Part shown: positions 1 to 64,000 of the stretch, piece after piece
Layout of the letters: each line of letters opens with the position of its first letter
Position numbering within the stretch: the first letter of the stretch is position 1
DNA from: Balneola sp.
Lineage (GTDB): Bacteria > Bacteroidota > Rhodothermia > Balneolales > Balneolaceae
Assembly: GCA_965267385.1 (NCBI GenBank)
Contig: OZ253957.1
Span: 65,186 to 129,185 of the forward strand
DNA length: 64,000 bases
Reading direction: 5' to 3'
Program-made: the position numbers and the translations under genes
Notes under the pieces: model-generated
Seen by the model: only the letters and a program-made list of their open reading frames with translations
Database searches by the model: none
What the model was told of the DNA's origin: nothing

Positions 1-1674
1 CAGCCGGTGGAGGGAAGCCTTTTGATAAGGCCGACCCGCTTGAGCCGTTTCAGGATGTTGCTGGAAACCTTTGGTATCGTAGAAACAGAAGGCATCATCA
101 GTTTTAGCGGAAACATGAGCGGGGTGGCAGGAGAACCGGACTTCAGGGGAAGAATGAGTTTACAGGAGCCGGTTCTGTCAGGTATCAGGATCGACTCTGC
201 ATTTGCGAGTTTCAGCTACGATCAGAAGCGGTCACGTTTGCAGGTTAGCTCCGAGATCACGGCCGCCAGACAAAAAGCAGCAACACTCTCAGCCGGCATT
301 CCGCTTTCTTACGATTTCAGGCGCTTCGAACTGCGCACGCCGGGTGAACAGGATACCGTTCAGGTGATGGTGAGAACCGAGGACTTTAATATTTCTGTAT
401 TCAATGACTTCCTGAACAAAGAGTATATGACCCGCCTGAGGGGGATTCTCAACGGGGATCTTGAACTGGAAGGATCAATTGAGAACCTAAGGCCATCAGG
501 ATTCTTAAGCCTGTCTCAGGGAGAGGTGCGGGTACCGGTGGCCGGAATCCGTCTGGAAAACATTCGTTCAAATATGGAGTTTACAGGGCAGGGATTAAAG
601 GTTCGTGAAATTCATATGAACAGCGGAAGAGGTGAACTCAGAGCAAGCGGAAATATCGAACTGGACGGGGTGGTTCCATCGGCGGTTGATCTCAGGGCAA
701 AAGCAACTCAGTTCCGGCTTGCCAATACCACCGATCTGAATATCATTATCGACATGGAGACCAGGTTATCGGGGAAGGCAACCACGCCGACGGCGAGCGG
801 AAACCTTTCCATAAGAAACGGATTTGTATATCTCGATAATTTCGGGGATTCAGAGATCGAAGAGGTCGAGCTGGAGGGCGAAGAGGCATCCAGTTTTAGT
901 CCCTACGACTCACTCGCCATAGATATGAATTTTAGTATCGGGGATAATTTCTTTGTCAGGAACAGAGGTTATCTGGATATGGAGATAGAGCTCACCGGCG
1001 CGCTGGAAGCCCAGAAAGAAACAAGGGAGGAGCTCCAGTTGTTTGGGACGTTAAGCGGTAAGGAAGGATACATTCGTCCTTTGGGGAAACGCTTTGCGAT
1101 CCAGGAAGCGGATTACATGTTCAGCGGCCCGGTTGAAAACCCAACCTTGTCCATCCGAAGTATGTACATCCCCCAGACTGCGCAGAAGCAGGGGGAACAG
1201 TTTCAGCTGTATTACATCATTGAGGGAACCCAGCAGGACCCGGAGTTCAGGTTCGAAAGTCAGCCACAAATGGAGGAGAGCGATATCATATGCTATACCC
1301 TCTTCAACAGCACCTGTACCCAGCTTGAAGGCTGGCAGAGCGCCTTTTTGGACAACAGCGGGGCCTCGCCCGAGAACTTACTCGCGGATATCTTACTGGA
1401 TGAAGTCGAGCAGATCGCAACCAGGAAGCTGGGAATCGATGTGGTTCAGATCGACAACACAAAAGTGGGTAGTGAAACAGGCACCTCCATAAAAACGGGA
1501 TGGTACCTGAACAGCAAAACGTTTTTCTCGATCGTGAACGAGATCGTAAAAGGAAATCCCAAAATGCTGTTTGTCCTGGAATACATTCTGACCGACCGTA
1601 TGGATCTGATCCTGACAGGAGGAAGCGATTCAAGCAGGCAGGGCCTGGATATACGCTGGCAATTTGACTATTGA
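1..1674 (+). CDS. TamB-like translocation/assembly module protein, C-terminal part (gene runs off the 5' edge)
   Basis: The frame is open from base 1; the ORF track starts at an internal GTG at 7. The 555 aa are beta-rich and repetitive and end ...GLDIRWQFDY, which resembles the DUF490/TamB C-terminus. Family recalled from memory. Confidence 0.5.
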   Translation, partial: QPVEGSLLIRPTRLSRFRMLLETFGIVETEGIISFSGNMSGVAGEPDFRGRMSLQEPVLSGIRIDSAFASFSYDQKRSRLQVSSEITAARQKAATLSAGIPLSYDFRRFELRTPGEQDTVQVMVRTEDFNISVFNDFLNKEYMTRLRGILNGDLELEGSIENLRPSGFLSLSQGEVRVPVAGIRLENIRSNMEFTGQGLKVREIHMNSGRGELRASGNIELDGVVPSAVDLRAKATQFRLANTTDLNIIIDMETRLSGKATTPTASGNLSIRNGFVYLDNFGDSEIEEVELEGEEASSFSPYDSLAIDMNFSIGDNFFVRNRGYLDMEIELTGALEAQKETREELQLFGTLSGKEGYIRPLGKRFAIQEADYMFSGPVENPTLSIRSMYIPQTAQKQGEQFQLYYIIEGTQQDPEFRFESQPQMEESDIICYTLFNSTCTQLEGWQSAFLDNSGASPENLLADILLDEVEQIATRKLGIDVVQIDNTKVGSETGTSIKTGWYLNSKTFFSIVNEIVKGNPKMLFVLEYILTDRMDLILTGGSDSSRQGLDIRWQFDY

Positions 1675-1843
1675 TCAAAGCTGCAGTTTTCTCCTCTGCA
1701 GCATTCTTCTACATTGATACCGCATGCAGCACATTGGCCGTGCCCGTGAACCCAGACCAGTTCAGCTTGTTGCCCGCAATAAAGGCATCGCCTGGATTCC
1801 TGTTCCGGCTTTCTGTCAGTGTTTTGTACCGGTGGTTGCTTGG

Positions 1844-2776
1844 TCATGAGGAAGTGAGTTCCGTGTATGCCGCTTCAATATTCGTACTCAATTTTAAACC
1901 CCAGCCTGGCGCGTTAAAATCCTCAAATCCGGGAATTACCCCGGCCGAAGAAATTTCTTCACGGCTCTTCCCCTCCCGGATTCCTTTTTGGGTATATTCA
2001 AGCAGGGCTTCCAGAAAATCACTCATCACGCGAACATCATCCCGGGAGCCGGTTATTCCGAATTCCGGGTTGCCATGCCCGAAAATATATACAGCATCTG
2101 CAGGCAGGTCGTTGGCGGTGGCTCTCAGCGTCTCCACCCAATTGGCGATATTCGCTCCGCCCCTGATATCGATAAAGGGGTATGCCCGGTTAAAGACCAG
2201 GTCGCCCATATGCGCAACATTGGCCTTCTCAAAATACACGACCGAATCGCCACCGGTATGGGCAGGGCCCCGATTGGACAGATGTACTCTCTCATCACCT
2301 ACTTCAGCAGACCATTCATCCTGATAAGTAAGGTCGGGATATACCTGGGATTTGAGGACTTCCTGTCCCCGGCGTTCAGCAGCGGCTTTCTGCAGGCCGG
2401 GAACATGTTCGTGTGCCAGGATGTGCCGCGCAAAATCTTTGAAAACTCCATTTCCCGCGGTGTGATCCCCGTGGTGATGGGTGTTGATGAGATAGTCCAT
2501 GATGCCCAGCCCGGATTTGTCTTTCAACCCGTCTAAACAGCTTTGGGCTGAAGCAGGATACTGAGAATCAACAGCAACCAGGGCATCGCGGGTTGCCAGC
2601 CAGCCTATGGTTCCGCCTCTCATCACAAAGGTGCCCACATTTCTGCGTATGGTTTGGAAAGGGGTTTGCAGGATCAGCGCCAGCTTATGGAGTGGTAGCA
2701 CGGCACCCATCCCAATTAGGGCGGAATTGAGAAGAAAGTCACTGCGTTTCATAGAAGTCCCTGAGGGTTGGTTCAA
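1844..2776 (-). CDS. MBL-fold metallo-hydrolase, probably exported
   Basis: HxHxDH motif (INTHHHGDHTAGN) and an N-terminal signal-like MKRSDFLLNSALIGMGAV. The antisense ORFs 1671..2324 and 1988..2536 are shadows. Confidence 0.8.
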   Translation of the reverse strand: MNQPSGTSMKRSDFLLNSALIGMGAVLPLHKLALILQTPFQTIRRNVGTFVMRGGTIGWLATRDALVAVDSQYPASAQSCLDGLKDKSGLGIMDYLINTHHHGDHTAGNGVFKDFARHILAHEHVPGLQKAAAERRGQEVLKSQVYPDLTYQDEWSAEVGDERVHLSNRGPAHTGGDSVVYFEKANVAHMGDLVFNRAYPFIDIRGGANIANWVETLRATANDLPADAVYIFGHGNPEFGITGSRDDVRVMSDFLEALLEYTQKGIREGKSREEISSAGVIPGFEDFNAPGWGLKLSTNIEAAYTELTSS

Positions 2777-2782
2777 TACATA

Positions 2783-3454
2783 TTATTCCAGCACCAGATA
2801 ACGTCCTGGCCGGTGATTGACAGCTAATATAAGATTAAGGAAGACAGCCGCAAGCACAGAATAAAGCACCGCCATGATATCCACGATGAGGATGGCTCCG
2901 GCAATCACAAACACATCCACGATCATCTGGAATTTTCCCGCGTTGATCTTGTGATACTTCTGCAGGTAAATGGACATGATGTTCAGGCCTCCAAGGCTTG
3001 CTTTATGACGGAAAAGAATGAGCAGTCCGGTGCCGATCAGAAAGCCTCCCAGCGCAGCGGCATACAAAGGGTTGATCTCTCCGAACTTGAATACCTCCGG
3101 CACAAAGTCAGACAACACAGAAATCAATGAAACCGAAAAGATGGTTTTCATGGTAAAAACCCGTCCGAGTTTCCAGAAAGAGAGCAGATAGAAGGGAATG
3201 TTGATGATGGTAAAGACCCATCCAAAACTAAAGCCCGTGGCGTACTGTGTCAGAAAAGCGACTCCGGCCGTTCCGCCGATCAGAAACTGCTGATGAGAAA
3301 ACAAAGCAATACCGAAGGAAAGCAGGATGGAGGCCACGGAGATGGACAACAGGTCCTCAAATAGGGTGTGCTCGCGCACAGAAGGATCGATGCCTTCTTT
3401 CCGGAGTTGCCGGGTAATAAGGTCGGGATCGCGGGGTTCCTTTTTTTTGGACAT
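2783..3454 (-). CDS. YitT/DUF161-like integral membrane protein
   Basis: 223 aa with 5-6 hydrophobic helices. It is tightly packed between the GroES-like and MBL genes on the same strand. Confidence 0.5.
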   Translation of the reverse strand: MSKKKEPRDPDLITRQLRKEGIDPSVREHTLFEDLLSISVASILLSFGIALFSHQQFLIGGTAGVAFLTQYATGFSFGWVFTIINIPFYLLSFWKLGRVFTMKTIFSVSLISVLSDFVPEVFKFGEINPLYAAALGGFLIGTGLLILFRHKASLGGLNIMSIYLQKYHKINAGKFQMIVDVFVIAGAILIVDIMAVLYSVLAAVFLNLILAVNHRPGRYLVLE

Positions 3455-3462
3455 GCAGGTCG

Positions 3463-3825
3463 TTATTCGTCGCGTATGAGAAGCAGAATGGCCCCGTGGG
3501 GTACGATGACATACTTCTCATTTTCGAATTCGATTTCGTGGGCCTGGGTTTTAAGGAAAATGGCCAGGTCGCCTTCCGTTGCCTGCATACCGATGTACCT
3601 GGTATCATCGGTTGATTTCCAGGGCTCATCAATATCGGTATTTGGAATAGGATATCCCGGGCCGGTTTTAACAATGTACCCGCTCTGTATTTCTTCCTTC
3701 TCCCTGACGGAAGCGGGTAAAACCAATCCGGTTCGTGTATGGGTTTCCATATCCCGCGGCCGGATCAGAACCCGGTCTCCCACCACGATGAATTTATCTA
3801 CTGAGTTCAGGTAATCTTGAATCAT
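3463..3825 (-). CDS. GroES/Cpn10-family co-chaperonin-like protein
   Basis: 120 aa with VGDRVLIRP...TGLVLP...G.IVKTGPG...GD...F, the Cpn10 pattern. Confidence 0.55.
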   Translation of the reverse strand: MIQDYLNSVDKFIVVGDRVLIRPRDMETHTRTGLVLPASVREKEEIQSGYIVKTGPGYPIPNTDIDEPWKSTDDTRYIGMQATEGDLAIFLKTQAHEIEFENEKYVIVPHGAILLLIRDE

Positions 3826-3920
3826 AATTCAGGATTTTTGTCAAAAATAAGGAATTTTAAACCTCAAGAGGTAGGTTTCGTGTAAAGTGCCGAAAATCTT
3901 AATAAAGAAGGTCTCAGAGT

Positions 3921-4757
3921 ATGAACAACAAACTATGTGTGATCACAGGAGCAAACTCAGGAATAGGCTTCGAAACCGCTAAGGAGCTGGCTTCCCGCGG
4001 GGCTTATATTGTGATGGTGTGCAGAAATGAAGACAAGGCGGAAGCCGCAAGGAGAAGGATCGAAGAGTCAGCCACAGCCGCCGGCATTGACATTGTTCTT
4101 TGTGATTTTGCCATTCAGTCAGACATCAGAAAAGCCGCGGAAGAAATCAGGTCCCGTTTCGATAAAATTGATGTGCTGATCAATAACCACGGTTTTATTG
4201 CTTCCGGGAGAACCGAGACGGTTGACGGACTGGAATCCACTTTTGCGGTTAACCATATCGGTTATTTTCTGTTTACCAACCTGTTGCTGGATCTTTTGAA
4301 GAATACAGAGAAGGCCAGGGTCATCAACGTGGCTTCGGCCGCACACAGAGGCGGTGTCTTTGATCCTGACAACCTTCAGCTTACTTCCGGTTTTACGCCC
4401 TGGAGAGCATATGCAAATTCCAAGCTGTTCAACATCCTCTTTACAAAGGAACTGGCCGAACGGGTAAAGGACACAGGGATCACCGCTAATTGTTTGCACC
4501 CGGGGGTAGTTCGCTCCAGTTTTGGCAGCCACGGTTCCTTTCTGTTCAGGATTTTATGGGCCGTCGGCAGCCTGTTCATGGTGTCAAATAAAAAGGGAGC
4601 CGAAACATCCATCTACTTGGCAACATCAGATGAAGTGGCGGATGTAAACGGCGCTTACTTTAAAAACAAAAAAGTGGCCGTACCCAAAAAAGCAGCCAGG
4701 AATCCGGAAAATGCGAGGCAATTGTGGGAGATCAGCGAACAGCTTTGCGGCCTGTAA
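3921..4757 (+). CDS. SDR-family oxidoreductase
   Basis: TGANSGIG cofactor motif and the YANSK catalytic YxxxK. Confidence 0.85.
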   Translation: MNNKLCVITGANSGIGFETAKELASRGAYIVMVCRNEDKAEAARRRIEESATAAGIDIVLCDFAIQSDIRKAAEEIRSRFDKIDVLINNHGFIASGRTETVDGLESTFAVNHIGYFLFTNLLLDLLKNTEKARVINVASAAHRGGVFDPDNLQLTSGFTPWRAYANSKLFNILFTKELAERVKDTGITANCLHPGVVRSSFGSHGSFLFRILWAVGSLFMVSNKKGAETSIYLATSDEVADVNGAYFKNKKVAVPKKAARNPENARQLWEISEQLCGL

Positions 4758-4909
4758 TGAAGGATCACGTGGAAGGCACAAAAAGAACCTTTGTTATAAA
4801 GTGGCCATCTTTAAAAGATGCGGTCCTCAAAAGCCGACCTTCAAATGAAAGATTCTGATGCGTGGGATCCCGGGCAAACCAATTCACTCCCGTAGGGAGC
4901 TATGGTCGT

Positions 4910-5107
4910 TTACCTGATCCGTGAGATCACAAGTCCCGCCAGCATGACCACGGCAGAAACGATGATAGGTACATAATTTCCGGTACTGACGGTAACATCG
5001 GCTCCGAGTACCTCGAATGAATCAGACTGTTGGAAGTACTCATAGGTATAGTAGATAAGCCCGGCCAAACCGGCAGCGGCAATGATGTTTCCGATCTTCT
5101 TTTTCAT
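4910..5107 (-). CDS. small two-helix membrane protein (paralog A)
   Basis: ATG at 5107 (MKKKIGNIIAAAGLAG...); the track start at 5140 is a TTG. Similar in layout and sequence to the ORF at 5177..5380. Confidence 0.45.
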   Translation of the reverse strand: MKKKIGNIIAAAGLAGLIYYTYEYFQQSDSFEVLGADVTVSTGNYVPIIVSAVVMLAGLVISRIR

Positions 5108-5176
5108 AAGTGCTGTAGGAGTTGATTGCTGTTTAATCAAAGGCAGATAAAGCGGAATCGTTCCTTTTTAACCAGG

Positions 5177-5380
5177 CTACCTCTTTTCTCTTTTGATGGT
5201 AAGGATACCGGTCAGCATAATGAGGCCGGATATGAGCACCGGAATGTAGTCACCCTGCACGATCACAAAATCAATTCCAAAGGCTTCCAGGCTCGTTGTT
5301 TCTTTGAAGTACCGATATCCAAAAAAACAGCACCCGATGAATCCGGTGGTTGCACATATGTTTCCGATGAAGTTTCTCAT
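5177..5380 (-). CDS. small two-helix membrane protein (paralog B)
   Basis: MRNFIGNICATTGFIG...YFKETTSLEAFGIDF... aligns with ...YFQQSDSFEVLGADV... of paralog A. Confidence 0.45.
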   Translation of the reverse strand: MRNFIGNICATTGFIGCCFFGYRYFKETTSLEAFGIDFVIVQGDYIPVLISGLIMLTGILTIKREKR

Positions 5381-5584
5381 ACTGTTTGTATTCGACAGGC
5401 CCGGAAATGTTCCTCTGATTCACAGAGCCAGCTCCAAGCCCTGCAATAGACGTTCGGGGCGCAGGAAAGTGCTAAGTCATGCAAACGCAGGGAACACTCA
5501 TCCATTCAGAGCATTCAATCATTAACCCTGAAACAGAAGAGCTATTGTTTTAGCTTGGTATAACTTTAAACAAATACGATACCT

Positions 5585-6352
5585 ATGAAGAAGTTCATCA
5601 AGTTGTTCCCGTTAATGATCGTTCTGGCCCTCGCCGGCATGTCCTGTAGCGACGATGCGCCATCAGCAGGAGAACCCCCGTCAATCCCTGACCTTACAGC
5701 TGTTCAGCCGTCTTTTGATTATTTCCAGGCGAATAAGGTGGCCCGGAAAGCCATGGGAGAGAATTTTGAAATGGCCCGTGCTTTGACGGAAGCCGTGGAG
5801 CTGCTGATGATTTCATTTAGCTCGCTTCCCGAGGGTTTTCTGAATACCGCGGAATCTGTGGAACCAACGTTCAGTGACGGAGTCTGGACCTGGACCTATA
5901 GCGATTCAGGTCAGGGAACTTCCGTGGAGATCAGGCTTACGGCTGAAGAGACCAATACCCGCATTAACTGGGAGATGTTTCTGACTGTAAGCAGTCCCGA
6001 GTTCAACCTGGATAACCATAAGTTCATCGACGGATATATTGTAAAAGAAAGCGAGGAGGGCGAGTGGAATATCTATGACTTTTACGGCGAAAGCATGTCA
6101 CCGGTCATGACCTTCTCCTGGAATATAACCAGCGAAGATGTGGCTGAATTCAGCGTTAGTTTTAATGACGCTTCTTTCTCCCAGATCCAATACACCAGGA
6201 ACACTCCGGACAACACGCTGACCATTACAGAAGATCAAGGAACCACCGTGATTTACTGGAATACTGACAATGGTACGGGATACATTGAATATACCGGGCA
6301 GGATCGCATATGCTGGGATGCCGCCGGAAATAATGTAGCGTGCACATCTTAG
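5585..6352 (+). CDS. lipoprotein of unknown function
   Basis: Lipobox-like LALAGMSC after a signal peptide. Followed by a strong terminator. Confidence 0.6.
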   Translation: MKKFIKLFPLMIVLALAGMSCSDDAPSAGEPPSIPDLTAVQPSFDYFQANKVARKAMGENFEMARALTEAVELLMISFSSLPEGFLNTAESVEPTFSDGVWTWTYSDSGQGTSVEIRLTAEETNTRINWEMFLTVSSPEFNLDNHKFIDGYIVKESEEGEWNIYDFYGESMSPVMTFSWNITSEDVAEFSVSFNDASFSQIQYTRNTPDNTLTITEDQGTTVIYWNTDNGTGYIEYTGQDRICWDAAGNNVACTS

Positions 6353-6373
6353 AGATTGTTTTCGGACGTCAAA

Positions 6374-6403
6374 AGCCGCATCAGCCATGCGGCTTTTTTT
6401 TTT
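6374..6403. terminator. bidirectional rho-independent terminator
   Basis: AGCCGCAT-cagcc-ATGCGGCT followed by a T10 run, between convergent genes. Confidence 0.6.
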
Positions 6404-7070
6404 ATTCAAGGTGGCGGGTAAGCACCTCACTCATATAATCAAAAAAGGGTCGCACCGCGATAAAGCTCTTGACGACCTCAAAGATGAAGTCCTCATCAAG
6501 GACCTCTTCATCTGAGAACGGGCGGGTTACCAAATACTGTTTGTAGCGAATGAGGTCAATGTTAGGGTGGTTTTTATCAAAACCCCGGGGCGCAGTAGCC
6601 ACGGCCTTGCCTTTAAGTCCTCCGAACATATCTCTGAATGCTGGATCCTGAAGAATAGCCCGTAGAGGTTCAGCATCATGTTCGAGCTCGGTCCGGATTC
6701 TCTTCAGGTCTCCGGAATTGGGATTGAAGAAGCCTGCCGCAAGGAATGAATTGTCAGGCTCAATGCGGATGAAGTACCCTCCGCGCAGCCATTGGGTTGC
6801 CCGGGCCATTCTGCCCGCGAAATGGTTTTTGTAGGGAGACTTGTCCTTCGAAAAACGTACATCCCGATAGATCCGGAACAGGGACTTCTTTCCGGATTCA
6901 TTTTCTATATGATCGATCTTTTTCATTTCAGTGATCAGATCGTCCATGAACCGGACCATATTTTCATGAGCATTCAGGTACTCCGGCTTATGCTCGTTGA
7001 ACCACTCCCGGTTGTTATTTTCGGAGAGATTCCGAAGAAACTGAAGCGTTTCAGGCTGAATGGAGGTCAT
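6402..7070 (-). CDS. DUF2461 (TIGR02453)-family protein
   Basis: MTSIQPETLQFLRNLSENNNREWFNEHKPEY is the typical N-terminus of this family. I chose the start at the internal Met (7070). Confidence 0.7.
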   Translation of the reverse strand: MTSIQPETLQFLRNLSENNNREWFNEHKPEYLNAHENMVRFMDDLITEMKKIDHIENESGKKSLFRIYRDVRFSKDKSPYKNHFAGRMARATQWLRGGYFIRIEPDNSFLAAGFFNPNSGDLKRIRTELEHDAEPLRAILQDPAFRDMFGGLKGKAVATAPRGFDKNHPNIDLIRYKQYLVTRPFSDEEVLDEDFIFEVVKSFIAVRPFFDYMSEVLTRHLE

Positions 7071-7160
7071 GTTGTACACCCTTTGTTTTGTTGAGAAGAG
7101 AAGCCGGAGGCGGCGGATTTCCCATTGTATCAAAGCCGGATAACTAAAGCAATGTGAAAG

Positions 7161-8558
7161 CTAACGGAAGGGCCCGCATACAAGCGCTTTGGCCACACCC
7201 GGTTTCAGATGGTCCAGACCCTGAATGAGTTGATCCTCACCGAGCAGGATGTCTGTAATCTGCCCGCTGTATTTAATGGCCGTTTCTCTCATGAACCCCA
7301 TCATGGGCCATCCCCATAAAGCGGAGAAGAGAACTCCGTTTTCTTCAAAAAAGGGATCGGTCAGGTAAGTACACTCTATTACATTCTCCACCGCGCTCCG
7401 GTTGCTGGCACTTCCTCCGATCAGGTCAATGACAACGGTCCCCTTTTGCAGGAGGTTTTCGGTGTGATCGCGGGTAAGCAGGTAGTTTTTACCGCGGAGT
7501 TCTTCAGGTTGCTCGGCTCCGTTGATGATCAGGTCGGCATGTTCTATGTATTGCTCGATCGTTCCTTTCCGGGTTTGGGCTTTGCCCAGCACATGAATGA
7601 CGCGTACACCGGCTGCATAGCACTCGTGGATAGCACCCATGCCCACATTTCCATATCCCATCACCACGGCGACCGCTTCTTCCGGATTCTTCTTTTTAAC
7701 ACTCTCATTCTTCAAAAGTTTGAGTCCGTATCGCGCACCGGCGCGGCCGGTTTCATGCAGAGCCTCGATCTTTCGTTTACCGAACTTTGGAGCCGGATTT
7801 ACATGTCTGTAATATTTCAATGCCTGAGTCCCGTGATTCTTCACAAAAGTATCCACATTGTAGGTTCGGATGTTCCGGTGCTCCAACTCCACTACGACTC
7901 CATGAGGGTCTCTGAAAAAGCTGGTGTCGTAAACGACCACGGAATTACTGTTGAGTTCACCAAGCTCCTCAAGGGTTACATCTTCCGGATGAAGAAGCAG
8001 GCTCTCCGGGGAATGGTTCATTAACCTTCGGATCACCCCTGCCATGCGATCGCTGTAGCCGATGACGTGGAATTCGTCCTGATCCACTCCTCCGCGCCGA
8101 AGATCCAATTCGATACAGTTATCGGCGGCCATGAGTCCCAGCACCAGTTCTTTAGGGAGCTTTTCCGGAGACTGGACCACATACTCCATGGCCACCACAT
8201 TGATGCGTCGCTCCTCCAGCATTTTTGCCCGCTTCGGGAAAGAATGAAAATGGGCCATACAGAACAGCGTGCAGGCCGGCTTCATGAGTGGTATGCTCTC
8301 CAACGCCGGACCCTTGAATTTGATGATCAGCTCTTTATCGCGGTACAGGTCCTCGTTGCTTTCTATGATGGCACCCGCTTCCTCATATTCCGGGTCCGGA
8401 AAACCAACTCCTTCTCCGGCGCCCTGCTCTACATACACCTCACAGCCATAGTCGGCTAGCTTTTTGACATCGCTCGGGATAAGGGCCACCCTTTTTTCAA
8501 GCGCTCCGGGATTTTCAGGGGATTCGATCTCTTTTGCCAGTCCAATGATCTTATACAT
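7161..8558 (-). CDS. alanine dehydrogenase/PNT-domain NAD(P)-dependent dehydrogenase
   Basis: N-terminal KRVALIPSDVKKLADYGCEVYVEQGAGEGVGFPDPEYEEAGA and the dinucleotide fold VMGYGNVGMGA. The exact enzyme is not resolvable by eye. Confidence 0.6.
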   Translation of the reverse strand: MYKIIGLAKEIESPENPGALEKRVALIPSDVKKLADYGCEVYVEQGAGEGVGFPDPEYEEAGAIIESNEDLYRDKELIIKFKGPALESIPLMKPACTLFCMAHFHSFPKRAKMLEERRINVVAMEYVVQSPEKLPKELVLGLMAADNCIELDLRRGGVDQDEFHVIGYSDRMAGVIRRLMNHSPESLLLHPEDVTLEELGELNSNSVVVYDTSFFRDPHGVVVELEHRNIRTYNVDTFVKNHGTQALKYYRHVNPAPKFGKRKIEALHETGRAGARYGLKLLKNESVKKKNPEEAVAVVMGYGNVGMGAIHECYAAGVRVIHVLGKAQTRKGTIEQYIEHADLIINGAEQPEELRGKNYLLTRDHTENLLQKGTVVIDLIGGSASNRSAVENVIECTYLTDPFFEENGVLFSALWGWPMMGFMRETAIKYSGQITDILLGEDQLIQGLDHLKPGVAKALVCGPFR

Positions 8559-8564
8559 AAAGCT

Positions 8565-8924
8565 CTAGTCCCTGGCTTGAAAATTCGGATTTTGAATGAT
8601 GCCTAACAGGTTACCAAAGGGATCAATGACGGTGGCTACATACACCTCGCCTCCAACGTGCATGATCTCCTCGTCAGGTTTGGCGCCCAGCCCGGTGAGC
8701 TTTGCCCAGGCCTGATGAATATCATCGACCCCCCAGTACACGATGGATCCCTGGGTTCCGGGTTGCCGGTCGGGCTGAAGCCCCAGCTCATAGCCACCGA
8801 CATCAAAGCCGACGTAAAAGGGTTCTTCAAAATAAGGATCTTCCCCGAGTACGGATTTGTACCACTCGGTGGCTTTATGAATATCGGGGGCCGGATAAAT
8901 AACGGTTCGGAGTCCTTTGAGCAT
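8565..8924 (-). CDS. VOC/glyoxalase-family protein
   Basis: About 120 aa from MLKGLRTVIYPAPDIHKATEWYKSVLG. The longer track ORF starts 26 codons upstream. Confidence 0.65.
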   Translation of the reverse strand: MLKGLRTVIYPAPDIHKATEWYKSVLGEDPYFEEPFYVGFDVGGYELGLQPDRQPGTQGSIVYWGVDDIHQAWAKLTGLGAKPDEEIMHVGGEVYVATVIDPFGNLLGIIQNPNFQARD

Positions 8925-9263
8925 GTGGTATGAAATTAAAGGTGAACCTGAAAAATGGGAAATTTTGAGGACAGAAATGGATGAAATATCCGGCTGAGGC
9001 ATTGTTTTTTTGAAGCCATACAGGGGTTCTTAACGTTCTTTAACCAGCCAGGGAGGTCTTTTCGGTGTACAATTTGGTATTGGCAAAAATAAACGGGACC
9101 TTTAGAAGCGCAAGTTAAAGGTCAGGTATCGGTATCTTTTAGTACAGTATCAGTTTCCCTTCTCTAGTTTGTTATCAATTATAATACTCACAGCCGATTT
9201 TTGAAGACTATTCACATTTCGTGAAAGCAACTGTACCTGTGATCAAGACAATTCTTTATAGTA

Positions 9264-9473
9264 ATGGAATACGGAAAAGTAAAATGGTTCGATGAACAAA
9301 AAGGTTTTGGTTTCATCCAGCCGGATAATGGCGGAAAAGATGTTTTTCTGCACCGCAACAACATTGAGAACCTCGGTTATAACGAAGGCATCAATGACGG
9401 AGAAGCGGTTGAATACAACGTGGAAGAAACACCCAAAGGGCTGAGTGCAGAGAACGTATATATTCTCGAGTAA
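9264..9473 (+). CDS. csp: cold-shock protein (CspA family)
   Basis: GKVKWFDEQKGFGFIQPDNGGKDVFLH carries the RNP1/RNP2 motifs. Confidence 0.9.
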   Translation: MEYGKVKWFDEQKGFGFIQPDNGGKDVFLHRNNIENLGYNEGINDGEAVEYNVEETPKGLSAENVYILE

Positions 9474-9498
9474 GACGGTTCTTTGACCAGAACGTACA

Positions 9499-9529
9499 AG
9501 CCCGGTTTCTAGGAAACCGGGCTTTTTTA
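9499..9529. terminator. bidirectional rho-independent terminator
   Basis: AGCCCGGTTTC-tag-GAAACCGGGCT followed by T6, between convergent csp and mscS. Confidence 0.7.
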
Positions 9530-9537
9530 TTACGGGC

Positions 9538-10380
9538 TCATTCCCGCTTCAGATTTACATCCAGCGCACTGCTGACCTCTGAGCTGAGGGTATAGTCATG
9601 TTCCAGAAGAACTTGTTTGGCCTGTTCCATAGCCGAGGTCCTGATCGCGGAGAGGTCGGCGTGCTCCGAAAAGGTATTGATCCAGAAAAAAACCTCAAGC
9701 TCAATGTAGTTTGCTGTGAAGTTGGAAGCCTGCACGGTGGGGGCGGGCACTTCAATGATACCCTCGGTCTCACACAGTGAATTGAGGACGAGTTTCTGTG
9801 CCTGCGCAAGGTCGTCACGGTAATCAATACCGATAACAAAGCTGGTTCTTCGTAGCCCGTCCCGGGTAAAGTTATGCAGCGGGTTTTTGTAGATCATGGC
9901 GCTGGGGATGAAAATATCAATTCCGTCAGCGGCCCGGACATGCACATCGCGGATGTTGATCTGCCGCACAATTCCCCGGATCCCGTTACTCTCAATGAGA
10001 TCTCCCACATCGAAAGAGCGGCTGAAAGACATAAAGAAACCAGCCAGAAGGTTTTCACCGATCTCCCGGAACGCAAAGCCCAGCACAACGGTAAGGATAC
10101 CTCCCGCAGCCAGGATGCTGGACGCCGCTTTGGTAAGCCCCATAATGTTCAAGGCTATGGTAAGCCCGATGAGATAAAAGCCCCATCGTGTAAGCCTTCT
10201 CATTAACTGGGTCTTGATGGGGGAAAGGCGGGTTCGGGAGAGTAGTTTTTTTAAGCCGCGACCGGCCAGTAAGCCTATAAAGACGAAGAGGATGAATATT
10301 GCCAAACCAACGGCAATTTCCGGGGCGGCAGCTTTTAGGCGACTAAAGAAATCATTGAAGCTTTGGGTGATATCTTCCAT
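9538..10380 (-). CDS. mechanosensitive ion channel (MscS family)
   Basis: Three N-terminal TM helices, then the beta domain (GDLIESNGIRGIVRQINIRDVHVRAADG). Confidence 0.8.
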   Translation of the reverse strand: MEDITQSFNDFFSRLKAAAPEIAVGLAIFILFVFIGLLAGRGLKKLLSRTRLSPIKTQLMRRLTRWGFYLIGLTIALNIMGLTKAASSILAAGGILTVVLGFAFREIGENLLAGFFMSFSRSFDVGDLIESNGIRGIVRQINIRDVHVRAADGIDIFIPSAMIYKNPLHNFTRDGLRRTSFVIGIDYRDDLAQAQKLVLNSLCETEGIIEVPAPTVQASNFTANYIELEVFFWINTFSEHADLSAIRTSAMEQAKQVLLEHDYTLSSEVSSALDVNLKRE

Positions 10381-10422
10381 AACAGCTATATAGAATGAAG
10401 GTCGTGAGGTTTTGTTTCGGGA

Positions 10423-11250
10423 TCAATCTACCGACCAGTCAATGCAAATGCTCAGAAAATTGTGCACTATGGAGCGGGGATCATTCGAGTTCAGCAGTTC
10501 GGACCAGCTGAGCGCGGCACCACTCAGCTCCGCGGGATACCATGCTCCGTTGGCTAATCCGGGAGCGTCCTTGTAATCGGGGTTCCCGTTCTTCTGCCAT
10601 CGGGTAACGTAGAAATAAGGTTCCCCGATGATCGAATCTGCAATAGCATAACCGATTCTGAAAGATCGCAGTGGATCGCCCTCCTCATCGAACTCAAAGG
10701 GAATGTAGCTTCCGTGATCAAAATGGTGGGGCCAGGTCCGAAGCGGCCCCGCCTGTTCATATTCAGAACAGAAGGGCCTTAAGGCGGCCTCGGAAAAGCT
10801 CCGGTGATCAGCCAGCTCTTTGCAATACTCCTGTTCGGCCTCAAAGCGTTTACCGCTGTCGGTTGGGTGTCCGGGGATCTCGTAGTGCATTTCAAGATCC
10901 ATGTCTGAAGCGTCAATCTGTTTAAGCATCAGGGCTTTTCTGAGCCACATCAATACCTCCTGTTTGGTTTTACCCGAAAGCGGAAGCGCGGCCAGTTCCA
11001 GGTAGCCGGGTCCAAGCACCTTCAGTGTTAAGGAAGGGACGTGCAATGCCACTCGTGCGCGTTGGTTGATCAGGCCTCCGACAAATTGCTGAGTATCCAT
11101 TCTCCATTCCATGTTGGTGTGGCTGTCATCTTCTTTGGTTTTCTTCAAATACTTGCCGGATGCCGCTATAAACTGCACCGCATGGTGAAGGGTGGACTGT
11201 ACTTCATTAAGTTTGTTGATGTTGAGGTCGGGGTCAGGTAGAAAATCCAT
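10423..11250 (-). CDS. conserved hypothetical protein
   Basis: A 275-aa ORF with coding-like composition. I recognise no motif. Confidence 0.55.
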   Translation of the reverse strand: MDFLPDPDLNINKLNEVQSTLHHAVQFIAASGKYLKKTKEDDSHTNMEWRMDTQQFVGGLINQRARVALHVPSLTLKVLGPGYLELAALPLSGKTKQEVLMWLRKALMLKQIDASDMDLEMHYEIPGHPTDSGKRFEAEQEYCKELADHRSFSEAALRPFCSEYEQAGPLRTWPHHFDHGSYIPFEFDEEGDPLRSFRIGYAIADSIIGEPYFYVTRWQKNGNPDYKDAPGLANGAWYPAELSGAALSWSELLNSNDPRSIVHNFLSICIDWSVD

Positions 11251-11418
11251 GGAACAGGTTTGTAAATTGATCAGGTACCACCAGGATCTTAATCAATCAA
11301 AAAGATAGAGTCAGGCTGGTACCGAGCGGGTGCACTGATTCAATAAAGGCAAGCAGGGGTAAAATAAAAAGCCCCTGAAGATATCCTCCTCAGAGGCCTG
11401 GGGTACAATGAATATTGA

Positions 11419-11832
11419 TTATAAATATTCAATGGTTGTACTTAGAGTACCAAGATAGGTTCCTTTCATGTTCTTGGCTGGTGCGACTTTGGGTTTTAGT
11501 GAGAATGTGTGTGTCCCTTTCTGTATATCAGATTCCACGTTAACATGGGTGTCAACAAGGATGCTTTCTCCAAACTGGTTGGTGGCGGTAATGGTCTTAG
11601 TGGGATTGATCAAAACCTGGGCATAGGGGGCATTGTTGATGGTAAGACCGGGCCTGTATTCTTCTGTTTCTGTGATTAGAGGATTGAAGTCAAGCCCGGT
11701 GGAAGACTCAACACTGGAGCCATTTACTACCGTAACGGATACTTTCATGACGGCGGTTGATTGTGCCTGTATAACCTGAGTACCCAGAGCTAACAACATT
11801 GAAAAAACCAGTGATTTATAAAATGAACCCAT
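11419..11832 (-). CDS. secreted beta-rich protein (possibly DUF4402-like)
   Basis: Signal peptide ending VIQAQS, and a C-terminus GTYLGTLSTTIEYL typical of small secreted beta-sandwich families. Family name is tentative. Confidence 0.5.
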   Translation of the reverse strand: MGSFYKSLVFSMLLALGTQVIQAQSTAVMKVSVTVVNGSSVESSTGLDFNPLITETEEYRPGLTINNAPYAQVLINPTKTITATNQFGESILVDTHVNVESDIQKGTHTFSLKPKVAPAKNMKGTYLGTLSTTIEYL

Positions 11833-11936
11833 ACCGATAACTGAATTTCTTCACTTATCGGAAAAAGATTAAAAAATTTTAATATTAATTTATTCTAATA
11901 TTTTTGGTGAGCAGTAACCGTTTGTACTTCAGTTAG

Positions 11937-12434
11937 TTACAGGAAGAGAAATTTTTTGATCTTAAGTCTTTTTGCCTGTTTCTGCAGTCTAAATAAGGTG
12001 CTCTCCGGGACTCCGAATAGGTTTTCATCCACTTCCGGTGCACAAAGCAATTCAGAGACATTGAGTACTCCTAAATACTTCAGAAAGGTGAAGAAGCTTT
12101 TCCGGGGGTAGCTTTTCCTGTTTTTGTGCAGGATGTTCAGGATCTGCTCCCATTGCCGGGGCTTCATGGAATATTCTGTGCCCAGGCCTTGCGCATCCGT
12201 TTCCGAACCATGAAGCAGGCAGGCGTTGAGTTGTTGTTCAAGATCTTCCGGAAGAGGCTCGGGGCGCAGTAGCTTTGGTCCGCTGGTACCCCTGGTCCGT
12301 TTTGGGAAGAAGCTCTTCCACATTTCTCCGGTCTTTGGGTCGTGGTAAAAAACTTCCAGTGTCTGGTCATCTTTGCGCAAAGTGACCATCTCCCTGGTTC
12401 TCTCGATCTGCTGCTGGCGCTGTAGCACGTACAT
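11937..12434 (-). CDS. hypothetical protein
   Basis: 165-aa ORF with no motif recognised. Confidence 0.45.
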   Translation of the reverse strand: MYVLQRQQQIERTREMVTLRKDDQTLEVFYHDPKTGEMWKSFFPKRTRGTSGPKLLRPEPLPEDLEQQLNACLLHGSETDAQGLGTEYSMKPRQWEQILNILHKNRKSYPRKSFFTFLKYLGVLNVSELLCAPEVDENLFGVPESTLFRLQKQAKRLKIKKFLFL

Positions 12435-12538
12435 GATGAAGGATGATGACTTTTAAAGTGTAAACTCGCCCTGAAAGAGAATGTTCCACCCGCTTTTGTG
12501 ACAATCTTATCTGTTAATATACAATGAGGCAGGTATGC

Positions 12539-13675
12539 TTAATCGATGGAGATGCCATCACATCGGTACTGGTGAGGGTAGATACAGACTTCATCAAACA
12601 TATCAACCCACGCGAACCAGTATCCTTTATAGTTGAATGGAGAGGCCAGTCTTTCTCCTTCACGGGGGCCCTGGCGGGCGACTCCGAAGATATCCCAGAG
12701 ATTTCCTTCCTGGTCAGTCATGATGATGGGAAGCGCATCCTGAACCGGCTCAAAGCTCAAGACGGTCTGATCGCTTTGGGTAGTTGCTGAATACACCGCG
12801 GACAGGTCTTTGGGGCCATGACTTATGAATACGAGATGTTCATTATTGAATATCTCGTTAATCACCCGGAGAGAATCTGTATAAAGGTCAGGGGGATATA
12901 TGCGGATCCGGAAGGAAGTGGAATCTGCACCCGGAAAAACGACTCCATGAACCCTGTCTTTATTTTGCAACCTGTTGTCGGTTCTCTTTACAGGAAAAAT
13001 AAACTCGTCGTGATCTGTTAAATACCCTTTTCCATAGGCATAACTCATGTACCCTTCGGTGGACCATACATCCGGTCGCAGTACTTTGCTGTCAGGAAAC
13101 ATTTCCACCCAGGTTGACCACCGGGTTTCTATGACGGGTATCATTTCGGGAATATAACCGATCATCTCACCCTGAACGCTTAGGATCCTCATCTGAGACC
13201 ACCGGCTGTTTGTATTGCGATCGTAGAGGATAAGGTTGTTCCTAAACAACAGTCCGGAAACTCCAAACTCCGTATGCTCATCATTGATACATGCATCCCA
13301 CGCCATTCCGGTTCCGGTCAATGGGCAATAATGTATAGTTAGACGATCTTCTCCGAAGCTGTCATTGACGATCTCATGCCAGTCCAGAATCTGGTGGGGG
13401 TAGGCACGGATCTCACCATTGTGATTAAGCGCGATGACCAGGCGGTCATCCACGATGTAGTCAATCTCTTCGGGGGAGACAAATACCGGATGATCGATCG
13501 ACCGGATTCCATCCTGGCCCGGGCCTCCGTCCACAACCTCGTCAGCGGGGATCAGCCAGTCGCCGTTTCCATGCTGGTTCGTATCGTCAGCAGCTCCTCC
13601 GGATGATACCTTACCCTCACAGGAACAAAGCAGTGCTATGAGCAGAAGATGATATAAAAACAAACTTAAACGCAT
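12539..13675 (-). CDS. DUF3179-domain protein (lipoprotein)
   Basis: LLCSC lipobox, DGIRSIDHPVF and YPHQILDWHEIVND. Its start overlaps the stop of the upstream OMP gene (ATGA). Confidence 0.7.
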   Translation of the reverse strand: MRLSLFLYHLLLIALLCSCEGKVSSGGAADDTNQHGNGDWLIPADEVVDGGPGQDGIRSIDHPVFVSPEEIDYIVDDRLVIALNHNGEIRAYPHQILDWHEIVNDSFGEDRLTIHYCPLTGTGMAWDACINDEHTEFGVSGLLFRNNLILYDRNTNSRWSQMRILSVQGEMIGYIPEMIPVIETRWSTWVEMFPDSKVLRPDVWSTEGYMSYAYGKGYLTDHDEFIFPVKRTDNRLQNKDRVHGVVFPGADSTSFRIRIYPPDLYTDSLRVINEIFNNEHLVFISHGPKDLSAVYSATTQSDQTVLSFEPVQDALPIIMTDQEGNLWDIFGVARQGPREGERLASPFNYKGYWFAWVDMFDEVCIYPHQYRCDGISID

Positions 13676-14637
13676 CAGAAAATCAGTCGCGGTTTAAAGC
13701 TGTAGAAAAGAGAGCCGGTTAGCGCAAAGGTTGATGTGGACTGTATTCCTTCGAGATGCTGGAATACGGGGAGTTGGGCCGTCAGCTGAAAGGAAAGGCC
13801 CCGAGTGATCTTAGTCCTTAACGAAGGACGGATATATACCCAATGTCCTCCGGTATTAGGAAGTGGGTTTCCCTCAAGGCGATGAGCTTGTGTACTCCGG
13901 TACTGTGCCGAGAGCACATAATTCCAGTCCCGGAACAGTTTGTTCCCTATTCCGAGAGTGGAAACAAACTCATTTCCGAATCGATAGCGGTCATCAGCAG
14001 ATTCAAAACGCTGGGCGTCTCCGTTCAGTTTGTAAGAATTAACCCAGAACAGATTCAGATTGGTGGCAGGGCTGAAGGTTTTTGAATAATAACTCCAAAC
14101 CACGGCATCCCATGATCCGGTACCGGGCTGCATATCGGCATTTAGCTGAATATTATTGGCTTTGAGACCGAAATCCCCCAGCGGTGCTTTCACTCCAAGG
14201 CCAATTGCAAGCTGGTACTGTTCACGAATGGTGTTTTGATGGACCACATATTTAACCATAAAAAGGGCGTCCCCCAGTCCACGGGTAGAAATGGTAACGG
14301 GATCGGGGGTTTGCAGCCCGGATTCTCTGGTTTTATCGATAAGGGAAAAGGTGCCGGAAATGGTAAGTCGCTGAGTGAACCCATAGTGAAACTCGAGTAA
14401 GGCTGTGGATGTGCTTCTTCGTACAGAAGGGTTATCCAGCCGCTCATTTCCGTTATAAAGATCATTGATGGCATGATGCTGATAGCTCAGGCCAATCAAA
14501 AGGTTATGTCGGGAAGCAGCGCTGATGGTCTGTGTATTCAGAAGCGGAGCACCCGCACAACCGCAGGTTTGAGCGATAGCATAATCGAAAAAAAATAACG
14601 GCACGAGCACTACGAGAAATGTTGATATAGATTTCAT
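13675..14637 (-). CDS. outer-membrane beta-barrel protein
   Basis: Signal peptide, alternating beta pattern, and a C-terminal ...SLFYSFKPRLIF. Confidence 0.6.
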   Translation of the reverse strand: MKSISTFLVVLVPLFFFDYAIAQTCGCAGAPLLNTQTISAASRHNLLIGLSYQHHAINDLYNGNERLDNPSVRRSTSTALLEFHYGFTQRLTISGTFSLIDKTRESGLQTPDPVTISTRGLGDALFMVKYVVHQNTIREQYQLAIGLGVKAPLGDFGLKANNIQLNADMQPGTGSWDAVVWSYYSKTFSPATNLNLFWVNSYKLNGDAQRFESADDRYRFGNEFVSTLGIGNKLFRDWNYVLSAQYRSTQAHRLEGNPLPNTGGHWVYIRPSLRTKITRGLSFQLTAQLPVFQHLEGIQSTSTFALTGSLFYSFKPRLIF

Positions 14638-14914
14638 AGCACTGGCTTCATATTAGGGAATACATAATCAGGATATTACATACGGGATTATAGTGCAAGA
14701 ATGGAAGAGGAAAAAGCGTCCTGGGTTTTGCTCAAGATGGGTTGGAGGAGCTGCTGCAGGTTCAGAGCACTAAGCATATCAAAATGTATATACATTCTGC
14801 CCGAAAGGAATTATAATCCCGCGGTGTTATCCAAATCCTTAAGCCTGGGAGAGCAAGAATCGCCCTCTGGGACTAAGCTAAAGATCAACTTGGCCTTCGA
14901 GGCTGAGAGTGAAT

Positions 14915-15245
14915 GATAATGGCAAACCTTACCCGCTGGCCAGGCGTTATAACAGAAGCTTCCATGAGCAAGTAGTCTTAGCATCAGCATGGATGGGAAA
15001 GCACGAGGCACCGACAATGCGGCTATTGAACGCTGGTTTTTACCATCAAACGAAAACACGTTTACTTATATCCTGCAAGAAATGGATTGGAGCAGCAACA
15101 GGGAATAGATACATCCATAAAAAATAACCGACAAGACACCAAGGCATTGACCGTAGAAAACCTGGAGACCTGTGCCTCAATGCCGTTTAACCATGAACTA
15201 ACAAACCCATTCCAGTGGTCTAGCAAATAGGGAGTACTTCAAGAT
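14915..15245 (+). pseudogene. IS3-family transposase C-terminal remnant (frameshifted)
   Basis: SMDGKARGTDNAAIERWF, then in another frame TIKRKHVYLYPARNGLEQQQGID..., which is integrase-core C-terminus-like. It ends at ...AAATAGGGAGTACTTCA, a putative terminal repeat. Confidence 0.55.
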
Positions 15246-15294
15246 TGCTGAAATTTTCTCTGCCAGAAAGTAATCAGCCTTCTTACCACAAGGG

Positions 15295-15531
15295 TCAAGA
15301 CAACTTAAGAGGTTCTTGACGGATGTATGTTAACAATTTTGGATAAATATTTTCTTTGCGATAATTAAACCGAAATTCAGACTCTTTTAGATGCAAATAG
15401 AACGTGGACGGGTGCATTCCTCGGCACTTAACCAATCGGGTTTTAGCAAAGCCCCAGAATCCTTCGATGCCATTTATATGACTGGCTGAAGTAACAAATT
15501 CATTGCGACCATGATCGACTCGAAGATGCAA
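15295..15531 (-). pseudogene. IS1595-family (ISXO2-like) transposase C-terminal fragment
   Basis: NGIEGFWGFAKTRL...YLHLKESEFRFNYRKENIY. Only about 78 aa remain. Confidence 0.65.
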
Positions 15532-15672
15532 AGAGTCTATCAGCTAGATGGAAATTCAAGTTCCCTCGAAAAGTACAAAATCAAAGAAGAGGTTGAAGTA
15601 CTAAGAATCTATGGATTACAATCGATAAAACTTATTAGTCCTTTTATCAGAAAATTGGAATTCTAGATTACT

Positions 15673-15963
15673 TTACCTATTCATTTTACTGAGTATTAGG
15701 TCCCAAAACTCAGATGAAATAGATGAAATACGGTATAAAAAATTTGGCCCTACCACCCATCCCATAACCATGCAAAACACAACAGCAAATATTACTATTT
15801 GATTATCCCACCATAAAACAATTGATCCCAAACCGAGTAAAAATAAAATGCTTTGAATTAATACTAATCCTAAAATCATACCGAAAATTGTATTCTGTAC
15901 CTTTTGGAAAAAAGACCTCTCTTTGTCCATCTTATCTTCATTAATCCTTACTTTATTATCCAT
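15673..15963 (-). CDS. small membrane protein (orphan, AT-rich)
   Basis: 96 aa with 2-3 hydrophobic helices, sitting inside the IS debris field. Confidence 0.35.
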   Translation of the reverse strand: MDNKVRINEDKMDKERSFFQKVQNTIFGMILGLVLIQSILFLLGLGSIVLWWDNQIVIFAVVFCMVMGWVVGPNFLYRISSISSEFWDLILSKMNR

Positions 15964-16049
15964 CTTAACTTTGTTTTAATTCAAATCTCAAGTTAGGTCT
16001 ACATTCAATTTATTAAAAATTATATGCTCCAATAAATGGGGAGTACTTC

Positions 16050-16113
16050 ACTTTGCCTCGGGTATATTTATTTTGTGTGGACTGATGACTATGCACACGT
16101 TGTTTCAGATCGG
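16050..16113 (-). pseudogene. internal fragment of a GIY-YIG gene (fourth copy)
   Basis: About 64 bp nearly identical to 19556-19619 of the tandem copies (CTTTGCCTCGGGTATATTT.TTTTGTGTGGACTGATGACTATGCACACGTTGTTTCAGATCGG). It is cut by the IS3 end at 16114. Confidence 0.7.
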
Positions 16114-16963
16114 TGATCCCCTCCCAATTTACTGGCCGGTTAAAAGTAGAGAATTATCGGGGATTGCTTGTTGGTTAAGGTACTCATTCGGGGTGAGATC
16201 TCCGAGTGAGCTATGAGGCCGGAAGGAATTATATTCTTGCCTCTACGCCTCAATTTTTTCTTTCGCATCCAGCAGTGATAAAAACCAATGCAGGTTCAAC
16301 CATTCATCGCGAAAGCTTCCATTAAAAGATTCAACACAGGGGTTATCGGTGGGTTTTCCAGGCCGGGATAAGTCCAGGGTTACCCCATGATCGTACGCCC
16401 AGCGGTCCAGAGCTTTAGAGATAAACTCACTTCGATTGTCTACCTGAATGCGCTCCGTAGTTTGTCCGTAGCGCTGACGCAGTCTTTCCATAATGTAGGT
16501 CACATCTACGCCCTTGAATGCGCAATCTCGATCATCCGTGCTGATAGCAGACGGTCTTCGGGTTTATCGACCGGCTGGTAGGAAAACGTAGAGCGGGCCA
16601 GCACCACCGCCACCGCTGCACGGCGTTGTGCTGGCCTTAAAACTTTTTTTGAACACCTCCTGAAGCACGTGCTTGTCCAGCGATAAATCAGTCACCAGCT
16701 TCTTGAGCTGGCTGTTTTCTTCCTCCAACTGGCGCGGGCGGCGCAGCTCGGAAGTACCTAGCCCTCCGAATTTTTTTCCAATTATACAAAGTAGCCTCGC
16801 TGATGCCCATCTTCCAACAGACTTCTCCAACTGGGTTCCGGTCTCAGTCTGCTTGAGGGCAAAGACCACTTGAGATTCGGCATATATTGTTCGTTAAAGT
16901 TAATGCAGCACTATCGCCCGAATTCTCTACTTTAGATTGGCTCAGTTTTTCGGGAGGAGGTCA
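16114..16963 (-). mobile_element. IS3-family element, internally deleted and frameshifted
   Basis: Terminal inverted repeats are TGATCCCCTCCCAATTTACTGGCC (16114, + strand) and TGACCTCCTCCCGAAAAACTGAGCC (reverse complement, ending 16963). The orfA remnant reads ...LRQLEEENSQLKKLVTDLSLDK with a shift in an A-run. The orfB remnant reads ...DNRSEFISKALDRWAYDHGVTLDLSRPGKPTDNPCVESFNGSFRDE and continues in another frame as ...QEYNSFRPHSSLGDLTPNEYL. Confidence 0.75.
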
Positions 16964-17053
16964 GTGAGTAAGGGTAAAAATAATATTTTCATTTGTTTAA
17001 AAAATTTAATAAATGCTTTAACCAGAAATAATTAACAACTTAATTCTACATCA

Positions 17054-17644
17054 TTGGTTAATTCTGCAAAAAAATATTTGCTGATGGCGATGGTTTTCAT
17101 TCTTTTTTTTGGAACAACATTTACCATTAAGCTTTTCTTCACAGATTCAATAGGTACTAAAGAACTTGCAGAGATTTATGTCCCTGATTACAAATTCGAA
17201 TCCGGCGATGAACTTGTTATGGTATATATAGGCTCCCCTTTTTGTGGATATTGTAATTCTCCAGAAATGCCAGAATTTATTGAAGCTGCTAAACTTAAAG
17301 GGAAAAGTTTAGCAGACAGTTTGGGTATGAATTATGTAGTCTATGGTTTGGCAATTAGTTGGAGTGCGTATGAAGGGATGGATCACTTAAAAAAATTTGG
17401 TCTATTTGACGAGATGATGTTGGGAAGAAGTTGGTCAAATTCAGCAGCAATAAAATATATCCATACTGATATCCCTAGCGGAAGAGTTGGTGCAGTACCC
17501 CAAGTTGTTTATACGACTAGAGAAATTATGTACCAAGAAAATGATACAAAAGACGATTACTTAATATCTAATGAAAAAGAGTATATACGTTTAGAGGGGT
17601 ACGATGAAATAAAAAATTTCGTTCAGATAAACCCAGATCTTTAG
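17054..17644 (+). CDS. membrane-anchored thioredoxin-fold protein with CxxC (TlpA/DsbA-like)
   Basis: N-terminal TM helix, LVMVYIGSPFCGYCNSPE (CGYC), and a later GAVPQVVY resembling a cis-Pro loop. The track start is a TTG; an alternative ATG lies at 17084. Confidence 0.55.
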   Translation: MVNSAKKYLLMAMVFILFFGTTFTIKLFFTDSIGTKELAEIYVPDYKFESGDELVMVYIGSPFCGYCNSPEMPEFIEAAKLKGKSLADSLGMNYVVYGLAISWSAYEGMDHLKKFGLFDEMMLGRSWSNSAAIKYIHTDIPSGRVGAVPQVVYTTREIMYQENDTKDDYLISNEKEYIRLEGYDEIKNFVQINPDL

Positions 17645-17648
17645 ATTT

Positions 17649-18668
17649 ATGATAAAACTACTTAAAACTGCTCCACTAATATTTGTTTTCTTTTCGGCCG
17701 TACATTCTCAGGAAATTGATAATATGTCACGAACATTAGAATCTGTTGAGTTACCTACAGACTTAGAATATTTTATTGGAGGCATCAAAGATTTACGGTT
17801 TTCCGAAAGTGGAATAGTAATAATTGATGAGACTGAGACCAAGGTTATCGCTTTATCTCGCAAAGGTGATAGTATGGGATTAATTGGAAGATCAGGGAGG
17901 GGGCCTGGGGAGTATCTAGATCCATCAGATGTGGAACTAGCAGAGATGAGTATATTCTTGTTAGATAAGTCCGAAAGTAAAATCATTAAGTACAGTTACA
18001 ATAAAGAAACTCAAAAATATGAGTATTTAAGTTCAAAAATTTTTGAGTTCCAGTTAAAAGACATGTGCTTCTCACAAGGTTCAGGATTATTTGTTTTAGG
18101 GGTAAATTCAAATGGATTTATTCATTCTATATCGCAGGAAAATTTTCAAATAATAAGGTCCTTGGGAAAAGAGACAAATGAAGTATCTCCAAATGAAAGG
18201 CTTAAATTTTCAGATGGTAAATTAAGTTGTGATAGAAATTATGTCTATGTGGCACCCAGACTCGACAATGAAATTTTAGCCTTAGATATAAATAATGGAA
18301 AAGTTAATTTTAATGTAAAACTTGAAGAAATAAGTCCCATTGTAACAGTTATTGAAAGACTCGGTGAAAGGAGTAGGCTAGTTAATAAATATTATACGGG
18401 TGAATCCTATAACGAGCTTGGGGATTATCATGACATAGTATTTAATATTGATGTCATTACAGATAACAAAGTTTTAGTCCAGTATATTAGAAAATTTAAG
18501 GATTCCGATACTGAAGATTTAATCACGCTAGTAGTAGATCTCCTTAATAATGAATATAAGGTATTGGAAGATGTGCCTAAATTATTTTCGGGTCCAGGCA
18601 GCAAATTTGCTTCCGATATTTTTATGGATGAGAATCGATTAATTTTCTATGAGCTAAATCAAGAGTAA
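17649..18668 (+). CDS. 6-bladed beta-propeller protein (NHL-like, BF3164/DUF5128-type)
   Basis: Signal peptide and IGRSGRGPGEYLDPSDV, the GxGPGE blade motif of this Bacteroidota family. It starts 4 nt after the upstream gene. Confidence 0.6.
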   Translation: MIKLLKTAPLIFVFFSAVHSQEIDNMSRTLESVELPTDLEYFIGGIKDLRFSESGIVIIDETETKVIALSRKGDSMGLIGRSGRGPGEYLDPSDVELAEMSIFLLDKSESKIIKYSYNKETQKYEYLSSKIFEFQLKDMCFSQGSGLFVLGVNSNGFIHSISQENFQIIRSLGKETNEVSPNERLKFSDGKLSCDRNYVYVAPRLDNEILALDINNGKVNFNVKLEEISPIVTVIERLGERSRLVNKYYTGESYNELGDYHDIVFNIDVITDNKVLVQYIRKFKDSDTEDLITLVVDLLNNEYKVLEDVPKLFSGPGSKFASDIFMDENRLIFYELNQE

Positions 18669-18696
18669 CCTTAACTAAAACTAATAGGTAACATTT

Positions 18697-18966
18697 ATGC
18701 GTCAATTAAAATATCTTAAAAATAAATCTTTACTGGGTATTGCTTTATTTGCCATAATTTTAGGCTTAAATATAACTCCCCAAACCACACATGCCACTAA
18801 TGGAGCTCAATTGGAACGCCAGTTTTTGATGGAATGCGAGGATAAGGGCTGCGATGATGAAGAGCCAAAATGTGTACAAAAGACAGGTTATTATAGCTGC
18901 TTAGCTACTCCGTCCGAAAGTACTTGTTCTGCTTGGACCTGTTCTGGAGATCCTGGTGAGGGTTAG
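18697..18966 (+). CDS. secreted acidic 6-cysteine peptide (about 56 aa mature)
   Basis: Sec-type signal (MRQLKYLKNKSLLGIALFAIILGL...TTHA), then ...ECEDKGCDDEEPKCVQKTGYYSCLATPSESTCSAWTCSG. Last gene before a terminator. Confidence 0.55.
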   Translation: MRQLKYLKNKSLLGIALFAIILGLNITPQTTHATNGAQLERQFLMECEDKGCDDEEPKCVQKTGYYSCLATPSESTCSAWTCSGDPGEG

Positions 18967-18989
18967 TAAGTCACTTTTTCAAAAGGTAA

Positions 18990-19017
18990 AGCTCACAGTT
19001 TATGTGGGCTTTTTTTA
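18990..19017 (+). terminator. rho-independent terminator of the AT-rich cassette
   Basis: GCTCACA-gttta-TGTGGGC (one mismatch) followed by T7. Confidence 0.5.
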
Positions 19018-19059
19018 TGCAACTAATTTTTATTCATTAGTTGTTCTCGATATGTCAGC

Positions 19060-19308
19060 TTACCTGAACTTCGACCAGTCTAAAGTAGATAAAACTTGTA
19101 CTTTTGACCGGTCCAAAAAAACGGGAAGCTGACATTCGGCCTTAGTGTCATAGCGGGCATATCCAAGCAGCACCCAGGGTCCTTTGCCTCGGGTATATTT
19201 GTTTTGTGTGGACTGATGACTTTGCACACGTTGTTTCAGATCGGAAGTATATCCGTAATAATGCCGGCCGCTGGCTTCTGAACGTAGCATATAGACAAAG
19301 TAAGGCAT
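19060..19308 (-). pseudogene. GIY-YIG nuclease family, copy 1 (3'-truncated, C-terminus replaced)
   Basis: The first 57 aa are identical to copy 3 (MPYFVYMLRSEASGRHYYGYTSDLKQRVQSHQ...YDTKAE). Homology ends near 19135 and the ORF continues into unrelated sequence. Confidence 0.65.
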
Positions 19309-19363
19309 AATCCTGAGTGTAAACTAAAAAAGGCATCAACGGATATGTCAATGCCTTTTTCCA

Positions 19364-19438
19364 GTCGGGGCGACAGGATTTGAACCTGCGGCCCTCCCGA
19401 CCGTGGTCGGGATGCCTACCGGACTACGCCGTGCTTGG
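19364..19438 (-). pseudogene. tRNA-Pro-derived relic A
   Basis: The T-arm/3' acceptor matches the real gene except for one extra T, and the D-arm is 15/15. The 5' acceptor strand CCAAGCA cannot pair with CGCCCCG, and the anticodon arm is replaced by a GC hairpin. Confidence 0.7.
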
Positions 19439-19676
19439 AAAGCCAGTTCAGGGCTTTTTGAGGGTTCTTCATGGCCTTAAGTTTGCGTTCAATCCGAAGG
19501 GCCTCGGCCTTGGTATCATAGCGGGCATATCCAAGCAGCACCCAAGGTCCTTTGCCTCGGGTATATTTGTTTTGTGTGGACTGATGACTATGCACACGTT
19601 GTTTCAGATCGGAAGTGTATCCGTAATAATGCCGCCCGCTGGCTTCTGAACGTAGCATATAGACAAAGTAGGGAAT
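19416..19676 (-). pseudogene. GIY-YIG nuclease family, copy 2 (start codon ATG>ATT)
   Basis: Collinear with copy 3, but codon 1 is ATT (19674-19676). The first in-frame Met is residue 7 (track ORF 19416..19658), which removes part of the GIY strand. Confidence 0.6.
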
Positions 19677-19732
19677 AATCCTGAGTGTAAACTAAAAAAG
19701 GCATCAACGGATATGTCAATGCCTTTTTCCAG

Positions 19733-19806
19733 TCGGGGCGACAGGATTTGAACCTGCGGCCCTCCCGACCGTGGTCGGGATGCCTACCGGACTACGCCGT
19801 GCTTGG
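19733..19806 (-). pseudogene. tRNA-Pro-derived relic B
   Basis: 26/26 nt identical to the 3' end of the intact tRNA-Pro and 15/15 in the D-arm. The acceptor stem is unpairable and the anticodon arm is replaced. Confidence 0.7.
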
Positions 19807-20044
19807 AAAGCCAGTTCAGGGCTTTTTGAGGGTTCTTCATGGCCTTAAGTTTGCGTTCAATCCGAAGGGCCTCGGCCTTGGTATCATAGCGGGCATATCC
19901 AAGCAGCACCCAAGGTCCTTTGCCTCGGGTATATTTGTTTTGTGTGGACTGATGACTTTGCACACGTTGTTTCAGATCGGAAGTATATCCGTAATAATGC
20001 CGCCCGCTGGCTTCTGAACGTAGCATATAGACAAAGTAGGGCAT
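19784..20044 (-). CDS. GIY-YIG nuclease family protein (URI domain, 86 aa), copy 3, intact
   Basis: YFVYMLRS...YYGYTSDLKQRVQSH...PWVLLGY...AEALRIERKLK gives the GIY ... YIG ... R ... E pattern. The last 8 codons and the stop lie inside tRNA relic B. Confidence 0.8.
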   Translation of the reverse strand: MPYFVYMLRSEASGRHYYGYTSDLKQRVQSHQSTQNKYTRGKGPWVLLGYARYDTKAEALRIERKLKAMKNPQKALNWLSKHGVVR

Positions 20045-20100
20045 AATCCTGAGTGTAAACTAAAAAAGGCATCAACGGATATGTCAATGCCTTTTTCCAG

Positions 20101-20174
20101 TCGGGGCGACAGGATTTGAACCTGCGACCCCTCGGCCCCCAGCCGAGTGCGCTACCGGACTACGCCACGCCCCG
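20101..20174 (-). tRNA. tRNA-Pro (anticodon GGG)
   Basis: Hand fold: acceptor CGGGGCG/CGCCCCG, anticodon stem CTCGG/CCGAG with loop CTGGGGG, T-loop GGTTCAAATCC. CCA is not encoded. Confidence 0.9.
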
Positions 20175-20316
20175 AATTGACATAAAAGATAGGCAACAAT
20201 CATGGCAAAACTCAAGGTGGATAGCGCTTAATCAGGAATAGATTCCGAAACCAGATTGCTGAATCCCAATGTGTAAAGGGACAGACCAGAAACAAATGAA
20301 CGCAGGGACGTTAACT

Positions 20317-20712
20317 TCACTTTGACTGACAAAGCTCGATCAACACCCCGTTATTGTTTTTGGGATGAATAAAAGCCACCAGCTTATTATCGGCTCCGTC
20401 TTTGGGTTTTTCGTTTAGCACGTGAAACCCTTCTGCTTTCAGGCGATCCATTTCCGCGTAGATATCGAGCACCTCAAAGGCGACATGGTGCAGGCCCTCC
20501 CCGTTACGCTCCACATATTTGGCAATGACGGAATCTGAGCTGGTAGCACCAAGAAGCTCTACTTTGGATTCCCCGGTCTGGAAGAAGGCGGTTTCAACCT
20601 GTTCGCTTTCGACGATCTCCGTTTTATCACAGGGGCGATTGAGAATAGTTTCGTAGGTTTTGATGGCTGATTCCAGATCTTTCACTGCAATGCCAATATG
20701 GTCAATATGCAT
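20317..20712 (-). CDS. mce: methylmalonyl-CoA epimerase
   Basis: MHIDHIGIAV...GEGLHHVAFEV, a VOC fold with the epimerase signature. Confidence 0.8.
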   Translation of the reverse strand: MHIDHIGIAVKDLESAIKTYETILNRPCDKTEIVESEQVETAFFQTGESKVELLGATSSDSVIAKYVERNGEGLHHVAFEVLDIYAEMDRLKAEGFHVLNEKPKDGADNKLVAFIHPKNNNGVLIELCQSK

Positions 20713-20800
20713 ATTGTATTCTGTATATTCAGGATGATATCTTTCAAATATCGAAGAATGTGGTCCTAAAGTCGAAACCTAATTTCAATTTTCACAATTT

Positions 20801-21682
20801 ATGGTAAGCCCGATGAAAAAAACATCCCTGTACCTGATCCTGTTCACCCTGTTCATTTCCTGTTCCGCTGAAAAAGAGAGCAAGGAAGAGCTGGTTTCTA
20901 TTGAGACCCCTTACGGTGAGATGGTTGTACTTCTGTATGATGAAACCCCTCTTCATAAGGAGAACTTTCTCAGGCTTGCCAAACAGGGATTCTACGACGG
21001 AACCACCTTTCACAGGGTTATTGACGATTTTATGATCCAGGGAGGGGATCCCTTTTCCAGAGACAGCCTTGACTTCAACGACGGGACCGGGGGCCCCGGT
21101 TACACTATTGAGTCGGAATTTAACAGAAACCTGATTCACAAGCGGGGAGCGATAGCAGCAGCCAGAATGCCGGATGCACAAAATCCGGAATTAGCCTCAA
21201 ACGGGTCTCAGTTTTTTATTGTGGACGGACGAAAGATAACCGGAGCCGAAATCGTCAATTTTGAGCACGAAGTTAATCAGAACCTCGAGAACAGGATCAT
21301 GAGAGAGTATGTGTATCGGCCTGAAAACGCGCATTATCTGGACGCGCTCAGAAGAAATCAACAAGCCAACAATCCGGACAGCATTACCATTATCACGGAA
21401 CAGGTCCGAAAAGAGGCGCTCGTTGGGTACGAACCTTTTCAGTATACCGATGAGCAGATCTCCATTTACGAAGAACTCGGCGGATCCCCCTTTCTGGACC
21501 AGAACTATACGGTTTTTGGTGAAGTGATCTCAGGACTGGCCGTACTGGATTCCATCACGGCACAGGAAACCGATCAGCGCGACCGGCCTCTCCGTAATAT
21601 TCCGATGGAAGTCCGGGTATTTGAAATGTCCCGCGATAGTATAGCGGAGGAATATGGCTTTAGCCTGGATGACAATGAATGA
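20801..21682 (+). CDS. cyclophilin-type peptidyl-prolyl isomerase (lipoprotein, with insertion)
   Basis: FHRVIDDFMIQGGDP, GSQFFI and a LFISCS lipobox. Confidence 0.85.
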   Translation: MVSPMKKTSLYLILFTLFISCSAEKESKEELVSIETPYGEMVVLLYDETPLHKENFLRLAKQGFYDGTTFHRVIDDFMIQGGDPFSRDSLDFNDGTGGPGYTIESEFNRNLIHKRGAIAAARMPDAQNPELASNGSQFFIVDGRKITGAEIVNFEHEVNQNLENRIMREYVYRPENAHYLDALRRNQQANNPDSITIITEQVRKEALVGYEPFQYTDEQISIYEELGGSPFLDQNYTVFGEVISGLAVLDSITAQETDQRDRPLRNIPMEVRVFEMSRDSIAEEYGFSLDDNE

Positions 21683-22431
21683 GGCCCGTATTACTTCTCA
21701 TAGCACTCTTAAGCATATCAACTGGCTGTAGCGATACAGAAAAGGCACGGGAACATTTTTTTCTGAGAGGCTATGATGAGCTGGAATTCCGTAATCACCT
21801 GAACGGACCCGTTCTCCCCTTTTTATTCATAGAGGGAAGACAGCTCAACGGAATTCAAACCTATCAAATACTCAATGAGTCCTTGGTTCTGGTCAATAAA
21901 AAGACCGGGACCCCATATACCGGTCCGATACGAACCTTTCACTGGTACATTTACAACATCGAAGCTCTCTTCGAGGAGGGGAAGGTCTACCGGCTGCGGT
22001 ACTGGCATCCCAACCGAAGACTGGGTATGGATATGGACTACAGGAGACGGACAGGGACGGTATGGAACAGGCTGGGCCAGACAGCCATCATCTGGACTCC
22101 GGAAGAAACGATCTACCTGAATCCCGGCAGTCAGCAAGTCCGGCAGATCATGACAGACAGCCTGAGCACCTACTTTGATGAGAACGGAGAGATGCGCTAC
22201 TACGCAATGAGAACGGATTCGGCCTGGCAAAGCTACTATCCGGATGGAAGTCCCAGGTTTTTCTTTCCGCTCAATGAAAACGGGATCAGAGACGGGGTGG
22301 TAAAAAGGTGGTATCCGAACGGGCAGCTGAGGGCGAGGGGCCTCTACAAAAACGGGGAAGAATGGGGAATATGGATGGAGTATGACAGCCTGGGCAGGCT
22401 TATACAAAAAGTAGATATGTCCCGGCAATAG
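21679..22431 (+). CDS. MORN-repeat/YwqK-like protein
   Basis: Repeats of the type WYPNGQLRARGLYKNGEEWGIWMEYDSLGRL. The start overlaps the PPIase stop (ATGA). Confidence 0.6.
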   Translation: MRPVLLLIALLSISTGCSDTEKAREHFFLRGYDELEFRNHLNGPVLPFLFIEGRQLNGIQTYQILNESLVLVNKKTGTPYTGPIRTFHWYIYNIEALFEEGKVYRLRYWHPNRRLGMDMDYRRRTGTVWNRLGQTAIIWTPEETIYLNPGSQQVRQIMTDSLSTYFDENGEMRYYAMRTDSAWQSYYPDGSPRFFFPLNENGIRDGVVKRWYPNGQLRARGLYKNGEEWGIWMEYDSLGRLIQKVDMSRQ

Positions 22432-22480
22432 TTTAAGAGTGGAGCAGAGTAACCGATAAGGGAAGTAAAAATTTGATGGT

Positions 22481-24070
22481 ATGTGGCGTCCCTTACACCT
22501 GGATCAAATTCTGGCCAGCTACGACCCTCTCGACGCGAGAGTGCTGGGGAGTATTCTGGGCTGGGTTTTGGTAATTGCAGGTGTTATCGGTATTTCAGTC
22601 TACAATCTTCCCGAGGACTGGATCTATGCGAATGGAGACAAGACCCGGTTGATCCGGCTTTTTCTGGTGAACCCGGCCATGCTGATCGGCCTCGTTGTAC
22701 TCTTCTGGTTCGGCTTTGAGTGGTCCTTCATTCCGGTGTTCCTTTCGATGTTCATAATAGGGTTGTTCAGTAACCTGGAACCACACTGGGCCATTCTGTT
22801 TGGATTGTCCTTCGTGTTTGGCCTTTCCATCTACGCGATTGTGTACCACTGCGTCAGGATCGACTACACTCCGACAAGCTTAAGTAGTCTGCTGGTCTTT
22901 ACAGGAACTTCATTCGTGGCATCCACAGCCGCATCCTTGGGAGCCTTTATCTGGAGTTTATCCCACAACCTGACCGCAGTTCAAACAGCGACCCTGTGGA
23001 ATGCATGGTGGGCGGGCAGTTTTTTGCAGTCTGTTGTACTGGTAGCCCCTTTTCTGTTGATGGGTTCTGGCTTTGCGGAGCGGTTCAAGGATCGCTGTTT
23101 CGAGCTTGAAGAGCAAAGGGAAGTGTCCATCCGCTGGGTGTACAGCGCCGTAATCCTGGTAACGCTGGTGATATCGGTATTCATTTTATCCGGACGGTAC
23201 CTGGGGAAAATGAGGATGGAAGAATTCATGGTACAGACCAGCGATATCACAGCGCAGGCCGTTCTTTCCTCGATGGAATCCTTTGAGATCATCACCTGGA
23301 TTTCTGTGTGGATCATACTTTGTGTGGGGTTGGGTGCCGTGTTCCTGATTGGCAGCTGGAATAAAGAGCTCAAAAAGAAAGTCCAGGAACGCACGACCAG
23401 CCTTGAAGAAGCCGAGCAGAAACTCAAACAGTCTCTTTCTGAGAAGGAGACCCTGCTCAAGGAGATCCATCACCGGGTGAAAAATAACCTTGCGGTGGTC
23501 ACCGCACTGCTGGATCTGCAATACATGAAAACAGATTGTAATAAGACGCGCCATATTCTGAGCGACTCCAAAGCCAGGGTCAAGTCAATGGCCTTTGTGC
23601 ACGAGACCCTCTATCAGACCGAGAATTTTTCAATGGTCAACATCGAAAGCTACATTAAAAGGCTGGTCAAATCGATCCGTAACACGTTCAACTCCGGCAA
23701 AAAGGATGTTGATATAGAAGTGCATTCAAACGGGGTTTCACTTGAAATGGAGAGGGCCATTCCGCTGGGCCTGTTACTGAACGAGCTGATCGTCAATGCC
23801 TACAAACATGCCTTTAAAGACCGGGATAAGGGAAAAATAATCATATCCATTGAGCAGAATGAATGCGGACTGAAGGTGGTGGTACAGGACAACGGAATAG
23901 GCTTTCCGGAAGGAAAGGGGCTGGATTCAGGTACAACCCATCTGGGCATGACCCTGGTTCGGACCCTGGCGCGACAGCTAAAAGCTACGATAGAGTTGCA
24001 ATCAGAGCCGGGGAATACTAGATTTTGTCTGTCTTCTTATACAGATAACTTCTCTGACCTTGCTGCATGA
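22481..24070 (+). CDS. membrane sensor histidine kinase (HisKA_2 type)
   Basis: About 7 TM helices, a coiled coil, H-box EIHHRVKNNLAVV, N-box LNELIVNAYKHAF and G-box VQDNGIGFP. Confidence 0.8.
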   Translation: MWRPLHLDQILASYDPLDARVLGSILGWVLVIAGVIGISVYNLPEDWIYANGDKTRLIRLFLVNPAMLIGLVVLFWFGFEWSFIPVFLSMFIIGLFSNLEPHWAILFGLSFVFGLSIYAIVYHCVRIDYTPTSLSSLLVFTGTSFVASTAASLGAFIWSLSHNLTAVQTATLWNAWWAGSFLQSVVLVAPFLLMGSGFAERFKDRCFELEEQREVSIRWVYSAVILVTLVISVFILSGRYLGKMRMEEFMVQTSDITAQAVLSSMESFEIITWISVWIILCVGLGAVFLIGSWNKELKKKVQERTTSLEEAEQKLKQSLSEKETLLKEIHHRVKNNLAVVTALLDLQYMKTDCNKTRHILSDSKARVKSMAFVHETLYQTENFSMVNIESYIKRLVKSIRNTFNSGKKDVDIEVHSNGVSLEMERAIPLGLLLNELIVNAYKHAFKDRDKGKIIISIEQNECGLKVVVQDNGIGFPEGKGLDSGTTHLGMTLVRTLARQLKATIELQSEPGNTRFCLSSYTDNFSDLAA

Positions 24071-25896
24071 ACCTGAATGTCCCTTCTCTTAAAGAAATCA
24101 CCGCCGGGAGCGTAGCCACTGTTAAACGCTTTCCGGTGGCCATGCTGATCGCCATTGCAGGAACGGCCCTGGCCATTTGGCTCAGTGAGCTCAACAGCAC
24201 CAGAGTGGATGAGTACTACTATCTGTTTAATATCCTGTTTCTGTGTGCACTGGGTATATCTTTTTTTGTTGCACTCACAACCTTTGGGGAATCGAAGGGA
24301 TGGGATTTCAGCAGGATCATGCTATTACGGGGAGCCGGCCTGTTGGGGCTTCTGTTGTATTACCTCACATTTCCGGATGTGATCATTGCGGAACAACCTT
24401 ATTTCCATATCTATCGCTATCTGCTGTTTTTTCTGGCTGCTCATTTGCTTGTGGCCGTTGCTCCATTTTCGGGAAACAGTGACCTCCGTGAGTTCTGGGG
24501 ATATAACAAAGCGTTGTTTCTTAATATCCTGACTTCCGCGCTGTACAGTGCGGCGCTGTATTTTGGCCTGACTATCGCCCTCCTTTCGGTGGATGTATTG
24601 CTGAACATCAGCGTGGGTGACGACACCTATTTCCAGCTCTGGATGTTCATGGTGGGTGTTTTTAATACCTGGTTCTTTCTGGCACGCGTTCCGAAGCCGA
24701 GCCACTTTGACCGTGAAATGACCTCTTACCCAAAGGGACTGAAGGTCTTTGTTCAGTATGTGCTGATCCCTCTGGTGACGGTGTACATTGTGATCCTGTA
24801 CCTGTACATGATCAAGATCATCATTCAATGGGAACTCCCGCAGGGCTGGGTCGCGAACCTGGTGCTCAGTTTTTCCATTGCTGGCATACTTTCCCTGCTG
24901 TTGCTTTATCCCATACAGGAAAAGGAAGGCAACAAGTGGGTGAAAGTATATTCTAAAGGTTATTTCTATGGCCTGGTGCCTTTAGTGATCCTGCTGTATG
25001 TATCTATCTGGACGCGCATCTCGGAATACGGAGTGACGATCAACCGGTTTTTGGTAGCCACCCTGGCGGTATGGCTGAGCGGAATCGTGCTGTACTTCAT
25101 CCTCAGCAAAGCCAAGAACATCAAAGTGATCCCGATTTCTTTGTGTGTTGTGGCTCTGGCTGTCTCATTCGGACCTCTGAGTGCTTTTTCGGTTTCTGAG
25201 CGTAGTCAGAAGGGAAGGCTGAGTGAGCTCCTGGACCGTTATGAATATCTGGATGAGGAAGGAATCATACAGGCTTCCACACAAGACGTCCCCTTAGAAG
25301 ACCGCCGACAGGTCAGTTCGATCGTAGATTATCTGCATGACAATCACGGCTTGCCGGCCCTTCAAAGTTATTTTGATTTTGACCTGGAAGAACGACTGGA
25401 TGAGCCGGACCCCGATTCCTTAGGTTACAGGAGGGATGAGGAGCGTATCGTGGAATGGATGGGGATCGATTATACGAGCCGCCGGTGGCCTGCGGAAGGT
25501 ATCGCGGATGTAGAAAATTTCAGTTTCCGTTCAAATACCGTTCAGCATATAGACATAAGAGGTTATGACATACTGATTCCGGAAGTTTTTATGAGCAGCT
25601 ACCAGTCATCGGTCAACCGGCAAAGTTACACTTTTGATTACGACCGCGAGACTCAGGAATTGGCGATACGGGAATACCGGGGGGACGGCGAGGTACGGAT
25701 TGAGCTGTTACCGTTTGTGCAGAGTCTGAACGAGCGTTCCGGGAACCTGCGGGAGATCCCCCGTTCGGAGATGACGCTTAAAGCAGAGCACGAGAAATTT
25801 GCAGTAGCCATAATTTTCACTGAACTTCACGGAAACCTGGGAGATGAGCTCAATGTGTCATCTCTGACCTTCCACGCTTTGATTTCCGAAAAATAG
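24067..25896 (+). CDS. large polytopic membrane protein (DUF4153-like)
   Basis: 609 aa with at least 10 TM helices followed by a soluble C-terminal third. The start overlaps the kinase stop (ATGA). Family name is tentative. Confidence 0.55.
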   Translation: MNLNVPSLKEITAGSVATVKRFPVAMLIAIAGTALAIWLSELNSTRVDEYYYLFNILFLCALGISFFVALTTFGESKGWDFSRIMLLRGAGLLGLLLYYLTFPDVIIAEQPYFHIYRYLLFFLAAHLLVAVAPFSGNSDLREFWGYNKALFLNILTSALYSAALYFGLTIALLSVDVLLNISVGDDTYFQLWMFMVGVFNTWFFLARVPKPSHFDREMTSYPKGLKVFVQYVLIPLVTVYIVILYLYMIKIIIQWELPQGWVANLVLSFSIAGILSLLLLYPIQEKEGNKWVKVYSKGYFYGLVPLVILLYVSIWTRISEYGVTINRFLVATLAVWLSGIVLYFILSKAKNIKVIPISLCVVALAVSFGPLSAFSVSERSQKGRLSELLDRYEYLDEEGIIQASTQDVPLEDRRQVSSIVDYLHDNHGLPALQSYFDFDLEERLDEPDPDSLGYRRDEERIVEWMGIDYTSRRWPAEGIADVENFSFRSNTVQHIDIRGYDILIPEVFMSSYQSSVNRQSYTFDYDRETQELAIREYRGDGEVRIELLPFVQSLNERSGNLREIPRSEMTLKAEHEKFAVAIIFTELHGNLGDELNVSSLTFHALISEK

Positions 25897-25897
25897 T

Positions 25898-26992
25898 ATG
25901 AAACACCATTCAGTTCGTTCCTCGGGAAGCCGGTATCCATTCTGGATGCGGGCTTCAGTAACGCTTATTGGTCTTTGTCTGCTCTTCGTAGTGATGAGCT
26001 ACGGCAAATTCATCCTTATGCCACTGGCCTTCGCCGCCTTTATTTCTATGCTGTTAAATCCGGTGGTGGACTGGCTGGAGAGAAAAAGGCTGGGCCGCGC
26101 GCTCAGCATTATCCTGACGCTGCTGCTGGTGCTTATTCTGTTCGCAGGAATCATATCGCTCATATCCGCTCAGTTTGTTCAGTTTTCAGAACGAATCCCG
26201 GAAGTTACCGAGCGACTCAAAACGGTGACGGCCAATGGCATACAGTTCATGGAAGACACAATGGGGATCACGGAAGAGCAGCGCACGAACTACCTGGAGC
26301 AGGGGCTGTCGAACCTGATCGACAGAAGCGGCCAGTATTTTTCATCCATACTGAGCGCCACCACGAGCGCTTTCACGCTTATGTCGCTGATCCCGATCTT
26401 CGTTTTCTTCATGCTCTATTATAAAGAGATGTACCAGACTTTTTTCAGGAAGCTATTTGAGCAAAAAGACAGCCACTCCCAGATCGATGAGGTGCTGGAG
26501 AATGTGCAGGACGTTACTCAGAATTACCTGGTGGGAATGCTCACCGTAATCGGGATCCTTGCCGTACTCAATACCACGGGACTTTTCCTCATCGGGCTGG
26601 AGCATGCCATTTTCTTCGGGGTATTCGCTTCGCTGCTGGCAGTGATCCCCTATATCGGAATTATCATCGGGGCATTACCGCCCTTACTGTTTGCCTTTCT
26701 GCTGGGAGATTCCCTGCTGCAGCCGGTGCTGGTGGTGGCGGTGTTCGGAGTGGTACAATTTCTGGAAGGGAATTTCATTACGCCCAGGATCGTGGGTTCC
26801 AAAGTGTCCATCAATCCCTTTATGGCCATGCTGGCGCTGATCATCGGGGGAGAGCTGTGGGGGATCTCCGGAATGATCCTCTTTGTACCCCTGATCGGGA
26901 TTTTGCGTGTGATTTTTGAGGAGATCGATGACCTGAAGCCCTATGGATATGTACTTGGAAACCGGATCGAGTACGAACGGACGCAGGCCTAG
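25898..26992 (+). CDS. AI-2E family transporter (PerM-like)
   Basis: 364 aa with about 8 TM helices and the motif GNFITPRIVGSKVSINP. Confidence 0.8.
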   Translation: MKHHSVRSSGSRYPFWMRASVTLIGLCLLFVVMSYGKFILMPLAFAAFISMLLNPVVDWLERKRLGRALSIILTLLLVLILFAGIISLISAQFVQFSERIPEVTERLKTVTANGIQFMEDTMGITEEQRTNYLEQGLSNLIDRSGQYFSSILSATTSAFTLMSLIPIFVFFMLYYKEMYQTFFRKLFEQKDSHSQIDEVLENVQDVTQNYLVGMLTVIGILAVLNTTGLFLIGLEHAIFFGVFASLLAVIPYIGIIIGALPPLLFAFLLGDSLLQPVLVVAVFGVVQFLEGNFITPRIVGSKVSINPFMAMLALIIGGELWGISGMILFVPLIGILRVIFEEIDDLKPYGYVLGNRIEYERTQA

Positions 26993-28746
26993 CGTGCCTT
27001 AAAAAATTCCATCACCTCTTCGGCGCTCCTGGTGTTCAGTACCCGCTCTTTGTCGTATTTCCCTTTGCGGGCGATCAGAACCCCGTACTTCATCACGTCA
27101 ATGCCTTCAATGCTGTGCGCATCCGGATTGATGGAAGTCATCATGCCCACTTCACGGGCTTTATTTCCGAAGGTCCAGTCCAGGTCCAGCCGCCAGGGGT
27201 TGGCATTGATCTCGATGGCCGTATTGTGCTCGGCCGCCAATGCGACCAGCTCATTCAGATCCAGGTCACTGCCGTTGCGTTTGAGCAGCAACCGGCCCGT
27301 CGGATGCCCCAGGATTCGCGTATAAGGATTGGTGATGGCATTGCGCATGCGTTCCATCATCTTATCCCTGGGCATTTCAAGAGACTGATGCACACTCGCA
27401 ATGATAAAGTCAAAGCCTTCCAGAATCTCCTCCTCATAGTCCAGGCGTCCGTCCGCTAATATGTCGGACTCAATGCCCTTAAAGATCACGAAATTTATGC
27501 CCGCGTTGCGGTATTCCTCATTCAGCTTGTCGATCTCCTCCCACTGCTGTTTTACTTCATCCACAGAAAGCCCTCCGGCATAGGCCGCGGTTTTGGAGTG
27601 ATCGGTGATCCCCAGATATTCATAGCCCCGCTCCATGCAGGCGTCCGCCATTTCCCTGATGGAGAACTTCCCATCGCTCCAGGTGCTGTGCGCATGGATC
27701 ACCCCCCGGATATCGCTTTCTTCAACCAGCGGCAACTCCTGGTGTTCCTCATAGATCTCAAATTCACCCCGATCTTCCCGCAGCTCCGGCGGCACCCAGT
27801 TAAGTCCCAGATGCTCGTAGATATCGGATTCGGTTTCAAAAGGCTGCGGCGCGTCCCAGTTGGTTTCCCCGTTCTCCTTCAGTTTGTACAAGCCGTACTC
27901 GTTCAGGCTCATACCCCGTTCCCGGGCACGGGAACGCATCACCACATTGTGTTCCTTGCTACCGGTGAAATACATGAGGGCGGCCGCAAAGTTCTCCGGC
28001 TTCACGATTCTCAGGTCAACCTGCCGGCCTTCTTTGGTTCGAACCGAGCTTTTGGTGTCGCCCCTGCCGAGTACTTCGGTGACCCGGTCGTGAGAAGTAA
28101 AAACATCGAACAGTTTCGGGATGTATTCTTCTTCCGCAGCGATGAGGATATCGATATCTCCAATGGTTTCTTTGGCGCGACGCAGAGATCCGGCTATCTC
28201 AATCTGCTGAACCCCTTCCAGGTCTTTGAGGCTTTCATAAATGGATTCCGCGATGGCGGTGGCTTCATCCAGCCGGCAGCGCTCATCAAATTTCTCCATC
28301 CACTCTATGGACTTGCGGATCTTTTCGGCCGATTTACCGCCCAGTCCCGGAAGCTCCGCCAGCTTGCCGTTATCGATCAGCTCCTTGAGTTCCTCAATTT
28401 CAGTGATGCCAAACTCCTGATGGATCTTGAGAATGTTCTTGGGGCCCAGTCCGGAGATATCCAGCCATTTGATCAGGCCGACAGGCACCTTCTTCTTGAA
28501 GTCTTCCAGTACGGGCATGGTCCCGGTCCTGGCATAGTCATAGATATCCTGGGCAATGGACTTGCCGATGCCTTTGATATCGGTCAGATTCTCATTTTCG
28601 ATATAGGTATTGATATCGTCACTGAGCCCGGCGATGGTTTGCGAGGCTTTGTCGAAGGCGATGGCTTTGAAGCGGTTCTCCCCGGCAAGCTGCATCAGCT
28701 GAAACACCAGGTTCAGTTTTTCTGCTACGTCCTGATTGGTCGGCAT
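26989..28746 (-). CDS. polX: DNA polymerase/3'-5' exonuclease PolX
   Basis: N-terminal HhH Pol-beta-like region (GIGKSIAQDI..., GLGPKNILKI) plus a C-terminal PHP domain (VIHAHSTWSDG). Confidence 0.85.
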   Translation of the reverse strand: MPTNQDVAEKLNLVFQLMQLAGENRFKAIAFDKASQTIAGLSDDINTYIENENLTDIKGIGKSIAQDIYDYARTGTMPVLEDFKKKVPVGLIKWLDISGLGPKNILKIHQEFGITEIEELKELIDNGKLAELPGLGGKSAEKIRKSIEWMEKFDERCRLDEATAIAESIYESLKDLEGVQQIEIAGSLRRAKETIGDIDILIAAEEEYIPKLFDVFTSHDRVTEVLGRGDTKSSVRTKEGRQVDLRIVKPENFAAALMYFTGSKEHNVVMRSRARERGMSLNEYGLYKLKENGETNWDAPQPFETESDIYEHLGLNWVPPELREDRGEFEIYEEHQELPLVEESDIRGVIHAHSTWSDGKFSIREMADACMERGYEYLGITDHSKTAAYAGGLSVDEVKQQWEEIDKLNEEYRNAGINFVIFKGIESDILADGRLDYEEEILEGFDFIIASVHQSLEMPRDKMMERMRNAITNPYTRILGHPTGRLLLKRNGSDLDLNELVALAAEHNTAIEINANPWRLDLDWTFGNKAREVGMMTSINPDAHSIEGIDVMKYGVLIARKGKYDKERVLNTRSAEEVMEFFKAR

Positions 28747-28977
28747 AGTATGAAAGTCGGTTTGGTTGGTTAAAGTATATCAAATTTGAGAAGCATACGC
28801 TTGCCCCAGATCCGTAAAACTTGATCAAAGCAGTTGTTCGTTCGGATTAGTTGCTGTAACATTTAGGCCCAATGAATTGAACTTGTTAATCCGGTAAAAC
28901 ACTCAGAATCAAAAAAAGAAAGAGGAAGACCTGAAGTCAGCCGGGCTGATCTCAGATCCGAATCTTGCACCGTCGTT

Positions 28978-31479
28978 ATGAAAAAAATTCTCTTATCCGC
29001 TTTTATCCTGTTTATCACTCCCAATGTGCTGGCGCAGTTGCAGTCTCCTGCCGAGTTTCTGGGCTATGAACTTGGGGAGCAGTGGACTCCGCATCACAAA
29101 GTCTTGGCTTACTTTCAGCATGTTGCTGATCATTCTGATATGGTCTCGCTTAGTTCCTACGGCACGACCTACGAGGGAAGGGAGCTGGTGACGGCCGTGG
29201 TTAGTTCGGCATCCAATATGAACCGGATAGAGGAGATCCGCATCAATAACCTGAAAAGAGTGGGTTTTGAAGAAGGACAGCCTACACCTGACAAAACCCC
29301 GATTATTTGGTTAAGCTATAATGTGCACGGCAATGAGACTTCATCCAGCGAAGCGGCTGTAAACACGGTGTATAAGCTGGTAACCGAGCATCAGGAATGG
29401 CTCGAGGATGTGGTCGTGATCATGGACCCCATGGTGAATCCCGACGGCCGGGATCGCTATGTGTACTGGAACAAAATGGTAACCGGAGAAGAGTTTGATC
29501 CGAATCCCGATGCCCGCGAGCACCATGAACCATGGCCCGGCGGGCGTACCAATCACTATTACTTTGACCTGAATCGTGACTGGGCCTGGCAGACGCAGAT
29601 CGAAAGTCAGCAGCGTATCCGGGAATACCTGAAGTGGAAGCCCCACGTACACGTCGATTTCCATGAGCAGGGCTACAACAGTCCCTATTACTTCGCACCC
29701 GCCGCGGAACCATTCCATATGGCGATCAGTGACTGGCAGCGCGAATACCAGACCATGATCGGGAAGAATCACGCCCGGTATTTTGACCAGAACAACTGGC
29801 TGTATTTCACGCGCGAGATCTTCGATCTTTTTTACCCCAGCTATGGAGATACCTGGCCAACCTTCAACGGAGCCATTGGGATGACTTATGAGCAGGCCGG
29901 TCACAGCCGGGCGGGGCTGGGAGTGATCACCGCCGAAGGGGACACCCTCACGTTAACCGATCGCCTGACTCACCATACCACTACCGGCCTTTCCACGGTG
30001 GAAATCACGGCTCTGAACAAAGAACGGGTAGTGGATGAGTTCGCCTCCTATTTTGCGGAAACACGGTCTGACGGTTCGGGCGAGTACAAGACCTTTGTAG
30101 TCAGGAAATCCTCCAATCCGGATAAGGTATCCATGCTGCTTCAATACCTGGTTAAGCAGAATATAGAATTCGGAGTGGCGCGCTCAGCTTCCAGGATGGA
30201 AGGCTATAATTACTCCGACGGGACAACCGGGCGCGTAAATATTGAACCGGGGGATTACGTGATCAGTACCTATCAGCCGCAGGGAACCCTGGTGCGGGTG
30301 TTGTTTGAACCCAGGCCGGAACTGGCCGATTCGGTGACCTATGACATTACCTCCTGGGAGGCGCACTATGCGTTTGGTGTAGAGGGTTATGCCGTGAAAG
30401 GGCAGATCGCGACCGATCCGGTGAGTATGGAAACCACCTCTTCCACCACCCCATATATTGAACGGCCGTACGCATACCTGGCAAAATGGAACGCTCTGGA
30501 TGATCTGAAGTTCCTGGCTGTTTTGCTCAATAAAGGAGTACGGGCGCGTTATGCGGAACAAGCTTTCTCCATGAACGGAAATGAGTACGCGGCAGGTACT
30601 CTTATCATCACAAGAAACGGAAATGAGTCGCTCGGAGACCGGTTTGATGAGGTCGTGAAATCAACGGCCGATGAACTGGGGCGTACGGTAACCCCTGTAA
30701 GCACCGGTTTGGTAACCACCGGAAAAGACTTTGGCTCTTCTTCTGTTCGCTTCATTGATGCACCAAAGGTGGCGCTGTTGGCTGGTGAGGGCACCAGCAG
30801 TAACATGGTCGGCCATATCTGGCATTTCTTTGATCGTCAGATCGATTATCCGGTTACCCTCATCAACATTGACGACATGGGCGGAGTGCAGTGGAGCGAT
30901 TATGACGTGATAATCCTTCCTTCCGGTTACTACGGATCAACTTTCAATGAGGATAGACTGAATGAATTGAAAAGCTGGATCCGCAGCGGAGGCACGCTGA
31001 TTGCGGTGGATGGCGGCAACCGGGTGCTGGCCGGCAAAGACGGCTTCGCCCTTAAGCGAAAGACATCTGGCGGCAACGGGAGTGAAAACCCCGATGAGAA
31101 ACTGAGAAAGTACGGGGAAGCCCAAAGAGAATCGGTCACAAACTTTAATGCGGGGGCTGTCTTTGAACTCACCATGGATGATACCCATCCGCTGGCTTTT
31201 GGTTATGACGATCAGTACATGTCACTCAAGCTCGGTTCCGCGGCTTACGAATATCTGGATAACGGATGGAATGTGGGAGTTGCTAAAGGAGACGCTCACC
31301 GAAGCGGATTTGTGGGATACAAAGCAAAAGAGAACTTGCAAAACAGCCTGTCGTTCGGAGTGCAGAACATGGGAGGTGGTCAGGTAGTGTACATGATCGA
31401 CAATCCGTTATTCCGGGGCTTCTGGCACAACGGAAAGCTGCTCTTCGGAAACGCGGTGTTTCTGCTGAGTGCTGATTAA
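28978..31479 (+). CDS. M14-family zinc carboxypeptidase (large, secreted)
   Basis: Signal peptide, the zinc motif NVHGNETSS, and a long C-terminal extension. Confidence 0.8.
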   Translation: MKKILLSAFILFITPNVLAQLQSPAEFLGYELGEQWTPHHKVLAYFQHVADHSDMVSLSSYGTTYEGRELVTAVVSSASNMNRIEEIRINNLKRVGFEEGQPTPDKTPIIWLSYNVHGNETSSSEAAVNTVYKLVTEHQEWLEDVVVIMDPMVNPDGRDRYVYWNKMVTGEEFDPNPDAREHHEPWPGGRTNHYYFDLNRDWAWQTQIESQQRIREYLKWKPHVHVDFHEQGYNSPYYFAPAAEPFHMAISDWQREYQTMIGKNHARYFDQNNWLYFTREIFDLFYPSYGDTWPTFNGAIGMTYEQAGHSRAGLGVITAEGDTLTLTDRLTHHTTTGLSTVEITALNKERVVDEFASYFAETRSDGSGEYKTFVVRKSSNPDKVSMLLQYLVKQNIEFGVARSASRMEGYNYSDGTTGRVNIEPGDYVISTYQPQGTLVRVLFEPRPELADSVTYDITSWEAHYAFGVEGYAVKGQIATDPVSMETTSSTTPYIERPYAYLAKWNALDDLKFLAVLLNKGVRARYAEQAFSMNGNEYAAGTLIITRNGNESLGDRFDEVVKSTADELGRTVTPVSTGLVTTGKDFGSSSVRFIDAPKVALLAGEGTSSNMVGHIWHFFDRQIDYPVTLINIDDMGGVQWSDYDVIILPSGYYGSTFNEDRLNELKSWIRSGGTLIAVDGGNRVLAGKDGFALKRKTSGGNGSENPDEKLRKYGEAQRESVTNFNAGAVFELTMDDTHPLAFGYDDQYMSLKLGSAAYEYLDNGWNVGVAKGDAHRSGFVGYKAKENLQNSLSFGVQNMGGGQVVYMIDNPLFRGFWHNGKLLFGNAVFLLSAD

Positions 31480-31557
31480 TGAATCAGGTAAAAACTCACA
31501 CAAAGCCGGTCACCCTGCACAGGCAGGGGTCCGGGGTTGCAGGTTTTGCCAATCGCA

Positions 31558-32496
31558 TCAATTTGTGTTCCCGGATTTTGCCAGCTCAGCTTCAGCAGCA
31601 ATAAACCCAAAGGCGGCCCAGTTACCGGCCTCATAGACCTGTTGCCAGATCTGGTAAGCCCGTTCTTTTCGCCCGTTGATATAGTGCCAGTTGCCCAGCC
31701 CGTAACCCAGCGTGGCATTGTCCAGAGCCGTCTCGTCGCCGTCCAGTAAATGATCGGGATCGAACTCCCCTTTAAATACCAGCAGCAGCTGATGATAACT
31801 GTCGTTCTCAATGATAGTCATATCCGGTTCGATGGGCTCAATAACAGTGCCGGCCAGTTCATCCTGGCCCGAGCGGCGAAGTGTCATATAGTACCAGTAA
31901 AGCGCGGCAACCATCATATCGTTATTGGTGCTGGCCAGCATGCACTTCTGATATGCAAGCTGCGCATCTTCGTAATTTCCCTTCAGGTAATAGGCCAGCC
32001 CGAGATGGTACCAGATATTGGTATGAAGAGAGCTAAGAGGGATGTTCTGAGCGTTAGGCAATCCGTCCGGCTCCACCATGTCTTCCTTACCCTCAATAAG
32101 CTCTGCGGCCTTCTCAAAATCCTGAATGGCAAGATCGAAGGCGCGGAGCGTGATGTACCGGTGTCCGCGGTGACGATATAGCCTTGCATCTTCGGGATAC
32201 TCCACGATGGCCGCGGAGAGCAGCTCAACCGCCTCACGGTATGCGCCCTGGTATCCTTTTTTGCGGGCCTGCCAGATCATCATGGTGGCCAGATCATCTC
32301 CGTCTGCCTCTGCGGCATCGATGAGGGAGTCAATGCGGGAGGAGATGGCTTCCGGTAGTTCAGTGTCACTGCTTCTGAGTGTGTCCCCTAACAGAGAGAT
32401 AGTCTGGGCATCTCCCTGAAGACTGAGGAATGCAGGTTCCTGGGGCTGGCAGGCAACCAACAGGGTGATAAGGATAAAGAGCGAATACGGTTTCAT
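31558..32496 (-). CDS. TPR-repeat lipoprotein
   Basis: LLVACQ lipobox and TPR-like repeats (AIQDFEKAAELIE..., WYHLGLAYYLKGNYEDA). Confidence 0.6.
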   Translation of the reverse strand: MKPYSLFILITLLVACQPQEPAFLSLQGDAQTISLLGDTLRSSDTELPEAISSRIDSLIDAAEADGDDLATMMIWQARKKGYQGAYREAVELLSAAIVEYPEDARLYRHRGHRYITLRAFDLAIQDFEKAAELIEGKEDMVEPDGLPNAQNIPLSSLHTNIWYHLGLAYYLKGNYEDAQLAYQKCMLASTNNDMMVAALYWYYMTLRRSGQDELAGTVIEPIEPDMTIIENDSYHQLLLVFKGEFDPDHLLDGDETALDNATLGYGLGNWHYINGRKERAYQIWQQVYEAGNWAAFGFIAAEAELAKSGNTN

Positions 32497-33758
32497 CAGA
32501 GCTGCAGATCTAAGGTTAGTTCCTCACCGTCGCGAAGCACCGTGATCGTAGTGCGCTGCCCCTTTTTCAGCTTATTCAACGCCCCCATATAGGCGTAGAT
32601 GTCAGCCAGGTCCTCACCCGCGATCCTGATGATAACATCGCCGCCCTGAACGCCCGCATTAGCAGCCGCCCGGTTGGGAGTCACACCGGTGATCTTCATT
32701 CCCTTACCGTCATAGCCATAATCGGGAAGCACGCCCAGGGTAGGCCCGTCCATGGTCATGGTCTGTCGCTGCTGCCCGGGAGCTTCAATGAATTCCATAT
32801 CCGCTTTGCTCAGTTCATCCAGCTGTACCACGGTGCGCACCAAATGGTGAAGTGCCAGCGCGGTTCCTTCCATGTTGATGTATTCGGTATCGTCGGAGGG
32901 CCGGTGATAGTCGGCATGCGTATCGGTGAAATAATGCAGCACCGGTATATTCTGATAGTAGAAGCTGGTATGATCGCTGGCTCCCGTGCCGTCTTCCACC
33001 AGGTCCAGGTTGAGCCCACCGGTATTCGCTGAATCCAGAATGGCTTCCCACTTGCTGGCAGTTCCAATTCCGAAGATCATCAGTTTCTTGTCGTTCATAC
33101 GCCCGATCATATCCATATTGATCATGGCCAGCGCATTATCCAGTTGCACCGTGGGATTCTTGACGAAGTAGTCGGACCCCAGCAGGCCCATCTCTTCCCC
33201 TGAAAAGGCCAGAAAAAGTATGTCTTTCGAAATAGGATGCTCTGAAAAATACTGCGCCAGTTCCAGTACGCCGGCGGTTCCGGAGGCGTTGTCATCCGCA
33301 CCATTATGAATGCGGGGTTCGCCCCGGTACAGCGACCCGAAGCCTCCGTCTCCGTAACCCAGGTGGTCATAATGGGCACCTATGATGATAAATTCTTCTT
33401 CATCGCCCGTACCCTGCAGCAGCCCCGCTACGTTACGGGAAAGCCTTTTTTCACCATCGGCGGTATCGGATGCATGAGGATTTCGAAGCAAAGCGGTATT
33501 GATAGTGAATTCCTGGAAATAGGTGTTGTCATCTCCGGCCGGCTCCAGTCCGAAGTCCCGGAAGTGATCCGCTATGTAATTGGCGGCTTTGGCTTCGCTG
33601 GCGGTTCCGGCTTCACGACCTTCCAGCTCCTCAGAAGCCAGGTAAGTGATATGAGTGTTGACATCTTCCGGGGTGATATTAGGCGAAAGGTTCCGGGTAT
33701 TGGAGGGTGTGCACGACAGGATGATGGCTGTCGCCAGGATCATGGAGAGGGTTCTCAT
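32496..33758 (-). CDS. M28-family aminopeptidase with C-terminal PDZ domain
   Basis: GADDNASGTAGVLE, SGEEMGLLGS, and the PDZ-like GVQGGDVIIRIAGEDL. Confidence 0.8.
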   Translation of the reverse strand: MRTLSMILATAIILSCTPSNTRNLSPNITPEDVNTHITYLASEELEGREAGTASEAKAANYIADHFRDFGLEPAGDDNTYFQEFTINTALLRNPHASDTADGEKRLSRNVAGLLQGTGDEEEFIIIGAHYDHLGYGDGGFGSLYRGEPRIHNGADDNASGTAGVLELAQYFSEHPISKDILFLAFSGEEMGLLGSDYFVKNPTVQLDNALAMINMDMIGRMNDKKLMIFGIGTASKWEAILDSANTGGLNLDLVEDGTGASDHTSFYYQNIPVLHYFTDTHADYHRPSDDTEYINMEGTALALHHLVRTVVQLDELSKADMEFIEAPGQQRQTMTMDGPTLGVLPDYGYDGKGMKITGVTPNRAAANAGVQGGDVIIRIAGEDLADIYAYMGALNKLKKGQRTTITVLRDGEELTLDLQL

Positions 33759-33847
33759 CGGGATACAGTATTAGGTTAGTTGTAAAGACTCTGAAAAGTA
33801 AGAGAAATTTATGTGTTTTTGGGAATCGATTGGGTATTTTTACGAGC

Positions 33848-33932
33848 ACGGTTAGGGGTGTTCTTCCGAAAGCCGGGAGGACTGAGATCATACCCTACTA
33901 CCTGATCCGGATAATACCGGCGGAGGGAAACC
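33848..33932 (+). promoter_or_regulatory. TPP (THI-box) riboswitch aptamer
   Basis: AGGGGTG...CTGAGAT..TACCC...ACCTGATCCGGATAATACCGGCGGAGGGAA matches the THI-box consensus with compensatory CCGG/CCGG pairing. Downstream, CCTCC (33961-33965) can pair with the GGAGG Shine-Dalgarno sequence (33990-33994). Confidence 0.8.
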
Positions 33933-33997
33933 TGTTCTTATCACCAACAGCTGTTGACCTCCTCCATTAATTCATTTCAACATTTAATTGGAGGAAC

Positions 33998-36400
33998 ATG
34001 TTTAAACGCATTCTTACCCGATCACTCATACCGGTGATCACCATTCTTCTATTCAATGACTTATCGGTACAGGCTCAGACCATTACCGGTAAAGTGCTTG
34101 ACGCACAGACCAAAGAAGCACTGGCGGGAGCCACAGTCCTGCAGAGCGGAACCAACAACGGAGTGAGCACCTCTCCAAACGGCGAGTTCGAGATCACGCT
34201 GATCGCGGGCAGTAAGGAACTCAGAGTTTCGTACGTGGGATATAAAACAAAGACGATATCCCTGAATTCAGGAGATCAGGACATAGAGATCCTGTTACTG
34301 CCTCAGACTTATATCAGCAGCGAGGTTTTTGTGGAGGCTACCCGGGTGGACGATTCCACCCCGATGAGCTATACCAACGTGACCCGTTCCGATATTGAGG
34401 AGCAGAACCTGGGACAGGACGTACCGTACCTGCTGCAGCAAACCCCGTCTGTAGTCACAACCTCGGATGCGGGAGCGGGAATCGGATACACGGGCATCAG
34501 GATACGGGGAGTTGATCCGGCGCGTATTAACGTGACCATCAACGGCATTCCCGTGAACGATGCGGAATCGCATGGGGTCTTCTGGGTGGATCTTCCGGAT
34601 ATCGCCTCTTCCGTGGATAATATTCAGATACAACGCGGGGTGGGAACATCCACCAACGGGGCCGGTGCTTTCGGGGCGTCCATCAACCTGCAAACCAGCA
34701 CCAACAGGGTAGACCCTTTTGCGGAAGTGAACACGGCCGTGGGCTCCTTCAATACCCGGAAGGCCAACATCATGCTGGGATCGGGCCTGATGAAAAACGG
34801 CTGGATGTTTGAGGGACGGCTATCCAAGATACTTTCAGACGGTTACATCGACCGGGCTTCCTCAGACCTGAATTCATTCTATCTCTCAGCCTCGAGGCAG
34901 GGTACGCGCAGCCTGCTGAAAGCGGACGTCTTCTCAGGCAAGGAAATCACCTATCAGGCATGGTACGGAGTGGAGGAAAGCATACTGGAAAGCGGAAACC
35001 GGACCTATAACGAGGCAGGTACCGAGAAAGACGGAACACCGTATGAGAACCAGGTGGACAACTACCGGCAGGACTACTACCAGTTGCACTACTCCTACCG
35101 CTTTTCGGACCGCTGGACCGGCAATGCTTCCCTGCACTACACCAAAGGACAGGGCTATTACGAAGAGTATAAAGCAGACGAAACGCTGGCAGACTACGGC
35201 ATCAGTCCCATGCCCGCCACGCAGACAGAGTCGGACCTGATCCGCCGCCGCTGGCTGGACAATGACTTTTACGGAATCGTGTTTTCCGCTAAGCATGTGA
35301 ATGAGGACTGGGAACTTACCGTTGGCGGCGGGGCTAACCGGTACGACGGCCTGCATTTCGGGGAAGTGATCTGGGCGCGCTATGCCGGAGACAGCGAGAT
35401 CGAAGAGCGATACTATGATAACGACGCGGTTAAGGACGACATCAACCTGTACAGTAAATTCAACTATTATCTGACTGAGGCCTTCAATGCCTATCTGGAC
35501 CTTCAGGTGCGCAATATCCGCTACGAGTTTGTGGGCCTAGACAACGACGATGTGCTGGGGCCCGTCCCCATCGACGATGAAGACTACCTCACCTTCTTCA
35601 ACCCCAAGGCGGGCGTAGTGTACCGCTTTGATGATAACAGCCGTGCCTTCGCTTCCTTCAGCGTGGCAAGCAAGGAGCCGACCCGCTCAGAATACACCGA
35701 GTCGACCCGCAGAAGCCGGCCCGAACCCGAGACGCTCTATAATATTGAGTCGGGCTATCGCAAGGAGTTTAACCGGGCCTATGCCGGGTTAACGGGCTAC
35801 GCTATGATCTATAAGGACCAGCTGGTCCTGACCGGACAGATCAACGATGTAGGAGCTTATGTTCGCGAGAATGTGCCGGATTCCTACCGCTTAGGTGTGG
35901 AACTGGAGGGAGGTATCCGCCTCAACGACCGGTTCAACTGGGCGACCAACGCAACGCTCAGCCAGAATAAGATCGGGAGCTTCACGGAATACATTGATGA
36001 TTATGACAACGGTGGGCAGATCGCGCGCGAGTACTCCGATACGGACATCGCCTTCTCGCCAAATCTGATTACCACTTCCATCTTAAGTTATAGTGATTCC
36101 GGCTTTACTGCCGAATGGACGGCGAAGTATGTGAGCCGCCAGTACCTGGATAACACGCAGAATCTGAACCGTTCTATCGATCCTTACTTCGTCAACGATC
36201 TTAGAGTGAGCTACAGGCTCAGCAGCCTTCAGTTTGCCAAAGCCATAACGGCGAACCTGTTGATAAATAACATCCTTAATGAGGAGTACGAGACCAATGG
36301 CTATACCTTTGGGTTCATAGCCGGAGGGGAGCAGCGTTTCAACTACTATTATCCGCAGGCGGGCAGGAATTTTCTGTTCCAGGTGAAATGGGAGTTCTAG
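33998..36400 (+). CDS. TonB-dependent receptor (CarboxypepD_reg + plug + barrel), probably thiamine-related uptake
   Basis: ITGKVLDAQTKEALAGATVL, a plug region, and the terminal FQVKWEF. Preceded by the TPP riboswitch. Confidence 0.85.
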   Translation: MFKRILTRSLIPVITILLFNDLSVQAQTITGKVLDAQTKEALAGATVLQSGTNNGVSTSPNGEFEITLIAGSKELRVSYVGYKTKTISLNSGDQDIEILLLPQTYISSEVFVEATRVDDSTPMSYTNVTRSDIEEQNLGQDVPYLLQQTPSVVTTSDAGAGIGYTGIRIRGVDPARINVTINGIPVNDAESHGVFWVDLPDIASSVDNIQIQRGVGTSTNGAGAFGASINLQTSTNRVDPFAEVNTAVGSFNTRKANIMLGSGLMKNGWMFEGRLSKILSDGYIDRASSDLNSFYLSASRQGTRSLLKADVFSGKEITYQAWYGVEESILESGNRTYNEAGTEKDGTPYENQVDNYRQDYYQLHYSYRFSDRWTGNASLHYTKGQGYYEEYKADETLADYGISPMPATQTESDLIRRRWLDNDFYGIVFSAKHVNEDWELTVGGGANRYDGLHFGEVIWARYAGDSEIEERYYDNDAVKDDINLYSKFNYYLTEAFNAYLDLQVRNIRYEFVGLDNDDVLGPVPIDDEDYLTFFNPKAGVVYRFDDNSRAFASFSVASKEPTRSEYTESTRRSRPEPETLYNIESGYRKEFNRAYAGLTGYAMIYKDQLVLTGQINDVGAYVRENVPDSYRLGVELEGGIRLNDRFNWATNATLSQNKIGSFTEYIDDYDNGGQIAREYSDTDIAFSPNLITTSILSYSDSGFTAEWTAKYVSRQYLDNTQNLNRSIDPYFVNDLRVSYRLSSLQFAKAITANLLINNILNEEYETNGYTFGFIAGGEQRFNYYYPQAGRNFLFQVKWEF

Positions 36401-36420
36401 CGGAGGGCTTCAACAAAAAA

Positions 36421-36448
36421 GGCGTCCCGGATTTCAGGACGCCTTTTT
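36421..36448. terminator. rho-independent terminator
   Basis: GGCGTCC-cggatttca-GGACGCC followed by T5, with an A-run upstream (bidirectional). Confidence 0.6.
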
Positions 36449-36469
36449 AATTGTCGGGAATGTCTGAGA

Positions 36470-37018
36470 TCAGTTCACGCTGATCGGTACGGCCACCCGG
36501 GTGGTTCCCCAGTGGAGGTTCAGGTGGGCTTTCTCACTGGAGAGTTCATCAAAGTAAATGGTAAACCACTCCATTTTGGGCGCGTCATTCATTACCACGG
36601 CTGAGGGTACGCGAACCACATCCTGTGACTCATCATACTGGGTTCCCCAGGATAGTTTTTTGTTGATGATGATGGTCCATTCGTCATCTCCAGGGATGGT
36701 GTACAGCGAATAGGTTCCGGCAGGTACGGCCTGATCGCCTACCATGACATCGTCCGAAAAGGTGATCGCTGTAGCTTCATTCGCTCCGGTTCTCCATACG
36801 GGACCGTTCGGCCGGTCATTGATCAGGCTGCTGAGCGAGCGCCCTTTCAGTCCGGGGCGGCCATAAGTGATGGAAACCGTGGTAGAGCCAATGTCCTGGC
36901 TTACGGCCGCATTCGGGCTGGGTCGGTCGCCTTTGCCACGCTCCTGGGCAAAAGCAGTGTCAGAGGTGAGGAGCAATGCAAGGGTGAAGAATGCTCCCAG
37001 TTTTAACAGAGTTTTCAT
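36470..37018 (-). CDS. DUF2911-domain protein (secreted)
   Basis: ITYGRPGLKGR...WRTGANEATAITFSDDV...AGTYSLYTIP. Confidence 0.7.
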   Translation of the reverse strand: MKTLLKLGAFFTLALLLTSDTAFAQERGKGDRPSPNAAVSQDIGSTTVSITYGRPGLKGRSLSSLINDRPNGPVWRTGANEATAITFSDDVMVGDQAVPAGTYSLYTIPGDDEWTIIINKKLSWGTQYDESQDVVRVPSAVVMNDAPKMEWFTIYFDELSSEKAHLNLHWGTTRVAVPISVN

Positions 37019-37036
37019 GGTTCAAAGAATATTAGG

Positions 37037-38137
37037 TTAGTCGTTAGGAAACAGAGATGCATCAATATCCGGCAAGATCTTCAATGCATTTTTGTAGTAC
37101 AGCTTCTTTAACACCTCGTCCGGTAAATTCAATCCATACATTTTCCAGAAAGCATGCCGCCTTCTGAAATAGTCAAAATACTCGTCGTCGCTTTCCAAAA
37201 CCCTGAAATAGGTATGATACTCATGCGGGCGGTAGGTGTCTTTACCGAAGAGGAGGCGGTCCTGATATTTGATGAAGAATTCCCGCGCAAAGCGGGGCTG
37301 TCGTCCGAGTTCCGCAATGATGGCTGCGGTTTCCGTATATACATTCGGAAACTCGTCCAGATGTTTGCCCAGTCGTTCCAGGTCGTTGGCCATCCATCCA
37401 AAGTGGGCATTGATAAAGGTGGTTTCCGGATGCTTGCGGAACACATTCCACTGCTCGTTCATCACCACTTCCCAGCTGGGGTAACGGGTGGTATCTCCCC
37501 GGTGCCGTTCAGGGCGCTGCTTCATTTCGAGCCAGCGTTCGTTCTTTTCGTCAACGGGGTCCCAGAAAACGGCAGGTTCCCCGGTGTGGATCAGGACGGG
37601 CATGCCCAGTTCGCCGGCCTTGGCCCAGACGGGATCGATTCTCGGGTCGTCAGTCTGCACCCGCTTACCCTCCGAGTCCAGAACGGTGAGTCCCAGGTTC
37701 TTGAAGATCTTCACGCCGCGGGCTCCGTTATTGTAATCCTCTTCCAGCTGGCGGACGGCGTTTTCGGTCCAGCCGGGTTCATCGATCCCTTCAAAATCAA
37801 TATTGGCAAATACGATAAACCGGCCAGGCGCCTGTTTTCTGGCAGCATCCACCATGACTTTGAGCTGTTCACCCGAACGGCCGCTCAGGTTTACCAGCAC
37901 CTTCATATTCAGGCTGTCCATTTCGCGGGCGGTTTGCCGCAGGTCCATGGACGCCATACGCCACAGATGGCTGTGTATATCCACAAAGGGAAATTTAGCG
38001 CGGGTGATCTCTTCGCCCGGTACCACCAGCGTTGATACGGGATCATACTCTTCAAAAGTCATGGTTGTGTCAAACTGCTGGGCAGAGGCCACAGGAGAGA
38101 AGAGTAGTAACAGGACAGGGGCGAATAATTTTTTCAT
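37037..38137 (-). CDS. amidohydrolase-family protein (secreted)
   Basis: VDIHSHLW metal motif near the N-terminus, plus ...LIHTGEP.... The antisense ORF 37154..38035 is a shadow. Confidence 0.7.
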   Translation of the reverse strand: MKKLFAPVLLLLFSPVASAQQFDTTMTFEEYDPVSTLVVPGEEITRAKFPFVDIHSHLWRMASMDLRQTAREMDSLNMKVLVNLSGRSGEQLKVMVDAARKQAPGRFIVFANIDFEGIDEPGWTENAVRQLEEDYNNGARGVKIFKNLGLTVLDSEGKRVQTDDPRIDPVWAKAGELGMPVLIHTGEPAVFWDPVDEKNERWLEMKQRPERHRGDTTRYPSWEVVMNEQWNVFRKHPETTFINAHFGWMANDLERLGKHLDEFPNVYTETAAIIAELGRQPRFAREFFIKYQDRLLFGKDTYRPHEYHTYFRVLESDDEYFDYFRRRHAFWKMYGLNLPDEVLKKLYYKNALKILPDIDASLFPND

Positions 38138-38188
38138 GACCGAACATACACAAGCTGCATCAAATGGTCTATGAAAATATGTAACGCA

Positions 38189-38222
38189 TAAAAAAGCCCT
38201 GTGCCGTTATACGCGCAGGGCT
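38189..38222 (-). terminator. rho-independent terminator after msrA
   Basis: On the minus strand, AGCCCTG-N13-CAGGGCT followed by T6. Confidence 0.55.
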
Positions 38223-38228
38223 CAGCAT

Positions 38229-38849
38229 TCAGTTGGAGGAATCTTTGAGCAGGTGCTTATACTCTTTTTTGAATTTCGCCACTTTAGGGGCGATCACATA
38301 AGCGCAGTAGCCGGCATTGGGGTTGTTTTCAAAGTAATTCTGGTGGTAGTTCTCCGCCACGTAATAATTGGTCAGAGGCTCAATGGCGGTTACGATGGGG
38401 TCGTCCCACAGTCCCGAGGCTTCAGTTTTTCTGAGGGAAGCCTCTGCTATACGCTTTTGCTCTTCATTGTGATAGAAGATCACGGAGCGGTACATCGGTC
38501 CCACGTCATTACCCTGGCGGTTCAGGGTGGTGGGATCGTGGGTGTGCCAGAATACTTCCAGCAACTCCTCATAGCTGATCACATCCGGGTCAAAATGGAC
38601 GCGGGCCACTTCCGCATGCCCGGTTTTGCCGGTGGTCACTTCCCTGTAGGAGGGATTTTCCACATGCCCGCCCGAATAGCCGGACTCCACATGAGTTACC
38701 CCTTCAATGAGTTCGTAAATGGCTTCCACGCACCAGAAACATCCGGCACCGAAGGTGGCTTCTTCTGTCTTCTTGTTCATATTCTGAGCTAAAACTATGG
38801 GTGATGTAAGACTGAGGAACAGTCCCGTTATAAGAATTTTTTTAAACAT
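38229..38849 (-). CDS. msrA: peptide-methionine (S)-S-oxide reductase
   Basis: GAGCFWCVEA active-site motif, with a signal peptide. Confidence 0.9.
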   Translation of the reverse strand: MFKKILITGLFLSLTSPIVLAQNMNKKTEEATFGAGCFWCVEAIYELIEGVTHVESGYSGGHVENPSYREVTTGKTGHAEVARVHFDPDVISYEELLEVFWHTHDPTTLNRQGNDVGPMYRSVIFYHNEEQKRIAEASLRKTEASGLWDDPIVTAIEPLTNYYVAENYHQNYFENNPNAGYCAYVIAPKVAKFKKEYKHLLKDSSN

Positions 38850-38903
38850 AGGGATCTTGCAAATCGTTTATCTGGTCATCACAACGTATTTAAGGTTACA
38901 ATC

Positions 38904-39246
38904 ATGCCTTCTTTTATGCAATATTTTGAAGGGCTCCAGCCATGCGATGTGACGCTGGTCTGTAAAAACATACGAAAGAAGGGTTAAAGCAGATTGATTA
39001 CTTCAAGGATGTAGCCACGGAGCAAACCGATGACTTGGGCCGGAAGCTAACTGAGGGAAGCCACTGGCTGTACAAGCAGCTTTCATTTTCGGTTTCTTTG
39101 ATCGAAATGAATTACCACCCGAAAAAACCGTAGATATACCCAATGCAGGCTGGCGCTTTGAACATGAAACCGATCTGCTACACAATGATACATCCTTTGA
39201 CCAACTAGCTACTCAGCTACCATTACAGGTTTATGAACGCCGGTAG
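38904..39246 (+). pseudogene. possible decayed gene (two apparent frameshifts)
   Basis: Three abutting frames read MPSFMQYFEGLQPCDVTLVCKN / HTKEGLKQIDYFKDVATEQTDDLGRKLTEGSHWLYKQL / FIFGFFDRNELPPEKTVDIPNAGWRFEHETDLLHNDTSFDQLATQLPLQVYERR*. No family recognised. Confidence 0.25.
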
Positions 39247-39403
39247 CAGGGAGCAGAGATCGCGGATCGGGGTCCGCGATGAAGGGTGCTTTACTTGCGT
39301 TGCCCGCTGACAAAAACCCGTTCCATTCTACCCTGTTAGGTAATGTTGGGTATTTCAGCTTCCGTGGAAGCGCAGCCGGAACAAAAGTGGACTGAACATG
39401 TGC

Positions 39404-39763
39404 TCAGAATATACTGGCTTCAATCTTCAATGAGCCGGCCGTAGCCTTATACGGACTTAGCCTTACAGTGAAAGGGATGGAGCCGTAGTAATCATGGGTT
39501 TCTGTGAATTCAATGTGTCCTCCCGCGATAGCATGTACGCGGCCTTGAATCGAGATCGTAAGGGAATCATCGATCGGACCGAAAAGAGTCACTCTATAAG
39601 TAGTGTAGGTTTCGTTCTTCTTAGGCTCCAGAATAATCTCATGAGTTTTACTAAAGTCTGTAATAACCCGCTGTTCGGTCACCTCGGTACAGAATCCTGC
39701 TCTGAATAAAAAAGCAAGGAGGGCAAGTAAACTGATTAAGTATAATTTCCTGAACATAACCAA
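39404..39763 (-). CDS. small secreted/lipid-anchored hypothetical protein
   Basis: Signal peptide (LISLLALLAFLFRAGFC) and a beta-rich body. Confidence 0.5.
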   Translation of the reverse strand: MVMFRKLYLISLLALLAFLFRAGFCTEVTEQRVITDFSKTHEIILEPKKNETYTTYRVTLFGPIDDSLTISIQGRVHAIAGGHIEFTETHDYYGSIPFTVRLSPYKATAGSLKIEASIF

Positions 39764-39964
39764 AAGTAACAGATCGGAATAAACAAAAAAACCTGTTCCT
39801 CAAAAGAAACAGGCTTTAGAGATATGTGCTCATGAATGGAGTTCCCGATTCGCTCCCTCATTTCCCTCTGCCGAAGGATCGGCATCGGCGGGACAGGCTT
39901 CTCCTCCGGTATGTAGTGCATAAAAAAACCAGCCTTTGCAATGCAAAAGCTGGTTACATTAATG

Positions 39965-40048
39965 TGCTCACGAATGGAGTCGAACCATCACGGCCGTTAG
40001 GCCACACGCCCCTCAAGCGTGCGCGTCTACCAATTCCGCCACGTGAGC
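39965..40048 (-). tRNA. tRNA-Leu (anticodon GAG), long variable arm
   Basis: Hand fold: acceptor GCTCACG/CGTGAGC, anticodon stem CACGC/GCGTG with loop TTGAGGG, variable arm GGCC-TAAC-GGCC, T-loop GGTTCGACTCC. Confidence 0.9.
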
Positions 40049-40294
40049 ATTGGTGGTAATGTCAATAAAAATGGCATGCTGAACGCAGGCCTGTCCGACC
40101 AATCCCGGATGACTCAGGAGTAGTCGGGAAGGGCGACAAATATAGCGCTTTTATCGTCCAAAATTCAATCCTCGGATACAAAAAACCCCACACATCAGGG
40201 ATGCGCGGGGCAACGCTCGGTACTGTTTGCACAGTGTCGTTCAGGCGTTTGGCGAATGTGCATCAATGACGATGCAACGCCCCGAATAGTTCTG

Positions 40295-40840
40295 TTATTC
40301 TTCTTCCAGCTGGCGCTGTGCGTATTCGTTATCCGGATCGATCTGCAGCGCCTGCTCATAGTACGTACGTGCCTTGTCGGTCTGCCCCCCACGCTTGATC
40401 ATATCACCCATCAGGATCCAGTTCTCGGCATCTCTGGGGTCCTTCTTGATGCGATCGATCAGGTAGGGAATGGCTTCCGACCCACGATCGGTCATCAGCA
40501 TAAGCATCACTTTGTTGCGATGGGCGGAAGAGGCATCGCTCAGTTCAATGGCCCGGTCAAAATCAGCTTCTGCATCTTCAAGTTCTTCTTTCTGCATCAG
40601 TATGTTACCGCGAAGATTATAGTAAGAAGCGTTCTCCGCATCCAGCTCGATCGCCTTTTCGATCTTCTCTTTCGCCAGGTCATACTGGTTCAGCTGCTGC
40701 ATCACCAGGGCTTCCAGATAGTAGGCCTCGTCGGCTTCCTCATTTTCCTGCTGGAGCTCCCGGGCGATATCCAGAGCATGATCAATATCTTTTTCCTGAA
40801 GCAGTTCAAAGCCTTTATTCAGTTTCTCTTCAAAATTCAT
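40295..40840 (-). CDS. tetratricopeptide-repeat protein
   Basis: TPR-like repeats (YYLEALVMQQLNQYDLAKEKIEKAIELD, YYNLRGNILMQKEELEDAEADFDRAIEL). Confidence 0.7.
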   Translation of the reverse strand: MNFEEKLNKGFELLQEKDIDHALDIARELQQENEEADEAYYLEALVMQQLNQYDLAKEKIEKAIELDAENASYYNLRGNILMQKEELEDAEADFDRAIELSDASSAHRNKVMLMLMTDRGSEAIPYLIDRIKKDPRDAENWILMGDMIKRGGQTDKARTYYEQALQIDPDNEYAQRQLEEE

Positions 40841-40842
40841 GG

Positions 40843-41040
40843 TTATGATTCGTTGTCTTTATCGGTTAGATCTTCGTAATCGGCGTCTTCGATGTCATCC
40901 AGATTTCTTCTCCGTGGCCGGTTGCCAAAACCCTGAAAGGGATTGAACTGGCTGTTTCTCTTACGGGAAGGTAAGAACAATCGGTTTAGAAATCTTACCG
41001 CCAGAAACATGACGGCCAGAAAAAATAAAAACTTCAGCAT
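40843..41040 (-). CDS. small membrane-anchored protein (DUF4834-like)
   Basis: One N-terminal TM helix followed by a basic and then an acidic tail. Tightly coupled to the flanking genes. Confidence 0.45.
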   Translation of the reverse strand: MLKFLFFLAVMFLAVRFLNRLFLPSRKRNSQFNPFQGFGNRPRRRNLDDIEDADYEDLTDKDNES

Positions 41041-41044
41041 GGAA

Positions 41045-41686
41045 CTATGGGGCTATGTGCAGGTGCATTTTGTTGTGCAGCGGCATCTCAAAAATTTGTT
41101 CTTCGATGTAGGAAAGATGATTCGCGTTATTAACAAAGTCGATCTCGGTCGCGTTGATGGTGATTAGCGGGGAACGGTCATAATGGTAAAAGAAATGATT
41201 ATAAGCATCGTTCAATTCCTGCAGGTACTCCCGGGTAATATGGCGTTCATACTCACGGCCCCTCTGATTGATGTTCTCCATCAGCCGGTCAACGGAACTC
41301 TGGATGAAAATGATCAGGTCGGGCTGGGGTGCAATGCCGGTCATGATATTGAAGATGCTGTCATACAGTCCCATTTCATCCTGATCCAGATTCAGCCGCG
41401 CAAAGATCCGGTCTTTGTCAAAGATATAATCCGAAATGGTGAGGTCATGAAACAGATCCTTGCTCATCATGTTTTGTTGCTGCTTGAAGCGGCTGGCAAG
41501 GAACGCGAGCTGGGTCTGAAAAGCGTAACGTTCCCGGTCTTCGTAAAATTTGGGAAGAAAGGGGTTGTCTTCAAATTCTTCCAGGACAATGCGGGCGTTT
41601 TTCCGTTCGGCCAGCAGCTTGGCGAGGGAGGTCTTTCCCGCTCCGATCACTCCCTCTATGGCAATAAAATCAAACTGATTTGGCAT
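41045..41686 (-). CDS. deoxynucleoside kinase
   Basis: P-loop IAIEGVIGAGKTSLAKLL plus dNK-like ERS/DR motifs. Confidence 0.8.
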   Translation of the reverse strand: MPNQFDFIAIEGVIGAGKTSLAKLLAERKNARIVLEEFEDNPFLPKFYEDRERYAFQTQLAFLASRFKQQQNMMSKDLFHDLTISDYIFDKDRIFARLNLDQDEMGLYDSIFNIMTGIAPQPDLIIFIQSSVDRLMENINQRGREYERHITREYLQELNDAYNHFFYHYDRSPLITINATEIDFVNNANHLSYIEEQIFEMPLHNKMHLHIAP

Positions 41687-41689
41687 GAA

Positions 41690-42178
41690 CTACCAGTTTA
41701 AACTCGTCTTTGAGATTCTGATTTCCGGTGCCGAGCCGATCATGTCGTCGATATGCTGTGCAGTTTTCGGATCCTGCCAATCGGGAAAAAGCTCCTTTAA
41801 TGGCATTAAAACGAACAATCGCTGATTGTATTCGGCATGTGGAATGATAAGGTTATCTGTTTCAATGACCAAGCCGTTATAGCTGATAATGTCCAGGTCG
41901 AGGGTGCGCGCCGTCCACTTGGGATAGCGGGTGGGGCGTCCCTGCCGGCGCTCCTGTTCTTTGAGTCGCTCAAACAGATGCTGCGGAGAAAGGCGGGTAT
42001 CGATCTGTATCACCGCATTCAGGAAATCTTCCTCACTGGGCCCTACGGCTTCCGACTGATACAGAGCGGAACACCGAAGATTCGCCTCGGAGAGCTCCGA
42101 CAAAAAATCCCTGGCCTGCTTCAGTTGCCGGTAAGGATGCCCGAGGTTGGAGCCAAGCGCAATGGTTACCTTGGCCAT
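41690..42178 (-). CDS. folK: 2-amino-4-hydroxy-6-hydroxymethyldihydropteridine diphosphokinase
   Basis: ALGSNLG..., RWGPRTLDLDI-like (KWTARTLDLDII) and IPHAE. Overlaps folB. Confidence 0.85.
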   Translation of the reverse strand: MAKVTIALGSNLGHPYRQLKQARDFLSELSEANLRCSALYQSEAVGPSEEDFLNAVIQIDTRLSPQHLFERLKEQERRQGRPTRYPKWTARTLDLDIISYNGLVIETDNLIIPHAEYNQRLFVLMPLKELFPDWQDPKTAQHIDDMIGSAPEIRISKTSLNW

Positions 42179-42522
42179 TTCATGGATACTTCGGAGTACT
42201 GCGTGTTCCCCTCCATCGGCGGATTCAGCTTTCGCACCCGAACGGTAAGCTCTTTGGGGTTCAGGCGGGAAAAAACGAGTTCCCCGATCTGATAGGCGAG
42301 GGTTTCAATGAGGTTGACCGGCGGGCCGTCCATAACGCGGGCCACTAAATTCCGGGCTGTAGCGTAATCGAGGGTCTGTTTCAGCTCATCAGACTGCGCG
42401 GCTTCTTTCAGGGAAAGGCCAAAGATCAGGTCTACCTCGAACGGGTTGCCCTGCACTTTTTCTTCATCAAAAACACCATGGCGGGCATGGAAGCTCATCC
42501 CTTTCAGCGTGAGCTCATCCAT
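42166..42522 (-). CDS. folB: dihydroneopterin aldolase
   Basis: FHARHGVFDEEKVQGNPFEVDL and YATARNLV. Confidence 0.85.
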   Translation of the reverse strand: MDELTLKGMSFHARHGVFDEEKVQGNPFEVDLIFGLSLKEAAQSDELKQTLDYATARNLVARVMDGPPVNLIETLAYQIGELVFSRLNPKELTVRVRKLNPPMEGNTQYSEVSMKWPR

Positions 42523-42525
42523 CGT

Positions 42526-44007
42526 CTAAAGGCTGGCTACTTCGATACGCTGCTGGAGTTCTTCGAGCATGCGCTTGTGCTTGGGGCTGGTGCTCATACG
42601 TTCTTCCACAGTGGAAATGGCATGGATCACCGTCGAGTGATCGCGCCCGCCAAAATGAAGTCCGATGGTCTTAAGGCTCGACTTGGTGAATTTCTTGGAG
42701 AAATACATGGCGATCTGCCGGGCTTCCACGATCTCCTGCTTGCGGGTTTTCTCGCGCACCTTGTTGGTGTCGATGCCGAAGTAATCACACACGTAATTCT
42801 GGATTGACTCAATAGAAAGCTGTGTATTGGATTCTTTCACCATATCCTTCAGCACACGCTTGGCCATCGCCAGGTCAATGTCATCGATGTTCTGCAAGGA
42901 GGCGTGTGCCAGCAGCTTGATGATGGCGCCTTCCAGATCCCGTACATTGGATTTAAAATTATGCGCGATGAATTCGATGATCTCAGGATCGATCTCGATA
43001 CCGTTGTCCTGTGCTTTACGCTCCAGGATGGCATAGCGGGTTTCGTATTCCGGCATCTGAAGGTCGGCACTCAGCCCCCATCCGAAGCGGGAAATCAGGC
43101 GCTCCTGAATATCGGGTACGTCTTTGGGCGCACGGTCGCTGCTCAGGATGATCTGCTTGCCGTCCTGGTGCAGGGCGTTGAAAATATGGAAGAACTCTTC
43201 CTGCGTTTTCTCCTTGCCGCTGAAGAACTGGATGTCATCCACCATCAACACGTCGATGTTTCGGTAGAACATGGAGAACTCACTGGCCCGGTTGTTCCGG
43301 ATGGCATGCACAAACTCATTGGTGAAGGCTTCGGAAGAGATATAAAGGACGGACTTCTCTTCTCCGAATTTCTCTTTAATACGGTTGCCGATACTCTGTA
43401 CCAGGTGCGTTTTGCCGAGTCCGGTGGGTCCATAGACAAACAAAGGGTTGAAAGAATTTTTCCCCGGGTTGTCGGCCACGGCCATCGCGGCCGAACGGGC
43501 CAGGCGGTTGCAGTCTCCTTCAATAAAGCGGTCGAACACGTAGGAAGAGTTGAGGTTGGAATCTACTTTGGTCTTGCGGATACCCGGAATCACAAACGGA
43601 TTCTCAATACGCTCCGGGTAATAATCGGGGTAGCCGTTCATTTCCTGAGCCTGAACCGGACCCATGGGCCGCTGCGGAAGACGGATAGACCGGTTGTTCT
43701 CAAACTGCTCTGATTTCTCCATGACTATAGAGTACTCCAATTTACCCTCGGGTCCAAGAACTTTGGCCAAAGTAGAGCGAAGCATGGTATAATAATGTTC
43801 CTCAAGCCACTCATACCAAAACTGGCTGGGAACCTGGATGGTCAACGTGTTATCAGAAAGGCTTACCGGCTTGATCGGTTCAAACCAGGATTTATATTTT
43901 TGGTAGCTGATGTTGTCCTTTATAATGTCTAAGCAATCACTCCACGCAGATTCAGCCGATGTCATAGTCAATTTAATAGTACCTCCAGGTATTTCCACTT
44001 TCCGCAT
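42526..44007 (-). CDS. dnaA: chromosomal replication initiator protein DnaA
   Basis: Walker A GPTGLGKTHL, the sensor/box VII region, and domain IV ...IAMYFSKKFTKSSLKTIGLHFGGRDHSTVIHA. The start may instead be the Met at 43965. Confidence 0.95.
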   Translation of the reverse strand: MRKVEIPGGTIKLTMTSAESAWSDCLDIIKDNISYQKYKSWFEPIKPVSLSDNTLTIQVPSQFWYEWLEEHYYTMLRSTLAKVLGPEGKLEYSIVMEKSEQFENNRSIRLPQRPMGPVQAQEMNGYPDYYPERIENPFVIPGIRKTKVDSNLNSSYVFDRFIEGDCNRLARSAAMAVADNPGKNSFNPLFVYGPTGLGKTHLVQSIGNRIKEKFGEEKSVLYISSEAFTNEFVHAIRNNRASEFSMFYRNIDVLMVDDIQFFSGKEKTQEEFFHIFNALHQDGKQIILSSDRAPKDVPDIQERLISRFGWGLSADLQMPEYETRYAILERKAQDNGIEIDPEIIEFIAHNFKSNVRDLEGAIIKLLAHASLQNIDDIDLAMAKRVLKDMVKESNTQLSIESIQNYVCDYFGIDTNKVREKTRKQEIVEARQIAMYFSKKFTKSSLKTIGLHFGGRDHSTVIHAISTVEERMSTSPKHKRMLEELQQRIEVASL

Positions 44008-44348
44008 CCCATCAGAAAGCCCTAGTTATCCACAGTGATTATGCACTGTTTTTTCGTTTTCCTTGAAAGAAAATGTAGAATTATTTGAGCCAAGTCAAAC
44101 CGAAGAATGAGCGATTTGAAAAAGTTATCCACATTTCTGTAACAGGCTTAATCTGTTGCCAGGCAATGGTTTAAAAAAAACCGGCACTTTTTCCAAAGTT
44201 CCTCTTGACATGCGTTAATTATGCCGTAACAAAGAATTAACGGAAAGTTCCTTGTCTGTGGTGATATCGAAAAAACTTTTCAACAAGTTTTCCACACTAA
44301 AAAAGATGTCCGAAAAAGCGCTTCCACCCACATTTTGGGGAGTCTGCA
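44008..44348. other. putative oriC / DnaA-box region
   Basis: TTATCCACA at 44026-44034 and 44125-44133, and TTTTCCACA at 44288-44296, all in the same orientation. AT-rich stretches lie between them, and the region is immediately upstream of dnaA. Confidence 0.55.
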
Positions 44349-45209
44349 TTAACGATTTATAATGATGAAGCGGTCTTTGTCTGAAAGGTCTTTTTGAAGC
44401 GTGCATTTCCATCCGGATTCTGAGAAGACACGGAGCGTTTCCGGGCCCCGTTCTTCGTGAATTTCGAAGAAGGCTGTACCGTTCTCTCTCAGGTGGCGGG
44501 TACAGAACTCTGAGATCTTTTGATAGATGAATCCGGGCTCTTCACAAAACAAAGCGAGGCCGGGTTCAAAGTCCCGGACCTCCCGGTCGATCGCATCACG
44601 CTCTTCCTCCGGGATGTATGGCGGGTTCGAGACGATCAGGTCAAACTGGTCCAGCTGTGGGTGCTCTTGGGAAGAACAGAAATCATAGTTGAAAAAAAGA
44701 ACCGGGGCCTCATTCAGTTCCGCGTTCCTTCGGGCCAGGCTCAGCGCTTCTTCGGAGATATCAGCGGCAAGGACCTGCCACTCCGGCCGTTCCATTTTTA
44801 ACGCGATGGGGATGCAGCCGGAGCCGGTTCCCAGGTCCAGTACTTTCAGGGGTTGATCTTGCGGTGTGGAGTCAAGGATCAGTTCTACGAGCTGTTCGGT
44901 TTCCTGCCGGGGTATCAGTACGTTTTTATTGACCTCGATCCGGGCGTTATAGAAATCGGTATATCCGGTCAGGTACTGGAGGGGCTCGTGAACGGAGCGG
45001 CGTTTGACCAACGGCCGTAAGGCATCCAGTTCCTCTTTAGACAGTGGCCGGTCGTAGTTGAGGTAAAGGTCTAGGCGCCTGATGCCCAGCACATGAGCCA
45101 GCAGCCATTCAATACTGAGGCGGGGTGAATTGACTTCTTTTTCTTCGAAGAACTCCGTGGCCCATTCCATCATGGACAAGACGGTCCACTCTCCGGGTGG
45201 CTGAGCCAT
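44349..45209 (-). CDS. prmC: release-factor glutamine N5-methyltransferase
   Basis: The SAM motif VLDLGTGSG and the catalytic VSNPPYIP. Confidence 0.85.
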   Translation of the reverse strand: MAQPPGEWTVLSMMEWATEFFEEKEVNSPRLSIEWLLAHVLGIRRLDLYLNYDRPLSKEELDALRPLVKRRSVHEPLQYLTGYTDFYNARIEVNKNVLIPRQETEQLVELILDSTPQDQPLKVLDLGTGSGCIPIALKMERPEWQVLAADISEEALSLARRNAELNEAPVLFFNYDFCSSQEHPQLDQFDLIVSNPPYIPEEERDAIDREVRDFEPGLALFCEEPGFIYQKISEFCTRHLRENGTAFFEIHEERGPETLRVFSESGWKCTLQKDLSDKDRFIIINR

Positions 45210-45218
45210 TGTGCGTCC

Positions 45219-45605
45219 TTACTCTTCTTCTTTCTGATCGGATACCTGTTCTTCCTGAACAGTAAGCCCGTAACGCTTTCCGAAGTCGATGATGAAAGAA
45301 ATGATATTGGCTTCCACATTTCTTTCTTCCGAAAGGGAGCTTCCGCGGAAGCCCATCCGGCCTCCGGTTTTTTTCAGAACGATTTTGTTATGCTGACCTG
45401 TTGTCTCAAATATGCAGGTTAAGGTTACGCTGGAATTGATCTGCTTTTCATACTCTTCGTACACAGCCACATAGATCTTTTCTTTAGCCTCCTCATTCGG
45501 GTAGGTGTAAAGAAATTTGGGCTCGTGTTCTTTAAACATCTTAGCAGACATCCTTTTCAGGGTGGCTGTAGGTCCAAAGATGTAAAAAGTAGTGTGTGAA
45601 TTCAT
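45219..45605 (-). CDS. hypothetical protein
   Basis: 128-aa ORF, 10 nt downstream of prmC on the same strand. Confidence 0.5.
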   Translation of the reverse strand: MNSHTTFYIFGPTATLKRMSAKMFKEHEPKFLYTYPNEEAKEKIYVAVYEEYEKQINSSVTLTCIFETTGQHNKIVLKKTGGRMGFRGSSLSEERNVEANIISFIIDFGKRYGLTVQEEQVSDQKEEE

Positions 45606-45734
45606 GCTTATTAAGCTTATAATTGATTATTCAGGCCGCTTTTGTCAATTTGGTGCTGAAAATAAGAGGTTATTGACTTATAGCAATAAGAAAAAGCGTA
45701 TTTTTTCGTTCACTGTCTGTGAAGTCCTGTTTTA

Positions 45735-46565
45735 ATGAGATTAAATGTATTGGTTATGAAAAAGCTCTCGATTGCCTGCCTGTTGTTACTGTTCGGTTTT
45801 ACAACACAAAACTCGTTCGCTCAATTCGGGGAGCCTGAGCTTCGGAAAAGAGAAGCCCCCAAGAACCTGTACCATGAAGGGTACCGGACGGGCTTCGGTT
45901 TCCATTTCAATATCAGTGATTTCGGAGTAGGCGTGGGAGGTCAGTTCCGGAGAGTGATCAACCCGGGTACGGAGGCCACACTGACGCTTTCTGTAACAGG
46001 GCTCCGGGATCCCAAAGAGCAAACCTATATTGACTATTACTTTGGATTCAAGACCATACCGGACAAATACAAACGGGTGATCGGGATTCCTCTGAAAGTC
46101 GGGCTTAAGAAGAGAATGTTTGCCGAGGAGATATCGGATAACTTCCGTGTGTTTGCAGGTGTGGGCGGAGGCCCGATGCTTGCCTTCTCATTTCCATATT
46201 TCAATGATTCCAACGGAAACGGTTTCAGGGAAAATGACGGCTTCCTGTATGGCCGCGTTGAACAGACCTACGATATCTTTACCGGGTGGACCGGGGCGGA
46301 CACACATTTCGGATGGAATGGTGACATTTCACTGGGGGTGGACTTTGGCGATGACTTCGGCAGTTTACGAAGTATGCAGTTTGGGTATTCGTTCAACTAC
46401 TTTCCGGATGGTATCCAGATCATGCAGCCCAATACGGCAGTCATAGATCAGAACTTCAGACCTGTGTTTGTGGACGGGGTCCTTCAGCTAAGGGATCAGT
46501 ACGACAAAAGAAAGTTCCTGGGTTCCGTCCATCTCAACTTTACCTTCGGCTGGATGTGGAAGTAA
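45735..46565 (+). CDS. outer-membrane beta-barrel-like protein
   Basis: Signal peptide (ACLLLLFGFTTQNSFA), Gly/aromatic-rich beta pattern, C-terminal FTFGWMWK. Confidence 0.55.
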   Translation: MRLNVLVMKKLSIACLLLLFGFTTQNSFAQFGEPELRKREAPKNLYHEGYRTGFGFHFNISDFGVGVGGQFRRVINPGTEATLTLSVTGLRDPKEQTYIDYYFGFKTIPDKYKRVIGIPLKVGLKKRMFAEEISDNFRVFAGVGGGPMLAFSFPYFNDSNGNGFRENDGFLYGRVEQTYDIFTGWTGADTHFGWNGDISLGVDFGDDFGSLRSMQFGYSFNYFPDGIQIMQPNTAVIDQNFRPVFVDGVLQLRDQYDKRKFLGSVHLNFTFGWMWK

Positions 46566-46585
46566 GGCCGGTTCAGCCTGAACGA

Positions 46586-47269
46586 TTATGTCAGCCTGGC
46601 GAACCATTTTCCCGGATTTCCCAGGTCTTCAAGCACCAGGTCAGGCTTTGTTTCCATCAGTTCTGAGCGGGTGAATTTCCCGGTTGTTACCGCGACGCAT
46701 TTCATTCCGGCATTCCTGGCGCATTCCACATCCCTGGGCGTATCCCCAATGATGAGAAAACGCTCAGGGTCCGGTTCGTAGCCATATAACTCTTTCACCG
46801 TTTCAATGGCCAGAAATGGAAGGTCGTTTCGGTTAGTATGGTGCTCACCAAAGGCACCGAAGCTAAAACGGTAGGAGATACCGGCTGCTTTGAGCTTGGC
46901 TCTGGCCGCGGAGGGATAGTTGCCGGTTAATAACCCCAGGTGCGCTCCCATTTGATCGAAGAAGTCAATGGCCTCATCAATAAAAGGGTGCCGTATGATG
47001 TGCCGGGCTTCTATCTGTTCTTCCATTCTCTTCAGATACTCGGATTTCATTGCCTGATAGAGATCCGGGGAATGATCATGATGTACAAGAAAGGAGGTGA
47101 GTATATCATGATCGGTACGGCCCGAAAAAGCATCCGATTCCATCTGCGGGTAATGGATCTGCAGATCATCAAGGATACCACGTAATAAAGGACGGTTAAA
47201 ATTCCGGTTTACCGTTAACAGGGTGCCGTCAATATCAAAAAGAATGACCCACGGATGGGGAGAGCTCAT
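46586..47269 (-). CDS. HAD-family hydrolase
   Basis: LFDIDGTLL (motif I), LLTGN (II) and IIGDTPRDVECA (IV). I chose the ATG at 47269; the track start at 47296 is a TTG. Confidence 0.75.
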   Translation of the reverse strand: MSSPHPWVILFDIDGTLLTVNRNFNRPLLRGILDDLQIHYPQMESDAFSGRTDHDILTSFLVHHDHSPDLYQAMKSEYLKRMEEQIEARHIIRHPFIDEAIDFFDQMGAHLGLLTGNYPSAARAKLKAAGISYRFSFGAFGEHHTNRNDLPFLAIETVKELYGYEPDPERFLIIGDTPRDVECARNAGMKCVAVTTGKFTRSELMETKPDLVLEDLGNPGKWFARLT

Positions 47270-47339
47270 AGCGTCAGTACATTTAGTTCCAGGCAAATTT
47301 ACAAAACGATCTGGTATGGAGGCTTTAAGAACATGTTAA

Positions 47340-48677
<1,338 letters not shown>

Positions 48678-48701
48678 CGATCCTGACATTTCTTAAATAA
48701 A

Positions 48702-48730
48702 AGCCACCTCATATCGGGGTGGCTTTTTTT
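48702..48730 (+). terminator. rho-independent terminator after eno
   Basis: AGCCACC-N9-GGTGGCT followed by T7. Confidence 0.65.
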
Positions 48731-48753
48731 ATAAGATTTGAATTAGTTCCGTC

Positions 48754-49770
48754 ATGATGGTGCTCTTCTTTATAGTGGGCTTCCCGGTTTTTTGCCTGGG
48801 TATTTATATGATCTACGATCACATTCGTTTTGTGAACGTAGGACTTCGGACCACAGGTAAGGTGATTGGTTATAAGAAATCGAAAGGTTCCAAGGGAACC
48901 TATTACTACAACCCGGTCGTGCGCGCCTATGTCGGAACCAAAAGTGAATTCACCTCCGGCTTCGGTTCCAGCTCACCTTCCTATCCTATCGGCAAAGAGG
49001 TTGAGGTTTTGTATATCGAAGGGAAAGACCCCAGGATCAACACTCCCGCCTTTTATGTGGCCGGGCTATTTCTGATGATATTCGGAGGCATATTTACCGC
49101 CATTTATGTGAGTCAGTTCAGGCTGGAGTGGTGGAATGCCGGTTTTTCCCTGGCAGTGGTCATAGCGCTGGCCGTCAGCATTCGCTCAAAGATGAGAGAA
49201 AAGGGAATCGATTCGCTGGAAGAGCTTAAGGAAACATTCAATAAGGCCAAAAAGAATGAGGAGGGCGTACGCATCACAGATCCCATGGAGATCAATCTGG
49301 ATTACAGGAAGAGCCGGCGTGCCCGCAAATCGGGAGGATGGGTACTTGCTTTGATCGGAATGGGGGCAGTGGCGGGAGGATTATTCATGGGTGTGAACCG
49401 GTACGAGTTCATCCAGACCGCATTGCCCGGTCAGGGAGAGGTGGTTGATCTCAGAGAAAGCCGGAGTGATGACAGCTACACCTATTACCCAATCGTGGAT
49501 TTTTCACCAGAGGGTAGTTTCGAGCTCTATACTTTTGAACACGGGGTGGGGAGTAACCCGCCATCGTATCGGGTAGGTGATGAGGTGGACGTATTATACA
49601 ATCCGGACGACCCTGGGGATGCCATTATCGACCAGGGCATTTTTAATTATCTTTTCAGCGTCATTATTATCGGTTTCGGGATCATATTCGGCGGAACTGG
49701 TGTGAGTATGATCCTTCAGTACTACCGGAACGTTAAACAGATCCGCTCCGGGCAGGAGTCCTCATTCTGA
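48754..49770 (+). CDS. membrane protein with two DUF3592-like repeats
   Basis: Two copies of the pattern TM...G.V.......Y.Y.P.V.F...G......YPIGKEV.VLY.P..P. Family name is tentative. Confidence 0.55.
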   Translation: MMVLFFIVGFPVFCLGIYMIYDHIRFVNVGLRTTGKVIGYKKSKGSKGTYYYNPVVRAYVGTKSEFTSGFGSSSPSYPIGKEVEVLYIEGKDPRINTPAFYVAGLFLMIFGGIFTAIYVSQFRLEWWNAGFSLAVVIALAVSIRSKMREKGIDSLEELKETFNKAKKNEEGVRITDPMEINLDYRKSRRARKSGGWVLALIGMGAVAGGLFMGVNRYEFIQTALPGQGEVVDLRESRSDDSYTYYPIVDFSPEGSFELYTFEHGVGSNPPSYRVGDEVDVLYNPDDPGDAIIDQGIFNYLFSVIIIGFGIIFGGTGVSMILQYYRNVKQIRSGQESSF

Positions 49771-49825
49771 GAATTCATTGCACATCACCGGACACTTATT
49801 GTGCTGATAATTTGTACTATTGGGC

Positions 49826-50962
49826 ATGCGGATCACCAGGCTTGAATTGCTAAATTTCAGAAACCACATCGATACCAAAGTGGAATGGGCTCCCCATCTG
49901 AACGTGCTGACGGGACCCAACGGAGCCGGAAAGACCAGCCTGATCGATGCCATCCATTATCTTTGTATGTCACGAAGCTTCGTATCGAACACCGATATGT
50001 ACGTGATCAATAATGAAGAGAGCTACTTTATGATCAGGGGGCATTTTGAAGGGAATATCCGGTCTGAGTTTGAAGTGGGGTGCAGTTATTCCAGAGGGGA
50101 TGGGAAAAAGATCTTTGTGAACGATTCTCCGCTGGACCGGCTTTCGGACCTCATCGGCATGGTGCCCGTGGTTGTGCTGTCTCCGGATGACAAGAAGCTG
50201 ACGCTTGAAGGTCCGGCTGAACGGCGATCTTTCATAGATTCATTTATCAGCCAGATCGATCCTTCTTATTTACGCGATCTGATGGAGTACCGGAAAGTGC
50301 GTCGTCAGCGGAATACCCTGCTTCAGGATTTCAACGGGCCCGCGTCCGTATTGAAAACCTATCTGGAGCCCTGGAATATCCAGCTGCTGGGAACCGGCTC
50401 ACGGATCGTTGCGAAGCGCCATGAAGTACTGGAAAATTTTAAAGCCTATCTGGCAAAGGATTACGCAATGATATCCGGCATGGACCTGACCACCGATCTT
50501 TCCTATGATACTTTTTGTGAGTCGTCCGGAGATCCGGAAGAAGTTTATGTGCAGTATCAGAAACTGCTGGAAGAGAATGAAGAGAAGGAGATCGAACGCG
50601 AACAGACCCTGATAGGGCCGCACAGGGATGAGATCACCTTCTATCTGGATGATTTTGAACTGAGAAGATACGGATCTCAGGGACAGCATCGTTTATTTGC
50701 ACTTTCTCTGAAGCTGGCCCAGCTGCATTATTACAACGATGAGCTGGATGACCTGCCCATTCTGATGCTGGATGATGTGTTCGGAGATCTGGACCCGAGA
50801 AAAACGGAAGCTCTTTTGAACACCTTGCAGGGACATGAGGGCCAGGTTTTTATAACCTCTGCAAATCCGGTACCTTTTGAGCAGTATGTTGCCTTCGATG
50901 GTGACCGCAACCGGTTTTTCCGTTTGGAAGAAGCTGAAATCGTTGAATCGTTGAATCGTTGA
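49826..50962 (+). CDS. recF: DNA replication and repair protein RecF
   Basis: Walker A GPNGAGKTSLIDAI, the signature GSQGQHRLFALSLKLA, and Walker B ILMLDDV. The last 8 codons and the stop lie in the octamer repeat. Confidence 0.9.
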   Translation: MRITRLELLNFRNHIDTKVEWAPHLNVLTGPNGAGKTSLIDAIHYLCMSRSFVSNTDMYVINNEESYFMIRGHFEGNIRSEFEVGCSYSRGDGKKIFVNDSPLDRLSDLIGMVPVVVLSPDDKKLTLEGPAERRSFIDSFISQIDPSYLRDLMEYRKVRRQRNTLLQDFNGPASVLKTYLEPWNIQLLGTGSRIVAKRHEVLENFKAYLAKDYAMISGMDLTTDLSYDTFCESSGDPEEVYVQYQKLLEENEEKEIEREQTLIGPHRDEITFYLDDFELRRYGSQGQHRLFALSLKLAQLHYYNDELDDLPILMLDDVFGDLDPRKTEALLNTLQGHEGQVFITSANPVPFEQYVAFDGDRNRFFRLEEAEIVESLNR

Positions 50963-51080
50963 ATCGTTGAATCGTTGAATCGTTGAATCGTTGAATCGTT
51001 GAATCGTTGAATCGTTGAATCGTTGAATCGTTGAATCGTTGAATCGTTGAATCGTTGAATCGTTGAATCGTTGAATCGTT
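50936..51080. repeat. octanucleotide microsatellite (GAATCGTT)n: 17 perfect units plus one imperfect leading unit
   Basis: Perfect units run 50945-51080, counted by hand. The tract is flanked on both sides by CGTTTGGAAGA (50921-50931 and 51077-51087). Confidence 0.95.
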
Positions 51081-51408
51081 TGGAAGATAAATCAACAAAT
51101 ATAAGCTCTTTTACGGATTTGTTGGTGTGGCAGAAATGTCGTGATCTAAGAAAGGCGGTTTCAGAATGGTGCAGCTCGCTCCCAAAGAGCGAAGAATATA
51201 AGCTAAAGGATCAAGTGTTGAGGGCTTCCAGGTCTGCCACAGCCAATATCGCCGAAGGATATGGGCGATTTCATTTTCAGAAAACATCCAGTTCTGCAGA
51301 CAAGCCAGAGGTTCCCTCTGCGAATTGATAGATCACTTTACCTGCGCAATGGATGAAGGCTATATCATAGAATCAGAACTTGAGAAAAGAAAAGAAAAGA
51401 GGAAATAA
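51071..51408 (+). pseudogene. four-helix-bundle protein (23S rRNA intervening-sequence protein / Avd-like family), frameshifted
   Basis: FTDLLVWQKCRDLRKAV...LKDQVLRASRSATANIAEGYGRFHF, then the family continues in another frame as ENIQFCRQARGSLCELIDHFTCAMDEGYIIESELEKR... The shift lies near the T-run at 51270-51282. There is no ATG start; the TTG at 51071 is inside the repeat. Confidence 0.65.
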
Positions 51409-51525
51409 TCAGATGTATTCAACTTGTGAATGGAACATTGGGTACCTGAAAAAATCAAAGTCAGATTTTGTCAAAGAAGAGAGTATCGATTACACTTCAA
51501 CAAATAACGAATAACGAATAACAAA

Positions 51526-51819
51526 ATGCGTTTCGACAAACCCAAATCCATAGGCAGTGCCCTTCAGGATTTTCTGGATCGGTTTCCTCAGAAGAAAAAG
51601 CTGAAACAGGGTATGGTTCTTTCTTCCTGGGAAGAAGTGGTGGGGGAGCGGATCGCTTCACAAACCCGAGACCTTCATTTTGAGGGCGACAAGCTGGTCA
51701 TGAAAGTGAGTAATCAGGTGTGGAGGCATGAGATCCATGCCAACCGCTTTAGTATCGCCAGGCGACTGAATGACAAAGTAGGCGGTCAGGTAGTGAGCGA
51801 ACTTATCGTGCGCAGTTAG
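51526..51819 (+). CDS. DUF721 (DciA-like) protein
   Basis: 97 aa in the usual post-recF position, with the pattern ...WEEVVGERIASQTRDLHFEGDKLVMKVSNQVWRHEI. Confidence 0.7.
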   Translation: MRFDKPKSIGSALQDFLDRFPQKKKLKQGMVLSSWEEVVGERIASQTRDLHFEGDKLVMKVSNQVWRHEIHANRFSIARRLNDKVGGQVVSELIVRS

Positions 51820-51856
51820 TTGAAGTTACCCGCCCCCCGCTCTATATTTCTTTATC

Positions 51857-52870
51857 ATGGCGGAAAACCTCATTCAGAAACTTAAGGACCGACTGGCCTC
51901 ACTCACCAAAAAGGGAACGGAACCCGGTAAGGAAGAGGAGCAGCAGCGTATTGCCCGCCGTGAGAAGGTATTTGTATTTACACTGGCCTATATCGTAGCC
52001 CTGAGTCTTTGGTTTATCGTGAACCTGAACGGGGTGTTTAATGTGAGCGTACAAATGCCCCTGGTTATCGGGAATGTACCCGATAATATGGCGCTTACTG
52101 ATGATCTTCCGGAATACGTGAACGTGGACCTGAGCGGTACGGCCCTCCCTCTCATCAACCTGTACAACAATCCCCCGGAGATCCGGATCGATGTGGATCA
52201 GAGCGAGGTCAATCTCTTTGACCAGGTGCGGCAACGCATGAATACCGTGCAGGAAGTGGATGTGGAGAAGGTGGAGCCGATCATTCTGCAGGTAAGGCTG
52301 GAAGAGAAAATCAGCAAGCGGATCCCGATCCGTCTGCAGTCGAGCCTTGAATTTGAACCACGATACGGGCTGATCAGCGAACCACAGATCACCCCGGACA
52401 GCCTTACCATCACGGGCGCGGTATCACAGGTAGAAAATATGGATGAGTGGCTTGTCCGGGACAGCTTGAAGCTTTCGGGCATCCGCAGCGACATCAACGA
52501 GGTAGTGGAGCTGACCAATACGAATCCACTGATCGAGCTCTCGGTTGACGAAGTTACCTTTACCGCGGATGTATCGGAGTTTACCGAAGCCGAGATCACG
52601 GCGCTCATACGGACCCGTGATCTCCCCCGCGGACAGAATATCACCTTCAACCCCTCGTCGGTCACCATCAAATATGATGTGCCGCTGGAACAGTATGCCG
52701 AGATCTCCAGAATACGCCCCTACGAGGTATATGTGCCCTACCTGAAGATCCTGGAGGATTCCACCGGCTTTGTAACCCCGGAGATTGAGCTGACCACTAC
52801 GCAGTATGCCCTGAGAGTAAGAAGCTTCCAGCCAAGGTCTGTGGCATACTTCAGCGTGTTGGATCAGTGA
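51857..52870 (+). CDS. YbbR-domain (CdaR-like) protein
   Basis: An N-terminal TM anchor followed by repeated roughly 90-aa beta domains of YbbR type. Confidence 0.6.
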   Translation: MAENLIQKLKDRLASLTKKGTEPGKEEEQQRIARREKVFVFTLAYIVALSLWFIVNLNGVFNVSVQMPLVIGNVPDNMALTDDLPEYVNVDLSGTALPLINLYNNPPEIRIDVDQSEVNLFDQVRQRMNTVQEVDVEKVEPIILQVRLEEKISKRIPIRLQSSLEFEPRYGLISEPQITPDSLTITGAVSQVENMDEWLVRDSLKLSGIRSDINEVVELTNTNPLIELSVDEVTFTADVSEFTEAEITALIRTRDLPRGQNITFNPSSVTIKYDVPLEQYAEISRIRPYEVYVPYLKILEDSTGFVTPEIELTTTQYALRVRSFQPRSVAYFSVLDQ

Positions 52871-52923
52871 AATTGAAGGTGAGAAGGTGAAAAGTGACAA
52901 AGAGAAAACTCAAGCCGCCCGCT

Positions 52924-54168
52924 TCACTCTTTGACCAGTTCCTCAAAGGGAGCGATCACTTCCTCCACATCCTTTACCCCGTCAAAGTAAGAGAGTACTT
53001 CTAAAAGCACTTCATCAACGAGCACATCGGGACAGGAAGCTCCGGAAGTAATAGCGACTTTAAGCGGCTCTTTATCGGTGGGAAGCCAGCCGGTACTTTC
53101 CAGGATCTGCTTCTTCCACTGATCGAAGTGGCGGATTCTGTGCTCCGACCGAAGTTCACCCGCGTCCCTTACATGATAGGTTGGAAAAGCATGTTCCAGG
53201 ATCTCCACCAGGTGCATGGTGTTGGAGGAGTTGTACCCTCCGACCACCAGCGCAATGTCGGCATCGGTCTTGGCCAGGGCCAGTGTGGCCGACTGATTTT
53301 CGTTGGTGGCGTAGCAGAGCGTGTCCGAGGTATCGGCGAAGTGGTCCAGGATGTCAGCCTCGCCGAAACGTTTAATGGCCGCCTCCTTGAGTATATCCAT
53401 GACTTCCTGCGTTTCGGTGGCCAGCATGGTGGTCTGGTTGATGACTCCGAATCGTTCCAGGTCTTTGACCGGGTTAAAACCAGGAGTGGACTTGTGGCCA
53501 AAGTATTTGTCAAAATCTTCGGAGGGGCGCTCTTCCGTCATGATCTCAGCCAGGATGGTCGCCTCTTCCGGATTCAGGACCACCACTACCGCCGAATGCT
53601 CCGCGCTGTGCGAAAAGGTGGCGCGGGTTTCCTCATGCTGATGCTTACCATGAACAACCAGGCTGTAGTCTTTCTTTCCAAGCTGTTTGCCCCGTTTCCA
53701 TACCTTCTCCACAAAGGGGCAGGTGGTGTTGTACTGATAAGGATCGATACCCACTTTCTGAAGTTCTTCCTGAATTTCGAGCGTGGTTCCGAAAGCCGGT
53801 ACGATCACGATATCCTCAGCATGTAACGAGCTGATGGGAATACGCTCGGTACCGTCGGTATCAAAGAGAAATTTCACGCCTTTGGACAGCAGATCCTCAT
53901 TCACCGTGGGATTATGGATCATCTCGCTGAGCAGATAGATATTCTTATCCGGGTTTTGCTCCACCGTGCGGTAAGCGATGTCAATGGCATTTTCCACCCC
54001 GTAACAGAAACCGAAGAAACGCGGGATGTAGAACTGTACCGGGCCAAAATCCAGCAGGCTCGGCGCCACATCCTTCTTCATGGGGTCGGTGATCTTGGTC
54101 GCTTCCTTCACCTTCCGGATGATGGGCGACTTGTACATATCAGGGATCTGGAATTTCTTTCGTGCCAA
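52924..54168 (-). CDS. ispH: 4-hydroxy-3-methylbut-2-enyl diphosphate reductase
   Basis: FGFCYGVENAI, ...NTTCPFVEKV..., ...SGASCP.... Confidence 0.9.
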   Translation of the reverse strand: MARKKFQIPDMYKSPIIRKVKEATKITDPMKKDVAPSLLDFGPVQFYIPRFFGFCYGVENAIDIAYRTVEQNPDKNIYLLSEMIHNPTVNEDLLSKGVKFLFDTDGTERIPISSLHAEDIVIVPAFGTTLEIQEELQKVGIDPYQYNTTCPFVEKVWKRGKQLGKKDYSLVVHGKHQHEETRATFSHSAEHSAVVVVLNPEEATILAEIMTEERPSEDFDKYFGHKSTPGFNPVKDLERFGVINQTTMLATETQEVMDILKEAAIKRFGEADILDHFADTSDTLCYATNENQSATLALAKTDADIALVVGGYNSSNTMHLVEILEHAFPTYHVRDAGELRSEHRIRHFDQWKKQILESTGWLPTDKEPLKVAITSGASCPDVLVDEVLLEVLSYFDGVKDVEEVIAPFEELVKE

Positions 54169-54300
54169 GGACTTGTGAGTCGTTATTGGTTAATCGTTAA
54201 TCGCAGAGTGACAAATATACGGATAAGAAACATCAGCATTGGAAGAGGAATTCCTCCATGGCTCATTGAATAATTGTCAATTGATCACTGCAGCTTGCTG

Positions 54301-57300
54301 CTAGGCTGCATCTTCCACGTCGTCCATCTTTACGCCCACCAGCCGGCTCACCCCGGTTTCCGGCATGGTAACGCCGTACATCATCTCGGCCTTGCTCATG
54401 GTCTTTTTATTGTGCGTAATGATGATGAACTGGGTATCCTCACTGAAGTTCTTGATCATCTTGGCGAAGCGTTCAATATTGGCATCATCCAGGGGTGCGT
54501 CCACCTCATCCAGCACGCAGAAGGGTGAGGGCTTTACCAGGTAGATGGCAAAAAGCAGGGCAATGGCGGTGAGGGTCTTTTCCCCGCCCGAAAGCTGTGA
54601 AATGCCGGAGGGACGTTTTCCACGGGGCTGCGCCTTGATCTCGATCTTGGCTTCCAGCGGATCCTCCACATCCTGCTCGATGATCAGATCGGCATAGTCA
54701 TCCTCAAAGAAGAGGGTCTTAAACACCTTCTGGAAGTTCACGCGGATCTCTTCGAAGGTCTGATTGAAACGTTCGGTCGCGGTCTCATTGATCTCTTCTA
54801 TGGTTTGAAGAAGCTGGGCTTCCGCTTTGTTGAGGTCTTCGATCTGCTCCTCGTAAAAGTCGAGCCGTTCCTTTTCTTCCTTGTACTCATCGATGGCAAG
54901 CGCATTCACTTCCCCGATGCTGTTCAGCTTCTGCCGTAACCATCCGATGCGTTGCTTGGCTTCCTCCGGGCTCATGTCTTCAGGCAGCTCGCCCTCCACC
55001 TGCTTCATGAGGATGCCATAGGTTTCCCAGATATGATCGGAAAGGCCCTGGATCTGCATCTCCATTTTTTCCCGGGCCATACTGAGGTGATGTACCAGCT
55101 CCATGTTGACTTCCTTCTGGCGGCGCACCTCCTTCAGTTCCTTCTCGAATTCGTTGATCTTTCCGCGCTGGCGGCTGGCTGCCTCTTCGGCTTGTTCCAG
55201 CGCTTCATCCGCTTCCACCTTAAGTTCTTTGTTCCGAGCCAGTTCTTCTTCGGTAGTGGCGATGGTAGCCTCATGCTGCCGGATATTCTTTTTGCTTTCC
55301 TCCATCATGGCAGTGCGGCTCTCGATGCGTGACTTTACGCTGGAGATGCCTGTTTCGGCCCTTCGCACGTCCCGTTCGTGATTCTCCACTTTGTTCTTCA
55401 GGTCCTGATGCTGAAGCTGGGCGTCGTTATAGCGGCTCTGAGCGATGGAACGGTCTTCCTCCAGGGTCTGGAGAAGTTCTTTCTTTTCATTCTGCTGCTC
55501 GTCCAGTTCCAGCATCTTTTTCTGCAACTCCTTCTGCCGGGGCTGCATGGAATCGAGTTCCTCCTGGGCGGTTCCCTCACTGGACTTCAGGTGATCCTTT
55601 CGGTTCATCAGTTCGGTGATGTTCTTTTGATACACCTGAATTTTGGAGCTCAGGCTGTGCTGCTGCTGCTCAAGGCGGCGTACTTCCTGCTCCTTTTCCT
55701 TGAGCATCTGGCTGAGCTTGCCGATATCCAGTTTCTCGTACTTTTCGACGATCTGCCCAAGATAGTCTTCCAGCTTGGCGATCTCTTTCTCTACCCTGGA
55801 TTCTTCTTTCTCAAGTTTTTCGATCTTGTCTTTGAGTCCTACCCGGATACCGGCATTCTTGCTTTTGCTTCCGGTTTTGTAGAAGCGGCTTCCCGTGATC
55901 ACTTCCCCTTCATAGGTCACTCCCACGGACGATCTTCCCTTCAGCGCTTCATAGGCCTCATCGGTGGAATCAAAGATCATCACATTACCCAGCAGCAGCT
56001 GCTTCAGGGCCGAATATTCCCGTTTAGACTTCACATGGTCGAAAAGGCTTCCTTCCTGAACTTCATAAGTTGCCGCAAGCTGGTCGAGCGGGATAAAGGT
56101 GGCGCGTCCCTTTTTATGTTCTTTGAGCAGCCTGGAGGCCCGTTTAGCGTCCTCCAGTGTTTTTACGACCACAAAGTTGAGTGCCTCACCCAGCACGGCT
56201 TCCAGCGCAACAGCATGCTTTTGGTCGGTATCGAAGATCTCGGAAACCGTGGTCATGTCCTTGAAATCGAAGCGGTGCTGGTCGATCAGGTATTTTACAC
56301 TATTCGGGAAAGCCTCGTTGGAGCTGGCAAGCTCGTTCATCAGCCGGATCTCGGATTCCAGTGACTCCTTTTTGCTTTCAAGGACCCGAAGTTCGTCTTT
56401 GATCTCGTTCTGCTTTTCGGCGAACCCTTCCCGCTTCTCGCGGGCTCCTTCCAATTCTTTTTCCAGTTCATCCCGTTCTTCGGTAAGCTTCTCCAGCTTT
56501 TTATCGATGAGTCCCTGCTCGCCATTCATGTTCTCGATCTCATCGTTGAGATCCACGATTTCGTTGTTGATGCGCTCGAGGTCTCCTTCGGTATTTTCCA
56601 GCCGTGATTCAATTTTGATGCGCTGGGCCTGCAGCTGATTCAGCTCGTTATTGGCTTCGCTTAACTGCACTTCAATTTCGTACAGCTGATGCCGCTCTTT
56701 GTTGTACTGCTGCTGGATCCGGGAGTACTGCTTTTTGGATTCTTCCAGTGTTTGTTCAGACTTTTCCAGGTCCTCATCGAAAGATTCGAGCTTGGCCCGG
56801 CTGTTATCCAGCAGTTCCGTCAGCTCTTTCAGGTCTTTCTGTCCCTGCCCGATATCCCGGGCATACTCCGCGATCACCTTCTTCTCATTTTCGATTTTTT
56901 CGCGGGTGATGCGCAGGGTGGTATCGGCTTCGCGGATGGCGTTATCAAGCTGGCTTACCCGTCGTTGAGCCTCGTGCTGCTGTTTTTCTTTTTCCAGCAG
57001 CTGAGCCCTTGATTTCTCATCGGCCGCTTCCAGCTCATCCGCTTTGGCCGTGATCTCCTTCTTTTCCTTTTCAGCATTGTTGATGCGCTCCTGCAGGGGC
57101 TCCAGCTCTTCCTGTATCTTATGGAAGTCGTGAAGAGTGAGGGCTTTGTCGAGCCCTTCCAGCTCTACTTTGTATTTTTTGGCCTTTTCAGCTTTTTCGG
57201 CCTGAATTTCGAGTGAACGCGTTTTCTTGCGAAGCTCGATCAGGAGGTCATCCACCCGCTGCAGGTCTTTACGGGTTTCGTCCAGCTTTCGCAGGGTGCG

Positions 57301-57825
57301 TTTGCGCTGATCTTTGTAGCGGGTTACTCCTGCGGCTTCCTCAAACAACCGGCGCCGGTCGTTATTCCGGTCGTTCAGGATCTCCTCCACCATCTTCAGC
57401 TCGATCACCGAGTAAGCATCGGAGCCCATTCCGGTGTCCATGAACAGCTCCATGATGTCCTTCAGCCGGCAGGAAGTACCGTTGATCAGGTATTCCGAAT
57501 CTCCCGAGCGATAGAGCCTGCGCGTGATGGTCACCTCGCTGTACTCGATGGGGAGGATGCCCTTGTCGTTCACGAAGGTCAGCGATACCTCGGCCATTCC
57601 GAGCGCCTTTTTCTTGGCGGTTCCGTTGAAGATGACGTTGCTCATGGCGGAAGAGCGCAGGAGGGAAGGTCGCTGTTCGCCGAGCACCCAGCGCAGTGCA
57701 TCCACGATGTTAGACTTGCCACAGCCGTTGGGGCCTACGATGGAGGTGATTCCGCTGTCAAAAGAAACCTTTGTTTTGTGAGCAAAGCTTTTAAAGCCCT
57801 GTAAGCTGAGTTCGGATATATACAT
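54301..57825 (-). CDS. smc: chromosome segregation protein SMC
   Basis: Walker A GPNGCGKSNIVDA, long coiled coils with a hinge, the signature LSGGEKTLTAIAL, and Walker B FCVLDEVDAPLD. Confidence 0.95.
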   Translation of the reverse strand: MYISELSLQGFKSFAHKTKVSFDSGITSIVGPNGCGKSNIVDALRWVLGEQRPSLLRSSAMSNVIFNGTAKKKALGMAEVSLTFVNDKGILPIEYSEVTITRRLYRSGDSEYLINGTSCRLKDIMELFMDTGMGSDAYSVIELKMVEEILNDRNNDRRRLFEEAAGVTRYKDQRKRTLRKLDETRKDLQRVDDLLIELRKKTRSLEIQAEKAEKAKKYKVELEGLDKALTLHDFHKIQEELEPLQERINNAEKEKKEITAKADELEAADEKSRAQLLEKEKQQHEAQRRVSQLDNAIREADTTLRITREKIENEKKVIAEYARDIGQGQKDLKELTELLDNSRAKLESFDEDLEKSEQTLEESKKQYSRIQQQYNKERHQLYEIEVQLSEANNELNQLQAQRIKIESRLENTEGDLERINNEIVDLNDEIENMNGEQGLIDKKLEKLTEERDELEKELEGAREKREGFAEKQNEIKDELRVLESKKESLESEIRLMNELASSNEAFPNSVKYLIDQHRFDFKDMTTVSEIFDTDQKHAVALEAVLGEALNFVVVKTLEDAKRASRLLKEHKKGRATFIPLDQLAATYEVQEGSLFDHVKSKREYSALKQLLLGNVMIFDSTDEAYEALKGRSSVGVTYEGEVITGSRFYKTGSKSKNAGIRVGLKDKIEKLEKEESRVEKEIAKLEDYLGQIVEKYEKLDIGKLSQMLKEKEQEVRRLEQQQHSLSSKIQVYQKNITELMNRKDHLKSSEGTAQEELDSMQPRQKELQKKMLELDEQQNEKKELLQTLEEDRSIAQSRYNDAQLQHQDLKNKVENHERDVRRAETGISSVKSRIESRTAMMEESKKNIRQHEATIATTEEELARNKELKVEADEALEQAEEAASRQRGKINEFEKELKEVRRQKEVNMELVHHLSMAREKMEMQIQGLSDHIWETYGILMKQVEGELPEDMSPEEAKQRIGWLRQKLNSIGEVNALAIDEYKEEKERLDFYEEQIEDLNKAEAQLLQTIEEINETATERFNQTFEEIRVNFQKVFKTLFFEDDYADLIIEQDVEDPLEAKIEIKAQPRGKRPSGISQLSGGEKTLTAIALLFAIYLVKPSPFCVLDEVDAPLDDANIERFAKMIKNFSEDTQFIIITHNKKTMSKAEMMYGVTMPETGVSRLVGVKMDDVEDAA

Positions 57826-57941
57826 TCGTTAAATTTTCAAATCTCAGGAATCAAACCGCAAACAAAGATCAGCCACCAGATTTTGAAGCTTTGGTAACCG
57901 GGCTTTGTTTGAAATTTGCAGATTGAAATTTGTTCATCCCC

Positions 57942-58511
57942 CTACACGGTCATGATCTCGCTTTCCTTGGCAGAAAGCATTTCATCTATCCGGTTGATAT
58001 GGTTGTCGGTAACTTTTTGCACTTCATCTTCGGCTTCATATCTGGCATCTTCCGGCAGAGACTCCGCTTCCGTGGTTTTTTTGATCTGGTCGTTGGCATC
58101 CCGGCGGGAGTTACGAATACTGATGCGGGCCTGCTCCGCTTTGTCTTTGGCCACTTTCACCAGTTCCTTTCTGCGTTCTTCCGTCAATACGGGGAGGGGG
58201 ATCCGGACGAAGTCGCCGTCGTTCATGGGATTCAGTCCCAGTCCGGCCGACATGATCGCCTTTTCAATATCCTGCAGCGTGGATTTATCATAGGGAGAAA
58301 CCACGAGCATACGGGGTTCCGGTACAGTGATATTGGCTAATTGCTGAAGGGGAGTCTGCGAACCATAATATTCCACCTTCACGCCTTCGATGAGGGCCGG
58401 ATTGGCTTTGCCGGTACGGATATGAGAGAATTCACTTTTGAGGTAGGAGATGGCTTCATCCATCTTCAGGCTGGCCTCATCGATAATGTCTTGTAGCTCC
58501 GTAGGTATCAT
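57942..58511 (-). CDS. frr: ribosome recycling factor
   Basis: 189 aa with ...IRIPLPVLTEERRKELVKVAK...RNSRRDAND.... Confidence 0.95.
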   Translation of the reverse strand: MIPTELQDIIDEASLKMDEAISYLKSEFSHIRTGKANPALIEGVKVEYYGSQTPLQQLANITVPEPRMLVVSPYDKSTLQDIEKAIMSAGLGLNPMNDGDFVRIPLPVLTEERRKELVKVAKDKAEQARISIRNSRRDANDQIKKTTEAESLPEDARYEAEDEVQKVTDNHINRIDEMLSAKESEIMTV

Positions 58512-58620
58512 AAATCAACGTCTTAGGTTCACTGAAATGCTTCGTTCTGATCAATGTTGCGAAGTTACTAAAACTGGAAGATAAATCTTAATGGAAGATG
58601 GGTTATACTGAAGTAACCTG

Positions 58621-59712
58621 TTATCCATTAACAATATCAATCAACTCATCAAAGACGTATGAAGAAGGCCTGTTTCCTCGGCCTTCTCTTAGAGTATATA
58701 TAAGGCCTTCTTCTTTTAAAGTTGATAGAATTCTTGAAGCGCTAGCCTTGGGAATTTTTGAGTTCTTTTGAAAATCAGTTGTAGAAAAAATTGGAGAATT
58801 AAATAGTGCGTCTAATGCTTGTAATGAATATTGAGAATGAGTTGCATCAACAACTTTGCGTTTCATTTCTTCATACAGATTGAGAACTGCTTTAGTCTTT
58901 TCTATGTTTTCTGTGCTTTGTTGTATTACTGCCTTAAGGAAGAACTTTATCCAGTTTTCCCAATCTCCTTCATCAGTAATATTTTTCAACCTATCATAAT
59001 ATTCATCTCGGTGAGATTCTAAGTACCCACTAATATAAAACATAGGAGTATGGAGGACCTTTTTTGTGTACAGAAATAGAGGTATTAAAATCCTTCCAAT
59101 TCTACCATTACCATCCAGGAAAGGGTGTAAAATTTCAAACTGAGCATGGGCGATTGCTACTTGAACTAATACATCTTCGTCATCAAAGTTTAAGTAGTAT
59201 TCAAAATTATTAAGGTGATCCTGTAATAAAACTGGGTCTGGTGGCACAAATCTGGCTTCTTCAATTGATGAGCCAGGTTTTCCGATCCAGTTCTGTACAG
59301 TTCTAAACAATCCTCTGCTTTTGTTTCTACCCCTTACACTATCAAGCAGAATGGAATGCATTTTTTTTAAAAGATTCAGAGTGAGAGGCCTCTCCTGTAG
59401 CTCATCCACTGCATACTTGATAGCTTTTCTGTAATTGATGATCTCACGTATATCCTGATACTTTTCAGTTTTTTGTTTCGGATCAGCTTCAAATTTTAAA
59501 ACCTCCTCCAGTGTAGCTTGTGTCCCTTCAATTCTTGATGAGAGAACGGCTTCTTGAGTTGTAAGTGGAGATAGTAATACTGTTGGATTAGGAATAGATT
59601 GCAAAAGCCCATCGAATCTGGCAATTGATCTATTAGCTGGGCCTAGCTGACTTCTGAAGACTTTCCAATCTAGGGAATCATTGGGAAGGTGATCTGGTGA
59701 AAATGGCTTCAT
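58621..59712 (-). CDS. Fic-family protein (AMPylase-type, with N-terminal inhibitory motif and C-terminal wHTH-like domain)
   Basis: Fic motif HPFLDGNGRIGR and an (S/T)xxxE(G/N) inhibitory motif in LSSRIEGTQATLEEV. The gene is visibly AT-rich compared with its neighbours. Confidence 0.85.
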   Translation of the reverse strand: MKPFSPDHLPNDSLDWKVFRSQLGPANRSIARFDGLLQSIPNPTVLLSPLTTQEAVLSSRIEGTQATLEEVLKFEADPKQKTEKYQDIREIINYRKAIKYAVDELQERPLTLNLLKKMHSILLDSVRGRNKSRGLFRTVQNWIGKPGSSIEEARFVPPDPVLLQDHLNNFEYYLNFDDEDVLVQVAIAHAQFEILHPFLDGNGRIGRILIPLFLYTKKVLHTPMFYISGYLESHRDEYYDRLKNITDEGDWENWIKFFLKAVIQQSTENIEKTKAVLNLYEEMKRKVVDATHSQYSLQALDALFNSPIFSTTDFQKNSKIPKASASRILSTLKEEGLIYTLREGRGNRPSSYVFDELIDIVNG

Positions 59713-59855
59713 ATTAACAATTGTAAATGCAACTCACGTATGACATGCAATATAATTTGTGTTTCACATATTAAAAAATATGATATACAAATGTTTTCAT
59801 GTTTAATCTGTGCAACGCAAATGTGAAAAACCTAGGTAACATGTGGAAAATCAAC

Positions 59856-60020
59856 CTATTCCCACACCACCGTCGTACCCAGCGCTTCGCCGTTGCAGAC
59901 GACCTTCTTGAAGTTGCCTTCGGTGTTCATATCAAACACGATGATGGGCGTGTTGTTTTCGCGGCAGAGGGTGAAGGCGGTCAGCCTATCAGACCCGGCG
60001 GCTTTCAATTCCTCTAAGGT
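59856..60020 (-). pseudogene. pyrH: UMP kinase 3' fragment (last ~55 codons only)
   Basis: The minus strand reads [54 protein letters not shown], matching the conserved PyrH C-terminus (...MD..AFTL.R.....I.VF........V..GE..GT.V). No N-terminal three quarters is present, and the first CRISPR repeat starts 25 nt away. Confidence 0.8.
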
Positions 60021-60044
60021 TCGATTAAAACCGCACTCACCGAC

Positions 60045-62541
60045 GTTTCAATCCTTGTTCTAGTGGATTAGTAGTGATGACTCGGTACTTCAAGAAGAAC
60101 AAAGAGAAGTTCTACAAGTTTCAATCCTTGTTCTAGTGGATTAGTAGTGATGACCAGGAAGGTGCATATGAGCCCGCGAAAGGTAACACAGGTTTCAATC
60201 CTTGTTCTAGTGGATTAGTAGTGATGACTAGCTGTAAAACATTTGTGGTATTAGCACTAAAGATGTTTCAATCCTTGTTCTAGTGGATTAGTAGTGATGA
60301 CGCTCCCTAGAATTAGTAGTGTCGGTAACGGTAATAAGTTTCAATCCTTGTTCTAGTGGATTAGTAGTGATGACACGAACTGGCAATCATCATGCTTGAT
60401 GAACTCGAGTTTCAATCCTTGTTCTAGTGGATTAGTAGTGATGACTGTTGCTATTGAAATCTCATCGCGAAATTTAGGGGGTTTCAATCCTTGTTCTAGT
60501 GGATTAGTCGTAATGACACTCACCCAAGGAGCTACTGATCTAACACAATTCTGTTTCAATCCTTGTTCTAGTGGATTAGTCGTAATGACATGTTGCCGAT
60601 ACGCCTGTTGACGATCCAGAGCTATGTTTCAATCCTTGTTCTAGTGGATTAGTCGTAATGACTTTTTGTCAATACTTAATTTGGGGTCAAGGACCTCGTT
60701 TCAATCCTTGTTCTAGTGGATTAGTCGTAATGACTCATAGCTCTTGCAGTTGCTTTTTTAGCGTTTTAAGTTTCAATCCTTGTTCTAGTGGATTAGTCGT
60801 AATGACTTGCTTGCCCGCCTCTATTGAGTACCCATTCTCATGTTTCAATCCTTGTTCTAGTGGATTAGTCGTAATGACTTCCACATCAATACTGTTGGCG
60901 GAATCTTCTTCGAGTTTCAATCCTTGTTCTAGTGGATTAGTCGTAATGACAGTCAAGACCAACACACCCTCCACCCAGCGCAACTAGTTTCAATCCTTGT
61001 TCTAGTGGATTAGTCGTAATGACAAGATGATTGACTACTTTAGAAGCATAGGGGTTAGAGTTTCAATCCTTGTTCTAGTGGATTAGTCGTAATGACGGAA
61101 TCACATCGGACAGATGGTGCGCAATCATCGGTTTCAATCCTTGTTCTAGTGGATTAGTCGTAATGACCTGGACCAGAAAAAGTATGTAACCAGAAGGCTA
61201 ATGTTTCAATCCTTGTTCTAGTGGATTAGTCGTAATGACGTTATGTTACTGGGCATTCATTCACTTTGTTTATTGTTTCAATCCTTGTTCTAGTGGATTA
61301 GTCGTAATGACCATCAAATCAGTCAAAGAGGAATTTGGCATTGAATGTTTCAATCCTTGTTCTAGTGGATTAGTCGTAATGACAGAGTCAACGGCAGAGG
61401 AATCCGGGGAATGGTTCCGGTTTCAATCCTTGTTCTAGTGGATTAGTCGTAATGACCCTCTTCATACGTCTCAGTATTTTTAGTTTTTTCAAGTTTCAAT
61501 CCTTGTTCTAGTGGATTAGTCGTAATGACGCTGATGAGGACTTACAGTCCGAAACTCTCTCTTAAGTTTCAATCCTTGTTCTAGTGGATTAGTCGTAATG
61601 ACTTGAAACAACCGCTTTTCATCAATCATCTGCTGGCAAGTTTCAATCCTTGTTCTAGTGGATTAGTCGTAATGACCTTGTTGCCATCTTGGTCGGTCAT
61701 GCATTCCTCGAGTTTCAATCCTTGTTCTAGTGGATTAGTCGTAATGACCTTCCAGTCGTACTCGCAGTTAGCCCTTGTGGAAGTTTCAATCCTTGTTCTA
61801 GTGGATTAGTCGTAATGACAATTGATTTTTTAGAGGGCTATATGACCCTAACTTGTTTCAATCCTTGTTCTAGTGGATTAGTCGTAATGACGTTGTGGAA
61901 ATTACTCTACATTCATTTAACCAATGTTTCAATCCTTGTTCTAGTGGATTAGTCGTAATGACTTGAATATGTGGCGCTTAATGCGATCTTGAAATAACAG
62001 TTTCAATCCTTGTTCTAGTGGATTAGTCGTAATGACTCTGTGTTGGATCGTGTGGCTGTGTAGGGATTCAAGGTTTCAATCCTTGTTCTAGTGGATTAGT
62101 CGTAATGACTATTCTCCGTTTTTTCGTGGGTTACTCATCTTATTGTTTCAATCCTTGTTCTAGTGGATTAGTCGTAATGACAAAGTGAATGTTCTTAGTC
62201 CACACTCCTCACATTGTTTCAATCCTTGTTCTAGTGGATTAGTCGTAATGACAAAGTGAATGTTCTTAGTCCACACTCCTCACATTGTTTCAATCCTTGT
62301 TCTAGTGGATTAGTCGTAATGACTTTTCAGCTGATGGGTAAGATCAAGCAGGTGATCAAGTTTCAATCCTTGTTCTAGTGGATTAGTCGTAATGACAAAA
62401 ATAATATGCTTAAAGTGATCGTAAATTTGATGTTTCAATCCTTGTTCTAGTGGATTAGTCGTAATGACCAATAAAGGACACCATTACACGGACTGGATCA
62501 CGGTGTTTCAATCCTTGTTCTAGTGGATTAGTCGTAATGAC
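60045..62541 (-). CRISPR. CRISPR array: 35 repeats of 37 nt and 34 spacers of 34-37 nt
   Basis: The plus-strand repeat is GTTTCAATCCTTGTTCTAGTGGATTAGTCGTAATGAC. On the minus (cas-coding) strand it reads GTCATTACGACTAATCCACTAGAACAAGGATTGAAAC. All repeat starts were located by hand (60045, 60118 ... 62505). The minus orientation is inferred from the cas-proximal AT-rich flank, the variant repeats at the distal end and the ATTGAAAC terminus, so orientation is less certain than presence. Confidence 0.97.
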
Positions 62542-62763
62542 CGCTTTTTGTTGTTAAACCTAGTTTTTTAATTAGTTTGTTGATTTCTTGGATGGAAGTA
62601 TATTTGCTGGTTTGCACGATCTTTTTAACGTTTTCTGATCTTTTTCGAATACTTTCCGAACTATCGGGGTCACCTAATTTATTGACGGACAATCGGTTAT
62701 TAAATTCAATCATCATTGTTCCAATAAATTACAGGCCGGAAAATGGATATTCCCTGGCATCAG
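62542..62763 (-). promoter_or_regulatory. putative CRISPR leader (AT-rich cas4-array spacer region)
   Basis: A 222-nt AT-rich non-coding stretch between the cas4 stop and the consensus-type repeats. No promoter was mapped. Confidence 0.4.
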
Positions 62764-63342
62764 CTATTTAACGCAAATATTTGAATAGGTGCAACCGCTA
62801 CACCGCTTTTTATAAGCGGTAGCTTTCGGAAACACATTGTTTTCGATGATTTTCCTGATCTCTTCCGCACACTGCCTGACCTTTTCTTTATCAGATTCTG
62901 CTACCGGTACCGTTACCAGCTTATTCCTACTCCTTGTATATACCAGAAATCCCCGGTTTACTTCCTTGCCGAAGTTGTCTTCGATCAGGCAGGCGTAGCA
63001 ATAAAGCTGGGTTCGGTAGGTACTGAAGACCCGTTCCTTATATTGCGCGAACTTGTAGTCGAGCGGGGCCATGGTTCCGTCTTCCAGTTCAAGCACTTCA
63101 TCTACCTTCCCCCGCAACAGATCATTCGTCAAGTACTGTTCCTGCCATTTTTTAACAGCGCCAATTTTTTTTCGTAAGTATGCCTGGTTTGTAGAGTTTT
63201 TGTTCTCATGTAATGCTCTTCCCCGCATTACCTTGTAAGATTTTTCTTCGTATTGGGGGATAGCCAGCACTTTTTCAAAATAGATAAAACGCGGACAATA
63301 CAGGTATTGAATGATATCGGAAGGGGTAATGCTAAGGGGCAT
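62764..63342 (-). CDS. cas4: CRISPR-associated exonuclease Cas4
   Basis: PD-(D/E)xK-type body with the Cas4 cysteine set: YCPRFIYF near the N-terminus and CSGCTYSNIC at the C-terminus. Confidence 0.8.
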   Translation of the reverse strand: MPLSITPSDIIQYLYCPRFIYFEKVLAIPQYEEKSYKVMRGRALHENKNSTNQAYLRKKIGAVKKWQEQYLTNDLLRGKVDEVLELEDGTMAPLDYKFAQYKERVFSTYRTQLYCYACLIEDNFGKEVNRGFLVYTRSRNKLVTVPVAESDKEKVRQCAEEIRKIIENNVFPKATAYKKRCSGCTYSNICVK

Positions 63343-63346
63343 ACGG

Positions 63347-63637
63347 TTACAAGAATAACGCTTTTATTTCATCGGTTACCATCTTTTTATCAAAGGCCTG
63401 CCCTAACAACACGGTGGCTTTCAATTCATCTTTGCTCATAGGGAAGATATACACCGAGTCGGTTTCTTCGGTCATTAACTCTTCGATCTGAAGTTGCAGC
63501 GTATCTTTAGCCTCGTGGTCTATGCTTCCAAGGAACACCGAATACTGCACTCTAAACAGACCCGCCTGTTCGCAAGCTTTTGCGATTTTTGTGCGGGCCC
63601 GGTCTTTTTTGATATCATACATTACCCAGCAAATCAT
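63347..63637 (-). CDS. cas2: CRISPR-associated endoribonuclease Cas2
   Basis: 96 aa: VMYDIKKDRARTKIAKACEQAGLFRVQYSVFLG...DSVYIFP. Overlaps the cas1 stop. Confidence 0.8.
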   Translation of the reverse strand: MICWVMYDIKKDRARTKIAKACEQAGLFRVQYSVFLGSIDHEAKDTLQLQIEELMTEETDSVYIFPMSKDELKATVLLGQAFDKKMVTDEIKALFL

Positions 63638-64000
63638 CGTCTATAGGGATGGGCGGTTCTGTAATTAGTTCGTTGGCAAAGGAATGCGCATCTTGTTGAA
63701 TGGCATTCATACGGGTTTGATTTCTGCCTTTGTAGCGTATGGTATCTATATCAAAGCGTTGTATAAAGGCTTGCACAATCAGTTTTTTTCCTTCTTTGGT
63801 GAGTCCTGTTCCATTGGTTATTTCCCGATAATGCTCGCCGGATACTTTTTTGCCTGAAAATAACCGGTAAATGGTAAGATCTACAAAAGGGCGGTAGGGC
63901 TCGATGAAGTCGAATACAAAACTTGTCTGGTTGTAATCGTCTCGGTGCAGAAACCCCACATAAGGATCCAGGCCTGCAATCATGATGCATTTTTCAATTC
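63615..64000 (-). CDS. cas1: CRISPR-associated endonuclease Cas1, C-terminal part (gene runs off the 3' edge)
   Basis: ...AGLDPYVGFLHRDDYNQTSFVFDFIEPYRPFVDLTIY.... The frame stays open upstream of the track Met at 63983 (..IEKCI-MIAGL). Confidence 0.8.
   Translation of the reverse strand, partial: IEKCIMIAGLDPYVGFLHRDDYNQTSFVFDFIEPYRPFVDLTIYRLFSGKKVSGEHYREITNGTGLTKEGKKLIVQAFIQRFDIDTIRYKGRNQTRMNAIQQDAHSFANELITEPPIPIDDDLLGNV

Follow-up and report, generated by a model that had tools for sequence, protein, structure and literature searches.

A candidate selfish GIY-YIG nuclease cassette with a hairpin-bearing pseudo-tRNA, repeated in tandem beside tRNA-Pro(GGG) of Balneola sp.

The tRNA-Pro(GGG) gene of a Balneola sp. 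genome is followed, on the minus strand, by 2.7 head-to-tail copies of a 368-bp unit that combines a terminator, an 86-aa GIY-YIG ORF and a segment derived from tRNA-Pro (Table 1; coordinates are those of the window, the whole 64,000-nt stretch of DNA analyzed). With a probability of roughly 60%, we read this unit as a long-resident selfish nuclease cassette that recombines at tRNA genes by way of its pseudo-tRNA arms, the array in the window being a local amplification. The nuclease activity, the target and the mobility of the cassette are what we infer from sequence comparison. A selfish nuclease element at a tRNA gene, as put forward in the original prediction, still appears to be the best fit, and one that holds across phyla.

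The anchor gene and the architecture of the array are well supported. Both ARAGORN and Rfam confirm the intact tRNA-Pro(GGG). TRF reports a period of 368, 2.7 copies, 98% matches and no indels over positions 19136-20130, in keeping with the head-to-tail modules first described, except that both full units measure 368 nt rather than 368/369. A repeat search returns three in-register copies spaced 368 nt apart and the fourth fragment noticed earlier, which is 63 nt long and not 64. The terminator stem spans 13-14 bp (RNAfold), with nine G-C-rich core pairs and A-U pairs extending into the T-run, and the same terminator lies 3′ of the tRNA in the congener at locus L058. The unit is bounded by no terminal inverted repeats and contains no transposase, its repeats being direct and tRNA-derived. 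Within the 368 bp, the GIY-YIG gene is the sole intact sense-strand ORF and no site-specific recombinase is encoded. A suspected promoter in the terminator loop (TTGACA-17-TTTAGT) was dropped, as a consensus scan found no minus-strand promoter.

The three ORF copies are in the states originally described. Copy 3 is intact and its TAG stop (19784-19786) falls within the D-loop of the pseudo-tRNA, copy 2 has its start changed from ATG to ATT, and copy 1 loses homology at about 19135. What remains of copy 2 is an 80-aa frame from an internal ATG (19416-19658); this copy is probably inactive, because such a product would not include the first Tyr motif (Y6). The truncation of copy 1 is common to L058, which therefore marks it as the ancestral terminal copy. 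Three of the 368 nt separate module 3 from module 2: 20042 G>T (the ATG>ATT change), 19985 and 19958 (Q29H). These substitutions identify the modules as distinct sequences and not an assembly artefact.

Table 1. Features of the array and its surroundings in the window.
Feature	Position	Strand	Basis or remark
mce, methylmalonyl-CoA epimerase gene, upstream synteny marker	20317..20712	-	Pfam Glyoxalase_4, source names
Intact tRNA-Pro(GGG), anchor gene	20100..20174	-	ARAGORN; Rfam RF00005, 61.8 bits
Intrinsic terminator hairpin and T-run 3′ of the tRNA, opening module 3	20063..20096	-	inverted repeats, RNAfold
Identical terminator copies	19695-19728 and 19327-19360		inverted-repeat families
GIY-YIG ORF copy 3, intact, 86 aa	19784..20044	-	ORF calling, PF01541
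Pseudo-tRNA-Pro B, without 5′ acceptor strand	19732..19798	-	sequence comparison
Parts of pseudo-tRNA-Pro B	D-arm 19784-19798; hairpin 19763-19780; T-arm and 3′ acceptor strand 19732-19757		
GIY-YIG ORF copy 2, start ATG>ATT (19674-19676), Q29H	19416..19676	-	ORF calling, alignment
Pseudo-tRNA-Pro A, identical to B; hairpin 19395-19412	19364..19430	-	
GIY-YIG ORF copy 1, 3′-truncated, start at 19308	19120..19308	-	homology ends at about 19135
About 4.4 kb missing from congener L058	14708..19119	.	blastn of L058 against the window, Pfam
63-nt internal fragment, fourth GIY-YIG copy, between IS ends	16051..16113	-	95% identical to the L058 copy

That the array arose as an expansion or collapse during assembly is barely credible. 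Apart from the private substitutions and the truncation of one copy, the proteins of the window's genome are recorded on a 2.99-Mb contig, and comparable tandem arrays are found in five independent assemblies (L014, L026, L028, L029 and L037). Tandem iteration is recurrent in the cassette family and not peculiar to this genome. Assemblers do struggle at this locus, given that L059, a related metagenome contig, stops right at the 3′ end of the tRNA and that L016 has a gap after the repeat.

The protein encoded by copy 3 matches the GIY-YIG profile PF01541 over residues 3-73 (score 55.9 bits, cut-off 22.6; E = 5.5e-15), confirming the initial assignment. Y6, Y17, G19, R27, H31 and E63 are invariant among 19 homologues from several phyla. 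With dN of about 0.3 and dS saturated in most pairs, omega is about 0.1-0.3 (0.12-0.27) in the 7 pairs for which it is computable; the ORF and the hairpin described below are under purifying selection. Matches of the UPF0213/YhbQ/Slx1-like type include 1zg2 (BH0048; E = 3.4e-10) and 1ywl (EF2693; E = 2e-5), which are likewise short single-domain chains, while an SLX1 homologue reaches only E = 0.81 and E. coli yhbQ shares about 38% identity. At 86 aa, the protein ends 13 residues past the GIY-YIG domain, leaving the catalytic domain alone with neither the C-terminal zinc finger of eukaryotic Slx1 nor a C-terminal sequence-specific DNA-binding domain. By these comparisons it is a single-domain YhbQ/Slx1-type predicted nuclease and not a Seg-type homing enzyme, and since no DNA-binding domain accompanies the catalytic one, site-specific homing of the Seg/I-Tev type is not expected. 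PHROG yields only a weak match (E = 0.0074), NCBIfam has no model, and phage and plasmid collections return distant YhbQ-like matches but no close homologues. Two library proteins (P0130 and P0132) contain two GIY-YIG stretches each.

Downstream, the ORF runs into the pseudo-tRNA. Two blocks of tRNA-Pro are kept, the D-arm (GGCGTAGTCCGGTAG, 15/15) and the T-arm with the 3′ acceptor strand (GCAGG...CCCCGAC, 26/26), as noticed originally, with the correction that the D-arm carries a 1-nt deletion (GTAGCGCA > GTAG-GCA). Sequence comparison also shows that the 5′ acceptor strand is absent and, as first described, that the anticodon arm is replaced by a hairpin, which is perfect (TCCCGAC-CACG-GTCGGGA). 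The tRNA-derived end of the ORF comprises its last four codons and the stop (GGC GTA GTC CGG TAG, or GVVR*); the eight codons first proposed took in LSKH, which fills the place of the acceptor strand and has no homology to it. The relics do not qualify as tRNA genes: the 5′ acceptor strand is lacking, and a tetraloop hairpin takes the place of the anticodon arm. Rfam RF00005 gives them no tRNA match at E <= 1, and the calls of “tRNA-???” that ARAGORN does make on them come from a shifted fold. In a permissive Rfam scan of 15000-21000, only the real tRNA is recovered, and neither the relic nor its hairpin falls within a described RNA family.

The anticodon arm of the relic had been considered decayed, and here the original prediction needs refinement. 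Across phyla, the outer stem pairs of the hairpin are Watson-Crick in 102 of 102 cases, with 24 compensatory double changes and no one-sided changes, around loops of 3-16 nt. Conserved and covarying in this way, the G+C-rich hairpin is a feature of the cassette and not a product of decay. Its stem sequence persists across genera despite saturated synonymous sites. TCCCGAC and GTCGGGA are also the 3′ and 5′ acceptor strands of a Gracilimonas-type tRNA-Pro, a likeness that at most hints at an origin from tRNA-Pro. Derivation from the local acceptor stem was rejected as a general rule: the acceptor in the window is CGCCCCG, and cassettes at tRNA-Val (L035) and tRNA-Lys (L012) retain TCCCGAC-like hairpins. 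The motif was also considered and dismissed as a dispersed repeat of the window (3 matches against 1.6 expected by chance).

A hairpin so well preserved raises the alternative that the nuclease works together with the pseudo-tRNA as its functional nucleic-acid partner. The pseudo-tRNA could be a DNA substrate (a hairpin or cruciform), an antitoxin-like RNA, or an RNA that acts as handle or guide, and it would give specificity or control to a catalytic domain without a binding domain. Conservation of the stem across genera and its perfect covariation across phyla are consistent with such a role, as is the finding that the hairpin is the best preserved part of decayed upstream pseudo-tRNAs. Its overlap or contact with the ORF end is analogous to that of omega-RNAs with TnpB and IscB, and the terminator between RNA and ORF recalls type III toxin-antitoxin loci. 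We nonetheless hold this alternative to be quite improbable. G-U pairs number 4 in about 340, a scarcity more in keeping with a DNA palindrome than with an RNA stem; possible guide sequence in the unpaired 3′ acceptor strand amounts to only 7-8 nt; the hairpin lies downstream of the ORF in one architecture and upstream in the mirror form; and PADLOC finds no match.

Beyond this genome, 56 homologous loci (190 kb) were retrieved through the marker motif YTRGKGPW and thus represent one clade, not all small GIY-YIG proteins. Within this clade, the predicted association of small GIY-YIG genes with tRNAs is found at 43 of the 56 loci, in at least six phyla, where a same-strand tRNA lies within 182 nt of the ORF (threshold, 250 nt). 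The linked tRNAs represent ten anticodons and nine isotypes, and just 7 other tRNAs occur across the 190 kb. A pseudo-copy of the linked tRNA usually sits on the opposite side of the ORF: exact matches of at least 15 nt to the linked tRNA occur beyond the ORF at 26 of the 43 loci and matches of 8-14 nt at several more, a count in which four loci are not fully evaluable, having little or no sequence beyond the ORF (for three, the last 40 nt of the ORF only). A mirror arrangement, in which the 5′ part of the tRNA is duplicated, is seen at L015, L021, L022, L034, L043, L044 and L049. Units without an ORF occur at L009, L030 and L038, and at L002, L025 and L028 a hairpin has taken the place of the pseudo-tRNA T-arm as well.

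The derivation of the tRNA-like segments from tRNA-Pro, as originally proposed, extends to a more general rule, for the equivalent segment elsewhere tracks the tRNA of its own genome base for base. Evolution is concerted: each of four different tRNA-Pro haplotypes in Balneolaceae has a matching relic of its own, and the C-terminal peptide follows the local D-loop (GVVR* versus GSVR*). The proteins cluster by tRNA and taxon. Recent target switching was looked for and none was found, the best identity between cassettes at different tRNAs being at most 63%; switching is therefore rare or ancient, and inheritance is mostly vertical-looking.

Duplicated tRNA parts also call to mind the attL and attR repeats of an integrase-mediated island or prophage at tRNA-Pro, of which the GIY-YIG gene would be leftover cargo. 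tRNA-Pro(GGG) is an integration hot spot in the family, as witnessed by a DUF5906 island at this tRNA in L067 and by a tRNA interrupted in the T-arm in L066, and at the single-copy loci L001, L004, L007 and L025 the duplication stops exactly at the tRNA 3′ end. This origin is nevertheless highly improbable for a unit of only 368 bp without an integrase, which keeps the D-arm besides the 3′ end and carries a conserved hairpin. The same tiny architecture recurs at ten anticodons in many phyla, the mirror form included, and an integrase-bearing element carrying the cassette is absent across the 56 loci. The earlier judgement against a simple att-site duplication is thus sustained.

Orthologous loci in Balneolaceae were found by means of mce, whose synteny is present at L003, L005, L026 and L033. 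The mce-tRNA-Pro locus is occupied at these four and in the window (2.7 copies), empty in Balneola vulgaris-type genomes (L065, L071, L072 and L073), and filled by one frameshifted, truncated copy in the congener L058 (about 87% nucleotide identity). The locus is accordingly not an invariant single-copy one in relatives, and presence/absence polymorphism at an orthologous locus is a criterion by which free-standing GIY-YIG homing endonucleases (Seg and I-Tev type) are recognized. The stretch missing from L058 holds IS3-family and IS1595-like remnants together with three plus-strand ORFs (17054-18966) and the 63-nt fragment; rve and DDE fragments, found at 15295-16869 outside the unit, represent IS remnants.

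The same comparisons bear on a further alternative, in which the ORF belongs to the host, domesticated and linked to tRNA operons, and acts for example in RNA processing or in repair of transcription-replication damage where tRNA genes are highly expressed. The arrays would then be incidental recombination, and the pseudo-tRNA with its hairpin only a cis element, such as an mRNA 3′ stabilizer or processing signal. Long purifying selection on the ORF, its same position across Balneolaceae genera and cassette lineages stably bound to one tRNA per taxon are all compatible with this account. Placement of the ORF directly 3′ of the tRNA terminator with no consensus promoter suggests expression by read-through, and prokaryotic fusions of Slx1-like domains to TrmH have been taken as a hint of a role in RNA metabolism (PMC1564403). 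Set against these points, close relatives with the same synteny have no gene or just a pseudogene, the cassette occurs at ten anticodons (nine isotypes) in two mirror architectures, and ORF-less and truncated units are common. Replacement of the T-arm by a hairpin at three loci further argues against selection for a tRNA-shaped RNA. We regard a host gene as unlikely.

Under the preferred reading of a selfish cassette, the tRNA-derived arms would serve as portable homology by which the cassette recombines into a tRNA gene. Crossing over on the 3′ side of the hairpin would yield the order tRNA-terminator-ORF-pseudo-tRNA, and on its 5′ side the mirror form, pseudo-tRNA-ORF-tRNA; gene conversion would then keep the arms matched to the neighboring tRNA. 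The break that starts the process may come from the nuclease, on the model of phage SegB at tRNA T-loop DNA. The hairpin could mark or disarm the pseudo-copy and may be the structure recognized by the Slx1-like enzyme. Ends-in gap repair, with a circle cut at the hairpin, was rejected as a route, because the relic would regain a real anticodon arm through such repair. The 2.7 copies in the window likely arose by unequal crossing-over between repeats of about 100 bp that span the variable/T-arm region, the terminator and the ORF start. With 3 differences in 368 nt between full copies, the array is probably recent, and later IS insertions may have broken its far end. Several points speak against the selfish-cassette reading. 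If the tRNA gene is the target, the intact tRNA would stay cleavable in an occupied locus, and no excised or circular form was seen. The lack of a DNA-binding domain, the clustering of the proteins by tRNA and taxon, the limitation of the sample to one clade and the position of E. coli yhbQ away from any tRNA count against it as well.

A more specific and rather doubtful version would have tRNA-gene specificity come from the hairpin-bearing mimic at the 3′ end of the ORF, which would act either at the RNA level, as a tRNA-shaped partner or guide, or at the DNA level, as a cloverleaf or cruciform that the structure-specific, Slx1-like nuclease cuts. If true, the cassette would be a self-contained, homology-armed homing module able to address any tRNA gene through the universally conserved D- and T-loop boxes, and its way of moving would be new in principle.

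Genomes in the thousands carry annotated YhbQ/Slx1-type mini-nucleases, which have no established function in the cassette clade. If the reading as a selfish cassette holds, they would have a second life as residents of tRNA genes in Bacteroidota-related and other phyla. The cassette would also account for many “tRNA-???” or pseudo-tRNA calls and assembly breaks beside tRNA genes, would mark tRNA loci prone to copy-number change, and might serve as a minimal homology-armed integration module. The hairpin in place of the anticodon arm poses the question of how a bare catalytic domain finds or spares tRNA-like DNA or RNA.

In sequence, the cassette protein is related to the YhbQ/YazA/UPF0213 family and is single-domain like its members (86 aa versus about 96-107 aa). 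It differs in its clade marker and in its neighborhood, E. coli yhbQ lying between yhbP and yhbS with no tRNA adjoining. We know of no repeats, pseudo-tRNA or copy-number variation in that family. With islands and prophages that integrate at tRNAs, the cassette shares the landing site, the preserved intact tRNA and a direct repeat of the tRNA 3′ part (26 nt exact plus the terminator in the cassette), and islands in relatives use the same tRNA-Pro. It departs from them in having no tyrosine or serine recombinase, a unit of 368 bp, a duplicated D-arm, a hairpin for the anticodon arm, and a mirror form in which the duplicated part is the 5′ one. Omega-RNAs of TnpB and IscB are structured non-coding elements that overlap or abut the end of a nuclease gene, and type III toxin-antitoxin loci have the order RNA unit, terminator, nuclease gene, with units that can be tandem. 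Both are analogies only, as their proteins are not homologous to the cassette nuclease and the cassette stems, with almost no G-U, look like DNA palindromes.

A search of full-text literature found no description of bacterial GIY-YIG genes fused to pseudo-tRNAs. The original prediction knew of no described mechanism for such an element, and in this respect it needs amending: the closest known analogue is SegB of phages T4/T6, a free-standing homing endonuclease in a tRNA gene cluster. According to two reports, SegB is a GIY-YIG enzyme encoded among tRNA genes that recognizes DNA of the tRNA T-loop and causes tRNA and segB to be amplified in tandem; in phages, homologues of segB are overrepresented close to tRNA genes of many isotypes (PMC2330249, PMC13096335). 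Both systems thus place GIY-YIG nuclease genes among tRNA genes, and the geometry described for SegB would yield an ORF fused to a 5′-truncated tRNA copy, as in the cassette. SegB, at about 220 aa, belongs to another GIY-YIG subfamily and has a DNA-binding domain, whereas the cassette encodes a bare 86-aa YhbQ/Slx1-type domain. SegB is a phage gene, while the cassette lies on the chromosome and has no close homologues in phage records; in the abstracts and sections of the SegB reports covered here, a conserved hairpin-substituted pseudo-tRNA is not mentioned. The SegB principle, by which a nuclease and tRNA-gene homology lead to segmental amplification, would be extended by the cassette from phages to bacterial chromosomes.

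A single genuine tRNA-Pro(GGG) was identified at 20174-20100 on the minus strand by both ARAGORN and Rfam, next to a tandem repeat with a period of 368 nt (19136-20130; 2.7 copies, 98% matches, 0 indels by Tandem Repeats Finder). A repeat search recovered three copies in the same register, and 16051-16113 contains 63 nt of a fourth. On the minus strand, each full unit is composed of a terminator hairpin and T-run, an 86-aa GIY-YIG ORF and a tRNA-Pro-like segment, or relic; this arrangement beside a tRNA gene is termed the cassette. The tandem modules of 368/369 bp of the original prediction are thus recovered, except that both full units measure 368 nt. Its reading of the three ORFs was seen again: copy 3, nearest the tRNA, is intact, copy 2 has ATG changed to ATT (and also carries Q29H), and copy 1, the farthest, is 3′-truncated. 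Only 3 of the 368 positions distinguish the two full units, which marks them as genuine, separate products of a recent duplication rather than an artefact of assembly. An 89-aa antisense ORF in each unit (19380-19649 and 19748-20017, plus strand) lacks any family match and is probably spurious, repeated merely because the unit repeats. Besides tRNA-Pro, the window has just one tRNA gene, tRNA-Leu(GAG) at 39964-40048, and no cassette copy adjoins it.

The relic matches tRNA-Pro over the D-arm (15/15 nt) and over the T-arm and 3′ acceptor strand (26/26 nt), reproducing both counts first reported. It has no 5′ acceptor strand, and the place of the anticodon arm is taken by TCCCGAC-CACG-GTCGGGA. 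Rfam does not recognize the relics as tRNA. The ORF end had been proposed to be tRNA-encoded over the eight codons of LSKHGVVR*; this holds for GVVR* (4 codons and the stop) only.

The relics had been viewed as decayed tRNA copies, a reading that covariation contradicts for the replaced arm. In a set of 17 representative hairpins, drawn from cassettes beside tRNAs of eight isotypes, the six outer stem positions are Watson-Crick in 102/102 cases, with 24 compensatory double changes and 0 one-sided ones. Stems nearly always start with UCC and end with GGA, and TCCCGAC/GTCGGGA is retained within Balneolaceae despite saturated synonymous sites. These patterns make the hairpin a cassette feature rather than a product of decay. 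The scarcity of G-U (4 of ~340 pairs) and the variable loops (3-16 nt) fit selection of a hairpin or cruciform at the DNA level, or a requirement for it on both strands; an RNA role is also possible. Slx1-type enzymes act on structures of this kind. A second hairpin of the same sequence occupies the place of the T-loop in several lineages (comparison loci L002, L025, L028 and L009/L010), and the element seems to be copyable into other arm positions. L019 has one hairpin before a T-loop remnant and one after it. The arms TCCCGAC and GTCGGGA are identical to the 3′ and 5′ acceptor strands, with flanking bases, of Gracilimonas-type tRNA-Pro (hairpins 19763-19780 and 19395-19412 compared with the tRNA-Pro of L001 and L004), as if the hairpin had begun as a tRNA-to-tRNA junction. 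The match fails for the window's own acceptor (CGCCCCG) and for the Val and Lys cassettes.

The ORF product matches PF01541 (E = 5.5e-15) and the PDB entries 1zg2 (E = 3.4e-10) and 1ywl (E = 2e-5), is ~38% identical to E. coli YhbQ, and is predicted to be a single-domain GIY-YIG nuclease of the UPF0213/YhbQ/Slx1-like branch. YhbQ and YazA have been assigned to the Slx1 family (PMC7017083). Lacking a DNA-binding domain, the protein does not belong with the homing enzymes of the Seg or I-Tev type. No close homologues came from phage records, and no PADLOC or NCBIfam model covers it. Residues Y6, Y17, G19, R27, H31 and E63 are invariant in 19 homologues from several phyla, and Balneolaceae orthologues show dN ~0.3 with saturated dS (omega 0.12-0.27 where computable). 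These invariant catalytic residues and the low omega indicate that the gene is maintained as a working (predicted) enzyme. Tightening the threshold of an exhaustive HMMER search from E <= 1e-3 to E <= 1e-10 reduces the 50%-identity clusters from 3,397 to 104. Two GIY-YIG stretches are present in a few of the proteins, among them the library proteins P0130 and P0132 (205-214 aa), possibly fusions produced by read-through across tandem copies of the cassette.

The survey covered 23 genome and 33 metagenome loci encoding relatives, and 43 of these 56 have a same-strand tRNA gene <=182 nt from the ORF; the 190 kb of loci contain just 7 further tRNAs. The linked tRNAs are Pro(GGG), Pro(CGG), His, Lys, Asp, Asn, Val, Ala, Arg and Met, and record titles place the genome loci in Balneolaceae, Bacteroidales, Chitinophagaceae, Flavobacteriales, Mariniphaga, Melioribacter, Desulfobacteraceae, Aminicenantes, Dojkabacteria and Hydrothermia. 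Among the 13 loci without a linked tRNA, six have tRNA fragments beside the ORF or end prematurely at a contig edge, and the clean exceptions are distant homologues (identity <=41%). E. coli yhbQ has no tRNA neighbour, and the linkage therefore characterizes the clade marked by YTRGKGPW, not the entire family. At L031 (~1250-1900), the cassette adjoins tRNA-Ala(TGC), which closely follows tRNA-Ile(GAT) in the order seen in an rRNA operon spacer; a partial tRNA-Ala-like copy lies upstream too.

Two mirror-image arrangements are found. In the common type A, the intact tRNA is followed by the terminator, the ORF and a pseudo-copy of the same tRNA, in which the ORF end replaces the 5′ acceptor strand and the hairpin replaces the anticodon arm. 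TAG is the stop in 21/23 genome ORFs, and at most type A loci it falls within the pseudo-tRNA D-loop or at pseudo-tRNA positions 8-10. In type B, a pseudo-tRNA (5′ acceptor strand, D-arm, hairpin) precedes the ORF and the intact tRNA, as in Chitinophagaceae at tRNA-Asp, L044 at tRNA-Pro and L049 at tRNA-Met. The far side of the ORF matches the neighbouring tRNA exactly over at least 15 nt in 26/43 loci. Each of four Balneolaceae tRNA-Pro haplotypes, distinguished by T-stem and acceptor, is matched by the relic of its own genome, and the C-terminal peptide varies with the local D-loop (GVVR* in the window, GSVR* in Gracilimonas). Such matching amounts to concerted evolution, through gene conversion or repeated recombination with the tRNA. 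In several Balneolaceae (L001-L003, L005, L007 (~2750-2830), L035, L004), a further pseudo-tRNA of full length, bearing the same hairpin, also lies upstream of the real tRNA-Pro, and no ORF separates the two. The T-arm or acceptor of most of these is decayed; the hairpin and its loop (AGGCGT or AGGTGT) are nearly identical between genomes.

Hairpin sequence follows the ORF lineage across tRNAs (TCCCGAC at Pro and Val, TTCCGAC at Lys), so the pseudo-tRNA module belongs to the cassette rather than being built anew at each site. Tandem arrays, with a new ORF beginning after the relic and terminator, recur at L026, L028, L037, L029 and L014; L016, grouped with the L037 array, has an assembly gap there, and ORF-less units occur at L009, L030 and L038. 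A ~100-bp direct repeat, which begins in the variable/T-arm region, spans the terminator and reaches the ORF start, explains these arrays by unequal crossing-over. A tandem duplication with its junction between the ORF 3′ end and the tRNA D-arm would alone yield an ORF fused to a tRNA copy lacking its 5′ acceptor strand, the geometry reported for SegB-driven amplification of tRNA-Tyr and segB in phage T6 (PMC13096335); against such local origin stands the hairpin sequence that follows the ORF lineage.

Upstream of tRNA-Pro, the window, L003, L005, L026 and L033 share the methylmalonyl-CoA epimerase gene mce; all five are occupied, and further relatives were retrieved through this gene. No cassette follows tRNA-Pro in L065, L071/L072 (Balneola vulgaris type) and L073; L067 has an integrase-type DUF5906 island at the same tRNA-Pro(GGG), and in L066 the tRNA is of another allele and interrupted within its T-arm. 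The site is a general integration hot spot in Balneolaceae. L065, L066 and L067 (~4200-4800) encode an identical epimerase protein and diverge right after tRNA-Pro(GGG).

The closest congener, L058 (~87% nucleotide identity to the window), has the same terminator, followed by one frameshifted, 3′-truncated copy without a relic that runs directly into the homologue of window 14707-12094. It follows from this layout that truncated copy 1 is the ancestral state and the intervening block (14708-19119) a later insertion; the two full units were either lost from L058 by inter-repeat recombination or regained in the window lineage. Copies 1-3 are mutually 97-99% identical, compared with 87-91% to L058, which points to recent duplication or homogenization. 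The 14708-19119 block resembles a composite element inserted into the array's end.

Features of the cassette array and the adjoining insertion in the window
Feature	Position	Strand	Remark
GIY-YIG ORF copy 3	19784-20044	minus	intact, 86 aa
Block absent from L058	14708-19119		~4.4 kb
IS3-family integrase-core remnant	16243-16503		
IS1595-like fragment	15295-15531		
IS-end-like repeat TGAAGTACTCCC	16039-16050, second copy 15230-15241		
Three ORFs	17054-18966	plus	one is a DUF5128 six-bladed beta-propeller

The cassette is probably a long-resident selfish unit whose tRNA-derived arms provide portable homology. A single crossover between cassette and tRNA gene 3′ of the hairpin would generate type A, and one 5′ of it type B, with viable products limited to those in which an intact tRNA is left. 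Gene conversion would then hold the arms matched to the tRNA. The initiating break would probably come from the nuclease, and the hairpin could either shield the pseudo-copy or be the structure recognized by the enzyme. In single-copy type A loci (L001, L004, L007, L025), the terminator preceding the ORF shows conservation across genera and the post-relic one is local, as expected if the first belongs to the cassette. The position of the ORF directly behind the tRNA terminator, where a consensus promoter scan detected none, suggests low-level expression by read-through from the strong tRNA transcript. Within the cassette terminator (20063-20096 and its copies; L001, L003, L025), the loop contains a TTGACA-like hexamer and, after ~17 nt, a T-rich TTTAGT or TTTTAT. 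A promoter may thus lie inside the terminator, though the consensus scan made no call. Cassette lineages keep to one tRNA per taxon, with best identity across different tRNAs <=63%, which suggests that switching is rare and speaks against high mobility.

No description of this architecture was found in Rfam or in the openly accessible full-text literature. A tRNA mimic acting as the nuclease's specificity partner, to which we give a modest chance, would if true constitute a new principle. The cassette is akin to known selfish GIY-YIG genes and tRNA-gene residents. Integrase islands have the target and a 3′ repeat in common with it, and nothing further. The closest known system is phage SegB, which, according to PMC2330249 and PMC13096335, likewise combines a GIY-YIG nuclease, tRNA genes and amplification, but differs in subfamily, domain structure and host replicon and is described there without a hairpin-bearing pseudo-tRNA.
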